DNA from: Cercozoa sp. M6MM
Lineage: Eukaryota > Protista > Endomyxa: Ascetosporea
NCBI GenBank assembly: GCA_040357565.1
Contig: JBDODJ010000053.1
Direction: 5' to 3' (one strand)
DNA: 64,000 nucleotides
The notes below the pieces were generated by a model that was not told where the DNA came from, did no database searches, and worked only from the letters and a program-made list of their open reading frames with translations. Below, one piece after another: positions 1-64,000 of the stretch (position 1 is the first letter of the stretch; each line of letters begins with the position of its first letter). The translations under genes were made by a program, and so were the position numbers.

Positions 1-1285
1 GTGGGCACGCAGGAGCAGCGACAGATCCGGCGTGCCGAGGTCGACGCGCTGCGTTTGCTGAAAGCGCTGGAACGACAAGTGACTGCTCGCGGCGAGCGTT
101 CTCCGCAACAGACAGAAGGCGCCCGGCAGCGCTTGGTACAGCTGCGCAAGCTAGTCAACGAGCTGCAGCACGTCGAGGCACAGCGTGAGGTACTGTGGCC
201 TGACACATGTAAGGATACGTGAGAAGATGAAGCACTGCAGAGAGAGGCAGAACGCACGCTGTTGGACGAAGATGACGTGTCGCTGATGACGCAGAAACTG
301 CGCGTGCTGGAGGCCGTGCTGTGTCTGGCCGCCGACTGCGGCGCTGGCGAGGCGCGTTTCGGCGCGCGGCAGCTGCCGTCGCTGCGACGCGAGTACGACG
401 TGGCCTCCCAGAAACCGCGGCCTTCCATGCGACCACAGGGTGCGTATTTTCTGTATTACTACATGCCTGCTTGTATACTTGGGATATATTGTTTATCGTA
501 CATTGTTGTACATTGTTGGACACTGTTACATGTTGTCTGTTGTATTTAGCTGTATGTTTGTTGTATGTTTGTGGTATTTTTGTGGTATTTTTGTTGTACG
601 CACGCGCGCAGAAGAGAGCGTGATTCTCGAGCACCGTGGTGCGCGAGCCAAGCGTGTGCAGCGGCAGCTCTTCGCTTCGTCAACCGACACTGCCGAAATC
701 GAAAAAGACAGCGACAGCGACAGTGTCGACAAGACAGAGTCGAAGCACTCAAAAGACGACTGGCGACAGTGGCGCAAGGACTACCGCACGCGACGGAAAA
801 CCGCCGCTGGCAATGTGCAGGGTACTCCAACTCATGTCATGTGTCTATGTCAATGTGTATATGTCAATGTGTATATGTCAATGTGTCTGTCTATGTCAAT
901 GTGTCTTTGTATACAGGCGAGGAAGACGAAGCACTCGTGGCCGACTTGGTGTCGCACTCGTCGGCACTGCGCGACGCGGTGCACTCCATCCGCACGCAGC
1001 TGCAGCAGGACGCTGTTGTACGCGACGAAATCACGGCCGAGACTATGCGCATCGAGGATCAGCTCAAGCGTGCCAACACGTCGCTGTCTGTACATTTCCC
1101 TTGCTTCCTGTTGTGCCTTGCTTCCCTGTTTCTGCATTGTGGAGGTTGTATACTGTACACTGCAGGAGTACTCGGCGCGTCGCTGCTCGCTGGACTGCTG
1201 GACACTGCTGCTGCTGCTGGTCTCGATCGTCATGTTCATCGGCACCTACCTGCTCATTCGACTCATACCCAAGCCGGCATCTTAG
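1..1285 (+). CDS. USE1: ER SNARE USE1-like protein (5' end outside window; about 5 exons visible)
   Basis: Spliced exons give a coiled-coil SNARE-like segment (EEDEALVADLVSHSSALRDAVHSIRTQLQQDAVVRDE...) then a C-terminal TM helix CWTLLLLLVSIVMFIGTYLLIRLIPKPAS*, typical of Use1; stop at 1283-1285. Confidence 0.7.
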
Positions 1286-1700
1286 TTTTTGTCTCGTCGT
1301 GTGTCTACTGTAGTAGTAGTTCAGTCTATTTCGACGCAACACAAGATCTAGAGTTGACTGCACGCGACGACAAGCGAAGACGAGCGTACAGGTCGGTGTC
1401 TAGCGCGCGTGTCGACGAAATCGGCAGCGAAAGCATCGCACACACGCGACGATTCATTTCGTCGGCGCAGCGCTTCCTTTCTGTTGTCGGGCAGTTCAGA
1501 AAACACAAATTATGGTTTCGTTTGGTGTGATAACCAGACCAGCTATAGCTCTCTCAATCAATTGGCAGCTGGTCGGTACACACTGAGCCCGGGAGCTTCA
1601 GCCAAGGATCTCTAGTTGGACAGAGATACGCGCTTACGCAAAAAATTTCTGAGCCGAACTTTGCTACGCTCGGCTATCCGAATTTCCCGTTCGATTAGCG

Positions 1701-3724
1701 TTAATTCGTCACGGTGACGACCGACCACGGCAGCGTGGTTTCGGCAAAGAGCGGCACAACGACAGAGTCGCCGAAGGGCAGCTGCGCCGGCACCGCAAAC
1801 TCTTCCCGACGCAGGGTGACAGTGCCGTCCTGGTGTCCCAGCAGCAACCAAAACGTACCGCACTGTGTGAAGACAGACACAACTGCAACAAAAATACCGA
1901 GGACTGCGAGCGCGGCATGCCGTAGAAGTCAGCACCATTCTCGCACAGGAATGCACGCAGCTTCGCCTGTCCCTCCTGTGTCGACAAGTCCACTCCTGTT
2001 TTGCACACAGGTAAAATACAGAGAAGATGGCAAAGCAAGAAAGGATACCGGCCTGTTCGAAGGCAGTGGCGTACAACTGCAGAGCAAAAGGAGCGCTAAA
2101 GCAGCCGGCGCTGCAGCAGGACCTATCGAACACACAAACAAACAATCTCGAACTGCCAGTCTGGATCGATTCGACCAAAGTACGCGAGTTTGCGTTCGAT
2201 CGGATGAGGAGCCGAGTCAGTGCCTGTTGTCAGATATATGACATCTTCATTTTGCAGGTACCGCTGAAGACTTAGTTACCGGCAAAGAACTTCTTGTTGC
2301 CGGAACGGATCACTGTAGTTTACATCATAAACACAGCTGTTCGAAGACAATAACAAGGAAATGAAGAGCACCTTCCTGCAGGGCTTGGCGGTCTTCGTTC
2401 GTCTTGAGCACGGGCAAACTGCGATCACGAAAAGCATGTGAAGGAATCCCTTTCACTTCACTGTCCAATGACATCGGAGTACCAATAACGATGCGGTCGC
2501 AGGCCGCCCACAAACAGGTCGCTTCGCGTCAGTCTGCAGGGACATTGGCCATTCAAAGACAATTGAGAATGAAGAGAAAAACAAAAGTACAGCAGGTGCT
2601 GCGGCGTCAGGGTAGCCGCCACGTTTGGTCCTTCTGCTTGCGTGCAGTATGAGTAGACTAGCGCACACTCACAGGAAATGTACGCGCGTTCACAAAGTCA
2701 ACAGCAGCCTTGGTTGTGCAGTGCTCAACGACCACCTGTGCTCGCAGATCACCAAAAGCAGGACAAGTGAGCGCGAATCGGCAGGCACCTTCAGTTGCGG
2801 GTGACGCTGCACGACGCCTGTGAGGACAGTTTCGATAAAGACACGCTCGCGATCGAACAGGTCCACCGACGGCGTAGTCACCTGTCAAACAATGCCAAGT
2901 TCTCAAGCAGACTGACACCAGACCTAACAAGGTAAACCTCAGCGTGCACGAGGAGCAGCAAGCCGTGTTGTGCCATCGCGTCCAGCACACCTGTGATACC
3001 GATCACGGTGCCGTGCACATACACTAAAAGAGAGCCCTACCACGAGTAGACAGTGCCTCGACGTCGGTCACACCTACAGCAACGTTCGAGTGCCAATGAC
3101 AAACATGCATAAAAGGAGAGGCGAAAGCACCCGAGGAAGAGTTGGTGGTGGCGCCACTCGGGTACAGTTTGCAAGCAACCACTGCAGACACGACACAAAT
3201 CTATTCAACAAACACAAGCACAGCAACAAGAAACACCGCCATGCTGATTGGCCTCGGCAATATCCTCTGGTGTGGTTTCGTCCGTCAGGTACAACGACAT
3301 CAGTGGCGTGAACGAGTCCTTTGTCTGCACAAACTCAGCAGAGTACTCGTGTGTGTCTTGTGCAATGTACGTGCTCAAGGATGCGTTGCTTGTAGGCCAG
3401 GGCATCTTGTGCTGTTTACAAGATCGTAAAGCACAAGTCTGAAGCACAAACGGTTGAACTGAAAGCACCGTTGCGCACTGGCGGACGCAGGTTCGGCATA
3501 ATCTGCATCCATCAAAATAGTGCTGTCATAGGCAATTGGGCGCAGCATGAAGCCAACCAGGGCACGGCCAAAGTACTTTGCCGTCAGAGGAGCCACATCG
3601 CGCATCTAGCAGCAAAACAACCACAGGACAAGTTCCGACCGCTTGATCATAACGAACAAGGTACACGATCGCCGTCGCGAACGTGCAAGTGCAAGTCGTC
3701 CGGTCGCGGCAGCGTTATTTCCAT
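1701..3724 (-). CDS. pyrC: Dihydroorotase, homodimeric type II (PyrC/URA4-like), multi-exon
   Basis: Motifs across exons: MEITLPRPDDLHLHVRDG, KLYPSGATTNS, DLFDRERVFIE, VVVEHCTTKAAVDFV, FFAGTDSAPH, AGCFSAPFALQLYATAFEQAG, FLCENGADFYGMPR; ends LPWSVVTVTN*. Confidence 0.95.
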
Positions 3725-4005
3725 ATCCGTTTTCAATTACAACTAATAAAGGTTATCGGACAGTTTGAAAGCAGTGATTTGCGGCCCTGTCAGCAAAAAT
3801 ACAACGCGCCTTTAAATTTGAGCTGTAGCCAGCAAGGTTTCCGCTTCCTGCTTCTTCTGCTTTTCTTTCAGCAGTCCAGACGCGTTCAAAAAGCACTGAA
3901 CTTTTGTTTGGTTGTTTGAACACGTCAGAGCATCATAAAATTGCAAAAGCTCCGGTTCCTCTGTCTGACCAGCGACAATCTGCCTGGAAATCCTGCGACA
4001 CTATC

Positions 4006-7000
4006 ATGTCGCACGAACAATATTACGACGACTGGTGGACCGAAGAAGATGCGCTGGTGCCTTTCTCGTTCGACATGTTTTCCTTTGTCTTGTATACGAA
4101 TACTGGGGTCTGTGGGCAGGCAGCAGTCGAGAGAGGCACAGCGATCCGCGGAAAACTTCGTATCAACGCCAAGAACCCACTAAAGGCCAGTTTCGTTGGG
4201 CACAGCGACCCACGATACAACCGCGATGTCTATTTGGCTGGTTTGCTGTTTCTCGCTCTGCCACTTTTGGCTCGTTTACCTTCCGTTGTCCAGATTTGAA
4301 GGCGCGGAATCGTGCCTGTCATCACGATGAAGTTATTGTTTCGATCTCTCAGTGGCTGGAGTCTCCTGTTGGTACGTGTTGCGCTCTGTACTATGTAACT
4401 GAATTACCACCCGTCGCAACAGGTCAGCAGCCCCGTGGCCAAGTGGTTTACATTGCAAAACGCCACCGATTGTATTTCTCATCCTGTGTCGCAGAGATTT
4501 GATCTGTTCATGGCAATTATTCAGTGCGGAGGAAGGTCTGGGACGCATGTTCGGCCGAATTGAAAGTTTCACAAATGACGCAACTTTGACTACGGTGTGT
4601 TCTTAATGTGAGTGAGTGATAAGGATTGAGTGATAAGGATTGGATCGAATCTTGTCGTAGAGCAATTATGCAAGGTTTCGCCCACTTCTGCAGACTGCAC
4701 CGCAGGCCGTCGTTCCTGTACTTTCGTTTATTTTTCCGTACGCGTCGGTTTTTTACGATTGCCATCATTGGGGCAGGTCCGTCAGTTGCCGAAGGAGTAC
4801 GCAACTGATCCAAATTCTGACAAGAACAAATTTTTGGTGGCTGAAGTTCAATACTGCGACTGGACTCCCGAGAGTCGGTGTGTTTTGTCAACATAGCTAC
4901 ATTCATGTGCAGAATAAAATGTTTTATTTTTCCCTCAGTTGGCCGAAAGCCAATTTTGTTCGAATGGCCGGAAATGTTGGTACTCGCTTCTGCTCGCTTT
5001 CAGATGTTGATGCTAGTTTTATGCTTAATTGTGACAGGCGACATCGATACGGAAACCGACATACTTCTCGCGATGCACCAGGTATCATCTAACTTGCCCA
5101 TTCTCTGGTATGCCCGTATACGACTCCTTTGGTTGGCAGATCGACTGGACAGAGACCTTTCCGCCAGAAGTTGTTGATCAGGGTTTGGCATTGCTCTTGC
5201 TCGAGTTGGTTACTATTTTACGCAATTGTATCTAAATAGTGAACGCGTACTCGGAACGGTGGGAGATTCCTGCCGAAGAATTCGAAAACAGATGGTAAAC
5301 TTTCGCAAAATACCACCTTTTGAGCCGTTATCCTGTGCCTGCAGCGACCTTCGCGACATGTCTATTTTCACCATCGACCCGCCCACTGTATCTTGGCACT
5401 TTCGCTTCACTTGAAAATATCTCTCTGTTTTTTAACGGCTAGGCTCGTGACTTGGACGATGCGCTTTCCATTGTATGATAGCGCCCTGTCTACGCATCAC
5501 CATGCGATATAAATCTGTATTTATATTGTACAGAGACGAATCTCGGGCACGCGAGTCGAGCTCGGCGTGCACATTGCTGACTTGACGTACTTCATGCCAC
5601 TTCAATCGCCTGTACCGCTTCATATTATGTCTTTCGTTCAGTGTTTTTCTTTTTATCTTGATGCACGCAGCTGGACAAGGAGGCAGCCAAGCGCGCCACC
5701 ACCGTTTACCTCGTGCAAAAGAACATTCCGATGGTGCCGCGTGTGCTATGTGATCTGCTGTGCTCTCTGCACCCGCACGTTGACCGGTACTTAAGCTCAT
5801 ATGCATGCCAAGCACAATGCCCGATACGTTCCTTTGCTTAGACTGGCCGTCTCGATGTTTGTCACGTGCGACCTCAAGTAATCTACCTATGTGCCTACGT
5901 TGAACGCGAAGTATTGTTTGTCTGCTACGAAGGACGGGCGAGGTTGTTGGCGAACCGTGGTTTGGCCGTTCGATCGTATTATTCATTTGTTTCAGTGACA
6001 CTTGTGTGTTGAAATTTTCAAACTGGGTAGATCCGTTCAAGGGTCAAGTTGGATTACGAAACGGCACAGAAACTCATCGATGACACAGTACATTTAACGT
6101 TCTATTCTGGTCTCTTTATTACGCTCCTGTCCTGGCAAACAGGAGATGACGCAAGAGGAACGATCAAAATTCGAGGTAGCTTACTTGATGAAAATGAAGG
6201 AAGAACAGTGCTCAACGAACTTTTCAGCGAAAGGAGAACGACGAAACTGCAACTTTCGCTGTTGATTGGCCTCAGGTATTCTTGGAACCGATTGCGCACC
6301 GCGGTGTTGTCTGACTTGCTTGTTTAGATTGCAAATGCGTGCAAACTGATGCATCGACTGGCCGTGGTGTTGCGGCGCAATCGTTTCCAGGGGTATCCAA
6401 CCATCGCTTTTCCGTTTGCATATCCGAAAACACTATTTGCGCTTTTCCGTTTGCAGTGGTGCGCTTGCGCTGGACAATGCCGAGATCAAGTTCAAGCTCA
6501 ACGATGAGGGTATTTATATTGCGTTGTGTACAGGTTGTGATTGGCACTTTATGTACAGGTCTGCCGTGTGAGGTGACGGACTACCCGATCTTCGAGTCCA
6601 ATCACCTTGTTGAGGTATTCCGTGACAGATGCGCTCGAACGTACCACTTTTATGCCTGCTTTGATTTATTCCATAGGAATGCATGCTATTGGCTAACATG
6701 TGCGTCGCCAAACGTCTCAAGGCCAAGCTGCCTCAGCGTGCTTTGCTCCGGTTAGTCATTTTGTGTACGAAGGACACACACTTTTTGACTTATTCTGACT
6801 TGACGTGTGTGCAGACGCCATCAGCCGCCGAATCCGCTGGGCATTCGCAAGATGCAGGATTTGCTGAAGGTAGCATGTGCCACTGCTGCTCCTGCTGTTT
6901 GACACATCAACGTATGTTTGCCTGATCAGATGATCAATCTGAATGTCGACTTTGGCAGTGCGAAAGCACTGTCCAACTCATTGCACAAACTTGAGGTACT

Positions 7001-8533
7001 ACTTTTGACTGCCGCTTCTGCTTTCAATGTGATTTTGGAGGATGTAAAAACAGAACCTTCCTGCTTTGAGCGGCCACGTGCGTGTGCGCTCACTTGTCGA
7101 ATTCCTGCTGACGACACCCATGCAGCAGGTACGACTCTCTTTGTCATTTTTGCTGAGATAAACGCTTGCGTCTTAGGCCGAGTACGTTTGCTTCGGCGCC
7201 ACGAACGCAGAAGGCGTACCTTAAGTCGTGTTGCCTGTGTATGCCGTACAGACACCTATGTTTAGGAGGAGATGGATGAGTCCAGTGTGCGACACTATGC
7301 GCTGAACACTCCTGTACGTTTGATGTGCAGCATTTGGTGTGCTTCTGTTTCTGTTCATCCCATATCTTTAGTTGTACACGCACTTTACTTCGCCAATTCG
7401 ACGCTACGCGGACGTCCTCGTTCACCGGGTACAGCTCGTCGTACCTGTGTTAGGGGATGTGTTTACGTGCTAAACTGCAGTCGCTGTTGTACACCGTGAG
7501 TGACCAGTCGGAGAACGTTGACGAGGTGCTTGATCTTTTCGTCTGCATCTGTTTGTGTCACGTTGAGGTATATGCGCAGGTCGTGGCGTCGCCACAAAGA
7601 ATGCAGGCCCAAGCAGACAACTGCAATTACCGCAAGATGAACGCTGATGCCGCGCAAATCCAAAGTACGCGTGTCCCCTACTTCGCGTCTAAGAAATACC
7701 GATTTTTGACTCTGTGCAGGCAATGAAGTGTTCTTGCTTTCGCTGCTGTCTGCGCGTCCCCTGCGACAGTTTGGTGTCCTCACCGATATTGGGTATATTT
7801 ACCCTTTTTCTGTATTGTATCTTGCGTGAGATGCATGTTTGCCGCAGACCAAAATCGTGCACTATCGCGTTGCCCGATTTCGCGTTGCTCAAGCGTGTCA
7901 AGTCTGTTTTTTTTTTTTTTTTTTTTTGTTTGTTGGCATGCTTTGTGCCAACTTGAAATTTCGCAGGTTTGATGACCTGGCACGATGGACGCGTGAAGGT
8001 GACGTCCCTCCGCTTGATTACGCGCAGGTTCTGTACGATGGTGAGCCATCGTCGATGAACGCAGGCAGTCACAGCACGAGCGCGAGCAGCTACAGCACCA
8101 GAAGTACGGCAGTTGTATTCTTTCCCTGTGCGTGGAAGATCATGTTTCCGTGCTCGCAGGCAAGAAACAGGACAAGCGTGGTCGCGACAAGGGCAGAAGC
8201 AAGAAGTCGAAACCGACTCCCGCTGAGGCGCATGCCAACGCAAAGGGTGTTCCACACTTCAACGATGCCTGTGTTGTTGTCTGTATACGTGCCATATGCG
8301 TCCGCGCAGAGGAGAAAGAGGTTCGCAAGCAACTGCAACTCGTTTTCGTCGACGGTACTGAGCGTCGCGTCGACATTATGGGTTGGCCACAAGTCTCTGC
8401 ATTTTGTGCTGTGTTGTGTTGAGGTGTGTCCCTTTTGTACATTGGCTATTGGACTGCAGGCGTGTTCCCCGTACTGTTGGGATGCCAGCCGGGTGTTCCG
8501 ATGACCATGAGTATTGCGCCGCTCAAGAATTAG
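4006..8533 (+). CDS. DIS3L2: DIS3-like exoribonuclease 2 (RNase II/R family, no PIN domain), multi-exon
   Basis: [128 protein letters not shown]. Start and stop are best estimates. Confidence 0.9.
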
Positions 8534-9303
8534 TGCGAGCGCTTTGTGCTTATCGCATTGCTTCGCTTGCTTGGGGGGCTTTCAGTCGGTCACGCGAAGT
8601 TCCGCGCGTCCGGTCAGGTCGCCAAAATTGAATTTCTAAACGTATACTAAGTTACTTCCATAGTTTCTGTACATTCGACTGTCCTGTCAGCGAGTAGTCA
8701 GTGGAACAGATCTTGCTCCTTCACCCATTCCACTTCGATCTGCGGGTTTTGACGTAAAATGAGCTTAAAGTACTTGCCTGCAGGGCAAACTACAGAACAC
8801 ATGCTCTTGCCAGCCAGCTCAACATTCTTAAGGCAAGGAGAAGACTTACAAGCTCCCCAATTCAGCGCGATGACCTATCTTGGTGGCGGCGTCGCTGGCG
8901 GCGGCAGCTCGAGCGTTTGCAGAGGAGTCGACAATACCACTGCGGAGTCAACGGGGGTTCAAAGCTCGCTCACGGGCTGCGAATGTCGCCGTCGCGTTGC
9001 AACGACGGAGACAAGGAAGCTCACCCGCGAACATGAACGTCATCACTCGTCTCTAGTCTGTTGCTACCGTACGCTTTTTGTATAAAATTTAGTGTTGTGG
9101 AAAAGTTGGTCGTTTCTGGCCAGCTCTGTTCACCGAGTCGCTCAATGACACAGTTTGGAATCTCAATTGTACGCGCGACGGAACAGGCCATATATCGATG
9201 GAGAGAAATCACACAATTCTGTACAGTAGGAGCGGCAACTAGTTTGTTCGACACGTACAACGATGCCGACGCTGGGCCGTTTCGACAGTGTACACGTTCA
9301 GTT

Positions 9304-11008
9304 TTACTGGCCGGCAAGCTTGGCCTCGAGCTCGGCGATCTTGGCCTGCGCCGCGGCGAGCTCCTCCTCGAGCTGCTCGTACGACTTCTTGGCCACGAAG
9401 GTAGCGGCGGCTGCACCCATAAATAAAGGATGCATATAAATCATACATACAGCACACAAAAGAAGGCAACACACCCGAGGCACCAGCGCCGTCGGTGCGC
9501 TTCTCCGGGTCGAGCGAGGTCTTGATGACCTCCTTGCTGGCACCGCCAAAGTACTCCTCGGCCGTCATCGACGGCACGCCAGCGTACGTGTCCGGGAAGA
9601 TGTCGTCCTGGAAGATATCGGCACCCGTCTTGCGCGGCACGCGCATCGACACCGGGGCCACCGTGTCGCGCGTGAGGCGCAGGAAGCGCGCGATCTCGCA
9701 GTGCGTCGTGTCGCAGGCGCGCTTGGGGATCCACGTGAGGCCCTTCTGCGGCGTGCTCGAGCGGAAGTTCGCCAGGTGGTACACGCCCGTCGAGTCGACC
9801 TCAAAGTAGCGGATGTCACCGCCACCCTTACCGGCCAGGTAGAGGATCGACAGGTCGTTGTCGTAGAACGGCAGCAGCACCGACGCCGACTGATCGAGGT
9901 CGACCGTGCGCACCGGACCTGCATGAGCAAGCAGACACATCAACAAGCAGACATAGATAGGACTATGTAGGGGTGAGGACGAAGGTACCGCCCGAGAGGT
10001 TGCGCGGGTCCCAGAACTTGATGCGACGCTGCGAGGTGCGCGTGAAGCCGACGGCACCCACGAGGTTCTGGGCGCCGCAGTGGAAGACGCGCGCTGACTT
10101 GGTGCCCGAGAACGAGTCGGCGATCTGCACGGCCTCGGCCTGACGCGGGTCGTACAGACGCACCTTCTTGTCCTTGCACGACGCAAAGATCTGCGAGCCG
10201 TCGTCTGAGAACTCGTAGGACTGGATCATGTCGCCAAAGTCGCCGTACGACAGCATCTCGGCCTGCTTCTCGATGTCCCACAGCTTGATCGTGCGGTCGA
10301 ACGACGCCGACGACAGCACCGAGTTGGCCGTCGGGTTGAACTTCACGAACATCACCTTCTTCGTGTGGCCCTTGCACGTCACCGCAGCCTCCGTCACGTG
10401 CTCCGTGAGGCCGGCTGTCGAACACGCACACACACCCAAACATAACATACAGTGCAAGGACAAGGACATCGACACAGAGGAGGAAGTACTCGACGGGAAC
10501 TGCGAGACCTTGACGGCGCAGTCCTCACCACCGGTGGCGATCATGTTGCCAATGAACGGGTGGAACGCCATGTCGAGCACCTTGGCGCGGTGCACGTTGA
10601 GCGTCGGGTGGTTGATCGACAGGCGGCCCGGCTGGTCGAATCGCTGGATGATCACGGGACCACCGCCACCCTGCTTGGCCACGGCGAAGAACTCCGTGTT
10701 GGCGGCAATGTACGTGCCCTCACCGACCGTCGAGGCCTTGATGTCCGTGTAGCATTGCTCCGTCTGCACAGAAATCACACAATAAAGTGCGACCACACAA
10801 CAGATCGAGCGTTTTGACTCACCTTGTACTCCTCGCCAAAGACGTGGCGGAACTTGGACGCGCGAACAAAGCTGCACACAGGAAAACATACACACACACG
10901 TGAGTCGAGCAAACGCAGAGACACGGCACAAAAAAGTATCCGTGGGTCAAAGGCGAAAACTGACAAACAGCATCGCGGCCAATGGAGGGCTCATTACCTG
11001 CCGGACAT
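9304..11008 (-). CDS. Coronin (WD40 actin-binding protein with C-terminal coiled coil), 6 exons
   Basis: FVRASKFRHVFG, HRAKVLDMAFHPF, GHTKKV..FNPTANSVLSSAS, LPFYDNDLSILYLAGKGGGDIRYFE, PQKG..PKRACD, PVSMRVPRK..DIFQDDIFPDT, coiled coil LEEELAAAQAKIAELEAKL*. Confidence 0.95.
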
Positions 11009-11434
11009 GTTCTATAAGATGTGCTGTGCTAACTGTGCAGTGGAGTGGCACAGAAGACGTGTTTTGGGGTCTCCGGAGGGTCGAGAGAGCAGACGCGCGT
11101 GCAGGTCAAATGGACGGATCTGTACGTGTGCCAGTAGGTTTTAATCTTTTGTCCATTTGTACTTGGAATGTTCACTTTGTGCGAGAGGCTTGCTGGCAAT
11201 TACTGCTGTCACAGAGTGCAAACGTGACCTAGTACCAATAGGTAATCATCTGCATACGAATAATTCCGTTTTGGCCTGCGAAACCGTGCGCTCACTTTTT
11301 GCATCTCGATTTTGTTGACCACCTCGGGGTTGAGGGCTTTGGTTGTCGGTTGTCGGTTGTGGCATGTCAACCTGTAGTGTAGGTGGAAAGTAGCAGCATA
11401 GCAAGCAAGTGTTTTTAAAGCAACGGAATTGCGG

Positions 11435-13486
11435 ATGCGTGGCAACGGCGTTGTTGGAATTCTCCGCGAGGTGCTTGTTTTTCCAATGTTCTGTGCTGTG
11501 CACTACACAATCGTGTTTTGTTGTGATGACACAGGTGAAGAACAAGTGGGAACGCCGCGTTCCACTCGTTCCCAGCGACGTGAAAAAGTTGGTACACTGG
11601 CTACGAGTTTCCTCGTTAGGTGTGTGTGTGTGTGTTGCTGTGTGATGGTTCATTGTGCTGGTGCAGGTGGAAAAGGGTCTGCAAGTGCTCGTGCAACCGT
11701 CACCGAACCGCGTTTTCTCGTAACTTGTCCTCACAGTCTGGCTCTTGTTCACATCAAGCGATTGTTTGCTTGGGTGTCTCTGGCTAACAGGGACGATGAG
11801 TACGCCAGTGCCGGCGCCGTGCTGACCGATGACTTGTCCAAGGTGAGAACTTGCTGTACGCCTGTCTATGTAGCTTCGATGTTAGTGTGTTTGTGTGAAC
11901 AGGCTGGTACGATTCTCGGTGTGAAGGAGTTCCCGCACACGTCGCTGCAGTCCGACAAGGCCTACGTACACATTGCTTTGCTCACATTGCTTTGCTCTAT
12001 CTGGTCGTCTTTATGTTGTGTGAACTTAGATGATCTTCTCGCACACGATCAAGGCGCAGCCGGTACCTTTCTCTGTCTGACTGTGCTGCGCTCTTGTTTG
12101 CTGTAACTGTTTTGTTTCGTTTGCAGGAGAACATGCCCTTCTTAGACGAGTGTCTGCAGAAGAATGTTTCGTTGCTGGACTACGGTAGCCATTTCCGACT
12201 TGTTGTATGTACATCTGTATGTACATTTGTTGATGAACACAGAGAAGATTGCGAATGACGAAGGTCATCGGCTCGTCGCTTTTGGTATCTGTCCGCAGTG
12301 ATTGTTGTACTGTCTCGTGTATGTCTGTGATGATTGCAGGCGAGTACGCCGGTCTGGCTGGCATGGTCGACGGTCTGCGAGGTGCTTCCTCTGCTTGTCT
12401 CCCTCTCTGTAGGGGTATGTGTCTCCTGTATAGGACTGGGTGAGCACCTGCTGTCTCGAGGATTCTCGACGCCCCTCCTGCAGGTGGGCAGCACCTTTAT
12501 GTACGACGGTCTCGACGACTGCGAGGGGTACACAGAATCTTCCTTTGCCTTTGTGTCGGTGTACCTGATGCCACTACCCCCTCTGCAGACGCCTGAAGGA
12601 GGTGGGCCAGGCGATTGCCAAGAAGGGTCTGCCCAAGCAGCTGCCGCCACTTGTGTTTGCTTTCACTGGACGGTGCTTTCACTCATCCCGTGTCTATGTG
12701 TTCCTGTGTCTATCTATTCGGTATGTTGCTGTGTTGTTTGGACAGTGGACGCGTGTACAATGGTGCACGCCAGATTCTGAACCACCTGCCGGTCAAGACA
12801 CTGTCCTACGATGAGGTAGCTTCCTTGTGCACTTGCACTTGCACTGATGTGTTGTATCTCTGTTTATAATGAATGTGGGACCCAGCTGACGCAATTGCGC
12901 GCACAAGAGAAGAACGGTACTTTACCGGAGGACTACAACAAATGGGTATCCTCTCTGTTTCTGTGTGGCTGGTCTCTAATTCACCGTATGCTTACACCCA
13001 TGTTTGCACACAGGTGTACGCCATCGATCTGACTGTCGATGATCTCGTCGCTCACAAGAACGACTCTGACCGGTAGCGCTGTTCCCTCCACAGTGTCTCG
13101 TGCCCCTTAGTGAACACATGTGTGTTGTTGCAGTGTGGACATGCAGCACTACATTGCGCACCCGGACGAGTACGCTGCCTTTCCATTGCATGTGTTCTGT
13201 AATCTAGTGTGGCTGTGGTTGTTGGGCAGGTATGAGCCAGTGTTCCATCAGAAGATTGCGCCGCACATCAACGTGGTATCTGTTGTTTGTATCAAGGAAG
13301 AGTGTATCAAAGGTAGTACATGTCGCTGTTGTAGCTGGTTAACGGAATGTACTGGGAGCCCAAGTTCCCGCGGTACAAGACTTGTCCTAACCCAACACTA
13401 TGTCGACATGCTACCTTATCTTGTGCCACCTCAGACTGTTGAGCAAGGAGCAGATGCACGACTTGCACGAGTAGCCTTCTGTCTCT

Positions 13487-13536
<50 letters not shown>

Positions 13537-13546
13537 NNNNNNNNNN

Positions 13547-13598
<52 letters not shown>

Positions 13599-16581
13599 GT
13601 GTGTGCGTGTGTGTATGTGCACCTTGTTCTCTGTCCAAGCAGACAGGGCCACGCACTCGACATGGTGGTCGACATCACGTGCGACATCGAAGGCTCGGTG
13701 GAGGCGCTGTCGCACAGCACGCAGATCGAGGCGCCTTTCTTCACCTACAATCCGGCCACCGGCAAGGAGAGCGCCGGCGTCACCGGCAAGGGCACCTGCT
13801 TCCTGGCAGGTGGGTATGCAGATACGGCCTGTCGTATCCCCAGAGAGAGGTGATTGTGCACATGCTATGCTTGGGCAGTGGACAACCTGCCGACCGAGCT
13901 GCCGAAGGAAGCGTCCGAGTCCTTCTCCAATGCGCTGACGCCGCTTGTTCCGGGTACATTTGGACCGTGTGTTTGGACTGTGCATTTGGACTGTACATTT
14001 GGGACAGGACTGGCCCAGTGGCAGCTGTCGCCGGAACTCTCCAAGGCGCTGATCACGCACGAGAATGCGCTGACCGACGACTTTGACTACATCACCGAGT
14101 TGCGCAAGCACGTCAAGGCCACGCCGGTCTTCCTGCCGTCCACTCGGTACCGGTTGTACCTCTGTGTTGTACTTGTCCCAATGTACATTTGTACTGCGAC
14201 AGACGCGTGGTCGTCCTGGGCTCTGGTATGGTGTCGGCCCCTCTGATCGAGTACCTGCGAGGTGAGCACTACGACGTGACCATTGTGTCCGACGATGTCG
14301 ATGCGCGCAAGCTGCTCGCCAAACGGTAGTCTTTCTTCTCTCTCTGCCTTGTGTAGTTCGACTGTGTATGTGTACCTTTTGAGCACAGGTACGGCTGCTC
14401 GCAGGTGCATCTGCGAGTTGGCACCGACGACAAGCTGTTGCAGAAGGTAGTGTGGCCATGTGTATCTGTATAGATAAGGCGTGTGTATGTTGTGCAACAG
14501 TTGGTACGAGAGCACGATGCAGTGGTGTCGTTGCTGCCTGCGACGGCTCATGTGGTACCTTCTTGCCCCCTCCCAGGTGCCCTCTTTACTCTTTTGGTGT
14601 TGCACAGGAGGTCGCCAAGAAGTGTGTCGAGAACAAGCGGCACCTCATTACGGTAGACTACTTGTGTGCGTGTTCTCACACTTACCTCCCGTATGGTCTT
14701 GTTGTTCCACAGGCCTCATACGTGTCGGACGGCATGCAAGGTCTGCATGAGCAAGCCCAGGCACAAGGCATTGCCCTCATCAACGAGGTCGGCTTGGACC
14801 CTGGTACGTCGGCCCTTGTGCGTGCGTGTGTGTGTGTGTTGCATTGTCGTTGTGGCGATGCAGGACTGGACCACATGTCGGCCCAGCAGGTGATCGACCA
14901 CGTCAAGATGCAAGGCGGCCGTGTGCTCTCGTTCGAGTCGCTCTGCGGCGGTCTGCCGGCGCCGGCCTTTTCCGACAATGCCTTGCAGTATGTCTCGGCT
15001 TTGCTGTCTGTTGTCTGTACTGATTTGGGTGCTGTGCTTTGACAGGTACAAGTTCAGTTGGAGTCCGCGTGGTACTTTCAATGCATGTGACCGTTTAGGC
15101 GCTGGTTGCTACACACCTTTTTGCTTAGGTGTGCTGACTGCTGCCACCAACGCTGCACAGTTCCTGCGGTACCCTTGCATTTTGTATTCACGTCTCTAGG
15201 TGGGTACCCATACATGTGTATGTGCGCAGACAAGGACAGGTGCTTCAAGTGCCCGGCAGTGACTTGCTGTCGCACGCAACGCCCATCACTATTGGTACTC
15301 TTCTTGCGAATGTGTGTGTGAGTGTACCTGTCTGAATTATCTATTGACGACGACAAACGCTACCATATGTAGGCGGCATGAAGTTGGAACACATCCCAAA
15401 CCGCAACTCTCTGCCCTACGGTACCAAGTCACTTGCAATTGTGGTCAGTGCGAACATGCGTTTCTGCAGGCAAGGTGTACGGCATCGAGGATGCGCACAC
15501 TGTGTTCCGTGGTAACTAGTCTTGCTTTCATGTGAAAGTAGCAAACGTAGTGTCTACTTTAACAGGCACGCTGCGCTACGAGGGCACCTGTCGCCTGATG
15601 CACGCGTTTGCCAAGTGTCAGTTGCTGTCGCAAGAGTCGCTGCCGGAGGTTCATCTCTTTTTTTTTGTGTTAGTTACGAGGTGGTTTCATTAATGGGTGT
15701 TTCAAAGGGCACGACTTGGCGCGAGTTCCTGTCCAAGCAGAACGTTGATGAAGTCGCCAAGGAGGTACCTTGTTCTCACACACGTGCTTTCCGCGTTTGT
15801 TATTTGTTCGCTTTGTAGGCGTTGGACTCCTTCGGTGTCTGGGACAGCGACCTGGTGTGTTTGTTTGTAACACATATATGTGTACCCTATGGGGTCTGCC
15901 GAGCAGGAGATGACGGAGACGCCGCTGGACTCGTTGTGCGCTGTGCTGTTGCAGCAGCTCGCCTATGCGCCTGGTATGTCACTAACTTGTATCCGCGCGG
16001 ATGCTGTGTTGGCACTCTTGAATAACATCGCTGCAGGTGAGGAGGACATGTGCGTCATGCAGCATCGTTTCGAGGTCGAGGACAAGGCCGGCCAGAAGTC
16101 TCTCATCACGTCGTCTCTCGTGCACACTGGTGCCTTCGGAAACCCACCACATTTTCACTTTTAAAGAGTGTGGCAGACTTCTCTGTTCGCAGGTGTTGTC
16201 GGTGACATCGAGAAGCACTCTTCCATGGCTCTGACGGTACCTTTGCATGTGCCTACTGGTCTGTCTTGTGTACCGGTATTTGTCGACAGGTCGGCATGCC
16301 AACGGCAATCGCGACGGACCTCTTGTTGAAGGAGTGCATGTCTCGCCGGTATCCCGTGTTTTCGTTTTGCCTTTCTTATGGGTCCTGGGGGCGCATGCTA
16401 AACCTATATGGGTGCGCGTTTAGTGGTGTGGTGCTGCCGAACCGTGCTGACCTGTACGAGCCCATTCTCGGACGCATGGCCGCTGCTGGTACCTACGTCT
16501 TAGGATAAAGACGTTGGGTACGTTTCGATATTTGTGTTTTTTGCAGGTGTCGAGTTCCAGGAGGAAGTGCATGCATTGTAA
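11435..16581 (+). CDS. AASS: Bifunctional lysine-ketoglutarate reductase/saccharopine dehydrogenase (alpha-aminoadipic semialdehyde synthase), multi-exon
   Basis: MRGNGVVGILRE-VKNKWERRVPLVP, FSHTIKAQP-ENMPFLD, RLVAFG-EYAGLAGMVDGLRG, DITCDIEGS, VDNLPTELPKEASESFS, VVLGSGMVSAP, NEVGLDPGLDHMSA, SFESLCGGLP, YKFSWSPRG, GTLRYEG; ends EVHAL*. Confidence 0.95.
13490..13619 (+). repeat. Intronic (TG)n microsatellite with 10-N gap (AASS)
   Basis: Seen directly. Confidence 0.95.
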
Positions 16582-17286
16582 CCACGCTCACGGTAACGTA
16601 AGACGACGCAAAGAATTCAAGATTCGATTTATTTTGCGTTGAGCTAACGAAGTAACGTCTCGTCACGTCAGCGCAGTGTTCCGCAGTTATACAATGAACT
16701 GTGAATTAACAAAAATCCATGGGAGGCATAGTCGCAATTAACGCGTACATGGAAATTTGAGTATGGCTCACCCCCTCATAAATTTCGAATTCGGTGCAGC
16801 CCGAAGGCTTGCTGAGGGCAATTGAAAAGAACAGCCCAAGCACTATCACGGCAGAACGTATCAAGTGCGAAGGGACAAGAGCTCCGTAGAAGGAAGCTGG
16901 AGAAGAGATACCTGCAGTCAAAGTGCGTGAGCTGTAGAAAGCTTGACCCAAGCTAGGAAGTCAGGTCTGCACAACACTGGGCAATGCAAGGTAGAAGCCT
17001 CAGGATGTAATGCAGGAGATACCCGACCTACGCGAGCGAAACAAATCCTTCACTAACCATACTGGTTCAGATTTGATCGTCCGCGCTGACTGTTTGACGA
17101 GAAACGCTATGCCGTAACAACTATCGTACATACTTGGTTTCCTAGAAGACTCAACTAACTAACTCGACTAGCGTAGGCTTGCCTACTGAAGCGAGGTAAG
17201 GTGGACGCGAAACCACTACATGCGCATTGGATTTCCACGACCGGACGGCCCTGCACAGGCATGTTTGCGTTGCTACGCTAGTGGAC

Positions 17287-18066
17287 TCAGTTGTTTTGAT
17301 TCTTCTGTGAGACAGAGACTTCGGGAGTTTGAACGCCGACCATCGTGTGTGCATTCTCTCCAAACTGAATTCGCCCCAACAGTATAAGTTGAGAACATCT
17401 CCAGTGTAACCAAAGAAGAGTGTACGTGCGAGCGCAGCAACGAATGCCACTTCCACTGCAGGACGTGCGTGTTGTTGAATGAATCAGTGCCTGTCAGGTT
17501 TGCGCGCAGCCACTGGTACCTGCGAACACAGGTATCAGATTCGACACACATACATACGGTTAAAAGCAATGATACTGCTCGGACTTGGCCTTGATCGTTG
17601 CGTTTGTTCGCTCAGCACGCGCGGTGGCAAGAATGGTTTGAGCCTGTGGAATACACAAGGGCGCGTAAGCCACACAGCACAACAGCAAGGTAGGTACGCA
17701 CCTGAGCAGAGTACTGCGTCTCAACGTTCTTGATTTCCGCATTGGCTTCTGCAGGCACAGGCGTTTATACGGTACTTTAGTATAAGTGGGGGCACGTACC
17801 AGCATCGACAGTATCGATACGGCGACGCACGATGGCACTGCGGACAGCACAGTAGAGAGACGAAACTGTACGGATCAGAAAAGGTACGCAGCGTTTTCAT
17901 TCGTGACGCGCTTGTTTGTCTCCGCCTAGGGCACGCATTCGGCATACACGCAAACGGGGCAAAAGTGCTTTGAGTGACATACCGTGACAAGCTTCTCGAT
18001 CACCTTGTTCTCAACCGACGAGTCGAAACGCGCGTACACTGCAGCACGAGATACTCTCAGTTGTTT

Positions 18067-18116
<50 letters not shown>

Positions 18117-18126
18117 NNNNNNNNNN

Positions 18127-18176
<50 letters not shown>

Positions 18177-19302
18177 AGACACAGACACAGACACAGACAC
18201 AGACACACAGCGTCAAAATAATCGCACCCGTGAGACCGACAAAGTCAGACCAGAGATTGTCCAGGACACGAGTGGCGGCAATGGACAGGTAGTCGTGCAC
18301 GCAATCTCTGAATGGGATACACAGAGATTGGAGATGTGGCCTGTGTGTCTGTACAGACAGACCAGGTGTTACCGGTCTTGGAAGAAGACTTCGTACAGAG
18401 CAGTGCCATTGCTGCTGCCACTTCCTGTGTGCAACGAACGCTTGATACCTCGCATACTTTCCGTCGGACACAAAGAAAAACAAACCAACGTCAGTGGTGC
18501 CAAAGCAGGCCAGCTTAAAGTCGTCTGAATCCAGCGAATTCTTGAACTCGGCCTGCAGTCGCGTCTCGATCTGCGTCGTGTGGGCAGGCAATGTCGGGTA
18601 GTTTTGGTACCTAACGCGTTGAGAATGATGGAAAGACAGAGAGCGTACAGAACAGGAATCTGTACAGGTCGTAAATCGTGTCCTTGCGCAGCTTGTACAG
18701 CACGTCCACTTCGACACTGTATGCGTACACATGCATGATTAATGAAGCGCACACAAGCAGGGCAGGGTACTCAATGACCGACTCTTGCAGGTACAGGTTC
18801 ACCGCAGTGCTGTCGCACCCTGCAAAAATCAAACAAACATGTGCCAACAATGTCAGGGGTGGCAGCAGCGATAAGACAAGTATGTACCACCCGTGTTGCA
18901 GAAACGCAGAATCTGCACGGTGCGCGGGAACTTGATGAACTTGTGGTCTAAACGGCATCCAGACGTTAGCAGATACAAAAGGCAGGTACATATATGCCAT
19001 CGAGTACCCACGCCAATAAAGTAGCGGCCATCAGTGTAGGTCTTGTTCTCGATGTTGACGCCAACAGAGTCATATTTGAGACCGTACTCAAGTGGGTCAA
19101 TCGTGCGGAATGAGAATGCAATCAAGAAGATAGCAACAATCAGACCCACGCAAAAGAAACCGCCCTACAAAGCGACAAACAGACCTAGACACGTCCACCA
19201 AGGAAAACGAGCGACAGAAAAATTACCAAAAATCTCTTTCCATTCTCGTTCCTGCCAGAAATACACAGGGGTTTGCATCATAAGTTCATGCACACCCGAC
19301 AT
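17287..19302 (-). CDS. SPFH/band-7 (prohibitin-like) membrane protein, multi-exon
   Basis: N-terminal TM (GLIVAIFLIAFSF) followed by TIDPLEYGLKYD, GRYFIGVG-HKFIKFPRTVQIL, VEVDVLYKL, and a C-terminal coiled coil AEANAEIKNV..AQTILATARAE. Confidence 0.7.
18068..18209 (-). repeat. Intronic (TG)n/(TGTGTC)n microsatellite with gap (SPFH gene)
   Basis: (CA)n on +, i.e. UG on the sense strand. Confidence 0.95.
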
Positions 19303-19604
19303 CTTCGTAGATCTTAACATCGTACATTCAATAAAGGAAACACCGTACATTATGATCGACGACAGCCAGCCTTTGAGCCAGAAAGCTTGCCTTGATGCAA
19401 CAGATGACAGATGACCCAGAGCCTCTGCCCTTGGTTAATCAGTCAATAACTAGAGTCCGCCTGCCGTACAGTGGAGCTTGTCTGCGGCAAATGCAGCTGA
19501 ACGAGAGACGATCAATCATCCAAGTTCTCATGCACCCTTAACAAAAAAAGCAGATTCGTCAAGCCATCTCAGGTGCAATCCACACAAGTGTGTGCATATT
19601 CTTG

Positions 19605-22600
19605 ATGCGTGTGGTAAAGGCCGGCTGGCTTGGCAAGGTAAACTATTCTTGTTTTCTGGAATCTGCGTTGGAGGCTGTTTCGGCCTGGTGCAAATCATGC
19701 ACCAAAACAGGTGCACCCTCTGGCAATAGTCAGATATCTGGCCTGAACCCTTGTCATTTGTGTGGTCGCTTGTGCGTTACTGAAACTGAAAGGGCTGATT
19801 GGCTTTTTTTGCAGCGCGGCAAATTGCGCCGATCATGGCGCCGTCGGTATTCCTCGATTTACAAGTTCTCGATAAGGCGTCAGAACATGGGTTGAGTATT
19901 CCTGTGTTTCTGCCCGCAGCTGGTTCGAGCTTCGTGACGATGTGTCGCTGCAGTTCTTTTCCGATGCTACGAAATCGGTACATTTTTCAGTTCATTCCGA
20001 ACGACGATTGCTCTCATATGCGGTGGCATTGGATTACGCCTCAGAGGCTACTCGGCACGCTGGACCTGAAAAACTGCCGGGCGTTGACCCCTGCCAAGGA
20101 TGAGCAGGAAGCACAGCCGGTAATGCCTGAGCTTTTTTCGTGTCAGATTGATTGGTTTCAACCGATTCCTGCACAGCACGTGCTGCACGTGTGCACGACA
20201 TCGCGCGAGTGGATTCTGGCCGCCGATTCTGAAGCCTCTCTTATGTACACATGTACCGCTGTGTGCTGATCGATGATGCTAAGCTGATTGATGTGCTCAG
20301 TGAGTGGAGGGACGCCATTGCAGAGCTAGTGGGTGGCGCTCGTCGTGTTTTACCGACAAACTACGGTATTTTCTGCAGACATTATGATCGTACTGTGGGT
20401 ACATCTTTGCGCTAACGTTTAACAGGTGTGCTTCGCAAGCGAGGCGCTGTCAACAACGCCTGGCGCACGCGTCGGTGCGTCTGTTGCTGTCCTCGTGTTG
20501 CGCACTGAGTGTCTGGTTGTCCAATGAGTGCAGGTTCGTGCTGGCACACGGTTTCTTGCATTACTTCGCCGACAGCGTAACTTTCTCCAAACGATCTTAA
20601 CTGCCCAAAGTGTCAGATTAACGTTGCTTGTTGATGTGGCAGACGACGCGCGACATGGTCGTAGAATCCGTGTTCTTTGACGCCGAGACGTTCAAGGTCT
20701 GTTTTATGCTCGAGTTGTTCTGCCACGTGATTGCCCTGCTGGTAGACGACGTTTTTGGCCAACGTCCGTGGTTCCATGGCGCTTGCTGAAGCCACCGTCG
20801 ACACTGACTCTGAGGTGAGTGCTGCCCTGTTGCCGTTTGCACACCTTTGCATGTGTGTATTTCCTTTTGTAGGATGTGGAAGACCCGGAAACCGACTTCT
20901 GCTTGCGCACCGAGAAGCGCGTGTACCTTTGTTATTCGCTCATCTATCTAAACTTGTACCGTGTGCGCGATTAGCTACTACTTGCGTGCGAAAGACAAGG
21001 TTCAGCGAGAAGAGGTGCGCAAGAGCACTCTTTCTTTTTCATGCTGCAGGTTCACCCTTGTGTTTTGTCTGACAGTGGATTCGAATTCTTCACAAAGCTG
21101 TGCGCATTGCTACATACAACAAGGTGCGTTTTTGTCGATTTTTTTTGAGTCTTTCCTGCGTACTAGTAATTCATTGATGCAGAGAGGCGAAACGCCACCC
21201 GAGGAAGGTACTGTGGTCGCGCCAGGTGCAGTCTTTTGGTGTTACATGTGCGCGTGGTATAGCCGATGTTGAGGTTGACATGGACGCGCTGCCACGGTCG
21301 CCAAAAGGACCACGTACGCTGCACACATAGCTGTGTTTTACTGGTATGCATATGTCTGTGCTTTTTGCAGGTCCAGCAGCGATGCGTACGCGCATGTCAC
21401 TCGTGCACCTCGAGTTGCTTGATGACGACACACGACGTGTCGTTGTACTTTCTCTTTGTCACCTTTGATTGGAACGGACCGAGTTAGATGCACGCAATAC
21501 CTAGAACAAAATACGCGCTCGTGAGCAAATGCGACGCGCCGCCTCTGCTGCCGTACCCTTGGTTTTGTCACTCGGTTTCTTGCTGAACTAATTATCACAT
21601 AGGCGGTGGCGGCCGACCTGACTCTCAGCAACATTGCCGAGGCAGAGGTACTCCTTGCTGCGCGTGCGTCTATGTGTGTGTGTATGTGTATGCACACTGC
21701 TGTTAAGGAGAAGGAAGACGAAGAGAGCGACGAGGAGGAGGTCGAGGAGGTCGAGCAGACCGCTGTCGACGCGACGCAGGGCAGCGAGATGGTGGATGAG
21801 AGCAATGTTGAGGTAGCGCGAAACCTCTTTTTGACAGCATTTGTGCAACTGTCGCGTTGTAGAAGCAGGATGTGAAACAGGACGTGCCCACTCTTGATGT
21901 ACGATAGCAGTTCTTCGTCACTTCTTGTGTCAAGTGTAATGTGCATTTTGTTCTGTGCAGGAGAATGACAATATTGACGACAGCAATGACGACGAGGACA
22001 TTGACAGTGACAGGCACCACGAAGAGGATCAGGACAAGAGTGACAGCGCCAATGGCGACAACGAGGAGGATCAATCTAAGAGTAACGATCAGGACAAGAC
22101 TGGCCTCGAGGAAGAGAACGATGCGAAAGAAGGCGAAGAAGATGTGAGCGCCGGCACTGCGCAGGTATGCCGCTGCTGACATTTGCCTTATTGTACCGAT
22201 TTCAATGCGAAACGAGTTATGCTTGCAGGACGAGGAAGCCGGCGGAGACGAAGACCGAAAGCAGCGCAAACAACGACTGATGCAGGAAATGATGTCACTC
22301 GCTGGCGTCAATCCTGTCGCCGCCGCTGGTACACATTTCATCCACTTCTTTAGGTCGTTTTTGGTGTGTACGCGCTTGCACCCTGTTGTCCCGCCAGGCA
22401 CGCGCGCTCGAAAGAAGTCATCGACTTACGACCCTACTCTTGCTTCCAAGTACCTTCCTCATTGCCTTTGTTTTCATCCATCAGTGCATGCTTCTGGTTG
22501 AACAGACGGCGCGAACTGCAGAAGCAACGACAGGAGGAGCAGGAAATCGCTCTGCGCGAGTTTATTCGAGTACAGTTTGGTGTCACGTTCGACGCGTGAA

Positions 22601-23136
22601 ATGTGCATGTGTGACTTCCCTTGCAGAACACGAGCCAAGGCGTCGCCTTTGTTAAACATGGCAAGCGCGGCAAGCCGCACAAGCGCATTGTGACGCTCGA
22701 CATGCAGAACGAGAGAATCACATGGGGCGACGATCCCGAGAAGTCGCTGCCGCTGCTCGACGTTCGATCGGTTCAGGTAATAGTGTCTGCTTCTACTTCG
22801 TATTTTGTCACATTTTTGAGCTTGGCAGGTGGGCAAAAAGACGGAAGTGTTCAAGCGGTCTGTCGCTTCTTTGGTATGTTTTTTACCGCGACTCTGCTCG
22901 CACCAAATGCATGCATGCACTTCTTGCCTTCTGAAGGTTCCGGCGAATTGCTGTTTCTCTCTTATGGGCGAACGTCGCACACTCGATCTCCAGGTGTGTG
23001 TGCCTATCGCTCGCGACTCAATCATTGTCTTATGACTTCGCTTTTTTAGGCCGTCAACGCCGAGACGGCGGAACAATGGGTCTCGCAACTCCGGCTACTC
23101 GTAAAACAAGTGCGTAGTGGCACTCACGCGCAGTAA
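19605..23136 (+). CDS. Protein with two N-terminal PH domains, a long acidic linker and a C-terminal PLC-type PH domain
   Basis: PH1 MRVVKAGWLGK-RGKLRRSWRRR-WFEL..EWILAADS..EWRDAI; PH2 GVLRKRGAVNNAWRTR-RFVL..YYLRAKD..WIRIL; PH3 FVKHGKRGKPHKR..VRSVQ-VGKKTEVFKR..CCFSLMGERRTLDL..EQWVSQLRLL. Confidence 0.8.
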
Positions 23137-23348
23137 ACCGATTGCAAATTAGTAGATTAGTGGTCGTTTGCTGTTTGATGCTATTTTTTAAGTTTTTATT
23201 TAAGGGCGCTCCCAGTTATTTTTTGGTGGAATTCCAAAACAGCGTGCTAGGAGCGCCTTTTAAGAACCGTGGGCACCTGTGAGCTACCTAGCACACGTAG
23301 TCAGTGGAGGATTTTGGCCTTTGCTAGTTCTAAGGACAGGCGGAGCGC

Positions 23349-25570
23349 ATGAGGAGAAACCGCGTGGGTCGAAACAATGGCCCGTTTGGCAGCATGCGTG
23401 ATGTACGTGTTCGCATTGTGTTACCGAACGGACGCTTCTTGGACGGAAAATTTCACCCCAGCGTAGCTGTCTCCCATTTGTAATGCACATGGCATCTGCA
23501 GCACTGGTCATTCACAGAAGTCGTTGTGGCACTGTTTGGACGTGTTGGAACGCCGGCATGGCGTCAATCTCACCAAGGCATTCTTTTGTTCCGTGTGTTG
23601 ATTGAGCGTGGGTGATGTGTGGTGACAGGTGACCCATGAGGGTAAGTACCAAGCACCGTGCCTTGAAGTCCTGGCCTCAAAGCGCCGCTTCGACGGCATT
23701 GACACTCTAGCCAAAACACGAGTGAAAACAGTCGCCGTCGCTGGTGGCACTAAGATGCAGCTGCACTTTCTGCCGACACATGAGTCGATCGACTCCGTTG
23801 TGTTTCCGGTGCTTTCGTCCTCCGGTGTGTCCTCTGTTGTATTTGTGGAATGGTATCATTGTGCAGGGCGAAGAAGCGCCAGTGCCTCTCTCTGCTGACA
23901 CCATTAAAGTGATGCCTCAACACGTGCGAACGAAGCCAAAGCAATCGGATCCCGAGCATCCAATTGAACGCACCGAGAGGCTGCTTCGCGCACTGCTCGA
24001 CACTGCTCGTAAGTTAACCTGATGACCTTTCATGCGTCGTGCTTGATTCAAAAACTGGGCCCTTGTGACAACAGCTGATCGCAAACAGTGTCTCAGCGCG
24101 GTTCGGGTCATCTGTCGCAATTTGTTGGCCCATCCAAATAAGGTACTTTTAACATGCGATGCTCTTTTGCAGTTTGCACCTTCCCGTTAAAAATAGGACA
24201 AATACCGCACGCTGTCGCTTTCGAACCCCAACCTGCTGCAGCGATTGGGTACGTTGCTGTTTGCGGACACGCTTAAAAACACCTGAACACCTGGTCTGTT
24301 GCATCCTAGCAGGTGACAAAGCCTCCGTGAAGCAGTTTCTTGAGTCGCTCGGCTTCCGCGTGGAGGCAAAGGGATCAATGACAGTTCCGCGTGGAAGCGA
24401 AAATGCAAATGTTCTGCGTGTTACCAGTGACGTTTTGTGTCACACCGTGCAGTGGTACCGTTGTTTTTTTCTACATTTTGTTCAAAACAGAGTGTTTGGA
24501 ATCCCTGATGTCTGGACAGGCACGTGCACAACTACTCCAGGTGGTCACAGCACCACGGCGTTGAAAGGTTTCGTAAACCTCTTAACCTCTTCACTTAGTG
24601 TTATCGTATGTACCCCCTTCCTGCTTGTATAGTCCTTCCGACGAAAGCAGCAACTGTAGTATTGGAACCATTCAAAGCACCGACGCGTCGCTGCTTCGAC
24701 GCGCACGAATCGAAACTGAGGAAGCGCGGGTATCTTTTGCAGTCTGTTTTGCTTGTGTGCGTGCCTGTGTTGTACATCCCATGCTGTAGGTAAGGAAATA
24801 CCCGGATATGTTGATTCCAAAATCGCTTCGACAAGGCACAACCCGAGTACGTCCTGTTCTCGTTGCATTGCAACCAGGATTGCTGCAGTTGCATCTCCTG
24901 TGCAGGTATACTCTCACATCATCGTGCGTGTCGTCGATCGTGCCAATCAGCGAGTGTACGAGGCTTCGTTTTTGCCGCAGGCGACTGAGCATGAAGGCAG
25001 GTCATAAGCAGGGACGGCTTTTGCCAGGAGTGAGGAACGCGTGTGCTTGTGTGCAGTGTGGCGCCAGTTGTCGTACCTGGCTTCGCAACTCCAGCACGCC
25101 GACTCTCTTTTCGAAAGTCTTCGACTGCCGCCCAACACAACTCTGCTCCGAGAGGTACAGTAGGTTTACTGACTGACACAAAACACCTTTGCTACGGAGG
25201 CACAAGTAGGGCACACGCACGCTGCTCGACCTCGGCATGGCACCCTCGGCAACGGTAGTGCTGCAAGCGGCGCCATTCGATTTGTACCGAGAAGTTCAAG
25301 TGGATGCAGACCCTATCATGCAGGTGTGTTGCCCTAACTGCAGCTGCTGTATCTATAGCACGCGTTTTCTGTTTCTAGGTGGCGCATGGACACACAGAGA
25401 CGCCCAAAACAGCAGCAACGGCACAGGTTGACCTGCGTCGACTGCACCAACAGCACGCGCAGAGGGAGGCGCGCCTGAAGCACAACGACGACGCCGGCAG
25501 CAGCAAAAGTGGTGCGTCCGCCACTCGCGGTGCCAGCGGCGGTAGTCGGCGGCCTAAGTGGCTGCGCTAG
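23349..25570 (+). CDS. p97/Cdc48 cofactor: N-terminal ubiquitin-like domain + PUB + C-terminal UBX (TUG/ASPSCR1- or UBXN6-like)
   Basis: VRVRIVLPNGRFLDGKFHP (Ubl/UBX-like); ICRNLLAHPNK-DKYRTLSLSNPNL..QFLESLGF (PUB); YSHIIVRVV..EASFLPQAT..TLLDLGMAPSATVVL (UBX); C-terminal PKWLR* as in TUG/PUX1. Confidence 0.7.
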
Positions 25571-26759
25571 CTCGAGCTCGTCGACCAGTCTTTTTCCAGT
25601 TGAGTCAGTCCAAAACGCTACATCGTACGCTTGCCTGGCTGCAGCGTAGCAAACGACCCGCCCGTATCACCATCATCCTAGCTAGTGTCCTATCAAACAA
25701 TTACAAACCTTGCAAAAGTTATCAAATCATTTTGGAGGGGAACAATAACTACATCAGTGTCTTCCGGCACATCGAAGTGAAGCGAAACGGAATCATCTTT
25801 GCCGACATCGAGAGCAGCGGAACTGCGTCGGAAACTAAATGTAAATTACTCGCGCCAGTGATATCGGAATGCACAAGGACATCCTCTTTTTGCTTCGATG
25901 ATACATCGTAAACCAACCGGTCAGCCTGGGTTCGTCCCCACGGAGACTGCATAATCTGAGTTAGTCTGTCGTGTATCATCCCGCCCGATATAGTACCGTA
26001 TGGTACTCGACTCTTTTTGCACTGTCAGAGCCTGAATTTCTCAAAGGCTTCGGTGACAAGCTAACTAGCGTAATGGGGTGTGGCGGGGTTTTCCGAGGCA
26101 AAGCTGTTACTGTCAACATCAAACAACCTACTCGGCTGACTACTTGCTCCGCGTGGAAGCAACTATCAGTCATGCCAAATAAGAATTGAAGTGTTTTGCT
26201 AAGGTTGAGAGCTGGTAACCTAACAATTGAGTGCTGCCTAGCTTGGCATACCCTGTGTTTGGTAAAGTGGCGAAGCTTGAAACTGCTGCAAGAATTGAAT
26301 AAAGGCCTCTTTCCAATACCAGGTACCTCAGGGATTCTGTGCTTGTTGACACCAAAGCAACTGACTTGCTCTAGCTTGAGCAGGCAAGAGGTTTTTTTTC
26401 TTTTGTTCATCATCGAACAAGCCCCTCAACACTCTCGACTGTAACGACGGCCCTACCTTGGGGTAACCTTCTCTCTTCTGATATCTTTCGATTTATTGAG
26501 ACGTCGAACGAACACTAAATTAAACGACCTTACATTCTTACTTTCTTTAGTCGTTGTCTTCACTGAAATTGACAATCTCTCAATCAACAAAGCCGAACCT
26601 CCCCAAAATATCTACCCCCTTAGCCTCTTTACCCCTTACCCTCTCGATTTGATTCTGATTTTGCCTCGAAAGACCCCGCCATATCCACTTAACGGTAGTA
26701 ATTTTATCGTTTCTTCGCTATCGCATGCAAAATTCCGTTCCGTTTTGACCGTTTGATCA

Positions 26760-26812
26760 GAGTTCACCGGCGCACCCGAGTTCACCGGCGCACCCGAGTT
26801 CACCGGCGCACC
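26760..26812. repeat. 18-bp tandem repeat x3 (GAGTTCACCGGCGCACCC)
   Basis: Three copies directly downstream of the CWC22 stop codon. Confidence 0.9.
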
Positions 26813-26848
26813 TCTGACTTAAATCGCCATCACGTTGTTTGAATTTGC

Positions 26849-29800
26849 TCAGCGACGGCGGCGGTAACTGCGGCTGCGGCTGCGGCTGCGACTGCGACTG
26901 CTACTCGCATCACACAGACCCAGACATAGACACAGGCACTCAGACACAACATAGAACCAAAGATACCGAGAGCGCGAGTACGAGCGACGGCGACCGCGAT
27001 CGCGACTTCTGCACAAGAACGGAGATCGCTCAGGCACAGACAAACTACTTCCACATTGGTCACCTTCGGCGGCTGCGGCTGCGCGAGCGACTGCTCGAAG
27101 GAGAGCTGCACAAGCGAGAAATGTGATAAAATGGCCCCCCCCCCCCCCCCGCGGCGGAAAGCATATACCGACGACGGCGATCGCGCATCAACAGCGCCTT
27201 CGCCTTCAGCTTGCTGTCCCTGAGCAAGCAAGTTCGATACTTGTCCTCTCTGAACTCATCCATCATCAGGCCGTACATATTGTCATCGGCGCCACCAGGC
27301 AGCGGACGCGACGGCGGCAACGGGCGGTCGCTGTAGCACACAGAAGAATACACGCAGGTCAACCACCACAAGCACCTAAGCTGGTGAGTACCGCGACGGC
27401 GAACGCGAGCGCGAGCGCGAACGAGGCGATCTAAAATGTACAGTATGTCCACAGATGACACAGAACGATACCACGAGCCGAGCAGTAGCACACCTCGAAC
27501 GCGAGCGCGAACGGCGACGCGAGCGCGATCTACAAGAACACCAAAAACATTGGGCAACGGGCAACGAAGAAAAAAAAACCATAAGTACCTCGAGCGCGAG
27601 TACGAGCGACGACGGCCACGGCTGCGGCTGCGACTGCGATTAGAACTACAACCACGAGTGTACAAACACACACAGGGAAGTGGACTGTTCAACGACATAC
27701 GCAGAGGAGTCCGAGTCCGAAGACGACCAGTCCGACGAGTCCTGTGTGCAAGCATTTAGAAGACTGGGCATACATCGGGGCAACAAGATACGCTAAGCGA
27801 CGAGTCCGACAGGTCCGAGTCCGATTCCTGTCAAACAATCCCAGACGTAACTGTACACAGCATACACGGGTAAGGGACAAAGACAACGCACCTCAAGTGC
27901 GACGCGTTCGCGCGCAATGCGTTCAGCACGCGCCTCGGTCAGTCGCTTGCGCTCCTTGGCCTGTGCAAACGGGGATACAATAGACACCACATGGCATATG
28001 ACGGGGAGGGGGGGGGCACCTCATACTCACGCATGCCACGGGTGAGTTCACCGAGTCCACAGTTGACTGCGCATAGGTACACAGTACAGGGGACACTTGA
28101 CACTGCACAGACACTGTGGTACCAAAGAAGTTGATGGCGAAAACAACATTCGTCAAAGGTGGTTGCATCGGAATGATGCCCTAACAACAAAGCAGTGTCC
28201 TCAGAACATGCATACAAGGAAGGATATGCAGGAGCGTACCTTCAGGTAAGGTCGCAGTTCGGGATCCTGCCAAAGGAGAAAGTACAACGGATAGAAACAA
28301 GCAGACAGAACGAAGGAAGCAACCTCAAGACGGCGCAGCAGCTCCTTCATGCCAAGGTGCTCGTGCAACGACTGGAACAGGTACCTGCAAAAAAACAAAT
28401 TTTGTATACGTCAACACACAGTTATGGGTATAAGGCAAGGCATAGGCAAAGCTACTTGAGGTAGATACGCGACGCAGCGGTCGTGTCCTCGAACGTGAGT
28501 CGAATGTACTCGAACACACTCCACGGCAGCGCATCCGTGAACAGCAGGTGCGCAACTACAGAACAGAACACCGGGATCAACACTGTGTGCCCAAAGCAAG
28601 GCAGATGGTATTACACAGCCGAGCAACGTTCTCGAGTCGCTTGGTCTCCAAACGGTGCGCCAGCTACGTCGCCGTCATGAGCGAGCAACACTATCCACAA
28701 GACAGAGCAGACACAGTACCTGGTACTGCCGGCCAAACAGCTCGTCAAATGCGGCCTTGTAGTCGACCTGGATGCAGAAAACACACACACATACAACACG
28801 TAGAAAGACACATGGCACTCAGGCTACGAACGAGTCTACCTGAAGCTTGCACAGACGCTCGGCCAACAGACCGTGGTGCTTGATGTACACCTGCAAGAAA
28901 CGCACAGTGCGCATCAGATCACACGCAGCAAACAAGTGAAACACGCACGCACCTTTTCGTACGCCGTCTTCTTGACGATCATTTGCGCAACCAGCGGAAT
29001 CACGTTGGGGCGATCCAGGTACTACACAGCAAGGCACGGTGTCTTCGTCCCGGCGCACAAAGAAAATCAACACTGGAGCCTGTGACACCTTCATCAGCTT
29101 GTGCGCAGTTTCTTCGAAGTGAATCGACGACATCTGTTATACGCACACACAGAGTATGAAACACACACAACAGCGAGGTGACAAAGGTTGCAAGCACCAT
29201 GATCTGGAAGATGCGTTGCTGCAATGCGATCTGCTCCTCGTCACTCATGTCGACGACCTGCAGGTTGCCACCTTCGGCGTTCGTAAAGGCCGTGGCGGGC
29301 GCCAGTGTCGACTTCAGTTGCTCCTGCCCCTGCTCTGGCTGCGCGCCGCCTCGCACCAGTTCGTCCTCCTGTTCCACAAACGTGCATAACAGAGATACAC
29401 ACCACACAATATGCCATGATCAAAGTGTACAAGGTCAGCGTCGTCAAGGTCACTCTCGTCACTCTCGTCGCTGCTCGCTTCGCTCTCGCTCTCGCCAAGG
29501 ATCTGATTTGACAGAGTCGTACAAGTACTTGCACGCATGAATACCAGCACCACGTACGAAGAAAGTAAAGCAAGGCTACCTCATGCTTGATCTCGCGGTA
29601 GAGTTCCTCGTTCATCTGGAATTCCGGGTCGAATTTGAACACGTCGAGCTCTGCAACAAGAGTAAGTCCAGTTGGGATTGGTTTAAATGTACGGCTAAAG
29701 TACGCTTCTCGACATCCGGCTTCTCATCCAGATTCAGCGAGTCTGTACATCAGACAAGAATACCTGCGAATCATAGTTCACAGAATGACCGCAAAATTAG

Positions 29801-30065
29801 GCTACGCGTGATGGCGTCGTCGCTTTCCACCAGATCCAACGCTACAAAACAGTATTTGACTCGACTTGTTGTCTCGGAGAAACGATAGAAAAACAAGTAC
29901 CCTCGGTGACACGCGGGTACTTTTCGTAATCGTTCTTGCGCACAGCGAACAAGGCCTGCACGCTCAAATGGATACGGTCCTTCTTCGAGAGAAAGAAGCA
30001 GGCGCTACCTCGATGGTGTACTGAGTACGCTTCTCGAGTCCCTCGCCCTAATTTGCAGTATTAAC

Positions 30066-30116
<51 letters not shown>

Positions 30117-31591
30117 GCACACACACACACACGCACGAACACGCACGCAAGCACACACACACACGCACACACACAGTACAAGTAAAAGGCAAACGCACGT
30201 CCTGGAGAATGTTGCGCAGTCGCTCAAACACGGAGCGCTCACCCTAAGACATAAATAGCATGACAAAACGATACTGGCCGATGGCGAACGATATAACAAC
30301 AATGAGAATATGGGCTACCTGCGGCGACAGGAGCTTCAACGCGGCACCGCACTCACGCAGGAACGTGATCGCCACCTACAGAGTGAGAATAGAGCAAAAT
30401 GGGAGTCGAGGCAAACAAGGAAAATACCTCAACGGAGTCATCCGTCGGGTTCTCCAACAGAAGGATCAGCAATCTACACAGTCAGCGTGTGCAACATATG
30501 ACAATCAACTTTCTCAGTCAACCGTACTGGAGGGCAAGCAGTTCGGCAGCCACGTACTACGCGTGTGGACATTAAAGACACCGGCATACATACAATACGA
30601 CACACATCAACAAGGGGCATACCTGGTTGACGAGGTGGGCCAGGAAACGCACCAGCGGCAGCAACAACTGCTTGTTGTTTCGCTTCCACGCGCGCTACAC
30701 ATACACAGCAGCAAGATACCACTACACCCAAGACACACCGACATACAAAGCACCCAGATACCTGAATCTGGTAAACGACACGCGATAGCAGCAGCTTGCC
30801 GAGCTGCGGCACCTACTCCGCAAGACAGAAACAATGAGGCAACACAGAGAAACAGTACTGCTAAGTATGAGTAGGCTACCTTTGAGTTTAGCACAGCAAC
30901 AACGGCGGCGTACACCGGCGACATCGAAGGCGCACTCAACTACACACGCACACACAGCAAGAAATTACCCAGTGCCAAAACACAGTATATAACTGACCAG
31001 AGCACGCATCACAGAGCGGCAGAACAGACCGCGGCCACGCACCTGGTGGAAAAGCCAAACACGCATATACCTCTCTTCCAAGGTACGAACCGAGAAGAAA
31101 GTTACAAGGTTCTGCTGGAACAGCTCGACAACGATCTCGCGAATGTTGTCGTCAGCCACCTACAAGAAACAAGTATGTTTGTGTGCAGCAACATTTGGGT
31201 TATTGTCTACCTTGTTCACGAGGCCGTGAATGGAGCGACGCAACGCCTCCCAGCGCACGCGCTGGTAGCCCTGTTCCCCACGTTACACTTCTTCAAAACA
31301 CAAAAAAACAAAAGCACAGGTTGAGCTCAATTCACCTCGTCCTGCGGGCCGCGCTGCGCCAATGCCTGTTCGATATGAGCACATTTAACAATCAACAACG
31401 CAGCCAAATGTATAGGCGTACCTCCAATTCCGCGCGACGGCGATGCGGCGGCACGTAGACGCCACCAGCGCGTGTGGAAACTAGCCGTGAATAAAAAAAA
31501 ACAATCCAAAAAGCAAAACAGAATGCATATCACTCGCATTAAAACATCCACACAGTGTTTCACACAGTGTTGCAGTACCCTGGGCACTCAT
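26849..31591 (-). CDS. CWC22: Pre-mRNA splicing factor CWC22 (MIF4G + MA3 domains, SD- and RS-rich tail), multi-exon
   Basis: TRAGGVYVPPHR, WEALRRSIHGLVNK, VRGRGLFCRS, YAAVVAVLNSK, FLAHLVNQ, FKFDPEF, MSSIHFEETAHKLMK, HGLLAERLCKL, FAINFF, IGLG; RS dipeptide tail. Confidence 0.93.
30069..30174 (-). repeat. Intronic (TG)n microsatellite (CWC22)
   Basis: (CA)n on +. Confidence 0.95.
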
Positions 31592-31927
31592 GATGACGAC
31601 GCTGCGTTCAGAGGGTCGAGTTATCCGTCACTTGAATTAACAGGACACACGACACGTGAGAGCTTAGTGCCACCACGTAGGTACTCACTAAGTTGCTCTT
31701 GTCACGCGGAACACCGTGGCGTCTCGATAGCGTCCCCGCCAACATTTTGTCGCACCCTTAACTTTTTTGACGCTTCCTTAAATTCTAGAGAACAGAAGAT
31801 CTAGCCGTCTGCCGGGCCCCAGGCGTGTACAGTGGCGCGTGTGTGTGAGCTTCTTTAGGTCAGGAGTAGTCGTGAAGCCTCTATTGGCGCGTTTTCTCTT
31901 TTCTGAGAAAATCCACACACAGCCACG
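31592..31927. promoter_or_regulatory. Putative bidirectional promoter CWC22/RPB1
   Basis: About 336 bp between divergent ATGs; contains TTGGCGCG (E2F-like, unverified). Confidence 0.5.
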
Positions 31928-33689
31928 ATGGTGCGATACCAGGGCACCCAAGAGGATGACTCCCAAATGGAGAAGCGGGACGTGCGTCGTGGTACACCTT
32001 TAGTTGCCCAAGCACCTCATAAAATACCATTATACCATCATTTCACGTTCCAACAACACGCTTCGTTCGTGTATGTTTTTGTTTCTGCCACACAGTGCAG
32101 TTCGGTGTGTTGTCACCTGATGACATCCGCGCCATGTCTGTTGTCGAGGTACTGCACTTGTTTTCTGTCGTTGTATCGTCGATAAACATCGTCGACACAG
32201 GTGAAGTTCGCTTCGACTTTGGACAATGGCGTCCCAAAACCACACGGTAAGTTTCCTCTTTTGTGTGTCGTATCCGTCTACACTTTGATGGGTTTTATTG
32301 TACTGTAGGCTTGCTGGACCTTCGCATGGGTACTACAGACCGCGGACAGACGTGCAACACCTGTACGATTCCAATGAAATCAGTTTGTGCACCCTGTTAT
32401 ACTCGCTCTGTTTTGCAGGCGGTGGCGACATGAACTCGTGTCCGGGTTAGTTCTTTACTCTCAAGCAATCTGTGTGTGTGCACATATGCATCTCTTGATT
32501 ACAGGCCACTTTGCCCACATTGAGTTGGCGCGTCCGTGCTTCCACATCGGTTGGATGAAGCAGGTACCTTTTGATAACCTTGCTTATGTCAAGGTCTTTC
32601 CGTCTATGGTTGACACGAAGGTGATGCGCATTCTCCGATGCACGTGCTTCCACTGCTCACGTCTGCTCATTGGTATGCCATCGCCATAGATATGTTCTGT
32701 CTGGCATTGTTTGTTTTGTGTCTCTGATTTCATGTCCGTGTTCTGACAGACCCGTCCAATCCGAAGCACAAGGCCGCGTGGACGCGTGTGCTGCGAGAGG
32801 TACTCTCTCTCTCTGCGCTGAAGACCATGATGTTTTGCTGATTTACAATTCACAATGAGCAGACAAACCCGAAGAAGCGACTGGCTGCTCTGGCTTCTGT
32901 ATGTTCACTCTCAATTTCGCCCTGTCTGCGTGTCATTCAAACGCGTGCGTACAGGTGTGCACACGCATTAAGCGCTGTGGCGACCGTTCTTCAAACCAGG
33001 ACGAAGCGTCGCACACAGGCTGCGGTGGACACCAGCCAACGTATCTTCTCTATTAAGGCAGTCAAATCTAGGATTTGAATTTCCTTGCAGATATCGACGG
33101 AAGGAAGCGATCAAAATCGAAGCGCGCTACGACGAAAAGGTCGCTCTCGAACGCAGGTGAATTACTCTTTGTTCCGTTTTTAGCTGTTCGAAAGTATTCT
33201 ACGCTATCAAATGACAGCGTGGACCGTGTTCGCATGCTGTCGGCGCAGAAAGTGCACTCGATCTTCAAGCGCATCTCTGTAGAGCACCCTTCTTGTTTAG
33301 TGGACATCTGGTCTTGCGATGGTGTTTGTGTTATGCGGACAGGAACAAGACGCGCGTGTGATGGGCTTCAACCCGGCGTTTGTGCGGCCCGAGTACCTTG
33401 TGCTCACAGTCCTTGCCGTCAGTCCTCCGGCAGTGCGTCCGTCCGTGTCGGTCGGCGACACTGGCATGTCCAGCAGTGATGACATCACGCACAAGCTGGC
33501 CGACATCATCAAGACGAACGAGCAGCTGAAGCGTCGGCAGGCGCAAGGTGCTGCCTGTTGCTTGTTTCGTTGTATTTCTGTGGATGCAACACGTATGCAT
33601 AGGCGTTGCCGAGCACATCCTGTCCGACCTTGTGAACCTGCTGCAGTACCACGTGACCACCATGGTCGACAACGAGGTACGTGTTTGCG

Positions 33690-33744
<55 letters not shown>

Positions 33745-36700
33745 GTGTGTGTGTTCAAGGCGACTGTACACCCTCTGTGTGTTCCAGGTGCCTGGCCTGC
33801 CGGTGGCCAAGCAGAAGGGCGGCAAGCCGATCAAGTCACTCCGACAACGACTCGTAACTTTCGAATTGTTACCACGAGCACTGCGCGAGCACTGGGTGTA
33901 TGTGCGCTAATGTAGGTCGGCAAGGCTGGCCGCGTTCGTGGCAACCTGATGGTACTAACTGTTGGACTTCTATTTTCTTGAATGTGACACTGTGCGGTGA
34001 TACAGGGCAAACGCGTTAATTTCTCGGCGCGAACGGTCATCGGAGGTGATCCGAACCTCTCCATCGCACAGGTACCATCTGCATTTGAGTCCTGTCTCCC
34101 GTGTTCGAGATATCATCTGGCTCGACACAGGTCGGTGTGCCGAGAAGCATCGCGAAGGAACTCACCTTCCCAGAACGTGTCACCAAGTACCTTGTGCTGC
34201 GCATGTGTATGATTAGTGGGTTCTAATACAAACGTTGTAGCTTCAACATGGACCATATCCGCCGTCTCATCGATAACGGCCCTGATGTGACTTCCTCTCA
34301 TAGATACGGCTAGCCTCACTTTTGGTGCTTTTGTATTCTATGTGTGCCACAGAAACACCCAGGCGCTCGCACCATTATTCGCAATGACGGTGTGCATTAT
34401 CCAGGTCACTATAATTACCTGCCAGTATTATGCATGCTGGAGCAGGTCAGCTGATTGACTTAAATTACGTGCGTGCTCGTGGTGACCTGCACCTTGAGGT
34501 ATGTGCATGTGCGTCACATGTGTCAGTATCTGTGAAGCTCTGCCCCTACTTCTTCGCAGACTGGCTACGTGGTCGAGCGACACATTCAGGACGGCGACGT
34601 TGTCATCTTCAACCGTCAGCCGACGCTGCATAAAATGTCTATGATGGCACATCGGGTCAAGGTATCCCACTTTTGCGCATGTATGTATGGTGCTCTTGTT
34701 TTGTGAGGCTAGTGTTTTTCCAGATCCTACCGTACTCAACATTCCGACTCAACCTGTCCGTGACGACGCCGTACAACGCCGATTTCGATGGTACCGATCT
34801 GCCTTCCAGTGTCTCCGTCTTGTGCTTTGGTAACATCCGGCGATCTAGGTGACGAAATGAACCTGCACGTGCCGCAGTCGCACCTCACGCGTTCCGAGTG
34901 TCTCAACCTCATGGTCCACACAATTCAATGCGCACAAATACTGCCGCCTTGTTGGACACGTTGGGGTCTCTGAGCAGGCTGTGCCACGCATGATTGTGAC
35001 GCCGCAGTCAAACCGTCCTGTCATGGGCATCGTGCAGGTACCTAGACCTGACCAGGGCAGCTTTGTTTGTTGCTGCGACTGCCCTGATGTGTCCTGGTGT
35101 AGGACACACTGCTCGGCGTGATGAAGTTCACCAAGCGCGACATGTTCTTTGGTATCTACCAGCAGTGCCTTCTGTACCCCCCCCCCCCCATTTGTATGCG
35201 AACTGATGCATGCCATGCAGACAAGAAGGACGTGATGAATCTGCTGATGTGGCTTGACACCGATGAGAAGGAGTCGTCTTGGGACGGCAAGCTGCCAATG
35301 CCTGCAATCGTGCATCCGACGCCGCTTTGGTCGGTACCGCGTGTTCCTCTGTTGTGAACACAAATCTGTGCATCCTCGCTCTCATACGCTCAATCTGACA
35401 GGGCAAGCAACTCTTCAGTATCGTGACACCCAAGGTCAACATGGAGGTATGCATTGCTTTTAAGACCGGCCTTGTTCGTGGATCGCCTGATCCGTACCGT
35501 AGGGCACCTCGTCTACGCACCCCGATGATGAGAACGACTACCTCTCGGTCACGGTACCTGCTTTCCTCGCAAACTTGTGCTCTATCATGTGCTCTTTGGA
35601 ACGTAGGACACGCGTGTGCGCATCGAGGACGGCGACCTGCTCATGGGCATCATCGACAAGCGAACGCTCGGTACGTGGTCTTGCGTGTTTGTCTGACCAG
35701 TGTTTACACTGCTGCCGCCACACAGGTCGCTCCATGGGCTCGTTGATCCACGTCATCTTCAACGAGAAGGTAACTGCTCCCCGTTTCACTTTGTGTACTT
35801 TGTATCGCTCACGCACTTAGGGACCGAACGCGTGCAAGCTGTTCGTTGATGAGGTGCAGTTGCTGGTGACGTCGTTCCTGCTGAACTTCCAGTCGATGAC
35901 CATCGGTGCTGCGCTGGCTCCGCACCCACTGTCTCACCGAGTTGATGTGCGTGTCTGTGTACAGGTGTGGGTGACACCATCGCTGACTCGCGCACGCTGC
36001 GTCGTATCGACCGCACCATCGGCGCGGTACGTGTGCTGGGTCCTGTTCTCTGTTGTCTGAGTGGTGCCCATGTAGGCCTACACGGATGTCGACGACGTGA
36101 TCGAGCAGGCGCGTAAGGGAGATTTGGAGCGTGATCCTGGTACTACTCAATGATCGCCGTCCTGCTTACTTGCGACGACTTGAGTCTTGGCGTAGGTGAA
36201 ACTCTGGTGTCCACGTTCGAGAACAAGGTGAACCGGCTGCTAAACGAAGCCATGAACAAGACTGGTACTTCTTCTGCCAGGATAGCGACCGTGCGGGTAC
36301 GTGTGCATACCTGCAGGTAAGGCGGTCAAGGCCGCATTGCGCCGAGACAACAACATCAAGGCAATGGTCGAGGCCGGCAGTAAGGGCAACCTCATCAACG
36401 TCGCCCAGATCATCGGTATACCCTTCTCGGATTGTACCTGTGTTTTCTGCGTGTCATACCCGCATGCGCACAGGCTGTGTCGGCCAGCAGAACGTACAAG
36501 GCAAACGAATTCCGTTCGGTTTCCGCGACCGTTCGCTGCCTCACTTCACCAAGGGTACCCTTCACGCAGTCTCGTTTGTGTCCAGTGCACGCATGTGTGT
36601 GATTGGTGTAGGTGATGTCGGTCCTGCCTCGCGTGGCTACGTATTGCACCAACATTTCTGGTGATGAAGGTGTCTTGGATAACCCTTTTGTTTTCCTGCA

Positions 36701-39700
36701 GGTGGCTCGTTCCTACCTGCGTGGTTTGACGCCGTACGAAGTCTTCTTCCACGTATTTAATCCATCCCGTGCTTTTGCAAACTGCGATATGTGCATGCTC
36801 TATGCCAACTGGAGCAGGCCATGGGTGGTCGTGAGGGTCTCGTCGATACTGCCGTGAAGACGGCCGAGACGGGCTACATCCAGCGACGTCTGGTCAAGGC
36901 GATGGAGGACGTCACTGTGTGCTACGACGGTACTGTGCGCAACAGTCTCGGCGGTATCATGCAGTTCCTCTACGGCGAGGTAGACTTTCTTTTCTTGTTG
37001 TCTTGGGTAGGGTTTCCGTGTATTATCCGCTATATACGCATAGGACGGCATGGACGGTGCTCACATTGAAGCGCAGAAGCTGGACATTATTACCATGAGG
37101 TACAGCGCACACAAACCCCAGTGTGAACTCCTTGGATTTGCATGTGCAGCGACGAGACATTCCGTCGCACGTTCCACTTCTCGCTTGACGAAGTCGAAGG
37201 CGCCTGCTCGCATAAGGTATGCTCGCTCCGTTTGTGCCACTGGTTGCGGTGTCCATGTTTACTGTGTGAAGGTGCGCCGACGCATCGAAACCGACGAGCG
37301 CGCACTCCAGGTACCACCACCACCGGGGTGCATGTATGAACACAAGTCACTCCCGCATTTGTGCTTGTGTTCCGCAGGACCTGGAAGACGAGTACGCGCA
37401 ACTGCAGTTCGACCGAAAGCTGCTGCGCAAGGAGATCTGGCCGCTACTGGACCATTCGACAAAGGTGTACCTGCCGGTGAACCTGCGACGTCTAATCTGG
37501 AGTGCGCAGCGCAAGTACACCGACGAGTCCTTGTCCGCTGTCGACCCGGTCACCGTCATCCGGTAGCTGCCAACTTATTCACCTGGTCTCTCATCTCGTT
37601 TCTTGTGTGTATATCGGTCTCGTTGTAGGGCTGTGCGTGAGGTATGCGAAACCGCGCTCAACGTCGTGCCGCATGCGCGAACCAGGTGCGTGTCTTTCTG
37701 TGGTGTACCCTAGTGTGTCCCGGTCCAAGCATTTGCTGTGTGCAGCGACGACGAGTTGTCGAGCGACGCACAACGCAACGCGACGCTGCTGTTCGCGATG
37801 CTGCTGCGATCCATCCTGTCCAGGTATTTATATCTCAACAGTAGTGTGTACCTCGTGTAACCCTGGGTGTCTGCAGTAAACGAGTGTGTCTGGAGTGGCG
37901 ACTCACGCCGGATGGTACTTTTCTGTCAAGGTCAGTTTGTGTCGTCAATGGTCAATGTGTCACGTTCGTGCAATAGCGTTCAACTGGGTGCTGGGTTCCG
38001 TCCGCACGCAGGTACTTTCGTCTGTTCTTGTATTTACTTAGTAATTAATGTGTATGCTGCAGTTTGCGACGGCCCGCGCGCATGCTGGCGAAATGGTCGG
38101 CGTGCTTGCCGCTCAGAGTATCGGTGAACCCGTAAGGCTCTCTCGCTCTTCCCCTTGTGCTAGTGCTCGTGTCATTGTATGTGCATGTTGTACATGTAGG
38201 CCACGCAAATGACACTGAACACCTTCCACTTTGCCGGTACACTCGTGTGTTCCTCGATACCATAGACTGTTGATTACGCTCGCACGGTGTGACAGGTTAC
38301 TCCGGCAAGAACGTGACGCTCGGTGTGCCTCGTCTGCGCGAGTACTGCCTTTGTTCCGTAGTCCCTGTTTGAGTCCAATATGTTCTTGTGCCGTTGACAG
38401 ACTGATCAACGTGGCCAAGACGATCAAGACGCCGTCATTGACGTATGCACTGCTGCATAATGTTCGTGGACAGTGAATTGAGTGTGATGCTGGCTTAGTG
38501 TGTACCTCACGCCTGAGTTCCGTCAAGACAAGAGCACTGCACATACCGTGCGTTTTACCTGTTGTACGATATCTGCTCTTGCATGTGTTTCTGTTGATAG
38601 GTCGGTAACCGACTCGAGTTCGTGCGACTGGGCGACCTCGTGATCAAGACGCAGGTACTTTCTGTTCGTGCACCAACGTCTGCACTTGTGTACGTGTGTG
38701 CTTGTAGCTCTTCTACGACCCGGAGCCAGACAACTCGACCATCGTGCAGGATCGCAAGTGGTACCAACGCTCGTCCGCCTGGCGTGAGTAAGTATCCACA
38801 GGTGTATTGCTGAACTGGCAGGCTGGAGGATGTGTTCGACCCGGATTTGCGCGCTGACGACGACATCAAACCTGAGGTACGTCGTACTTGTGTGTCTATG
38901 CTTGTGATGTCTGTTGAGCTTTGCCTATTGCAGGAACTGTCGCCGTGGCTGCTTCGTATCGAGTTGGACATGCCGACGCGTGATTTCAAGGGTGCCTCTT
39001 ACGTGTTTGTGTCTCCACGTCCTACCTGTGTACGTGTGTATGTCTGTCTTGTACAGGTCTCAGCAACGCCATGATCGCTGACCGAATCAACACTGACTTC
39101 GACTCGCTCTTGTACTGATTTGCACATGCAGCACGCAGCTTTGTATCGTGTGTGTACGGCATGAGTATATGTCGTTATGTAGGTACTGCGTGGCATCGCC
39201 CGACAACTACAAGAGCGCTGTGCTGCAGGTGCGCATGATCCAGCGCGACGAGGATACCGCCGAAGGCGCCATGGGTACGCACACGCTGTTCTTGCATAAT
39301 GTACCAATGCGCATGCACACACACGCGCCCGTGCGCAGATGACGACGCTGATGATGTCGCATTGTTGAAGAAGATTGAGTCGCTCTTGTTGGACAAGATT
39401 GAACTGGCGGTGTGTTACTCCGTATATCACTCAGTTGCTGTGTGTTGTATCTTCTGCGTTTCAACAGGGTCTGCCCGGCATTGGCAAGGTGTTCACGCAC
39501 GAGGAGACCACCTACGATGTACGTCACTTCCCATCCCTGTGTGTGTTTACTGGCAGCCCACTGTATACCAGGTGGATCCAAAGACTGGTGGCATCGTTGA
39601 AGGCAAGGAAGTCGTTCTTGACACGGTACGCAGGCGTTTTGTTTTGTTTGATTATCGCATGTTTGCAACACGTGCGGGTGAGTAGGAAGGCTGCCAGCTG

Positions 39701-40961
39701 CTGCGAGCACTTGCTATTGACGGTATTTGGATTGTTCACGGTGTTCCTGTACTTGTGTAGGTATCATGATGTTTGTAATTCCCAAAGGTGTGGACCCTTA
39801 CCGCACGAGAAGTAACGACATCAGCGAGATTCTCGAGGTACTCGTCAGGTGTGCCACTGCCTTGTGTGTCTCATTCTACGTGTCTGAAACAGGTTTTCGG
39901 TATTGAGGCTGCGCGCAAGGCGCTGTTTGACGAGATTCGACGTGTTATCTCGGTAGTCCCTCGTCTATGTGGTTACGTATGTCTGTGTATGTGTTTGTAT
40001 TTGTGTGCAGTTCGATGGTTCGTACGTGAACTACCGTCACCTGGCGATCCTCGTCGACGTCATGACGTGCGAGGGTCATCTCATGAGCATCACGCGCAAC
40101 GGCATCAACGCACGTGAGACGGGCCCGCTGATGCGGTGCGTCTCAAATGTTTGATCTCTAGAGGATCGACTTTATTTCACACACTGCACAGCTGCTCATT
40201 CGAGGAGACCGTCGAAATTCTGATGGAGGCCGCTGCCTTTGCCGAGACTGACCACCTGCGGGTACCTTCTCTTTGCCTTGTGTGCGTGCGTGCGTGCGTG
40301 TGTGCGTTTGTGTGTCGATACGCATCCCTGCCTGTGCCGGTAGGGTGTGTCGGAGCGAATTATCCTGGGCCGCGTTGCTCCGGCGGGCACGGGTGTGTTC
40401 TCGATGGTGCTCGACATCGACTCACTCAAGAACGCCGTGCACATCGAGGCCAAGGAGGCCTGGGAGGCCGATATTGTAACGCACAGCTTTCTCGCCGCTT
40501 GCAGTTGTATTGTGTTCATGTTTGCCTTCCTTGTTTTGTTGCACACAGGCACTCGGCGGCGACCTGGCGGTGCGTGGCTTTGTTCCTATTCACCTTGGCG
40601 TTGGTGTCTTTGTATGTTTGTGAGAATTACAGGCCGCTGACGAGGCGTTGCGTGCGCTTTCGCCGGTGTACGATGCCTCTGGCGGCGCGGGTAAAGACAT
40701 TGTGTGAGTGTGTATCATGCTGTATCATTGGTGTATTTGTGTGTCTGCAGGTGTGATGATGACGGACGCTGCCATGGTTGGATCCTTCTCGCCGGTCGTG
40801 CAACATGGCGGTACGCATCAGTTCGGCGGTTCAGTTGGGTGGCAGTCAACCAGTCGAAATGTCTGTGTGCTTGTGTAGAAGCGGAGGGAGGACAAGCGGC
40901 ATCGCCTGCTTACGTCGCCTCACCCGTACTCTTACTTGTAGCTGTGGCTGCCTGCGAGTAC

Positions 40962-41011
<50 letters not shown>

Positions 41012-41021
41012 NNNNNNNNNN

Positions 41022-41071
<50 letters not shown>

Positions 41072-41689
41072 CTTGTCTGTCGCAGGAATACGCACCGGCC
41101 TCTCCGTCCTACGAACCATCGGCGGCGTCGCCAGTACGCTGACATGTGCATCGAAGGCCAGGGTAGATATGTGAGCATCCTGTGTTTGTGTAGGCGTACT
41201 CGCCTGCGTCGCCTGCCTACAATGCTGCGTCACCCGGCTACTCGCCCGTACATTTTGTCATGTTGTAATTGCGTTAGTTGTGGAGTTCACTTAGACTTCG
41301 CCGGCGTATGAGGCAACATCGCCGGGCTACTCGCCAACCTCACCTGGTGCATACAGCTGGCATCTAGATGTATATACGTGTGTGTGTGTGTGTGCGACGG
41401 TGTGAACAGGTTACAGTCCGACGTCGCCTGGGTACTCGCCCACGTCGCCTGGCTACTCGCCGGTACTGCTTGATCCTGAGAATGCAGTATTTGTTATACC
41501 TTTGGTTCGTGTTTATAAACAGACGTCGCCCGGATACTCTCCGACGTCGCCTGGTACTTTGTTTGGAAGCATGTGCGTGTGGACGTGATTGACGTGCTTT
41601 TGAATGACAGGTTACTCGCCAACCTCGCCTGGCTACTCGCCAACTTCGCCTGGCTACTCTCCAGTAGGCTGGCTGCCTTGTGTGTATGT

Positions 41690-41746
<57 letters not shown>

Positions 41747-42499
41747 TGTTTGTGTGTGTGTGTGTGGGGGTTCGATGCATGTGAGTGTATTCATGCTGTG
41801 CAGACGTCGCCTGGTTACTCACCGACTTCGCCTGGCTACTCACCCACATCGCCAGGTTACTCTCCGACGTCACCTGGTAATTTCGCATTGAAATCCGATG
41901 TATGAACTAGGGTATGTGTACTTGTGTGCGCAGGGTACAGTCCTACCTCTCCTGGCTACAGTCCGACCTCGCCTGGATACTCGCCAACGTCACCGGGCTA
42001 TTCACCAACGTCTCCTGGTTACTCTCCGGTAACTCGGAGTCACAATGATACTTGTTTCAACCGATGGTGATACCACTTTGGTTTCAATAGACGAGTCCGG
42101 GCTACTCGCCGACCTCTCCTGGCTACTCACCGGTATCTCGTTTGGTGTACAGTTGCCCTGTCGCGTGTGATATCCGGTCACCGTAGACGTCGCCTGGGTA
42201 CTCTCCGTCGTCGCCTGCGTACTCGCCCACGTCGCCTGGCTACTCACCGGTACCTGCTTGTGTCAGCATGACGTTTACTCATGCACCATCTCATGCACAC
42301 CATGTCTTGTCGCAGACGAGCCCGAACTACGCTCCCAGCGCGGCTTCCCCTACGTGCGTTCACTCTGTTCGTGTGCTTGGCGGTGACTGATGTGTGTGTG
42401 TTTCGTTGCAGGTACGATCCTCAGTCGCCTGCGTACGCCCCCGAAGGCGGCAAAGATGCTAGTAAGAAGACGCCCGAGTACGACCCATCGGCCATGTAG
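31928..42499 (+). CDS. RPB1: RNA polymerase II largest subunit with heptad CTD (about 83 introns by manual count)
   Basis: [126 protein letters not shown], tandem YSPTSPG heptads. Confidence 0.98.
40965..41067 (+). repeat. Intronic (TG)n microsatellite with gap (RPB1); others at about 33690-33753 and 41680-41766
   Basis: Seen directly. Confidence 0.95.
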
Positions 42500-43960
42500 A
42501 CTGCAGAATCGAGTGCAGTGCCAACACCGACGCGCGGTGGCATGATCGCGCGAATGTAGCGAAGCCCGGCTCCGCTACGTGGCACAGACTTGGACGTCCG
42601 CGTTCCGACTTGCTTGCGTTCGTTGCAAAATATTAACGTAACTTATCGTATGTTACTGCACATTTTCAGTAATCATTGCTCTGACCCGTCCGCGTGGAGG
42701 TCATAACCTATGTCTCAACAAGTTTGAGACAAGGAAGAAGTTTAAGAGTGTTTGGCTTGATCTTGCCTGGACAGAGTCCTTGCAGAGAAGCAGAAAGCTC
42801 CGTCACGGCTTCAGCCTGGCGGAGTTTTTCTTTCATAAACGCATTGTTACGACCAAGGACGCCTTCCTTTGGTCGAGATCCAGTGGATCACTTCGAGACC
42901 CAGTAGGGGTATTTCACCTACAGTTCTAACGTTGACTCAACTGAGTGACGACTTATCTAATTGAATGATTTATTTAGTCTCTCCTTTCCCTTACTGATTG
43001 GGCCATTGAGCCGCAGTAACACTTAATAATAAACTTCACCCGGTTCGACTCGGATCGTGTCCGGTCGTAGTCAGAAAAAACAGCCGACTGCATGCATACG
43101 CGATGCATGCCGTGCATGCCAAGGAATTTCGTTTATCAGCTTTTGCAGCTTAAAGAGGGGCTTTCTCTCGACCAGAGCTCTGCCCCTTCTTCTCCCTTCT
43201 TCTTTCTCTACTCAACTTCACGCCAACTCAATATAAATATCTGACGGGTGTCTTTCCCTTCTACAAGTGCGTTTGCCGCCCAACTAAACCGTTGGGGTAT
43301 CTCCCTCCAAGAACATACTTTCTTACGTTCCTTAGTTTTTTAATATCAGGCATAGTACCCCCAATTTACCAAGGCCTGCGGTAACAGGATTGAAATTGTC
43401 ACGGCATCGCATATAGCGTTTACTGACGTTTGTCAGTGAGATACGGCGCGGACGGCATCTGTTTTAAACGAAACTGAGTCGCTTGTTAGTACAGACTGTC
43501 AGATCATGCAGTCTCCGCGGAGAAAGAGTTAAGAGTTTGTGGCTCTGCGGTACTGCTGCCTATAGAGCTGTCACCAAACTTGTCTGAAAGCCTGCCAGCC
43601 AGTGGCAAAAAAGAAACCCTCATCACCTTGGCATCAGCTGGTCAGGTGCTCTGCAGTCCGTACTGATACTCACCTCTACAAGTACGCATCTGCTGCTGTG
43701 CAACGTTAACTTCCCCGTGACGGACGAATCCGTCTAAGTTACGACTCCGTCTAGTTCGACGCAAGAACCCAGTTAGGGTAATTCTTCACTTCGCTTCTTC
43801 AAACTGCAAATTTACATTTGATTCCTCGCTTCGTCTATTTGACGACTCACTTCTTTTATTTAGTTTTCGGTTCACTGAATTTAGCGTGAACGCTGCCTCC
43901 ATGAAACAGACACGACACGATCGCAAGCAATTAGATGCGCCGGCGCCCGGCATGACATCA

Positions 43961-47688
<3,728 letters not shown>

Positions 47689-47882
47689 TATGCCACGAAC
47701 TGACGCACTTTATGTCGCCCTATTCACAGTAAGCACAGCCCACAGCGGTTTAAGATCCTGTACTGTACATTTACAATTCTATTTTGTTTAAAAAATTGGA
47801 GCGCTGGCAGTCTGGATCGTTTTGGACCAGATCGCGGCAGCGCAAGGCAGCACGCGGTGGTTCTCAGAGACGTGCTGGCACC
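47689..47882. promoter_or_regulatory. Putative bidirectional promoter POLE2/RPA1
   Basis: 194 bp between divergent ATGs, with an AT-rich core. Confidence 0.55.
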
Positions 47883-48839
47883 ATGGCGCAGGCAGCCGAC
47901 CTAACCCGCGAGGTCGTCGGCCATGAGGTAGGCGATTAATTTTTTGTGTCAATCGCGCTGTGATCGGACGCGCTGCTGGGGCCCAGCGTTTCGCAACTTC
48001 GTGTGATGTGTTGTGTTGTGGTTTTGCCCAGGTGACGGCCTTTGGGTTTGGCTTTTACAAACCAGAAGAAGTGCTGAAACTCGCCAAGGTCAAAATCACT
48101 GAGTCGCAGGTAAAGTTGTTCTTTATCTCCAGTTGTCTGTTCCTCTCCATGCATTTGTGTTGACAGTCGTTTGATGCGCTTGGCACGCCGGTTCCCAACG
48201 GTCTTTTTGATCCGCGCATGGGTACTCTGCCGCTGCCGTCTTTTTGAAGATTGTACTTGCTATGCTTTGTTTGTCTAGGCCCGATGGAGCGCTTCAGCAG
48301 CTGCATCACCTGTGGCCTTCCTGAGCACGAGTGCCCTGGACACATGGTACCCCTCTAACTGAATGATATTCTGTGTATTGCTCATGGCACTACACGCATA
48401 GGGTGCGATCGAGCTGGCCGCTCCGTGCTACAATCCGCTCACCTTTCAGGTCCGTGCTCTGGCTCACCACATATTTTGTGTAATGCACGTGCTATGTGTT
48501 TTGTGTGCAGCTGATGTTGAAACTGCTGTCGCGCACGTGCTTGCAGTGCCATCGACTGGTACACAAATGTTTTCCCATCTGTGCGCATGTGTATTGACTG
48601 CCGTTTGCGTTTGTTTTCCACAGCGTTTGCCGAAGGAAAAGTTGCGCAACATGCGGATGCGACTCGAGCTGATCGCACAAGGCCGCCTGTTGGAGGTACG
48701 GGACACCAGCGTCGCTTTGGTGTTGTGTCGGAAGTGATTGTCTGCTGTTTGCTGACAGGCATCGCAGCTGGTGTCGAAGCAAGGCGCCTCAGTTCTGGCC
48801 CGAATTGAGAAGTCCGAGGACGGCGAGGTACTACCCACG

Positions 48840-48909
<70 letters not shown>

Positions 48910-50867
48910 GTGTGTGTTACTGTGTGTGTTACTGTGTGTGTATGTGTGTGTGTGTGTGTGTGCGTCACTCGTTGATCGGCAGGACATCGCGAGCAGCGAC
49001 AGCGACGACAGCGACGACAGCGATGACGACAGCAGCAGCAGCAGCGACGACAGCGACAGCAGCGGCAGCGACGCTGACGACGAGAAGAAGATGGACGATG
49101 ATGGTGCCACTCACTCCTACTTTGCTGCCCACCAGCGCTCATTTTCGTGAGTTGTGCAGAGAACGAGGTCCGTTCGGTGAACTGGAGCACGGCCACTCTC
49201 GGCAGCATGCAACAAGCGCGCAAGAACATTCTGCGCGACCTGCTGCGCTGCCCCGTCCCGCAGAAGTAAAACCATTTTCATGCATATTTCTTCACGCACT
49301 TGTTACTTGTTACCATGTTGTGACCGCAGGTGTCCGCACTGCTCGGAACCGGCGCGCACTCTGCGCAACCACAAGACACTCAAGCTGTTCAAGCGCAAGC
49401 AGCGCGCTGCGGTATGTGGACTGTTTCTTTTTGCGTGTCTCTGTGGTGAGTAGGCACATGTTTGTTGTGCACAGATGGCCGGTCGAAGCAAGCGCTCGGA
49501 CGAGTTCGAGCAGGTGTGCTGTTGTTTTCTCTGCACGGGTGTGTGCATTGCATTGTTGTGTTTGTAGGCCAAGGACCGTACGGCGGACCAGCTGATGCTG
49601 CCGAACGAGACGCGTGTCCACGTCCAGGAGATGTGGTACTCTTTTTTATACGGCTTGTGTCAATGATCCCTGTGGGTGCGTGCTGTGTTGTCAGGCTTGC
49701 CGAAGGCGAGTTGTTGCGTCTGCTCTTCGCACGTCCTGCCAGGAAGCTCCTCGCCACCGCCAGTACTTCTATTGCAGCCTGTTTTTGAAGAGGGACTGAT
49801 GGGGGAGTATCTGTTGTTGTGTAGGCGAGGCGGACGAGGAGGAGAACCCACTGGAAAACATGTTCTTCTTGTCGATCTTGGCTGTGCCGCCCGTTCGGTA
49901 CTCCCTCCTATTTTTCGCCCGTGATATTTGCGAGACTGTCTTCTTTGTTCACAGCTACCGCCCGGCGTCTCAGATTGGCGATCGCACGGTGGAGCACGCC
50001 CAGAACACGTACCCAGTCAGTTTCCAGATGTGTTGATGTGTTTATGTTGTGTACCTGGCGCAGCTACTTCCGCGAGATCCTGCAGTTGAACGAGGTACAA
50101 CGAATGTTTTTTTTTGCCCTTCCGAATCGTGTTTTGTGAATATGAGTTGTATGTGTGCAGGAACTGATGTCGATGCAACGTCGGATGCAAGACAAGGCTA
50201 AGGATGGTACTAAACACTTATGCTTGTTGATGGCGTTTGATGGTGCTTATCGTTTGCCCACAGGCGCGACACCGCAGTCGTCTACGCTGCACGCGCGTTT
50301 CGTGTCGACGTGGCTTGACTTGCAAGAACAGGTACTCGTGTCCTGTGTTGTAGTCGCAGTTGTCTACCCCTATGCGTGAGCTTCTGCGTAGGTCAACTGC
50401 CTGATCGATTCGTCGAAGTCGACCAAGGGACTTTCTGCCGACAAGCTTACGCCCGGTATCCGTCAGGCGCTTGAGAAGAAGCAGGGCCTTTTCCGACAGA
50501 ATATGATGGGTACTTTTGACCGCACCATTCTTTGCTCAGGTAAAGGGGTGCCGATTCTGTGCAGGCAAGCGTGTCAATTTTGCCGCTCGTTCTGTCGTCA
50601 ACCCTGGTCTCTGGATCCACGCCGATGAGGTAAACGGGCATCCTTGACGTGGTGTGCTGTGCACTCTGGTTTGATTGCAGGTCGGTGTGCCTGAGCCGTT
50701 TGCCAAGAAGCTATCTTACCCGCAGCCCGGTATTCATGCGCCATTTCTCGCTGTTTGTGTTTGAGTGTATGGTGTCTTGTACGTGCCTGCAGTGACCGCG
50801 CACAACATGGCCGAGATGCGCCAGCGTGTCATTAACGGACCTGTATTGTTTATCTTTCCTCTCATGG

Positions 50868-50942
<75 letters not shown>

Positions 50943-53924
50943 GGACTGCCGAGACTGTTGGGACTGTTGGGACTGTTATGTGCGCAGAGCCAGCACCCGG
51001 GTGCCAACTTCGTCCAGGACGAGATGGGTCGTCAGGTTTCGCTCGACGGTACGTGTCTTAACCAGATGCTTGTGTACACACACGTATATATGGTGGCACA
51101 GGCAAGTCTCGCAAGGAGCGTGTGGCCATCGCCGATGCACTCTTGTCGGTGCAGTCCTCCGTCGCTCGGTACCTTGGGTCTGTGTTGTCTGTTTGTGTTT
51201 GAACTGAGTCATGCCTTGTGTTCCCGTAGAGGCAACCGACAGAAAGTCGTGGGTCGCCACCTGCACGACGGCGACGTTGTGCTGCTCAACCGTCAGCCGA
51301 CGCTGCATCGCGCCTCGATTATGGCGCATCGCGTGCGTGTCCTGCGGTATGCCTCTTACGTGCTGGTGTTGCACCTTGTACCGTTTGTCTGTGTCCACAG
51401 CGGTGCCAATGTGATCCGTCTGCACTACACGAACTGCAACTCGTACAATGCCGATTTCGACGTACGTTCAGCGAGCTTAGGTTTTTTTGTGTCTGGACCC
51501 GTATTTCCCATGACAGGGTGACGAAATCAACATGCATTTTCCGCAAAACGAATTGGCACGTGCCGAGGGTTACCATATCGCGGCCACCAAACACCAGGTA
51601 TCCCATGTCCGTCTTCTGCTGTGCACGAAGTGGTACGCGTCTGTCCTCGTGTAGTACGTCGGTGCTAAGGACGGCGAACCGCTGCGCAACCTCATGCAGG
51701 ATCACGTTGTCGCTGGTGTCTCACTGACCCGCAGGTACCCCGTTTCATTTATGGCTTACACCTACAACTAATGTGTTGCTGTGTAGGGATCGGTTCCTAA
51801 CCAAGATGCAGTACATGCACCTCGTCAATGCCTGGTGCTCTTAGCTCCCCAGTTGTCCAACTTGATATGACTGTACCTATTTAGTCTGGCCGCCCTGGAC
51901 CAAGGCGACAGGCGTGTCACGATGGAGCCGCCTACGATTTGGTAAACACTGGCCACTTTGTTTTTTCCCGTTGCATGTATTGCATGCGCATAGGGTGCCG
52001 GAGCCGCTGTGGACGGGCAAGCAGCTCATCACGACGTTGCTCAACTTGCTGTCTGAGCGGTACCTCCAGCGTACCGATGAGGGGTTCCGTTGTATCTGTG
52101 TGTATTAATGCAGCTACGGCCGTTCGAGTGAGGGCGTTGTTTCCACCGTCACCATGAAGGTACCGTCCATCCCTTTCGGCTGGTGTGTGCACATCTGTGG
52201 GTGTGGGTGTGTAGGGCAAGGCCAAGACGGATCCCTCGATCTGGAACACCGTCAACCGCGAGAAGACTGAGGAAGGCGTCATCATTGTAACTACTCCCTT
52301 GCTCGTGTACGTGAGCTGAAGCACCTTACTTGTGCTTCAATGTGTCTTTGCACAGGTGCGCCAGAATGACTTCTTGACTGGTACTCACACCATGGCAAAC
52401 ACATTCGTATCTCTAACGTGTGCCTGTGCTTGCAGGTGTCATTGACAAGGGTACGATCGGTACGGCGAGCTTTGGTCTCGTGCACGCTGTGAACGAGTGC
52501 CTCGGTACTCTCTTCCTCCGACTGTGACTATATTTTGCATACATTATGACACCTGTGGTTTTCGGCAGGCACGAGTGCCTCCAGTGACCTGATCACGGCG
52601 CTGGGCCATATGCTTACGACGCACATGTACGCGCGTGGTACCTCGCGTCCTGACTCCACTGGGCCTTGCATCAGTATTCATACACGTGTGCCCAGGCCAC
52701 ACTGCGTCGATCGATGATCTCTTGCTGACGACGGGCACTGAGCAGTAAGTCCTCTTCATACAGTTATGCGTCGACAATGATGGCTCGCTGTATGCTTACA
52801 GGAAGCGCCACGAGCATATCGTGCAGTCGCAGCGACTTGGTGCTTTGCCGTTACCAGGCATATCTGAGCCACTGATGCGCAGTGCATTTTTTGAGCAGGT
52901 GTCGACGTTGCTGCCAAGTTCACCGACACCGAGCAGGAGGTGCTGCGCAGTGCGGCGGATCGCAACGAGAGCGAGTTCCGCGCGCGTCTCGCGCTCAAGG
53001 CGCGCCTGTGCGAGGACCCGAACGGCGAGCAGGGCATGGACGGCGCCATGAAGGGCCGTTTGAACCCGATAACGTCGGGCATCATTGCTGACGCACTGCC
53101 GTTTGGCCAGGTACCCGCTTGTGTGAGGTGTCAACTGTGTTGTGGACTATTATGTGATGTAGCGCAAGACTTTCCCGGACAACAACTTCACGCTCATGAT
53201 CGGCACGGGTGCCAAGGGTACTTTTTTTGTCTCTCATTACTTTTGCTTTGGAATGACGCTCACCTCCGCGCGAGTGTAGGCTCGCAAGTCAACATGTCGC
53301 AGATTGCGTGTTTGCTGGGTCAGCAGGTGCTTTTTCACCGCTTGTGTCTCATACGTTACCTGCACTTTGGCTTGATGTGCTTTTATTCCCAGGAACTCGA
53401 AGGCCATCGTGTGCCGCGCATGGCTTCGGTACTGCTTTGCTCTGTGGGCAAATATGTCATGCATTTCTGCTGGGCAGGGTAAGACTCTACCGTCATTCGC
53501 TCCGTACGACCCGTCCGCGCGTGCTGGTAGACTCAAGTCACGTTGTGTGTGTGATCGGTCTTCGCTAACCTCTACCCTGCTGTGTTTTATGAAGGTGGTT
53601 ACATCACGGATCGTTTCCTGTCGGGCATCCGTCCGCAGGAGTACTTCTTCCACTGCATGGCCGGTCCGTTTTTCTCAAATGTTTGCCCCGCGTGCGTGTG
53701 TGATGTGTCTCACTCTGTCTGCTGGTGTAGGTCGTGAGGGTCTCGTCGATACCGCTGTGAAGACGGCAAACTCGGGTTACCTGCAACGGTATGACCCACA
53801 ATGACCTGTGGATGATGTGCTGCGCGTGCCTTTTCATCATGTACACTAAACGTCGGCTGCTTAGCTGTCTAATCAAGCACCTGGAGACTCTGTCGATGCA
53901 GTACGATGGCACTGGTACAGTCGG

Positions 53925-53963
<39 letters not shown>

Positions 53964-56429
53964 GCGTGTGCGTGTGTGTGCGTGTGCGTGTGTGTGTGTG
54001 ATTACGCGGGTGTGTGCGTGTGTGATTACGCGGGTGTGCGGGTGTGTGTGTGATTACGCGGGTGTGTGTGTGTGTGTGATTACGCGGGNNNNNNNNNNCG
54101 CGGGTGTGTGTGTGTGTGTGATTACGCGGGTGTGTGTGTGTGTGTCATTGACACAGTGCGCGACAACGACGGCAACGTCTTGCAGGTATGCGGGTGTTAG
54201 GAGAGAGTGGTTCGCCATGAACTGGCTTATCGTTTCGTGTGTGCGCGCAGTTTGTGTTCGGCAACGACGGCCAAGATGTGCAACAGGTATCCTTCTCTTT
54301 ATTTGCGCGCCTTGTCCTCGTATATATAAAAGCGATACTGTGACAGGCACCGTACATGCGCAAGTTCGACTTCCTGGTCGAGAACATCAATGCCGTTCGT
54401 CATCGTCTCTCTGGCGGGTACCTGTTTTTGATCTGTCAAAAAGTGTCGTTAACACGTGTTTGCGCACAGTGAGGGTCAGCAGGGCATCGAGCGTATCATC
54501 AAGACGGTCGATACCAAGACAGCCGGCCTGTGGAAGCAGCAAGCGGAGAAGGCGCAAAAACGACAGGCTCAAGTAGAGAAGGTATATGCGTGTGCGTGTC
54601 TTTGTTGGTGCTGTGTGTACTATATGCGCGCTACAGGCGCTACGCAAGAACAAGCGCGTCGAGAAGTCGCGTCTTCCTCCTGCGCAATTTCTGGTGCCTG
54701 CATTCCTGTGTCTGTGTGTCTGTGTCTGTGTCTGTGTGGGGTGTATCTTTCACTGTCGTAGGACCCGATGCTGGCACACCTGCCGCCACAGTCGAAACTG
54801 GGTGTCGTTTCCGAGAGGTACACACATATGCTATCTATCTGTATTCTATCTCTTTGTATGTGGTGTCTGTGGTGTCTTTAATGCACAAATTTCGGTGTTG
54901 CAGTTTCGACTCGGCGCTCGAGGAATGGATTGCCGAGCAGCTGCAAAAGTCGCAGTCGGTACTCACTTCATTCGTGTTTGCTGGTGTGTTGCCTGACCAC
55001 ATATTTGTATCAACACAGGACGAGGTGCGTCCTGGCGTCTTGGCTGATGAGTTCCGCCGCCTGATGCACTTACGCTGGCTCAAGAATTTGTGCCCGCCGG
55101 TAATACACCCGCATTTTTCTGTTGAGTGGTACGCAGATGCGTACGAAATGTAGGGCGAAGCAGTTGGTGTCGTGGCGGCCCAGTCGCTCGGTGAACCGTC
55201 AACGCAGATGACACTCAACACGTGCTTTGACCTGTTTCTGTTTAATCTGTTGAGACAATCTATTCCTATGTGCCTATGAAGTTTCCATCTTGCCGGTCAC
55301 GGTGGTGCCAACGTGACGCTCGGTAGCTTGTTGTTCCCCGATTTCAATGTGCCTGAGGATTCATGCCTGCAGGTATCCCGCGTCTGCGTGAGATTATCAT
55401 GAGCGCGTCGCAGGACATCAAAACGCCGTCGATGGCCGTGAGCTTCTTGTCGCGCGCCCAGGAACAGCAGCGTGCGCAAGCCGAAGACCTCAAGGCTTCG
55501 CTCGGTACCCAGTGTTTTTGTGACTATGCGTGTGTCTTGAGGATGTGGTTCGCGCAGGAAAGGTCATGCTCAAGGACATTCTGCACTCGATTGAAGTGCA
55601 CGAGAAGGTCTCGTTCGGCGAAGGTTCCGTCGGTCGCCGTGTCTACACGGTTGCACTCGTTTTCGTCAAGAACATGCCGGTACTCCCACTTGTGGTCCAA
55701 TGCGTACTCCCAGTTGTGTTTTCTTGTTAAGCACGTTTGAATGCGGAGCAGGTGTCACCCACGTGGTCGGCCATCAAGAAGGCGCTTGAAACCAAGTTCA
55801 TTAAGTTCCTGTGCCGCCTCGTGTCCAAGGCGCCGTCTGTTGCCGAGGTACTACTCCCTGTCTCAGCTTCGAGCCCTTTCATGGGCCCTCGCACAATTTT
55901 CCGTTTTTCTTGCAGGGCGCGTCGGCGCTTCTGAAGACGGCCAAGGCAAAAACGTCATCGCGCAAGAAGAGCGAGAGCCCCAAGGTACGTGCTGCTTTGC
56001 CTTTTGGTCACATACGTGCATTGTGCGTTTCTGAACCGCTGCAGGACGAAGATGACGTTGATTCCGACAATGATGACGAGCGTGAGGAGATCGATCATTC
56101 CGAAGGTATCAATCCGATTTTGCTGTATTGTGCTTGCGTTGTGCGCTTGTATATGTTTGTGTTTATGTTGTGTTTGTGTCTGTGTATTGTACAGACGAAG
56201 ACGAAGAGGAAAGCGAAAGTGAGAGCGAGATGCAGGATGACGGTATCTACACTAAATGTTGTGTACGCGTGTCTGCATTGTACCTGTGTTGCCGCAGAGG
56301 CAGACGAGATTGCCACTGTGGGCGATGGTATGAACACAACCTCATAGTCGCACATTTTGCTCTTTGACATGTTGTGTTTTCGCACAGAAGACCCGCACGA
56401 CGTCACTGATGTCTCCACCGTTGGTACAA

Positions 56430-56479
<50 letters not shown>

Positions 56480-56489
56480 NNNNNNNNNN

Positions 56490-56537
<48 letters not shown>

Positions 56538-58229
56538 CACTGGTTGACCTGTAACACTCTTAGGTGGCTATGATTCGGATAACGAGCGTACCGACATCCG
56601 CTCTGCGATGACAGACGAACCGCGTGACAGCAAGGTTAGCTACGACGTTTGTGTTGGTGTCTTGTATTTACGTGGCGCGTTATGTGTGCTCCACAGAAAA
56701 CCGCCGAACCAGCAGTGTCACGCCGTGCCGCGAAACTGGCCTTCTCGCATCCGGTACCGAAATTTCTTTTGTGTGTTGTATATGCACGTTCTACCGTGGT
56801 GGCGTGCAGCTGCTGTCGGGTGTGTACTACACTCGGAAGCAACGAAAGAACCAGCATGATCGGTGCAGACTGCTTTGCAGAGTGTATCTTATTTTGTGTC
56901 ACTTTTTAACTCTTTTTTGCAGATGCGAGGTGGCTTTATCGCTCCCGCTGTCAGCTGGCAAGGTACCACTTGATTGAGATCGTGTTTATCTGCTTATTTG
57001 CTACTTGTGAAAAAGGTCCTGATGGCGTCGCTGGCAGAGCGTGCCGCCGAGCGTGTGGCCGTGCAGTCGACGCGCGGAATCTCCAAGGGCTATGTGGTAG
57101 ACCATCATAAACAGTCTTTGATGACTTTCATCCCCTGTACACACACACGGTATAGGTGACGAGCGAGCCGCGTTTCCCTCGCTCGGGTGCCAAGCAGGAG
57201 GTTTTGCTGCAGACGGACGGTGTCAATTTCGATGTCATGTGGAAGCACGCTGATGTGATTGGTATTACCCGGGTACATGCTGAAGCCTGCAATGTTGTGG
57301 TTGTACATTATGCTTGGCTTAGATGTGAATCGCATTCACACGAACGATATCGGCGCGATCTTGCACACTTACGGTAGAGGCTCCTGTTGACGTAGCCTGT
57401 GTCGGTTTCAGTGTTTGTGTCTTGGCAGGTGTGGAGGCTGCGAATGCTTCGATCCAGCATGAAATTGCATCTGGTATGCACCGTTGAATAATTGCTGTCA
57501 CTGTATGAGATCATGCGGTGCTGTTTTCCCGCAGTGTTCGGCGTGTACGGTATTGAGGTGGACCCGCGCCATCTGTCGTTGGTACTGCGCATTCCTTTTT
57601 GAACAGTGAACTTTGATTTATCCGTGCTGTGTCATGCTGTCTAAATTTAGGTGGCGGACTACATGACATTCGAGGGTGGCTTCCGTCCGTTTAACCGCAT
57701 TGTATGTTTTGCTGTTAATTCTGCATGTATGTTGAAGTGTGGCATCTGCACGTGCGCTGTATTTAGGGTTTGAGCAACAACGTGTCGCCGCTTCTGAAGA
57801 TCACGTACGAAACTTCGGCGCAGTTCTTGGTGAACGCCTGTGTCACCGGTGCTTGCTGATTTATGTCTGCTAGGCTGTCTGTGTTAAATCTGTATGTCTA
57901 CAGGTGACGTGGACAACATGGAAACCCCGTCGGCGCGTATCATTGGCGGACACCTGGCCCGCACCGGCACTGGTATAGGATTTTGCGCTTCTGTTGGATA
58001 TGCACGGTGGATGTGGGCGGAGTTGTAGGTGCGTTCGAGTTGCTACAGCCGCTGGAGATGCGCAATGTCAGTGATGATTCGGATTTTGAGGTAAATTGGT
58101 GGTCGATACCATTCTAAATTGATTTTGAGAGTCTGGATGTCATAGAGCGACTCGGAAAGTGAGGAGTCAGATTCTTCAGGCGATTCCAGCGATGTTGAGG
58201 GTATATTCACCTGCACACACACACGCGCG

Positions 58230-58303
<74 letters not shown>

Positions 58304-58555
58304 CATATACATGACACACATTTACGCACGCATGCAGTAGATTCGTCATCCAGTGGTGAGAATGAGAGTGACGAAGAGGACGAAACTGAGAGCGACGAAG
58401 AGGAGACGGCGACTCAAGACACCGGCGCTGGTAGCGAAGACGAGTTGGAAGCTGAATCTGAGAGTGACGCGTCTTCGGATTCTGGGACGAGCAGCAACGA
58501 GTCCAGCGACTCCGACAGCGATTCCGAAGCATCGACTGCAAGCGACAGTGATTAG
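47883..58555 (+). CDS. RPA1: RNA polymerase I largest subunit (A190), very intron-rich, with an acidic C-terminal extension
   Basis: [175 protein letters not shown]. Confidence 0.97.
53929..54144 (+). repeat. Intronic compound repeat (TG)n + GATTACGCGG units with gap (RPA1); other (TG)n tracts at about 48841, 50870 and 56433
   Basis: gtgtgattacgcgggtgtg recurs about 5-6 times. Confidence 0.9.
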
Positions 58556-60658
58556 TTTGTTAGTTTGTTACAGACTGACTCAGATTATGCATTCTCCGCG
58601 GGGATAAACCGAACCCAGACCCCGTGATACAGGGGTCTAGAATGGTCTAGAATAATCTAACACATTTCTAACATTCTAGGATTTCTAGGCTGACTCTAGA
58701 AATCACAGAACGGGTAGAAAGCGCTAGAAATGGGTCGAAAATTCACGGACTTGTACCCCACAAAACGGTCGAACGACTTTAAACCCTGGTTTAGAAAACA
58801 GCAGCCCGCATCACAGTACAGCGTGCAGTGTTTCGAGCACTGTAACCTGCTTAGAACGCTATACGAGCAAAATAAATTGAGGAGTCAAGAAAAACAGTTA
58901 TAGGGGGTTATAATACCTTCCTCGTTGTTCGCGTAAGCAGCCTGTCGAAGCTTCGGTTTTGAGGACCGCCGTCTTCGTCTCGCGCTGTTTAGCCTCGTCT
59001 GCGGATACAGTGAATGAACCCGTCGGTTTGACCGTACAGTACAGTACTGTACGTTACCTCCTGGGAGTTTAAGTACGCCCTCTGACAAGTCTACCTCGTG
59101 CATTGGCTTCTGCCAAGTCGGTGCCTCAAAGGGAGCGTCTTGCTATCGTTGCTCCTCCTCCTCACTGTCCATGTTCGCGAGTTGCGCTTCTATTTGGTAG
59201 GCCACATCGGGTTGCAAATTCACATCGTCGTCGAACTCTTCCGAACTCGAGTCGTCGCTCACCCCGACGAAACCCACACGGATATCAAGTTGTACTCTCG
59301 TTCTCTCCGTGTATGCTGTCAATGATTCGCTGACACTCCCGACGTTCGGCCGCCTATCTCTGCCGTCGCTCCGCATGATCCCCATTCTCCCTGTTGGCAT
59401 CATCTCGCCCGCCTCATCCGCATTCGCGCTCAACTGCTTCAGAGTCACTTTCGCGCATCTCCGCTCTCGATGTAACGTCTTCCTGCGTGGGGACGGTGGT
59501 CTATGGCGTATCCGCCGATACATCGTTTGGCATCAGCACAGGAATCACCGACGCGACCGTGCAGCTGGACATCTTCTCAGATTCTCGCGGTATCTTTCAA
59601 CATTCCTTTCATTTCGCCTTGCCGACAAATTGCCACACCTACAGAAGAGACAGTGAGCAGTCTCTCCCTAAAACGAGACTGCTGCAGGGATTGTTGACGC
59701 CAAGGGAGTCTGCGAGGGCGCGTCGTGGACGATTTTGCACCCCAACGACGCATGTTTGACGGCTTCAGGTCGCCAAGCTTCAACGTTCTGAGAAGACTGA
59801 ACTGACTCGAGTAAATTACTGACTACAGTAAATGACCTAACTCGATCATCGTATAAAATGTATAATTATTTTATTCTACGACACCCGATTGTATAACGAA
59901 ATGGACCGTACCTACGCACTATAGTTACTGTACATACGTAGTTTCGCAATGAACAATGAAGTACAGGAAGACAATAGGTTCACACAACAACACAGAGCCG
60001 TGATACAGCAGGAGAACAACCGGATCAAGCAAATTAAACTATTGTAAATTTAAAATACATCTACGATTCGATACGGATCGAGTTGCGATGAAATGATGCT
60101 TGTTAACCTGTAGAGTAATTTCTGCTGACCTACTGGTTTAGTGCGTCACTATTAACAAGCACCACGTGGCACTGCCCGGGTTGCTCTAGGTAGCAGCACC
60201 ACGACCTGGAGTTGTTGCCAGGCGTTGTTTTCGCCCTGGCAACGACCTCAAGCTCGCTCGCGAAAATGCACGACACGCTCGCGCCACATGAGAGCTATGA
60301 TTGCCACTATCTCTCCATACTCGCTTCTGCTAGTAACAGTCGATATTTACCTCCCAACAGGGGGTGGGGGGCACGAGAGCGCGAGACGCGCATGATCGTT
60401 GTTGCAGGCTCAGCGGCGCTGGGCTCAGCTCGCCTGCCTGCCTGCCTGCCTGCTGCTCCAGTCGCACCAGCTTCGCCTGCTCGCCGGGTGGCGAAGTCCG
60501 TTGGCCAAGTCCGTTGGCCTTGGTAAATATAGAATTATTGTGCGGCGGTGGGGTTCGAACCCGCTGGGTGATTGAGTCGGCGGCCGCCGACTTTGGTGCC
60601 TACCAGGTGGCCCAAGGCGGGTGTGTGTATCGTTGCATCGTCGCGGCTTTGTCGTAGT

Positions 60659-60730
60659 ATTCCTATGGTCTAGTGGTGATGACATTGGACTTTGAATCCA
60701 ATGACCCGGGTTCAAATCCCGGTAGGACCT
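60659..60730 (+). tRNA. tRNA-Gln(TTG); first two acceptor pairs mismatched
   Basis: Anticodon arm TTGGA-CT-TTG-AA-TCCAA, T arm CCGGG-TTCAAAT-CCCGG; acceptor ATTCCTA/TAGGACC. Confidence 0.8.
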
Positions 60731-60835
60731 CGCTGTGTGTGTTTTTGGCTTTTTAAGTTACTTTGACTGCCCCCCCCCCCCCAGCACCCCACGGGGCAAG
60801 GCGAGGGGCGCGAAGTGAGGTAGACACAAGCGAGA

Positions 60836-60908
60836 GTCCTCGTGGCCCAATGGATAAGGCGCCTGACTACGAATCAGGAGATTGTGGGTTCGATCCCCAC
60901 CGAGGATG
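60836..60908 (+). tRNA. tRNA-Arg(ACG)
   Basis: GTCCTCG/CGAGGAT acceptor, CCTGA-CT-ACG-AA-TCAGG, GTGGG-TTCGATC-CCCAC, T-run downstream. Confidence 0.93.
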
Positions 60909-60997
60909 CACTTTTTGTGTTTTTTTCACTAGTCCCCTCTGCGGTGGGTTGGTTGGTTGGTTGGGTGGCATGTCGCCAGTGTACCTGCAGTGTATTG

Positions 60998-61070
60998 GCC
61001 GTCTTAGCTCAGTTGGTAGAGCAGTAGACTGAAGATCTAAAGGTCCCTGGTTCGATTCCGGGAGATGGCA
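60998..61070 (+). tRNA. tRNA-Phe(GAA)
   Basis: GCCGTCT/AGATGGC acceptor, TAGA-CT-GAA-GA-TCTA, CCTGG-TTCGATT-CCGGG. Confidence 0.93.
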
Positions 61071-61096
61071 CACTGTGTGTTTTTTGTTTTTTTTTG

Positions 61097-61182
61097 CCCT
61101 GGCCCTTTGGGCCCCTGCCCTGGCCCCTGCCCTTACCCCAGTCCCCCCAGTCCCCTACCCCAGTCCCCTTACCCCAGTCCCC
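61097..61182. repeat. C-rich/G-rich short tandem repeat (GCCCCT / ACCCCAGTCCCC units) between tRNA-Phe and tRNA-Thr
   Basis: ccttaccccagtccccccagtcccctaccccagtccccttaccccagtcccc seen directly. Confidence 0.85.
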
Positions 61183-61195
61183 AAAAAAAAAAAGG

Positions 61196-61267
61196 AGCTC
61201 CCAGTGGGGATCGAACCCACGATCCCTCGCTTACGAAGCGAGTGCTTTGCCGCTAAGCTATGAGAGC
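61196..61267 (-). tRNA. tRNA-Thr(CGT)
   Basis: Reverse complement: GCTCTCA/TGGGAGC, CTCGC-TT-CGT-AA-GCGAG, long T terminator. Confidence 0.93.
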
Positions 61268-61281
61268 CTTGGCTTGAGAGA

Positions 61282-61354
61282 CACCCCCACCGAGACTCGA
61301 ACTCGGAATCCCAAGCTTAGGAGGCTTGTGCCTTATCCATTAGGCCATGGAGGC
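61282..61354 (-). tRNA. tRNA-Arg(CCT)
   Basis: Reverse complement: GCCTCCA/TGGGGGT, CAAGC-CT-CCT-AA-GCTTG, CCGAG-TTCGAGT-CTCGG. Confidence 0.93.
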
Positions 61355-61387
61355 GGAGTGTGGCAGTGGACACCTGGGAGGCAAAAG

Positions 61388-61459
61388 AGGAGCCAGCCGG
61401 GATCGAACCGGCGACCGCAGGATTTGCAATCCCACGCTCTACCGCTGAGCTATGACTCC
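61388..61459 (-). tRNA. tRNA-Cys(GCA)
   Basis: Reverse complement: GGAGTCA/TGGCTCC-U73, TGGGA-TT-GCA-AA-TCCTG. Confidence 0.92.
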
Positions 61460-61510
61460 TGCTACTACGTCTGTCTGTCGGTCAGTCGGTGTAGCACAGC
61501 AACGACACAA

Positions 61511-61583
61511 GTCTTCTTGGCGCAGTTGGCAGCGCGTGGGTCTCATAATCCCAAGGCCGCGAGTTCGATCCTCGCAGAAGGCA
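61511..61583 (+). tRNA. tRNA-Met(CAT), elongator
   Basis: GTCTTCT/AGAAGGC, TGGGT-CT-CAT-AA-TCCCA with the U31:U39 typical of eukaryotic elongator Met, TTCG T-loop. Confidence 0.93.
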
Positions 61584-61597
61584 CTTGTAAATTTTGT

Positions 61598-61670
61598 GCT
61601 CGATTGGCGCAGTCGGCAGCGCAGTGGTCTTATGAGCCACCGGTCGCGAGTTCGATCCTCGCATCGAGCA
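61598..61670 (+). tRNA. tRNA-Ile(TAT), intron-less
   Basis: GCTCGAT/ATCGAGC, GTGGT-CT-TAT-GA-GCCAC, GCGAG-TTCGATC-CTCGC. Confidence 0.92.
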
Positions 61671-61695
61671 TCCCCCCTCTTTTTGTGTTGGGCTC

Positions 61696-61755
61696 TTTCC
61701 CAGGCAGAGTGCACATTTTGCCAGGCAGAGTGCACTTTTTCCCAGGTAGAGTGCA
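61696..61755. repeat. 21-bp tandem repeat x3 (CCAGGYAGAGTGCAC..TTT) between tRNA-Ile and tRNA-Ala
   Basis: Three near-identical units seen directly. Confidence 0.85.
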
Positions 61756-61803
61756 GGCAGTTCCCTTGCTAGATTTCCTCCTAGCCCCCAGGGGCAAAAA
61801 AAG

Positions 61804-61876
61804 TGGAGAATCCGGGTTTCGATCCCGGTGCCTCGTCGTTGCTAACGACGCACTCTTCCGATTGAGCTAATCCCCC
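61804..61876 (-). tRNA. tRNA-Ala(AGC)
   Basis: Reverse complement: GGGGGAT/ATTCTCC-A with G3:U70, CGTCG-TT-AGC-AA-CGACG, ATCGAAA T-loop. Confidence 0.94.
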
Positions 61877-61970
61877 AATCACTCTGTGAGAGCAAGTCAG
61901 CAAACTGCACTATATACTGGCTGGGGCCAAGTCAGGCGGGCCTGGGGGTAAGTAAGTAAGGCAAAAAAGG

Positions 61971-62043
61971 AGCCTCTTGCGGGTTTCGATCCCGCTACCT
62001 CGTCATTACTAATGACGTGCTCTGCCAATTGAGCTAAAGAGGC
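61971..62043 (-). tRNA. tRNA-Thr(AGT)
   Basis: Reverse complement: GCCTCTT/AAGAGGC-U73, CGTCA-TT-AGT-AA-TGACG, ATCGAAA T-loop. Confidence 0.92.
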
Positions 62044-62101
62044 CAGCAATGAGCACTTGGCGCTACAGTAGCCCACGGCATACGGCATACGATAGAAGGC
62101 T

Positions 62102-62183
62102 GGACGGATGGCCGAGCGGTCTAAGGCGCTGGTTTTAGGCACCAGTCTCCACGGAGGCGCGAGTTCGAATCTCGCTCCGTTCA
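62102..62183 (+). tRNA. tRNA-Leu(TAG)
   Basis: GGACGGA/TCCGTTC, CTGGT-TT-TAG-GC-ACCAG, long variable arm CTCC-AC-GGAG. Confidence 0.94.
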
Positions 62184-62199
62184 CACCCCTTGCTTTTTT

Positions 62200-62256
62200 G
62201 GGCCTGCCTTGGCCTTGGCCTTGGCCTGTTGCCTGGGCCAGGCCTCTTGCCTGGGC
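62200..62256. repeat. (GGCCTT)n-like STR between tRNA-Leu and tRNA-Thr
   Basis: ggcctgccttggccttggccttggcctgttgcctgggccaggcctcttgcctggg. Confidence 0.75.
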
Positions 62257-62265
62257 AACCAGTAC

Positions 62266-62337
62266 GCCGGCGTAGCATAGTGGTAGTGCATCTGCCTTGT
62301 AAGCAGAAGGTCGCGAGTTCGATCCTCGCCGTCGGCT
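62266..62337 (+). tRNA. tRNA-Thr(TGT)
   Basis: GCCGGCG/CGTCGGC-U73, TCTGC-CT-TGT-AA-GCAGA. Confidence 0.93.
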
Positions 62338-62355
62338 TTCGTTTTGGCCAAAAAG
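62338..62355. terminator. Shared Pol III terminator between convergent tRNA-Thr(TGT) and tRNA-iMet
   Basis: Palindromic TTTTGGCCAAAA supplies a T-run on each strand. Confidence 0.6.
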
Positions 62356-62427
62356 TAGCGATTCGAGGTTTCGATCCTCGGACCTTTGGGTTATGAGCCC
62401 AACACGCTTCCGCTGCGCCAAATCGCT
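62356..62427 (-). tRNA. Initiator tRNA-Met(CAT)
   Basis: Reverse complement: A1:U72 (AGCGATT/AATCGCT), GGG/CCC anticodon stem, ATCGAAA T-loop. Confidence 0.95.
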
Positions 62428-62547
62428 TTACGTTGTCTTGACCTGGGATACTATTGCTGGCCATGTCAGGGCTGGGCTGCTCCGATTGCAGGCCCCGACC
62501 CCAGCTGACCAGAGACACACCCTGCCACTGGCTTGGTAGCTCATACA

Positions 62548-62619
62548 GCTCCCGTAGTCTAGTGGTTAGGACTCTACGTTGTGGCCGTAGCAACCCGGGC
62601 TCGAATCCCGGCGGGGGCA
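62548..62619 (+). tRNA. tRNA-His(GTG)
   Basis: GCTCCCG/CGGGGGC-A73, CTACG-TT-GTG-GC-CGTAG; T-loop reads CTCGAAT (C54); no encoded G-1. Confidence 0.88.
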
Positions 62620-62697
62620 CTTTTTTTTTTCTTTTTGCCTTGGCTGTGTGGCACAGGCAAAGCCCAGGCAAAGCGCAGGTAAAACAAGGGCAAAAAG

Positions 62698-62770
62698 TTC
62701 CCCGCCCGGGATTTGAACCCGGGTCTTTCGGGTGAAAGCCGAATATCCTAACCAACTAGACTAACGGGGA
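62698..62770 (-). tRNA. tRNA-Glu(TTC)
   Basis: Reverse complement: TCCCCGT/GCGGGGA, TTCGG-CT-TTC-AC-CCGAA. Confidence 0.93.
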
Positions 62771-62862
62771 TGCAGTCTACAGCACCTCATTGCATGCATG
62801 CATCCCACACTGCATGGGCAGCGACCCAAAAGACCTGCAAATCTGCTTCGCAGCAAAAAGAG

Positions 62863-62944
62863 CGTCAGCAGCCAGATTCGAACTGACGAGGGCGATGCCC
62901 ATGTGATTTCGAATCACACGCCTTAACCACTCGGCCATGCTGAC
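62863..62944 (-). tRNA. tRNA-Ser(CGA)
   Basis: Reverse complement: GTCAGCA/TGCTGAC-G73, TGTGA-TT-CGA-AA-TCACA, long variable arm GGGC-ATC-GCCC. Confidence 0.94.
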
Positions 62945-62998
62945 ACAGTGCTTACTGTGTCCATCGATGGCACCTCATACACTCTAGTTGGGCCAGTC

Positions 62999-63265
62999 AG
63001 TGGGAAGTCAAAGGGACTTTACTGGGAAGTCAAAGGGACCTTACTGGGAAGTCAAAGGGACCTTACTGGGAAGTCAAAGGGACTTTGCTGGGAAGTCAAA
63101 GGGACCTTACTGGGAAGTCAAAGGGACTTTGCTGGGGGACTATTGGGGAAGTCAAAGGGACTTACCGGGGGACTTACTGGGGAAGTCAAAGGGACTTCAC
63201 TGGGACTTTACCAGGGACTTCACTGGGACTTTACCAGGGACTTCACTGGGACACTTGTTGGGACT
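62999..63265. repeat. G-rich minisatellite: 22-bp unit CTGGGAAGTCAAAGGGAC(C/T)TT(A/G), decaying into an 11/12-bp GGGACTT unit
   Basis: GGGAAGTCAAAGGGAC occurs 8 times, six of them at exact 22-bp spacing (63002-63112). Confidence 0.9.
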
Positions 63266-63550
63266 TTCCAGGGCAAATTTTTTTGGTGAATCGCCAAGGG
63301 AAAACCTAAAGGGAAACGTGTGTTCCACTAAAGGGAACTTAGTGGGACTTTGCTGGGAAACGAGTGTTTGTTTGCTGGGACAAGCCTGGGGTAAATTTTT
63401 GATTGACTTTTCCAAGGGGAAAAATTCAAAGGGAAACGAGTGTGCAATTAAAGGGAGTTTACTGGGAGTTTACTGGGACACTTTGCATTTCTGTTGGGAG
63501 GCTGGCAGGCTGCACAGCAAAAGTGCAAAAGGCAAAAACCAAAAAAAAAG

Positions 63551-63622
63551 CTCCAGGCCGGGGAATTGAACCCCGGGCTCCTGCGTGACAGGCAGGGATG
63601 TTACCAACTACACCAACCCGGA
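63551..63622 (-). tRNA. tRNA-Asp(GTC)
   Basis: Reverse complement: TCCGGGT/GCCTGGA-G73, CCTGC-CT-GTC-AC-GCAGG. Confidence 0.93.
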
Positions 63623-63715
63623 TTGCACTGGTATCGCCAATAATACATTTGGGACATAGCAGGTTGCATAGCAATTGCTCGGGAACAGCCTAGGGCAAAA
63701 CAAAGCAAAGAAGGC

Positions 63716-63835
63716 GCATCGAACACCACGCGATTCCCAGGTGGTCCCCCACCCTAGTACTAAGCGGGCTCAACAGAGCTTAACTTCGGAATTCGGAATG
63801 GGATCCGGTGTGTTCTCTGTGATATGGTCCGATAC
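63716..63835 (-). rRNA. 5S rRNA
   Basis: Reverse complement GTATCGGACCATA..CACCGGATCCCATTCCGAATTCCGAAGTTAAGC..TTAGTACTAGGGTGGGGGACCACCTGGGAA..GTTCGATGC; about 120 nt, terminal helix I pairs. Confidence 0.95.
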
Positions 63836-64000
63836 ACTTGCCTAGGTTGTGGCACTTTGACTAGCCCCCTCGCCTCGCCTAGCCAGCACAGGACCGTTGC
63901 AAGGTTAAAGGGAAATGACTGTTCAATTAAAGGGAGTTCACTGGGACTTTGCTGGGAAACTCTGCATTTTTTGTTGCACACTTCCCAGGGTGGAAATTCT

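Follow-up and report, generated by a model that had tools for sequence, protein, structure and literature searches.

A tRNA and 5S rRNA gene cluster of Lemnamoeba sinaloensis and its probable derivation from a ribosomal DNA spacer

The last kilobases of contig C53 hold tRNA genes of many different species beside a 5S rRNA gene, which raises the question of whether such a cluster is an ordinary local grouping or part of a larger repeated unit. The contig belongs to the genome deposited as Cercozoa sp. M6MM, now Lemnamoeba sinaloensis, a marine amoeba (Rhizaria), and the window analysed here is a stretch of 64,000 nucleotides whose position 64000 is the terminus of C53. This organism is haploid, with homozygosity above 99%, and has been assembled from long reads into six chromosomes and 9 small contigs outside these, with 461 nuclear tRNA genes and simple repeats that are very abundant genome-wide (PMC13746701). 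The assembly analysed here is a short-read draft with scaffold-overlap artefacts; gene content, physical linkage on contigs, copy identity, a cut edge and the absence of dispersed copies were read from it directly. A match to the telomerase RNA-binding domain is also present in the genome. The reading favoured here, with a probability of roughly 70%, is that the cluster represents a left-cut chromosomal copy of the distal third of a Pol III gene island in the spacer of multi-copy ribosomal DNA (rDNA).

Gene content of the cluster

A scan of the whole 64-kb window with ARAGORN located 17 tRNA genes on mixed strands (8 on +, 9 on -) between 60659 and 63622, each of a different species and each with the anticodon listed in the initial annotation, while the 60 kb ahead of the cluster contained no tRNA. 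Together with the 5S gene the set lies entirely within 60659-63835, a span of 3177 bp that is 44% genic. Rfam supports all 17 genes at 51-72 bits, and the probability that 17 random draws from 46 species would all differ is 0.034. The cluster had been proposed to start at 60540; yet the stretch 60540-60658 holds only a tRNA-like relic (60540-60625), which is rejected by ARAGORN and Rfam and accepted as a tRNA by no tool.

From the left, the series opens with tRNA-Gln(TTG) (60659-60731, +), followed by tRNA-Arg(ACG) (60836-60909, +; T5 terminator at +3), tRNA-Phe(GAA) (60998-61071, +; T6 terminator at +9), tRNA-Thr(CGT) (61194-61267, -; T11 terminator at +1), tRNA-Arg(CCT) (61280-61355, -) and tRNA-Cys(GCA) (61387-61459, -; T4 at +1). 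Both types of tRNA-Met are present as annotated: the elongator (61511-61584, +; T4 at +8) precedes tRNA-Ile(TAT) (61597-61673, +; T5 at +7) by 12 bp, and the initiator (62355-62427, -; T5 at +1) is recognized by the hallmarks A1:U72 and an ATCGAAA T-loop. Between these two groups lie tRNA-Ala(AGC) (61803-61876, -; T7 at +1), tRNA-Thr(AGT) (61969-62043, -; T6 at +1), tRNA-Leu(TAG) (62102-62184, +; T6 at +10) and tRNA-Thr(TGT) (62266-62337, +; T4 at +5), and beyond the initiator follow tRNA-His(GTG) (62548-62620, +; T10 at +1), tRNA-Glu(TTC) (62697-62770, -; T5 at +1), tRNA-Ser(CGA) (62862-62944, -; T5 at +3) and tRNA-Asp(GTC) (63550-63622, -; T9 at +1). A full-length 5S rRNA gene (63715-63835, -; Rfam 105 bits) closes the series, and the remaining 63836-64000 constitutes the start of an array of ~112-bp spacer subrepeats.

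A run of at least four T within 11 nt downstream accompanies 16 of the 17 tRNA genes, a Pol III-type structure which, together with the intact cloverleaves and internal boxes, is consistent with independent Pol III genes. The individual genes would form separate Pol III units, each having promoter boxes inside the gene and a T-run that ends transcription. Arg(CCT) departs from this pattern: it lacks a T-run, and since Thr(CGT) begins 12 bp downstream on the same strand, the two probably yield a two-gene transcript; the same perhaps applies to Met and Ile(TAT). The short tandem repeats previously noticed in the spacers were likewise recovered, as tandem repeats account for 14.7% of 60400-64000 versus 4.5% of the rest of the window, although simple repeats abound throughout this genome. 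The 605-bp spacer between Ser(CGA) and Asp(GTC) (62945-63549) is composed of GGGACTTTACT-family subrepeats with unit lengths of 11, 22, 23 and 34 bp.

The ribosomal DNA unit carrying the island

The wider context of the cluster is provided by two further contigs. C314 carries 18S (864-2720), 5.8S, 28S (3476-7118) and 5S (7891-8011) genes along with 31 tRNA calls, and is gap-free up to 14186, such that the 5S gene, 773 bp past the 28S gene, is linked to it by uninterrupted sequence in the manner of L-type rDNA. C1320 matches the end of C314 with 98.7% identity over 387 bp and the window cluster with an overlap identity of 94%; the window's own 5S gene is linked to rDNA only via this C1320-C314 overlap. 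The composite of both contigs, whose join rests on the 387-bp overlap, measures at least 18.4 kb and combines the rRNA genes with a pair of oppositely oriented 5S genes and 43 non-redundant tRNA species. Its order is 18S, 5.8S, 28S, a 23-bp subrepeat array, 5S(+), 10 tRNA genes, 2 kb of subrepeats, 33 tRNA genes of which the final 17 are the window set, 5S(-) and the ~112-bp subrepeats. Subrepeats of the GGGACTTTACT family are also found beyond the 5S gene and in the 2 kb devoid of tRNAs (C314 9696-11541), and an inverted subrepeat copy lies upstream of the 5' ETS. The unit is the rDNA repeat itself, with 18S-5.8S-28S directly upstream of the 5S/tRNA island, and the island would accordingly occupy the intergenic spacer of the L. 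sinaloensis repeat.

With wobble reading, the 43 species suffice for all 20 amino acids and for both types of Met, and the probability that each would occur once in the unit by chance is ~3e-15. The tRNA-Tyr gene contains an intron, and CCA is not encoded in the unit's tRNA genes. The window 5S gene matches that of C1320 at every position; the compensatory pair C17T/G62A sets it apart from the post-28S 5S gene of C314. The initial annotation was right in placing the cluster within a larger unit with nearly the whole tRNA set plus 5S, none of the species being duplicated. Its geometry has to be reversed, however: the window does not hold the left end of the unit but the distal third of the island, cut on the left in tRNA-Gln, and what lies to the right, where the remaining species had been expected, is spacer subrepeats, while 26 other tRNA species (29 with Gln-TTG, Arg-ACG and Phe-GAA) lie upstream of Gln in the complete unit.

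In the assembly, rDNA is represented by one full (collapsed) copy only, and no contig joining the 5S(-) side to the 18S side was found among the assembly contigs. The draft contains artefacts around gaps in both contigs: in C314, duplicated Ala-TGC/Gln-TTG genes flank a 100-N gap, and in C1320 a 90-bp duplicate flanks a gap. Such artefacts would suit an ordinary single-copy local cluster, with alleles or assembly duplicates making up the extra contigs and a misassembly accounting for the rDNA link. This reading is highly improbable, given a haploid organism of more than 99% homozygosity, a count of 461 tRNA genes in the long-read assembly (PMC13746701), outer flanks that differ among the five edges described below, and a 28S-5S-tRNA stretch that is free of gaps and has its subrepeat families in common with the window. 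These families are found in the 28S-5S interval, within the tRNA island and at 63001-63480 of the window, which argues against a chimeric join.

Copies, cut edges and gene dosage

The window and C1320 agree completely in all 16 shared tRNAs (16/16) and in the 5S gene; several repeat-free spacers are 100% identical as well, and the differences are located in repeat-bearing spacers. The window copy is a paralogue. Concerted evolution would keep such copies alike in their genes while the length of repeat-bearing spacers is free to drift.

Homology to the internal unit begins at nucleotide 3 of tRNA-Gln(TTG), to the left of which the window copy is joined to unique DNA. The Gln-TTG gene of the initial annotation is present, but its two acceptor pairs are broken in the window copy, which has A1/T2 versus G1/G2 internally, and its Rfam score is 59.9 bits at the edge versus 74.5 bits in the internal copy; the edge gene is probably damaged. 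The adjoining edge segment of 226 bp (60433-60658) is near-identical on C53, C58, C889, C1230 and C1514. Besides the tRNA-like relic it includes a (GCCT)n repeat and a 13-mer repeat, and it bears no resemblance to Ala-TGC, the gene located ahead of Gln in the internal unit. Further out the flanks differ: 59669-60432, which opens with a dispersed SINE-like repeat of 135 bp (59673-59808), is common only to the end of C58 (93% over ~1 kb), so that left-flank sharing between edges ranges from 226 bp to ~1 kb. An STT3 exon lies near the cut edge on C58. The occurrence of the same cut edge on four other contigs implies that the junction has been duplicated and now occupies at least five chromosomal sites. 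In the favoured reading, a break at nucleotide 3 of tRNA-Gln(TTG) would have placed the truncated unit next to 60 kb of ordinary genes, and the edges would most simply represent inner borders of several arrays.

Alternatively, each edge could open a stand-alone dispersed partial copy, a 3.4-kb module reaching from the cut Gln to 5S and segmentally duplicated to at least five sites, with a little left flank moved along and rDNA linkage confined to the C314/C1320 version. Five edges with one breakpoint and yet with shared left flanks of 226 bp to ~1 kb would fit such a history. So would C1445, where a different section of the island is partially present in decayed form, and the many small unit fragments scattered genome-wide, which indicate that pieces of the rDNA-tRNA unit do move. 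Against it, no contig carries a right-hand junction of post-5S subrepeats with unique DNA, the only matches being fragments of 55-130 bp on C177 and C1770; the window genes are 100% identical to the internal copy whereas the isolated C1445 copy has decayed; and the final 165 bp of the window are 99% identical to C1320, where the ~112-bp subrepeats continue for 398 bp beyond the window's end point. We consider this explanation unlikely.

Dispersal of the unit's species elsewhere, named beforehand as the contrary outcome, was not found in the assembly. BLAST of the whole assembly with the cluster DNA as query returned no intact extra copies of the 17 species, and the short cluster fragments found elsewhere are not tRNAs. 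The only others found outside the unit were Val-TAC (at least 5), one Lys-TTT, one Ile-AAT, tRNA-Sec and one decayed four-gene copy. In the whole-genome tRNA scan with Rfam, 63 of 499 candidates were scored and 49 of the 64 cluster genes already known were retrieved (~77% recall), which leaves room for a few dispersed tRNAs to have escaped notice. The presence of at least six Gln-Arg-Phe starts in a haploid genome bears out the earlier proposal that the block exists in several copies, and the published count of 461 tRNA genes, about ten times the 43 species, suggests roughly 8-10 units per haploid genome. As to the equal dosage also proposed, the 43 species do occur once per unit, but strict equality is broken by the at least five cut edge copies, which add extras of the 17 species, and by the dispersed Val-TAC genes.

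Extrachromosomal rDNA is found in Entamoeba, Naegleria and Dictyostelium. For L. sinaloensis, a complete unit that is circular or palindromic, with the window and the four other edges as chromosomal relics or chromosome-end copies, would accord with the two oppositely oriented 5S genes, the inverted subrepeat copy upstream of the 5' ETS, the 9 small contigs besides six chromosomes (PMC13746701) and the Dictyostelium rDNA palindrome sequences that also occur at chromosome ends (PMC6759168). Neither a palindrome centre nor a circular junction was found in the contigs, and the same data fit ordinary chromosomal arrays. We consider an extrachromosomal unit improbable.

Within the favoured reading, we infer a tandem order of units, their copy number and borders, transcription, and a position of the unit in the nucleolus-forming region. 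The dosage of rRNA, 5S RNA and nearly all tRNAs would consequently be tied to one amplifiable unit. More tentatively, essentially the whole translation-RNA set of this free-living or amphizoic amoeba, i.e. 18S, 5.8S, 28S, two 5S variants and 43 tRNA species once each, might be contained in one repeated unit whose arrays border at least five chromosomal sites by an identical cut junction, possibly as the subtelomeric ends of the six chromosomes. If so, it would constitute a second, independent invention of what is known from Entamoeba for tRNA arrays and from Dictyostelium for rDNA, and tRNA supply would depend on promoter strength and on the number of rDNA copies instead of gene number per species.

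Significance and comparison with known systems

Most eukaryotes have their tRNA genes scattered, in copy numbers that follow codon use. A recent review describes dispersed tRNA singletons as nearly exclusive in protists (PMC13578239). Our literature search found no report of tRNA genes in a eukaryotic rDNA spacer and no description, for any eukaryote, of a near-complete tRNA set beside 18S-28S; the rDNA-tRNA organisation is not mentioned in either published genome paper on the organism. With nearly every tRNA species present once per rDNA unit, Pol I and Pol III translation genes would be amplified and homogenised together and presumably placed together in the nucleolus. The linkage also explains the paucity of tRNA genes in the draft assembly. 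In yeast, tRNA genes cluster at the nucleolus, and whether such clustering can be hard-wired in DNA is testable here, as is the coexistence of dense Pol III genes with rDNA replication and transcription. Moreover, a small, haploid, culturable organism lends itself to testing how tRNA levels are tuned under flat gene dosage.

Linked (L-type) rDNA, e.g. of Saccharomyces, holds the 5S gene in the intergenic spacer of the Pol I unit, with which it is co-amplified. The L. sinaloensis unit likewise has a Pol III gene in the Pol I spacer, yet this spacer holds two opposed 5S genes and 43 tRNA genes. In Entamoeba, almost all tRNA genes reside in repeated units, some with 5S and all with spacers full of short tandem repeats that differ from copy to copy, whose homogenisation is ascribed to concerted evolution (PMC2652664; bioRxiv 10.64898/2026.07.06.736064). 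Similarly, nearly all tRNA genes found here at ~77% scan recall sit in the unit (43 species), and the spacer short tandem repeats vary between copies. On the contrary, Entamoeba has 25 unit types with 1-5 tRNA genes each instead of one type with 43 species, its rDNA is on a separate episomal circle whereas the tRNA unit is physically joined to 18S-5.8S-28S here, and the lineages are unrelated (Amoebozoa versus Rhizaria).

Mixed-strand clusters of different tRNA genes with T-run terminators, sometimes including 5S or other Pol III genes, are shared with trypanosomatids, whose clusters however comprise 2-10 genes (one has 13), are numerous in each genome, have no link to rDNA and do not form a one-of-each set (PMC2695483). 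Membership in a kinetoplastid cluster was rejected, given an unfragmented 28S, an 18S of 1.86 kb and the placement of the organism in Cercozoa. Several chromosomal junctions of unique DNA with rDNA-type repeats, as seen here, are known from the rDNA-derived chromosome ends of Dictyostelium (PMC6759168) and from the subtelomeric rDNA clusters of Yarrowia (PMC8515841); unlike the unit described here, the units of both are without a tRNA set.

A succession of large rRNA, 5S and a long run of different tRNAs may finally be likened, by analogy only, to bacterial rrn operons. That of Bacillus subtilis, 16S-23S-5S plus 21 tRNAs, is co-transcribed from a single strand, whereas the L. sinaloensis island is distinguished by mixed strands, Pol III terminators and the eukaryotic features of its genes, namely initiator A1:U72, the Tyr intron and the absence of encoded CCA.

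Gene content of the window cluster

All 17 tRNA genes that ARAGORN detected in the 64-kb window lie within 60659-63622, eight on the plus and nine on the minus strand, each with a different anticodon, and all 17 were confirmed by Rfam with scores of 51-72 bits. They are accompanied by a full-length 5S rRNA gene on the minus strand (63715-63835; Rfam, 105 bits). Both types of tRNA-Met are represented: the initiator (62355-62427, minus) displays A1:U72 and an ATCGAAA T-loop as hallmarks, while the gene at 61511-61584 (plus) is the elongator. In 16 of the 17 genes, four or more consecutive T residues occur no more than 11 nt downstream; the remaining one, tRNA-Arg(CCT), is devoid of a T-run and precedes Thr(CGT), which lies on the same strand, by 12 bp. 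The proportion of sequence in tandem repeats is 14.7% for 60400-64000, compared to 4.5% for the remainder of the window. The initial annotation, which had described 17 different tRNAs and a 5S gene with repeat-bearing spacers, was thus correct. Two details require amendment: in the Gln(TTG) copy, two pairs of the acceptor stem are broken, and 60540-60658 is merely a tRNA-like relic, its candidate at 60540-60625 being rejected by ARAGORN and by Rfam even at E = 1. Scanning the cluster for bacterial promoters and terminators is not applicable to Pol III genes.

The window represents positions 5334-69333 of its contig, C53, and ends where the contig ends. The draft assembly comprises 23.67 Mb in 2244 scaffolds with 52.8% G+C (PMC11069148); strain M6MM has since been renamed Lemnamoeba sinaloensis, for which a long-read assembly of 27 Mb in six chromosomes exists (PMC13746701). 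Neither genome paper states where tRNA or rRNA genes are located (PMC11069148, PMC13746701). Within the window, a 10-N gap interrupts a (TG)n tract at 56480-56489, near an (AT)15(TG)16 stretch at 58235-58296, in agreement with the published statement that the draft assembly is broken by simple repeats. Furthermore, exons of a coronin gene (DUF1899, WD40, WD40_4) were recognized at 9239-10931 on the minus strand; one of them shows 90% identity, over the aligned portion of the query, to an NCBI protein of Cercozoa sp. M6MM.

A ribosomal DNA unit carrying 43 tRNA species

The context of the cluster emerged from contig C314 (15,008 bp), which harbours 18S (864-2720), 5.8S and 28S (3476-7118) rRNA genes, followed on the strand of the 28S by a 5S gene (7891-8011) and then by 31 tRNA calls between 8106 and 14901. 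The series closes with Gln-TTG, Arg-ACG and Phe-GAA, the same three tRNAs with which the window cluster begins. The path from 28S via 5S into the tRNA genes is free of gaps, the sole N run being located at 14186-14285. An apparent duplication of Ala-TGC and Gln-TTG on C314 was rejected as real, as the pair occurs on either side of this 100-N gap with 99% identity and a fold-back; the doubling is a scaffold overlap artefact. The end of C314 overlaps with C1320 (3769 bp; 98.7% over 387 bp), which contains the same 16 tRNA genes and 5S gene as the window in reversed orientation. The resulting composite of 18,391 bp encodes 43 distinct tRNA species serving all 20 amino acids and both Met types, with an intron in the Tyr gene; Val-TAC, Gly-CCC, Arg-CCG and Sec are missing. 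No further small RNA genes were found in the tRNA-free 2-kb part of the unit.

Subrepeat families are shared between the 28S-5S interval and the tRNA island (C314 9696-11541 and 12428-12654), and the same families recur in the window in the Ser-Asp interval (63001-63480) and beyond the 5S gene, which argues that the island belongs to the rDNA spacer rather than resulting from a chimeric join. Between the two 5S genes of the unit (L001:7891-8011 on C314 and 63715-63835 in the window) there are only two differences, C17T and G62A, which seem to compensate each other within a single helix. A kinetoplastid origin, suspected from strand skew, was ruled out by a normal 18S, an unfragmented 28S and the taxon name. 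The large block with nearly the whole tRNA set that the initial annotation had postulated is borne out in substance by C314 and C1320, with the qualification that this block is the rDNA repeat. The cluster does belong to a large unit, not as its left end, but as its distal part in a cut edge copy.

Edge copies, probable array borders and dispersed genes

The window and the internal copy on C1320 are 94% identical overall. Identity is 100% for all 16 tRNA genes compared, for the 5S gene and for several repeat-free spacers, and the differences consist of length changes in repeat-bearing spacers. Since cells of L. sinaloensis are haploid and >99% homozygous (PMC13746701), the two are paralogous copies that are kept alike in their genes. 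Homology to the internal unit starts within tRNA-Gln(TTG), at its nucleotide 3. Leftwards, the internal unit continues with Ala-TGC, whereas the window carries a 226-bp segment without similarity to that gene, preceded by repeat-rich DNA and then by ordinary genes. This breakpoint recurs, together with the 226 bp, at the ends of C58, C889, C1230 and C1514. The outer flanks beyond the segment differ between the edge contigs, so that the minimum is five cut edges plus one internal copy. Apart from an STT3 exon close to the edge on C58, a 66-kb contig, Pfam yielded no matches in the flanks of the small edge contigs. The similarity between C53 and C58 begins with a SINE-like dispersed repeat of about 135 bp (59673-59808 in the window), which lacks a tRNA or 5S head and occurs on other contigs in 30 or more copies that are 75-87% identical.

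Searches of the assembly from both ends found no contig that links the minus-strand 5S gene, with its subrepeats, to the sequence preceding 18S, the only matches being inverted ones of 14 nt, and a metagenome scan with a 30-mer adjoining the 5S gene returned no matches. The window copy could be either a stand-alone partial copy or the border of an array; owing to its perfect gene identity and the lack of a right-hand junction contig, an array border is favoured. The long-read assembly contains 461 nuclear tRNA genes (PMC13746701), about tenfold the 43 species of the unit. Subtracting the five edge copies, with 17 genes each, and some dozen dispersed genes from this published count would leave roughly 8-9 full units.

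In BLAST searches of the whole assembly, full-length matches to the window cluster and the C314 island were confined to the cluster contigs, and matches of 45-140 bp on about 20 other contigs are not tRNA genes. An Rfam scan of the assembly found 64 tRNA genes; as only 63 of its 499 candidates were scored and 49 of the 64 known cluster genes were recovered, it may have overlooked a few dispersed genes. Outside the clusters it yielded five identical Val-TAC genes, one Lys-TTT, one Ile-AAT and a decayed four-gene copy on C1445. Val-TAC is the one common tRNA species missing from the rDNA-linked unit. Its genes (L007:1054-1127 and 1491-1564; L008:1085-1158; L009:1013-1086; L010:1044-1117, in coordinates of the fetched loci) have unrelated flanks and their own terminators, and some 100 bp upstream all five feature the motif TTGGCCCATG, which the cluster lacks. 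tRNA-Sec likewise lies outside the unit, on C1865. Equal gene dosage, as initially proposed, holds only approximately, because window-type edge copies and dispersed Val-TAC depart from it.

The decayed island copy on C1445 (Glu-CTC, Leu-TAA, Leu-CAA, Gly-GCC; L005:1685-2312) is 79-94% identical and scores 35-60 bits in Rfam versus 55-68 bits for the array copies. A solitary full-length 5S gene on C1219 (L016:1348-1468; 97.9 bits) shows about 20 differences from the array 5S, several of them paired, and may constitute a second functional 5S type. The assembly contains a single full rDNA copy, alongside many small rDNA fragments on other contigs: stretches of 45-990 bp from 18S, 28S, ETS, spacer and tRNA island, with 78-100% identity, are dispersed over many otherwise unrelated contigs (for instance C647:6222-7189, C168:23328-23618, C11:15578-15818, C521:6725-6929 and C2148:1-144). 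C2148 combines part of 18S with a piece of Arg-CCT/Cys and edge-flank sequence in a mosaic.

Canonical telomeres were not found in the long-read genome, for which a TAAGGG(G)n motif near contig ends was proposed (PMC13746701). In the draft assembly this repeat has 519 matches, compared to four for the reversed control, mostly in contig-internal positions (e.g., C11:25841-25937 and C33:82525-82572), and none in the fetched cluster loci; as a link to telomeres it is uninformative. A replacement of telomeres by the arrays is without support, given a match to the telomerase RNA-binding domain on C278 (L030, 11126-11413) with 35.7 bits, above the Pfam cut-off.

Comparison with known systems

In rDNA of the yeast type, the 5S gene is located in the spacer. 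In Entamoeba, almost every tRNA gene belongs to one of 25 types of tandem unit with one to five genes each, where spacers are filled with repeats and some units include 5S (PMC2652664); the rDNA resides on a separate episomal circle. In trypanosomatids, Pol III genes form mixed clusters with 2-13 members (PMC2695483), and in Dictyostelium sequences of the rDNA palindrome occur at chromosome ends as well (PMC6759168). A near-complete one-of-each tRNA set joined to rRNA genes in one unit distinguishes L. sinaloensis from all of these systems, and our literature search found no report of such a unit. The L. sinaloensis unit is thus related to two known kinds of organisation: repeated arrays of Pol III genes and linked rDNA.
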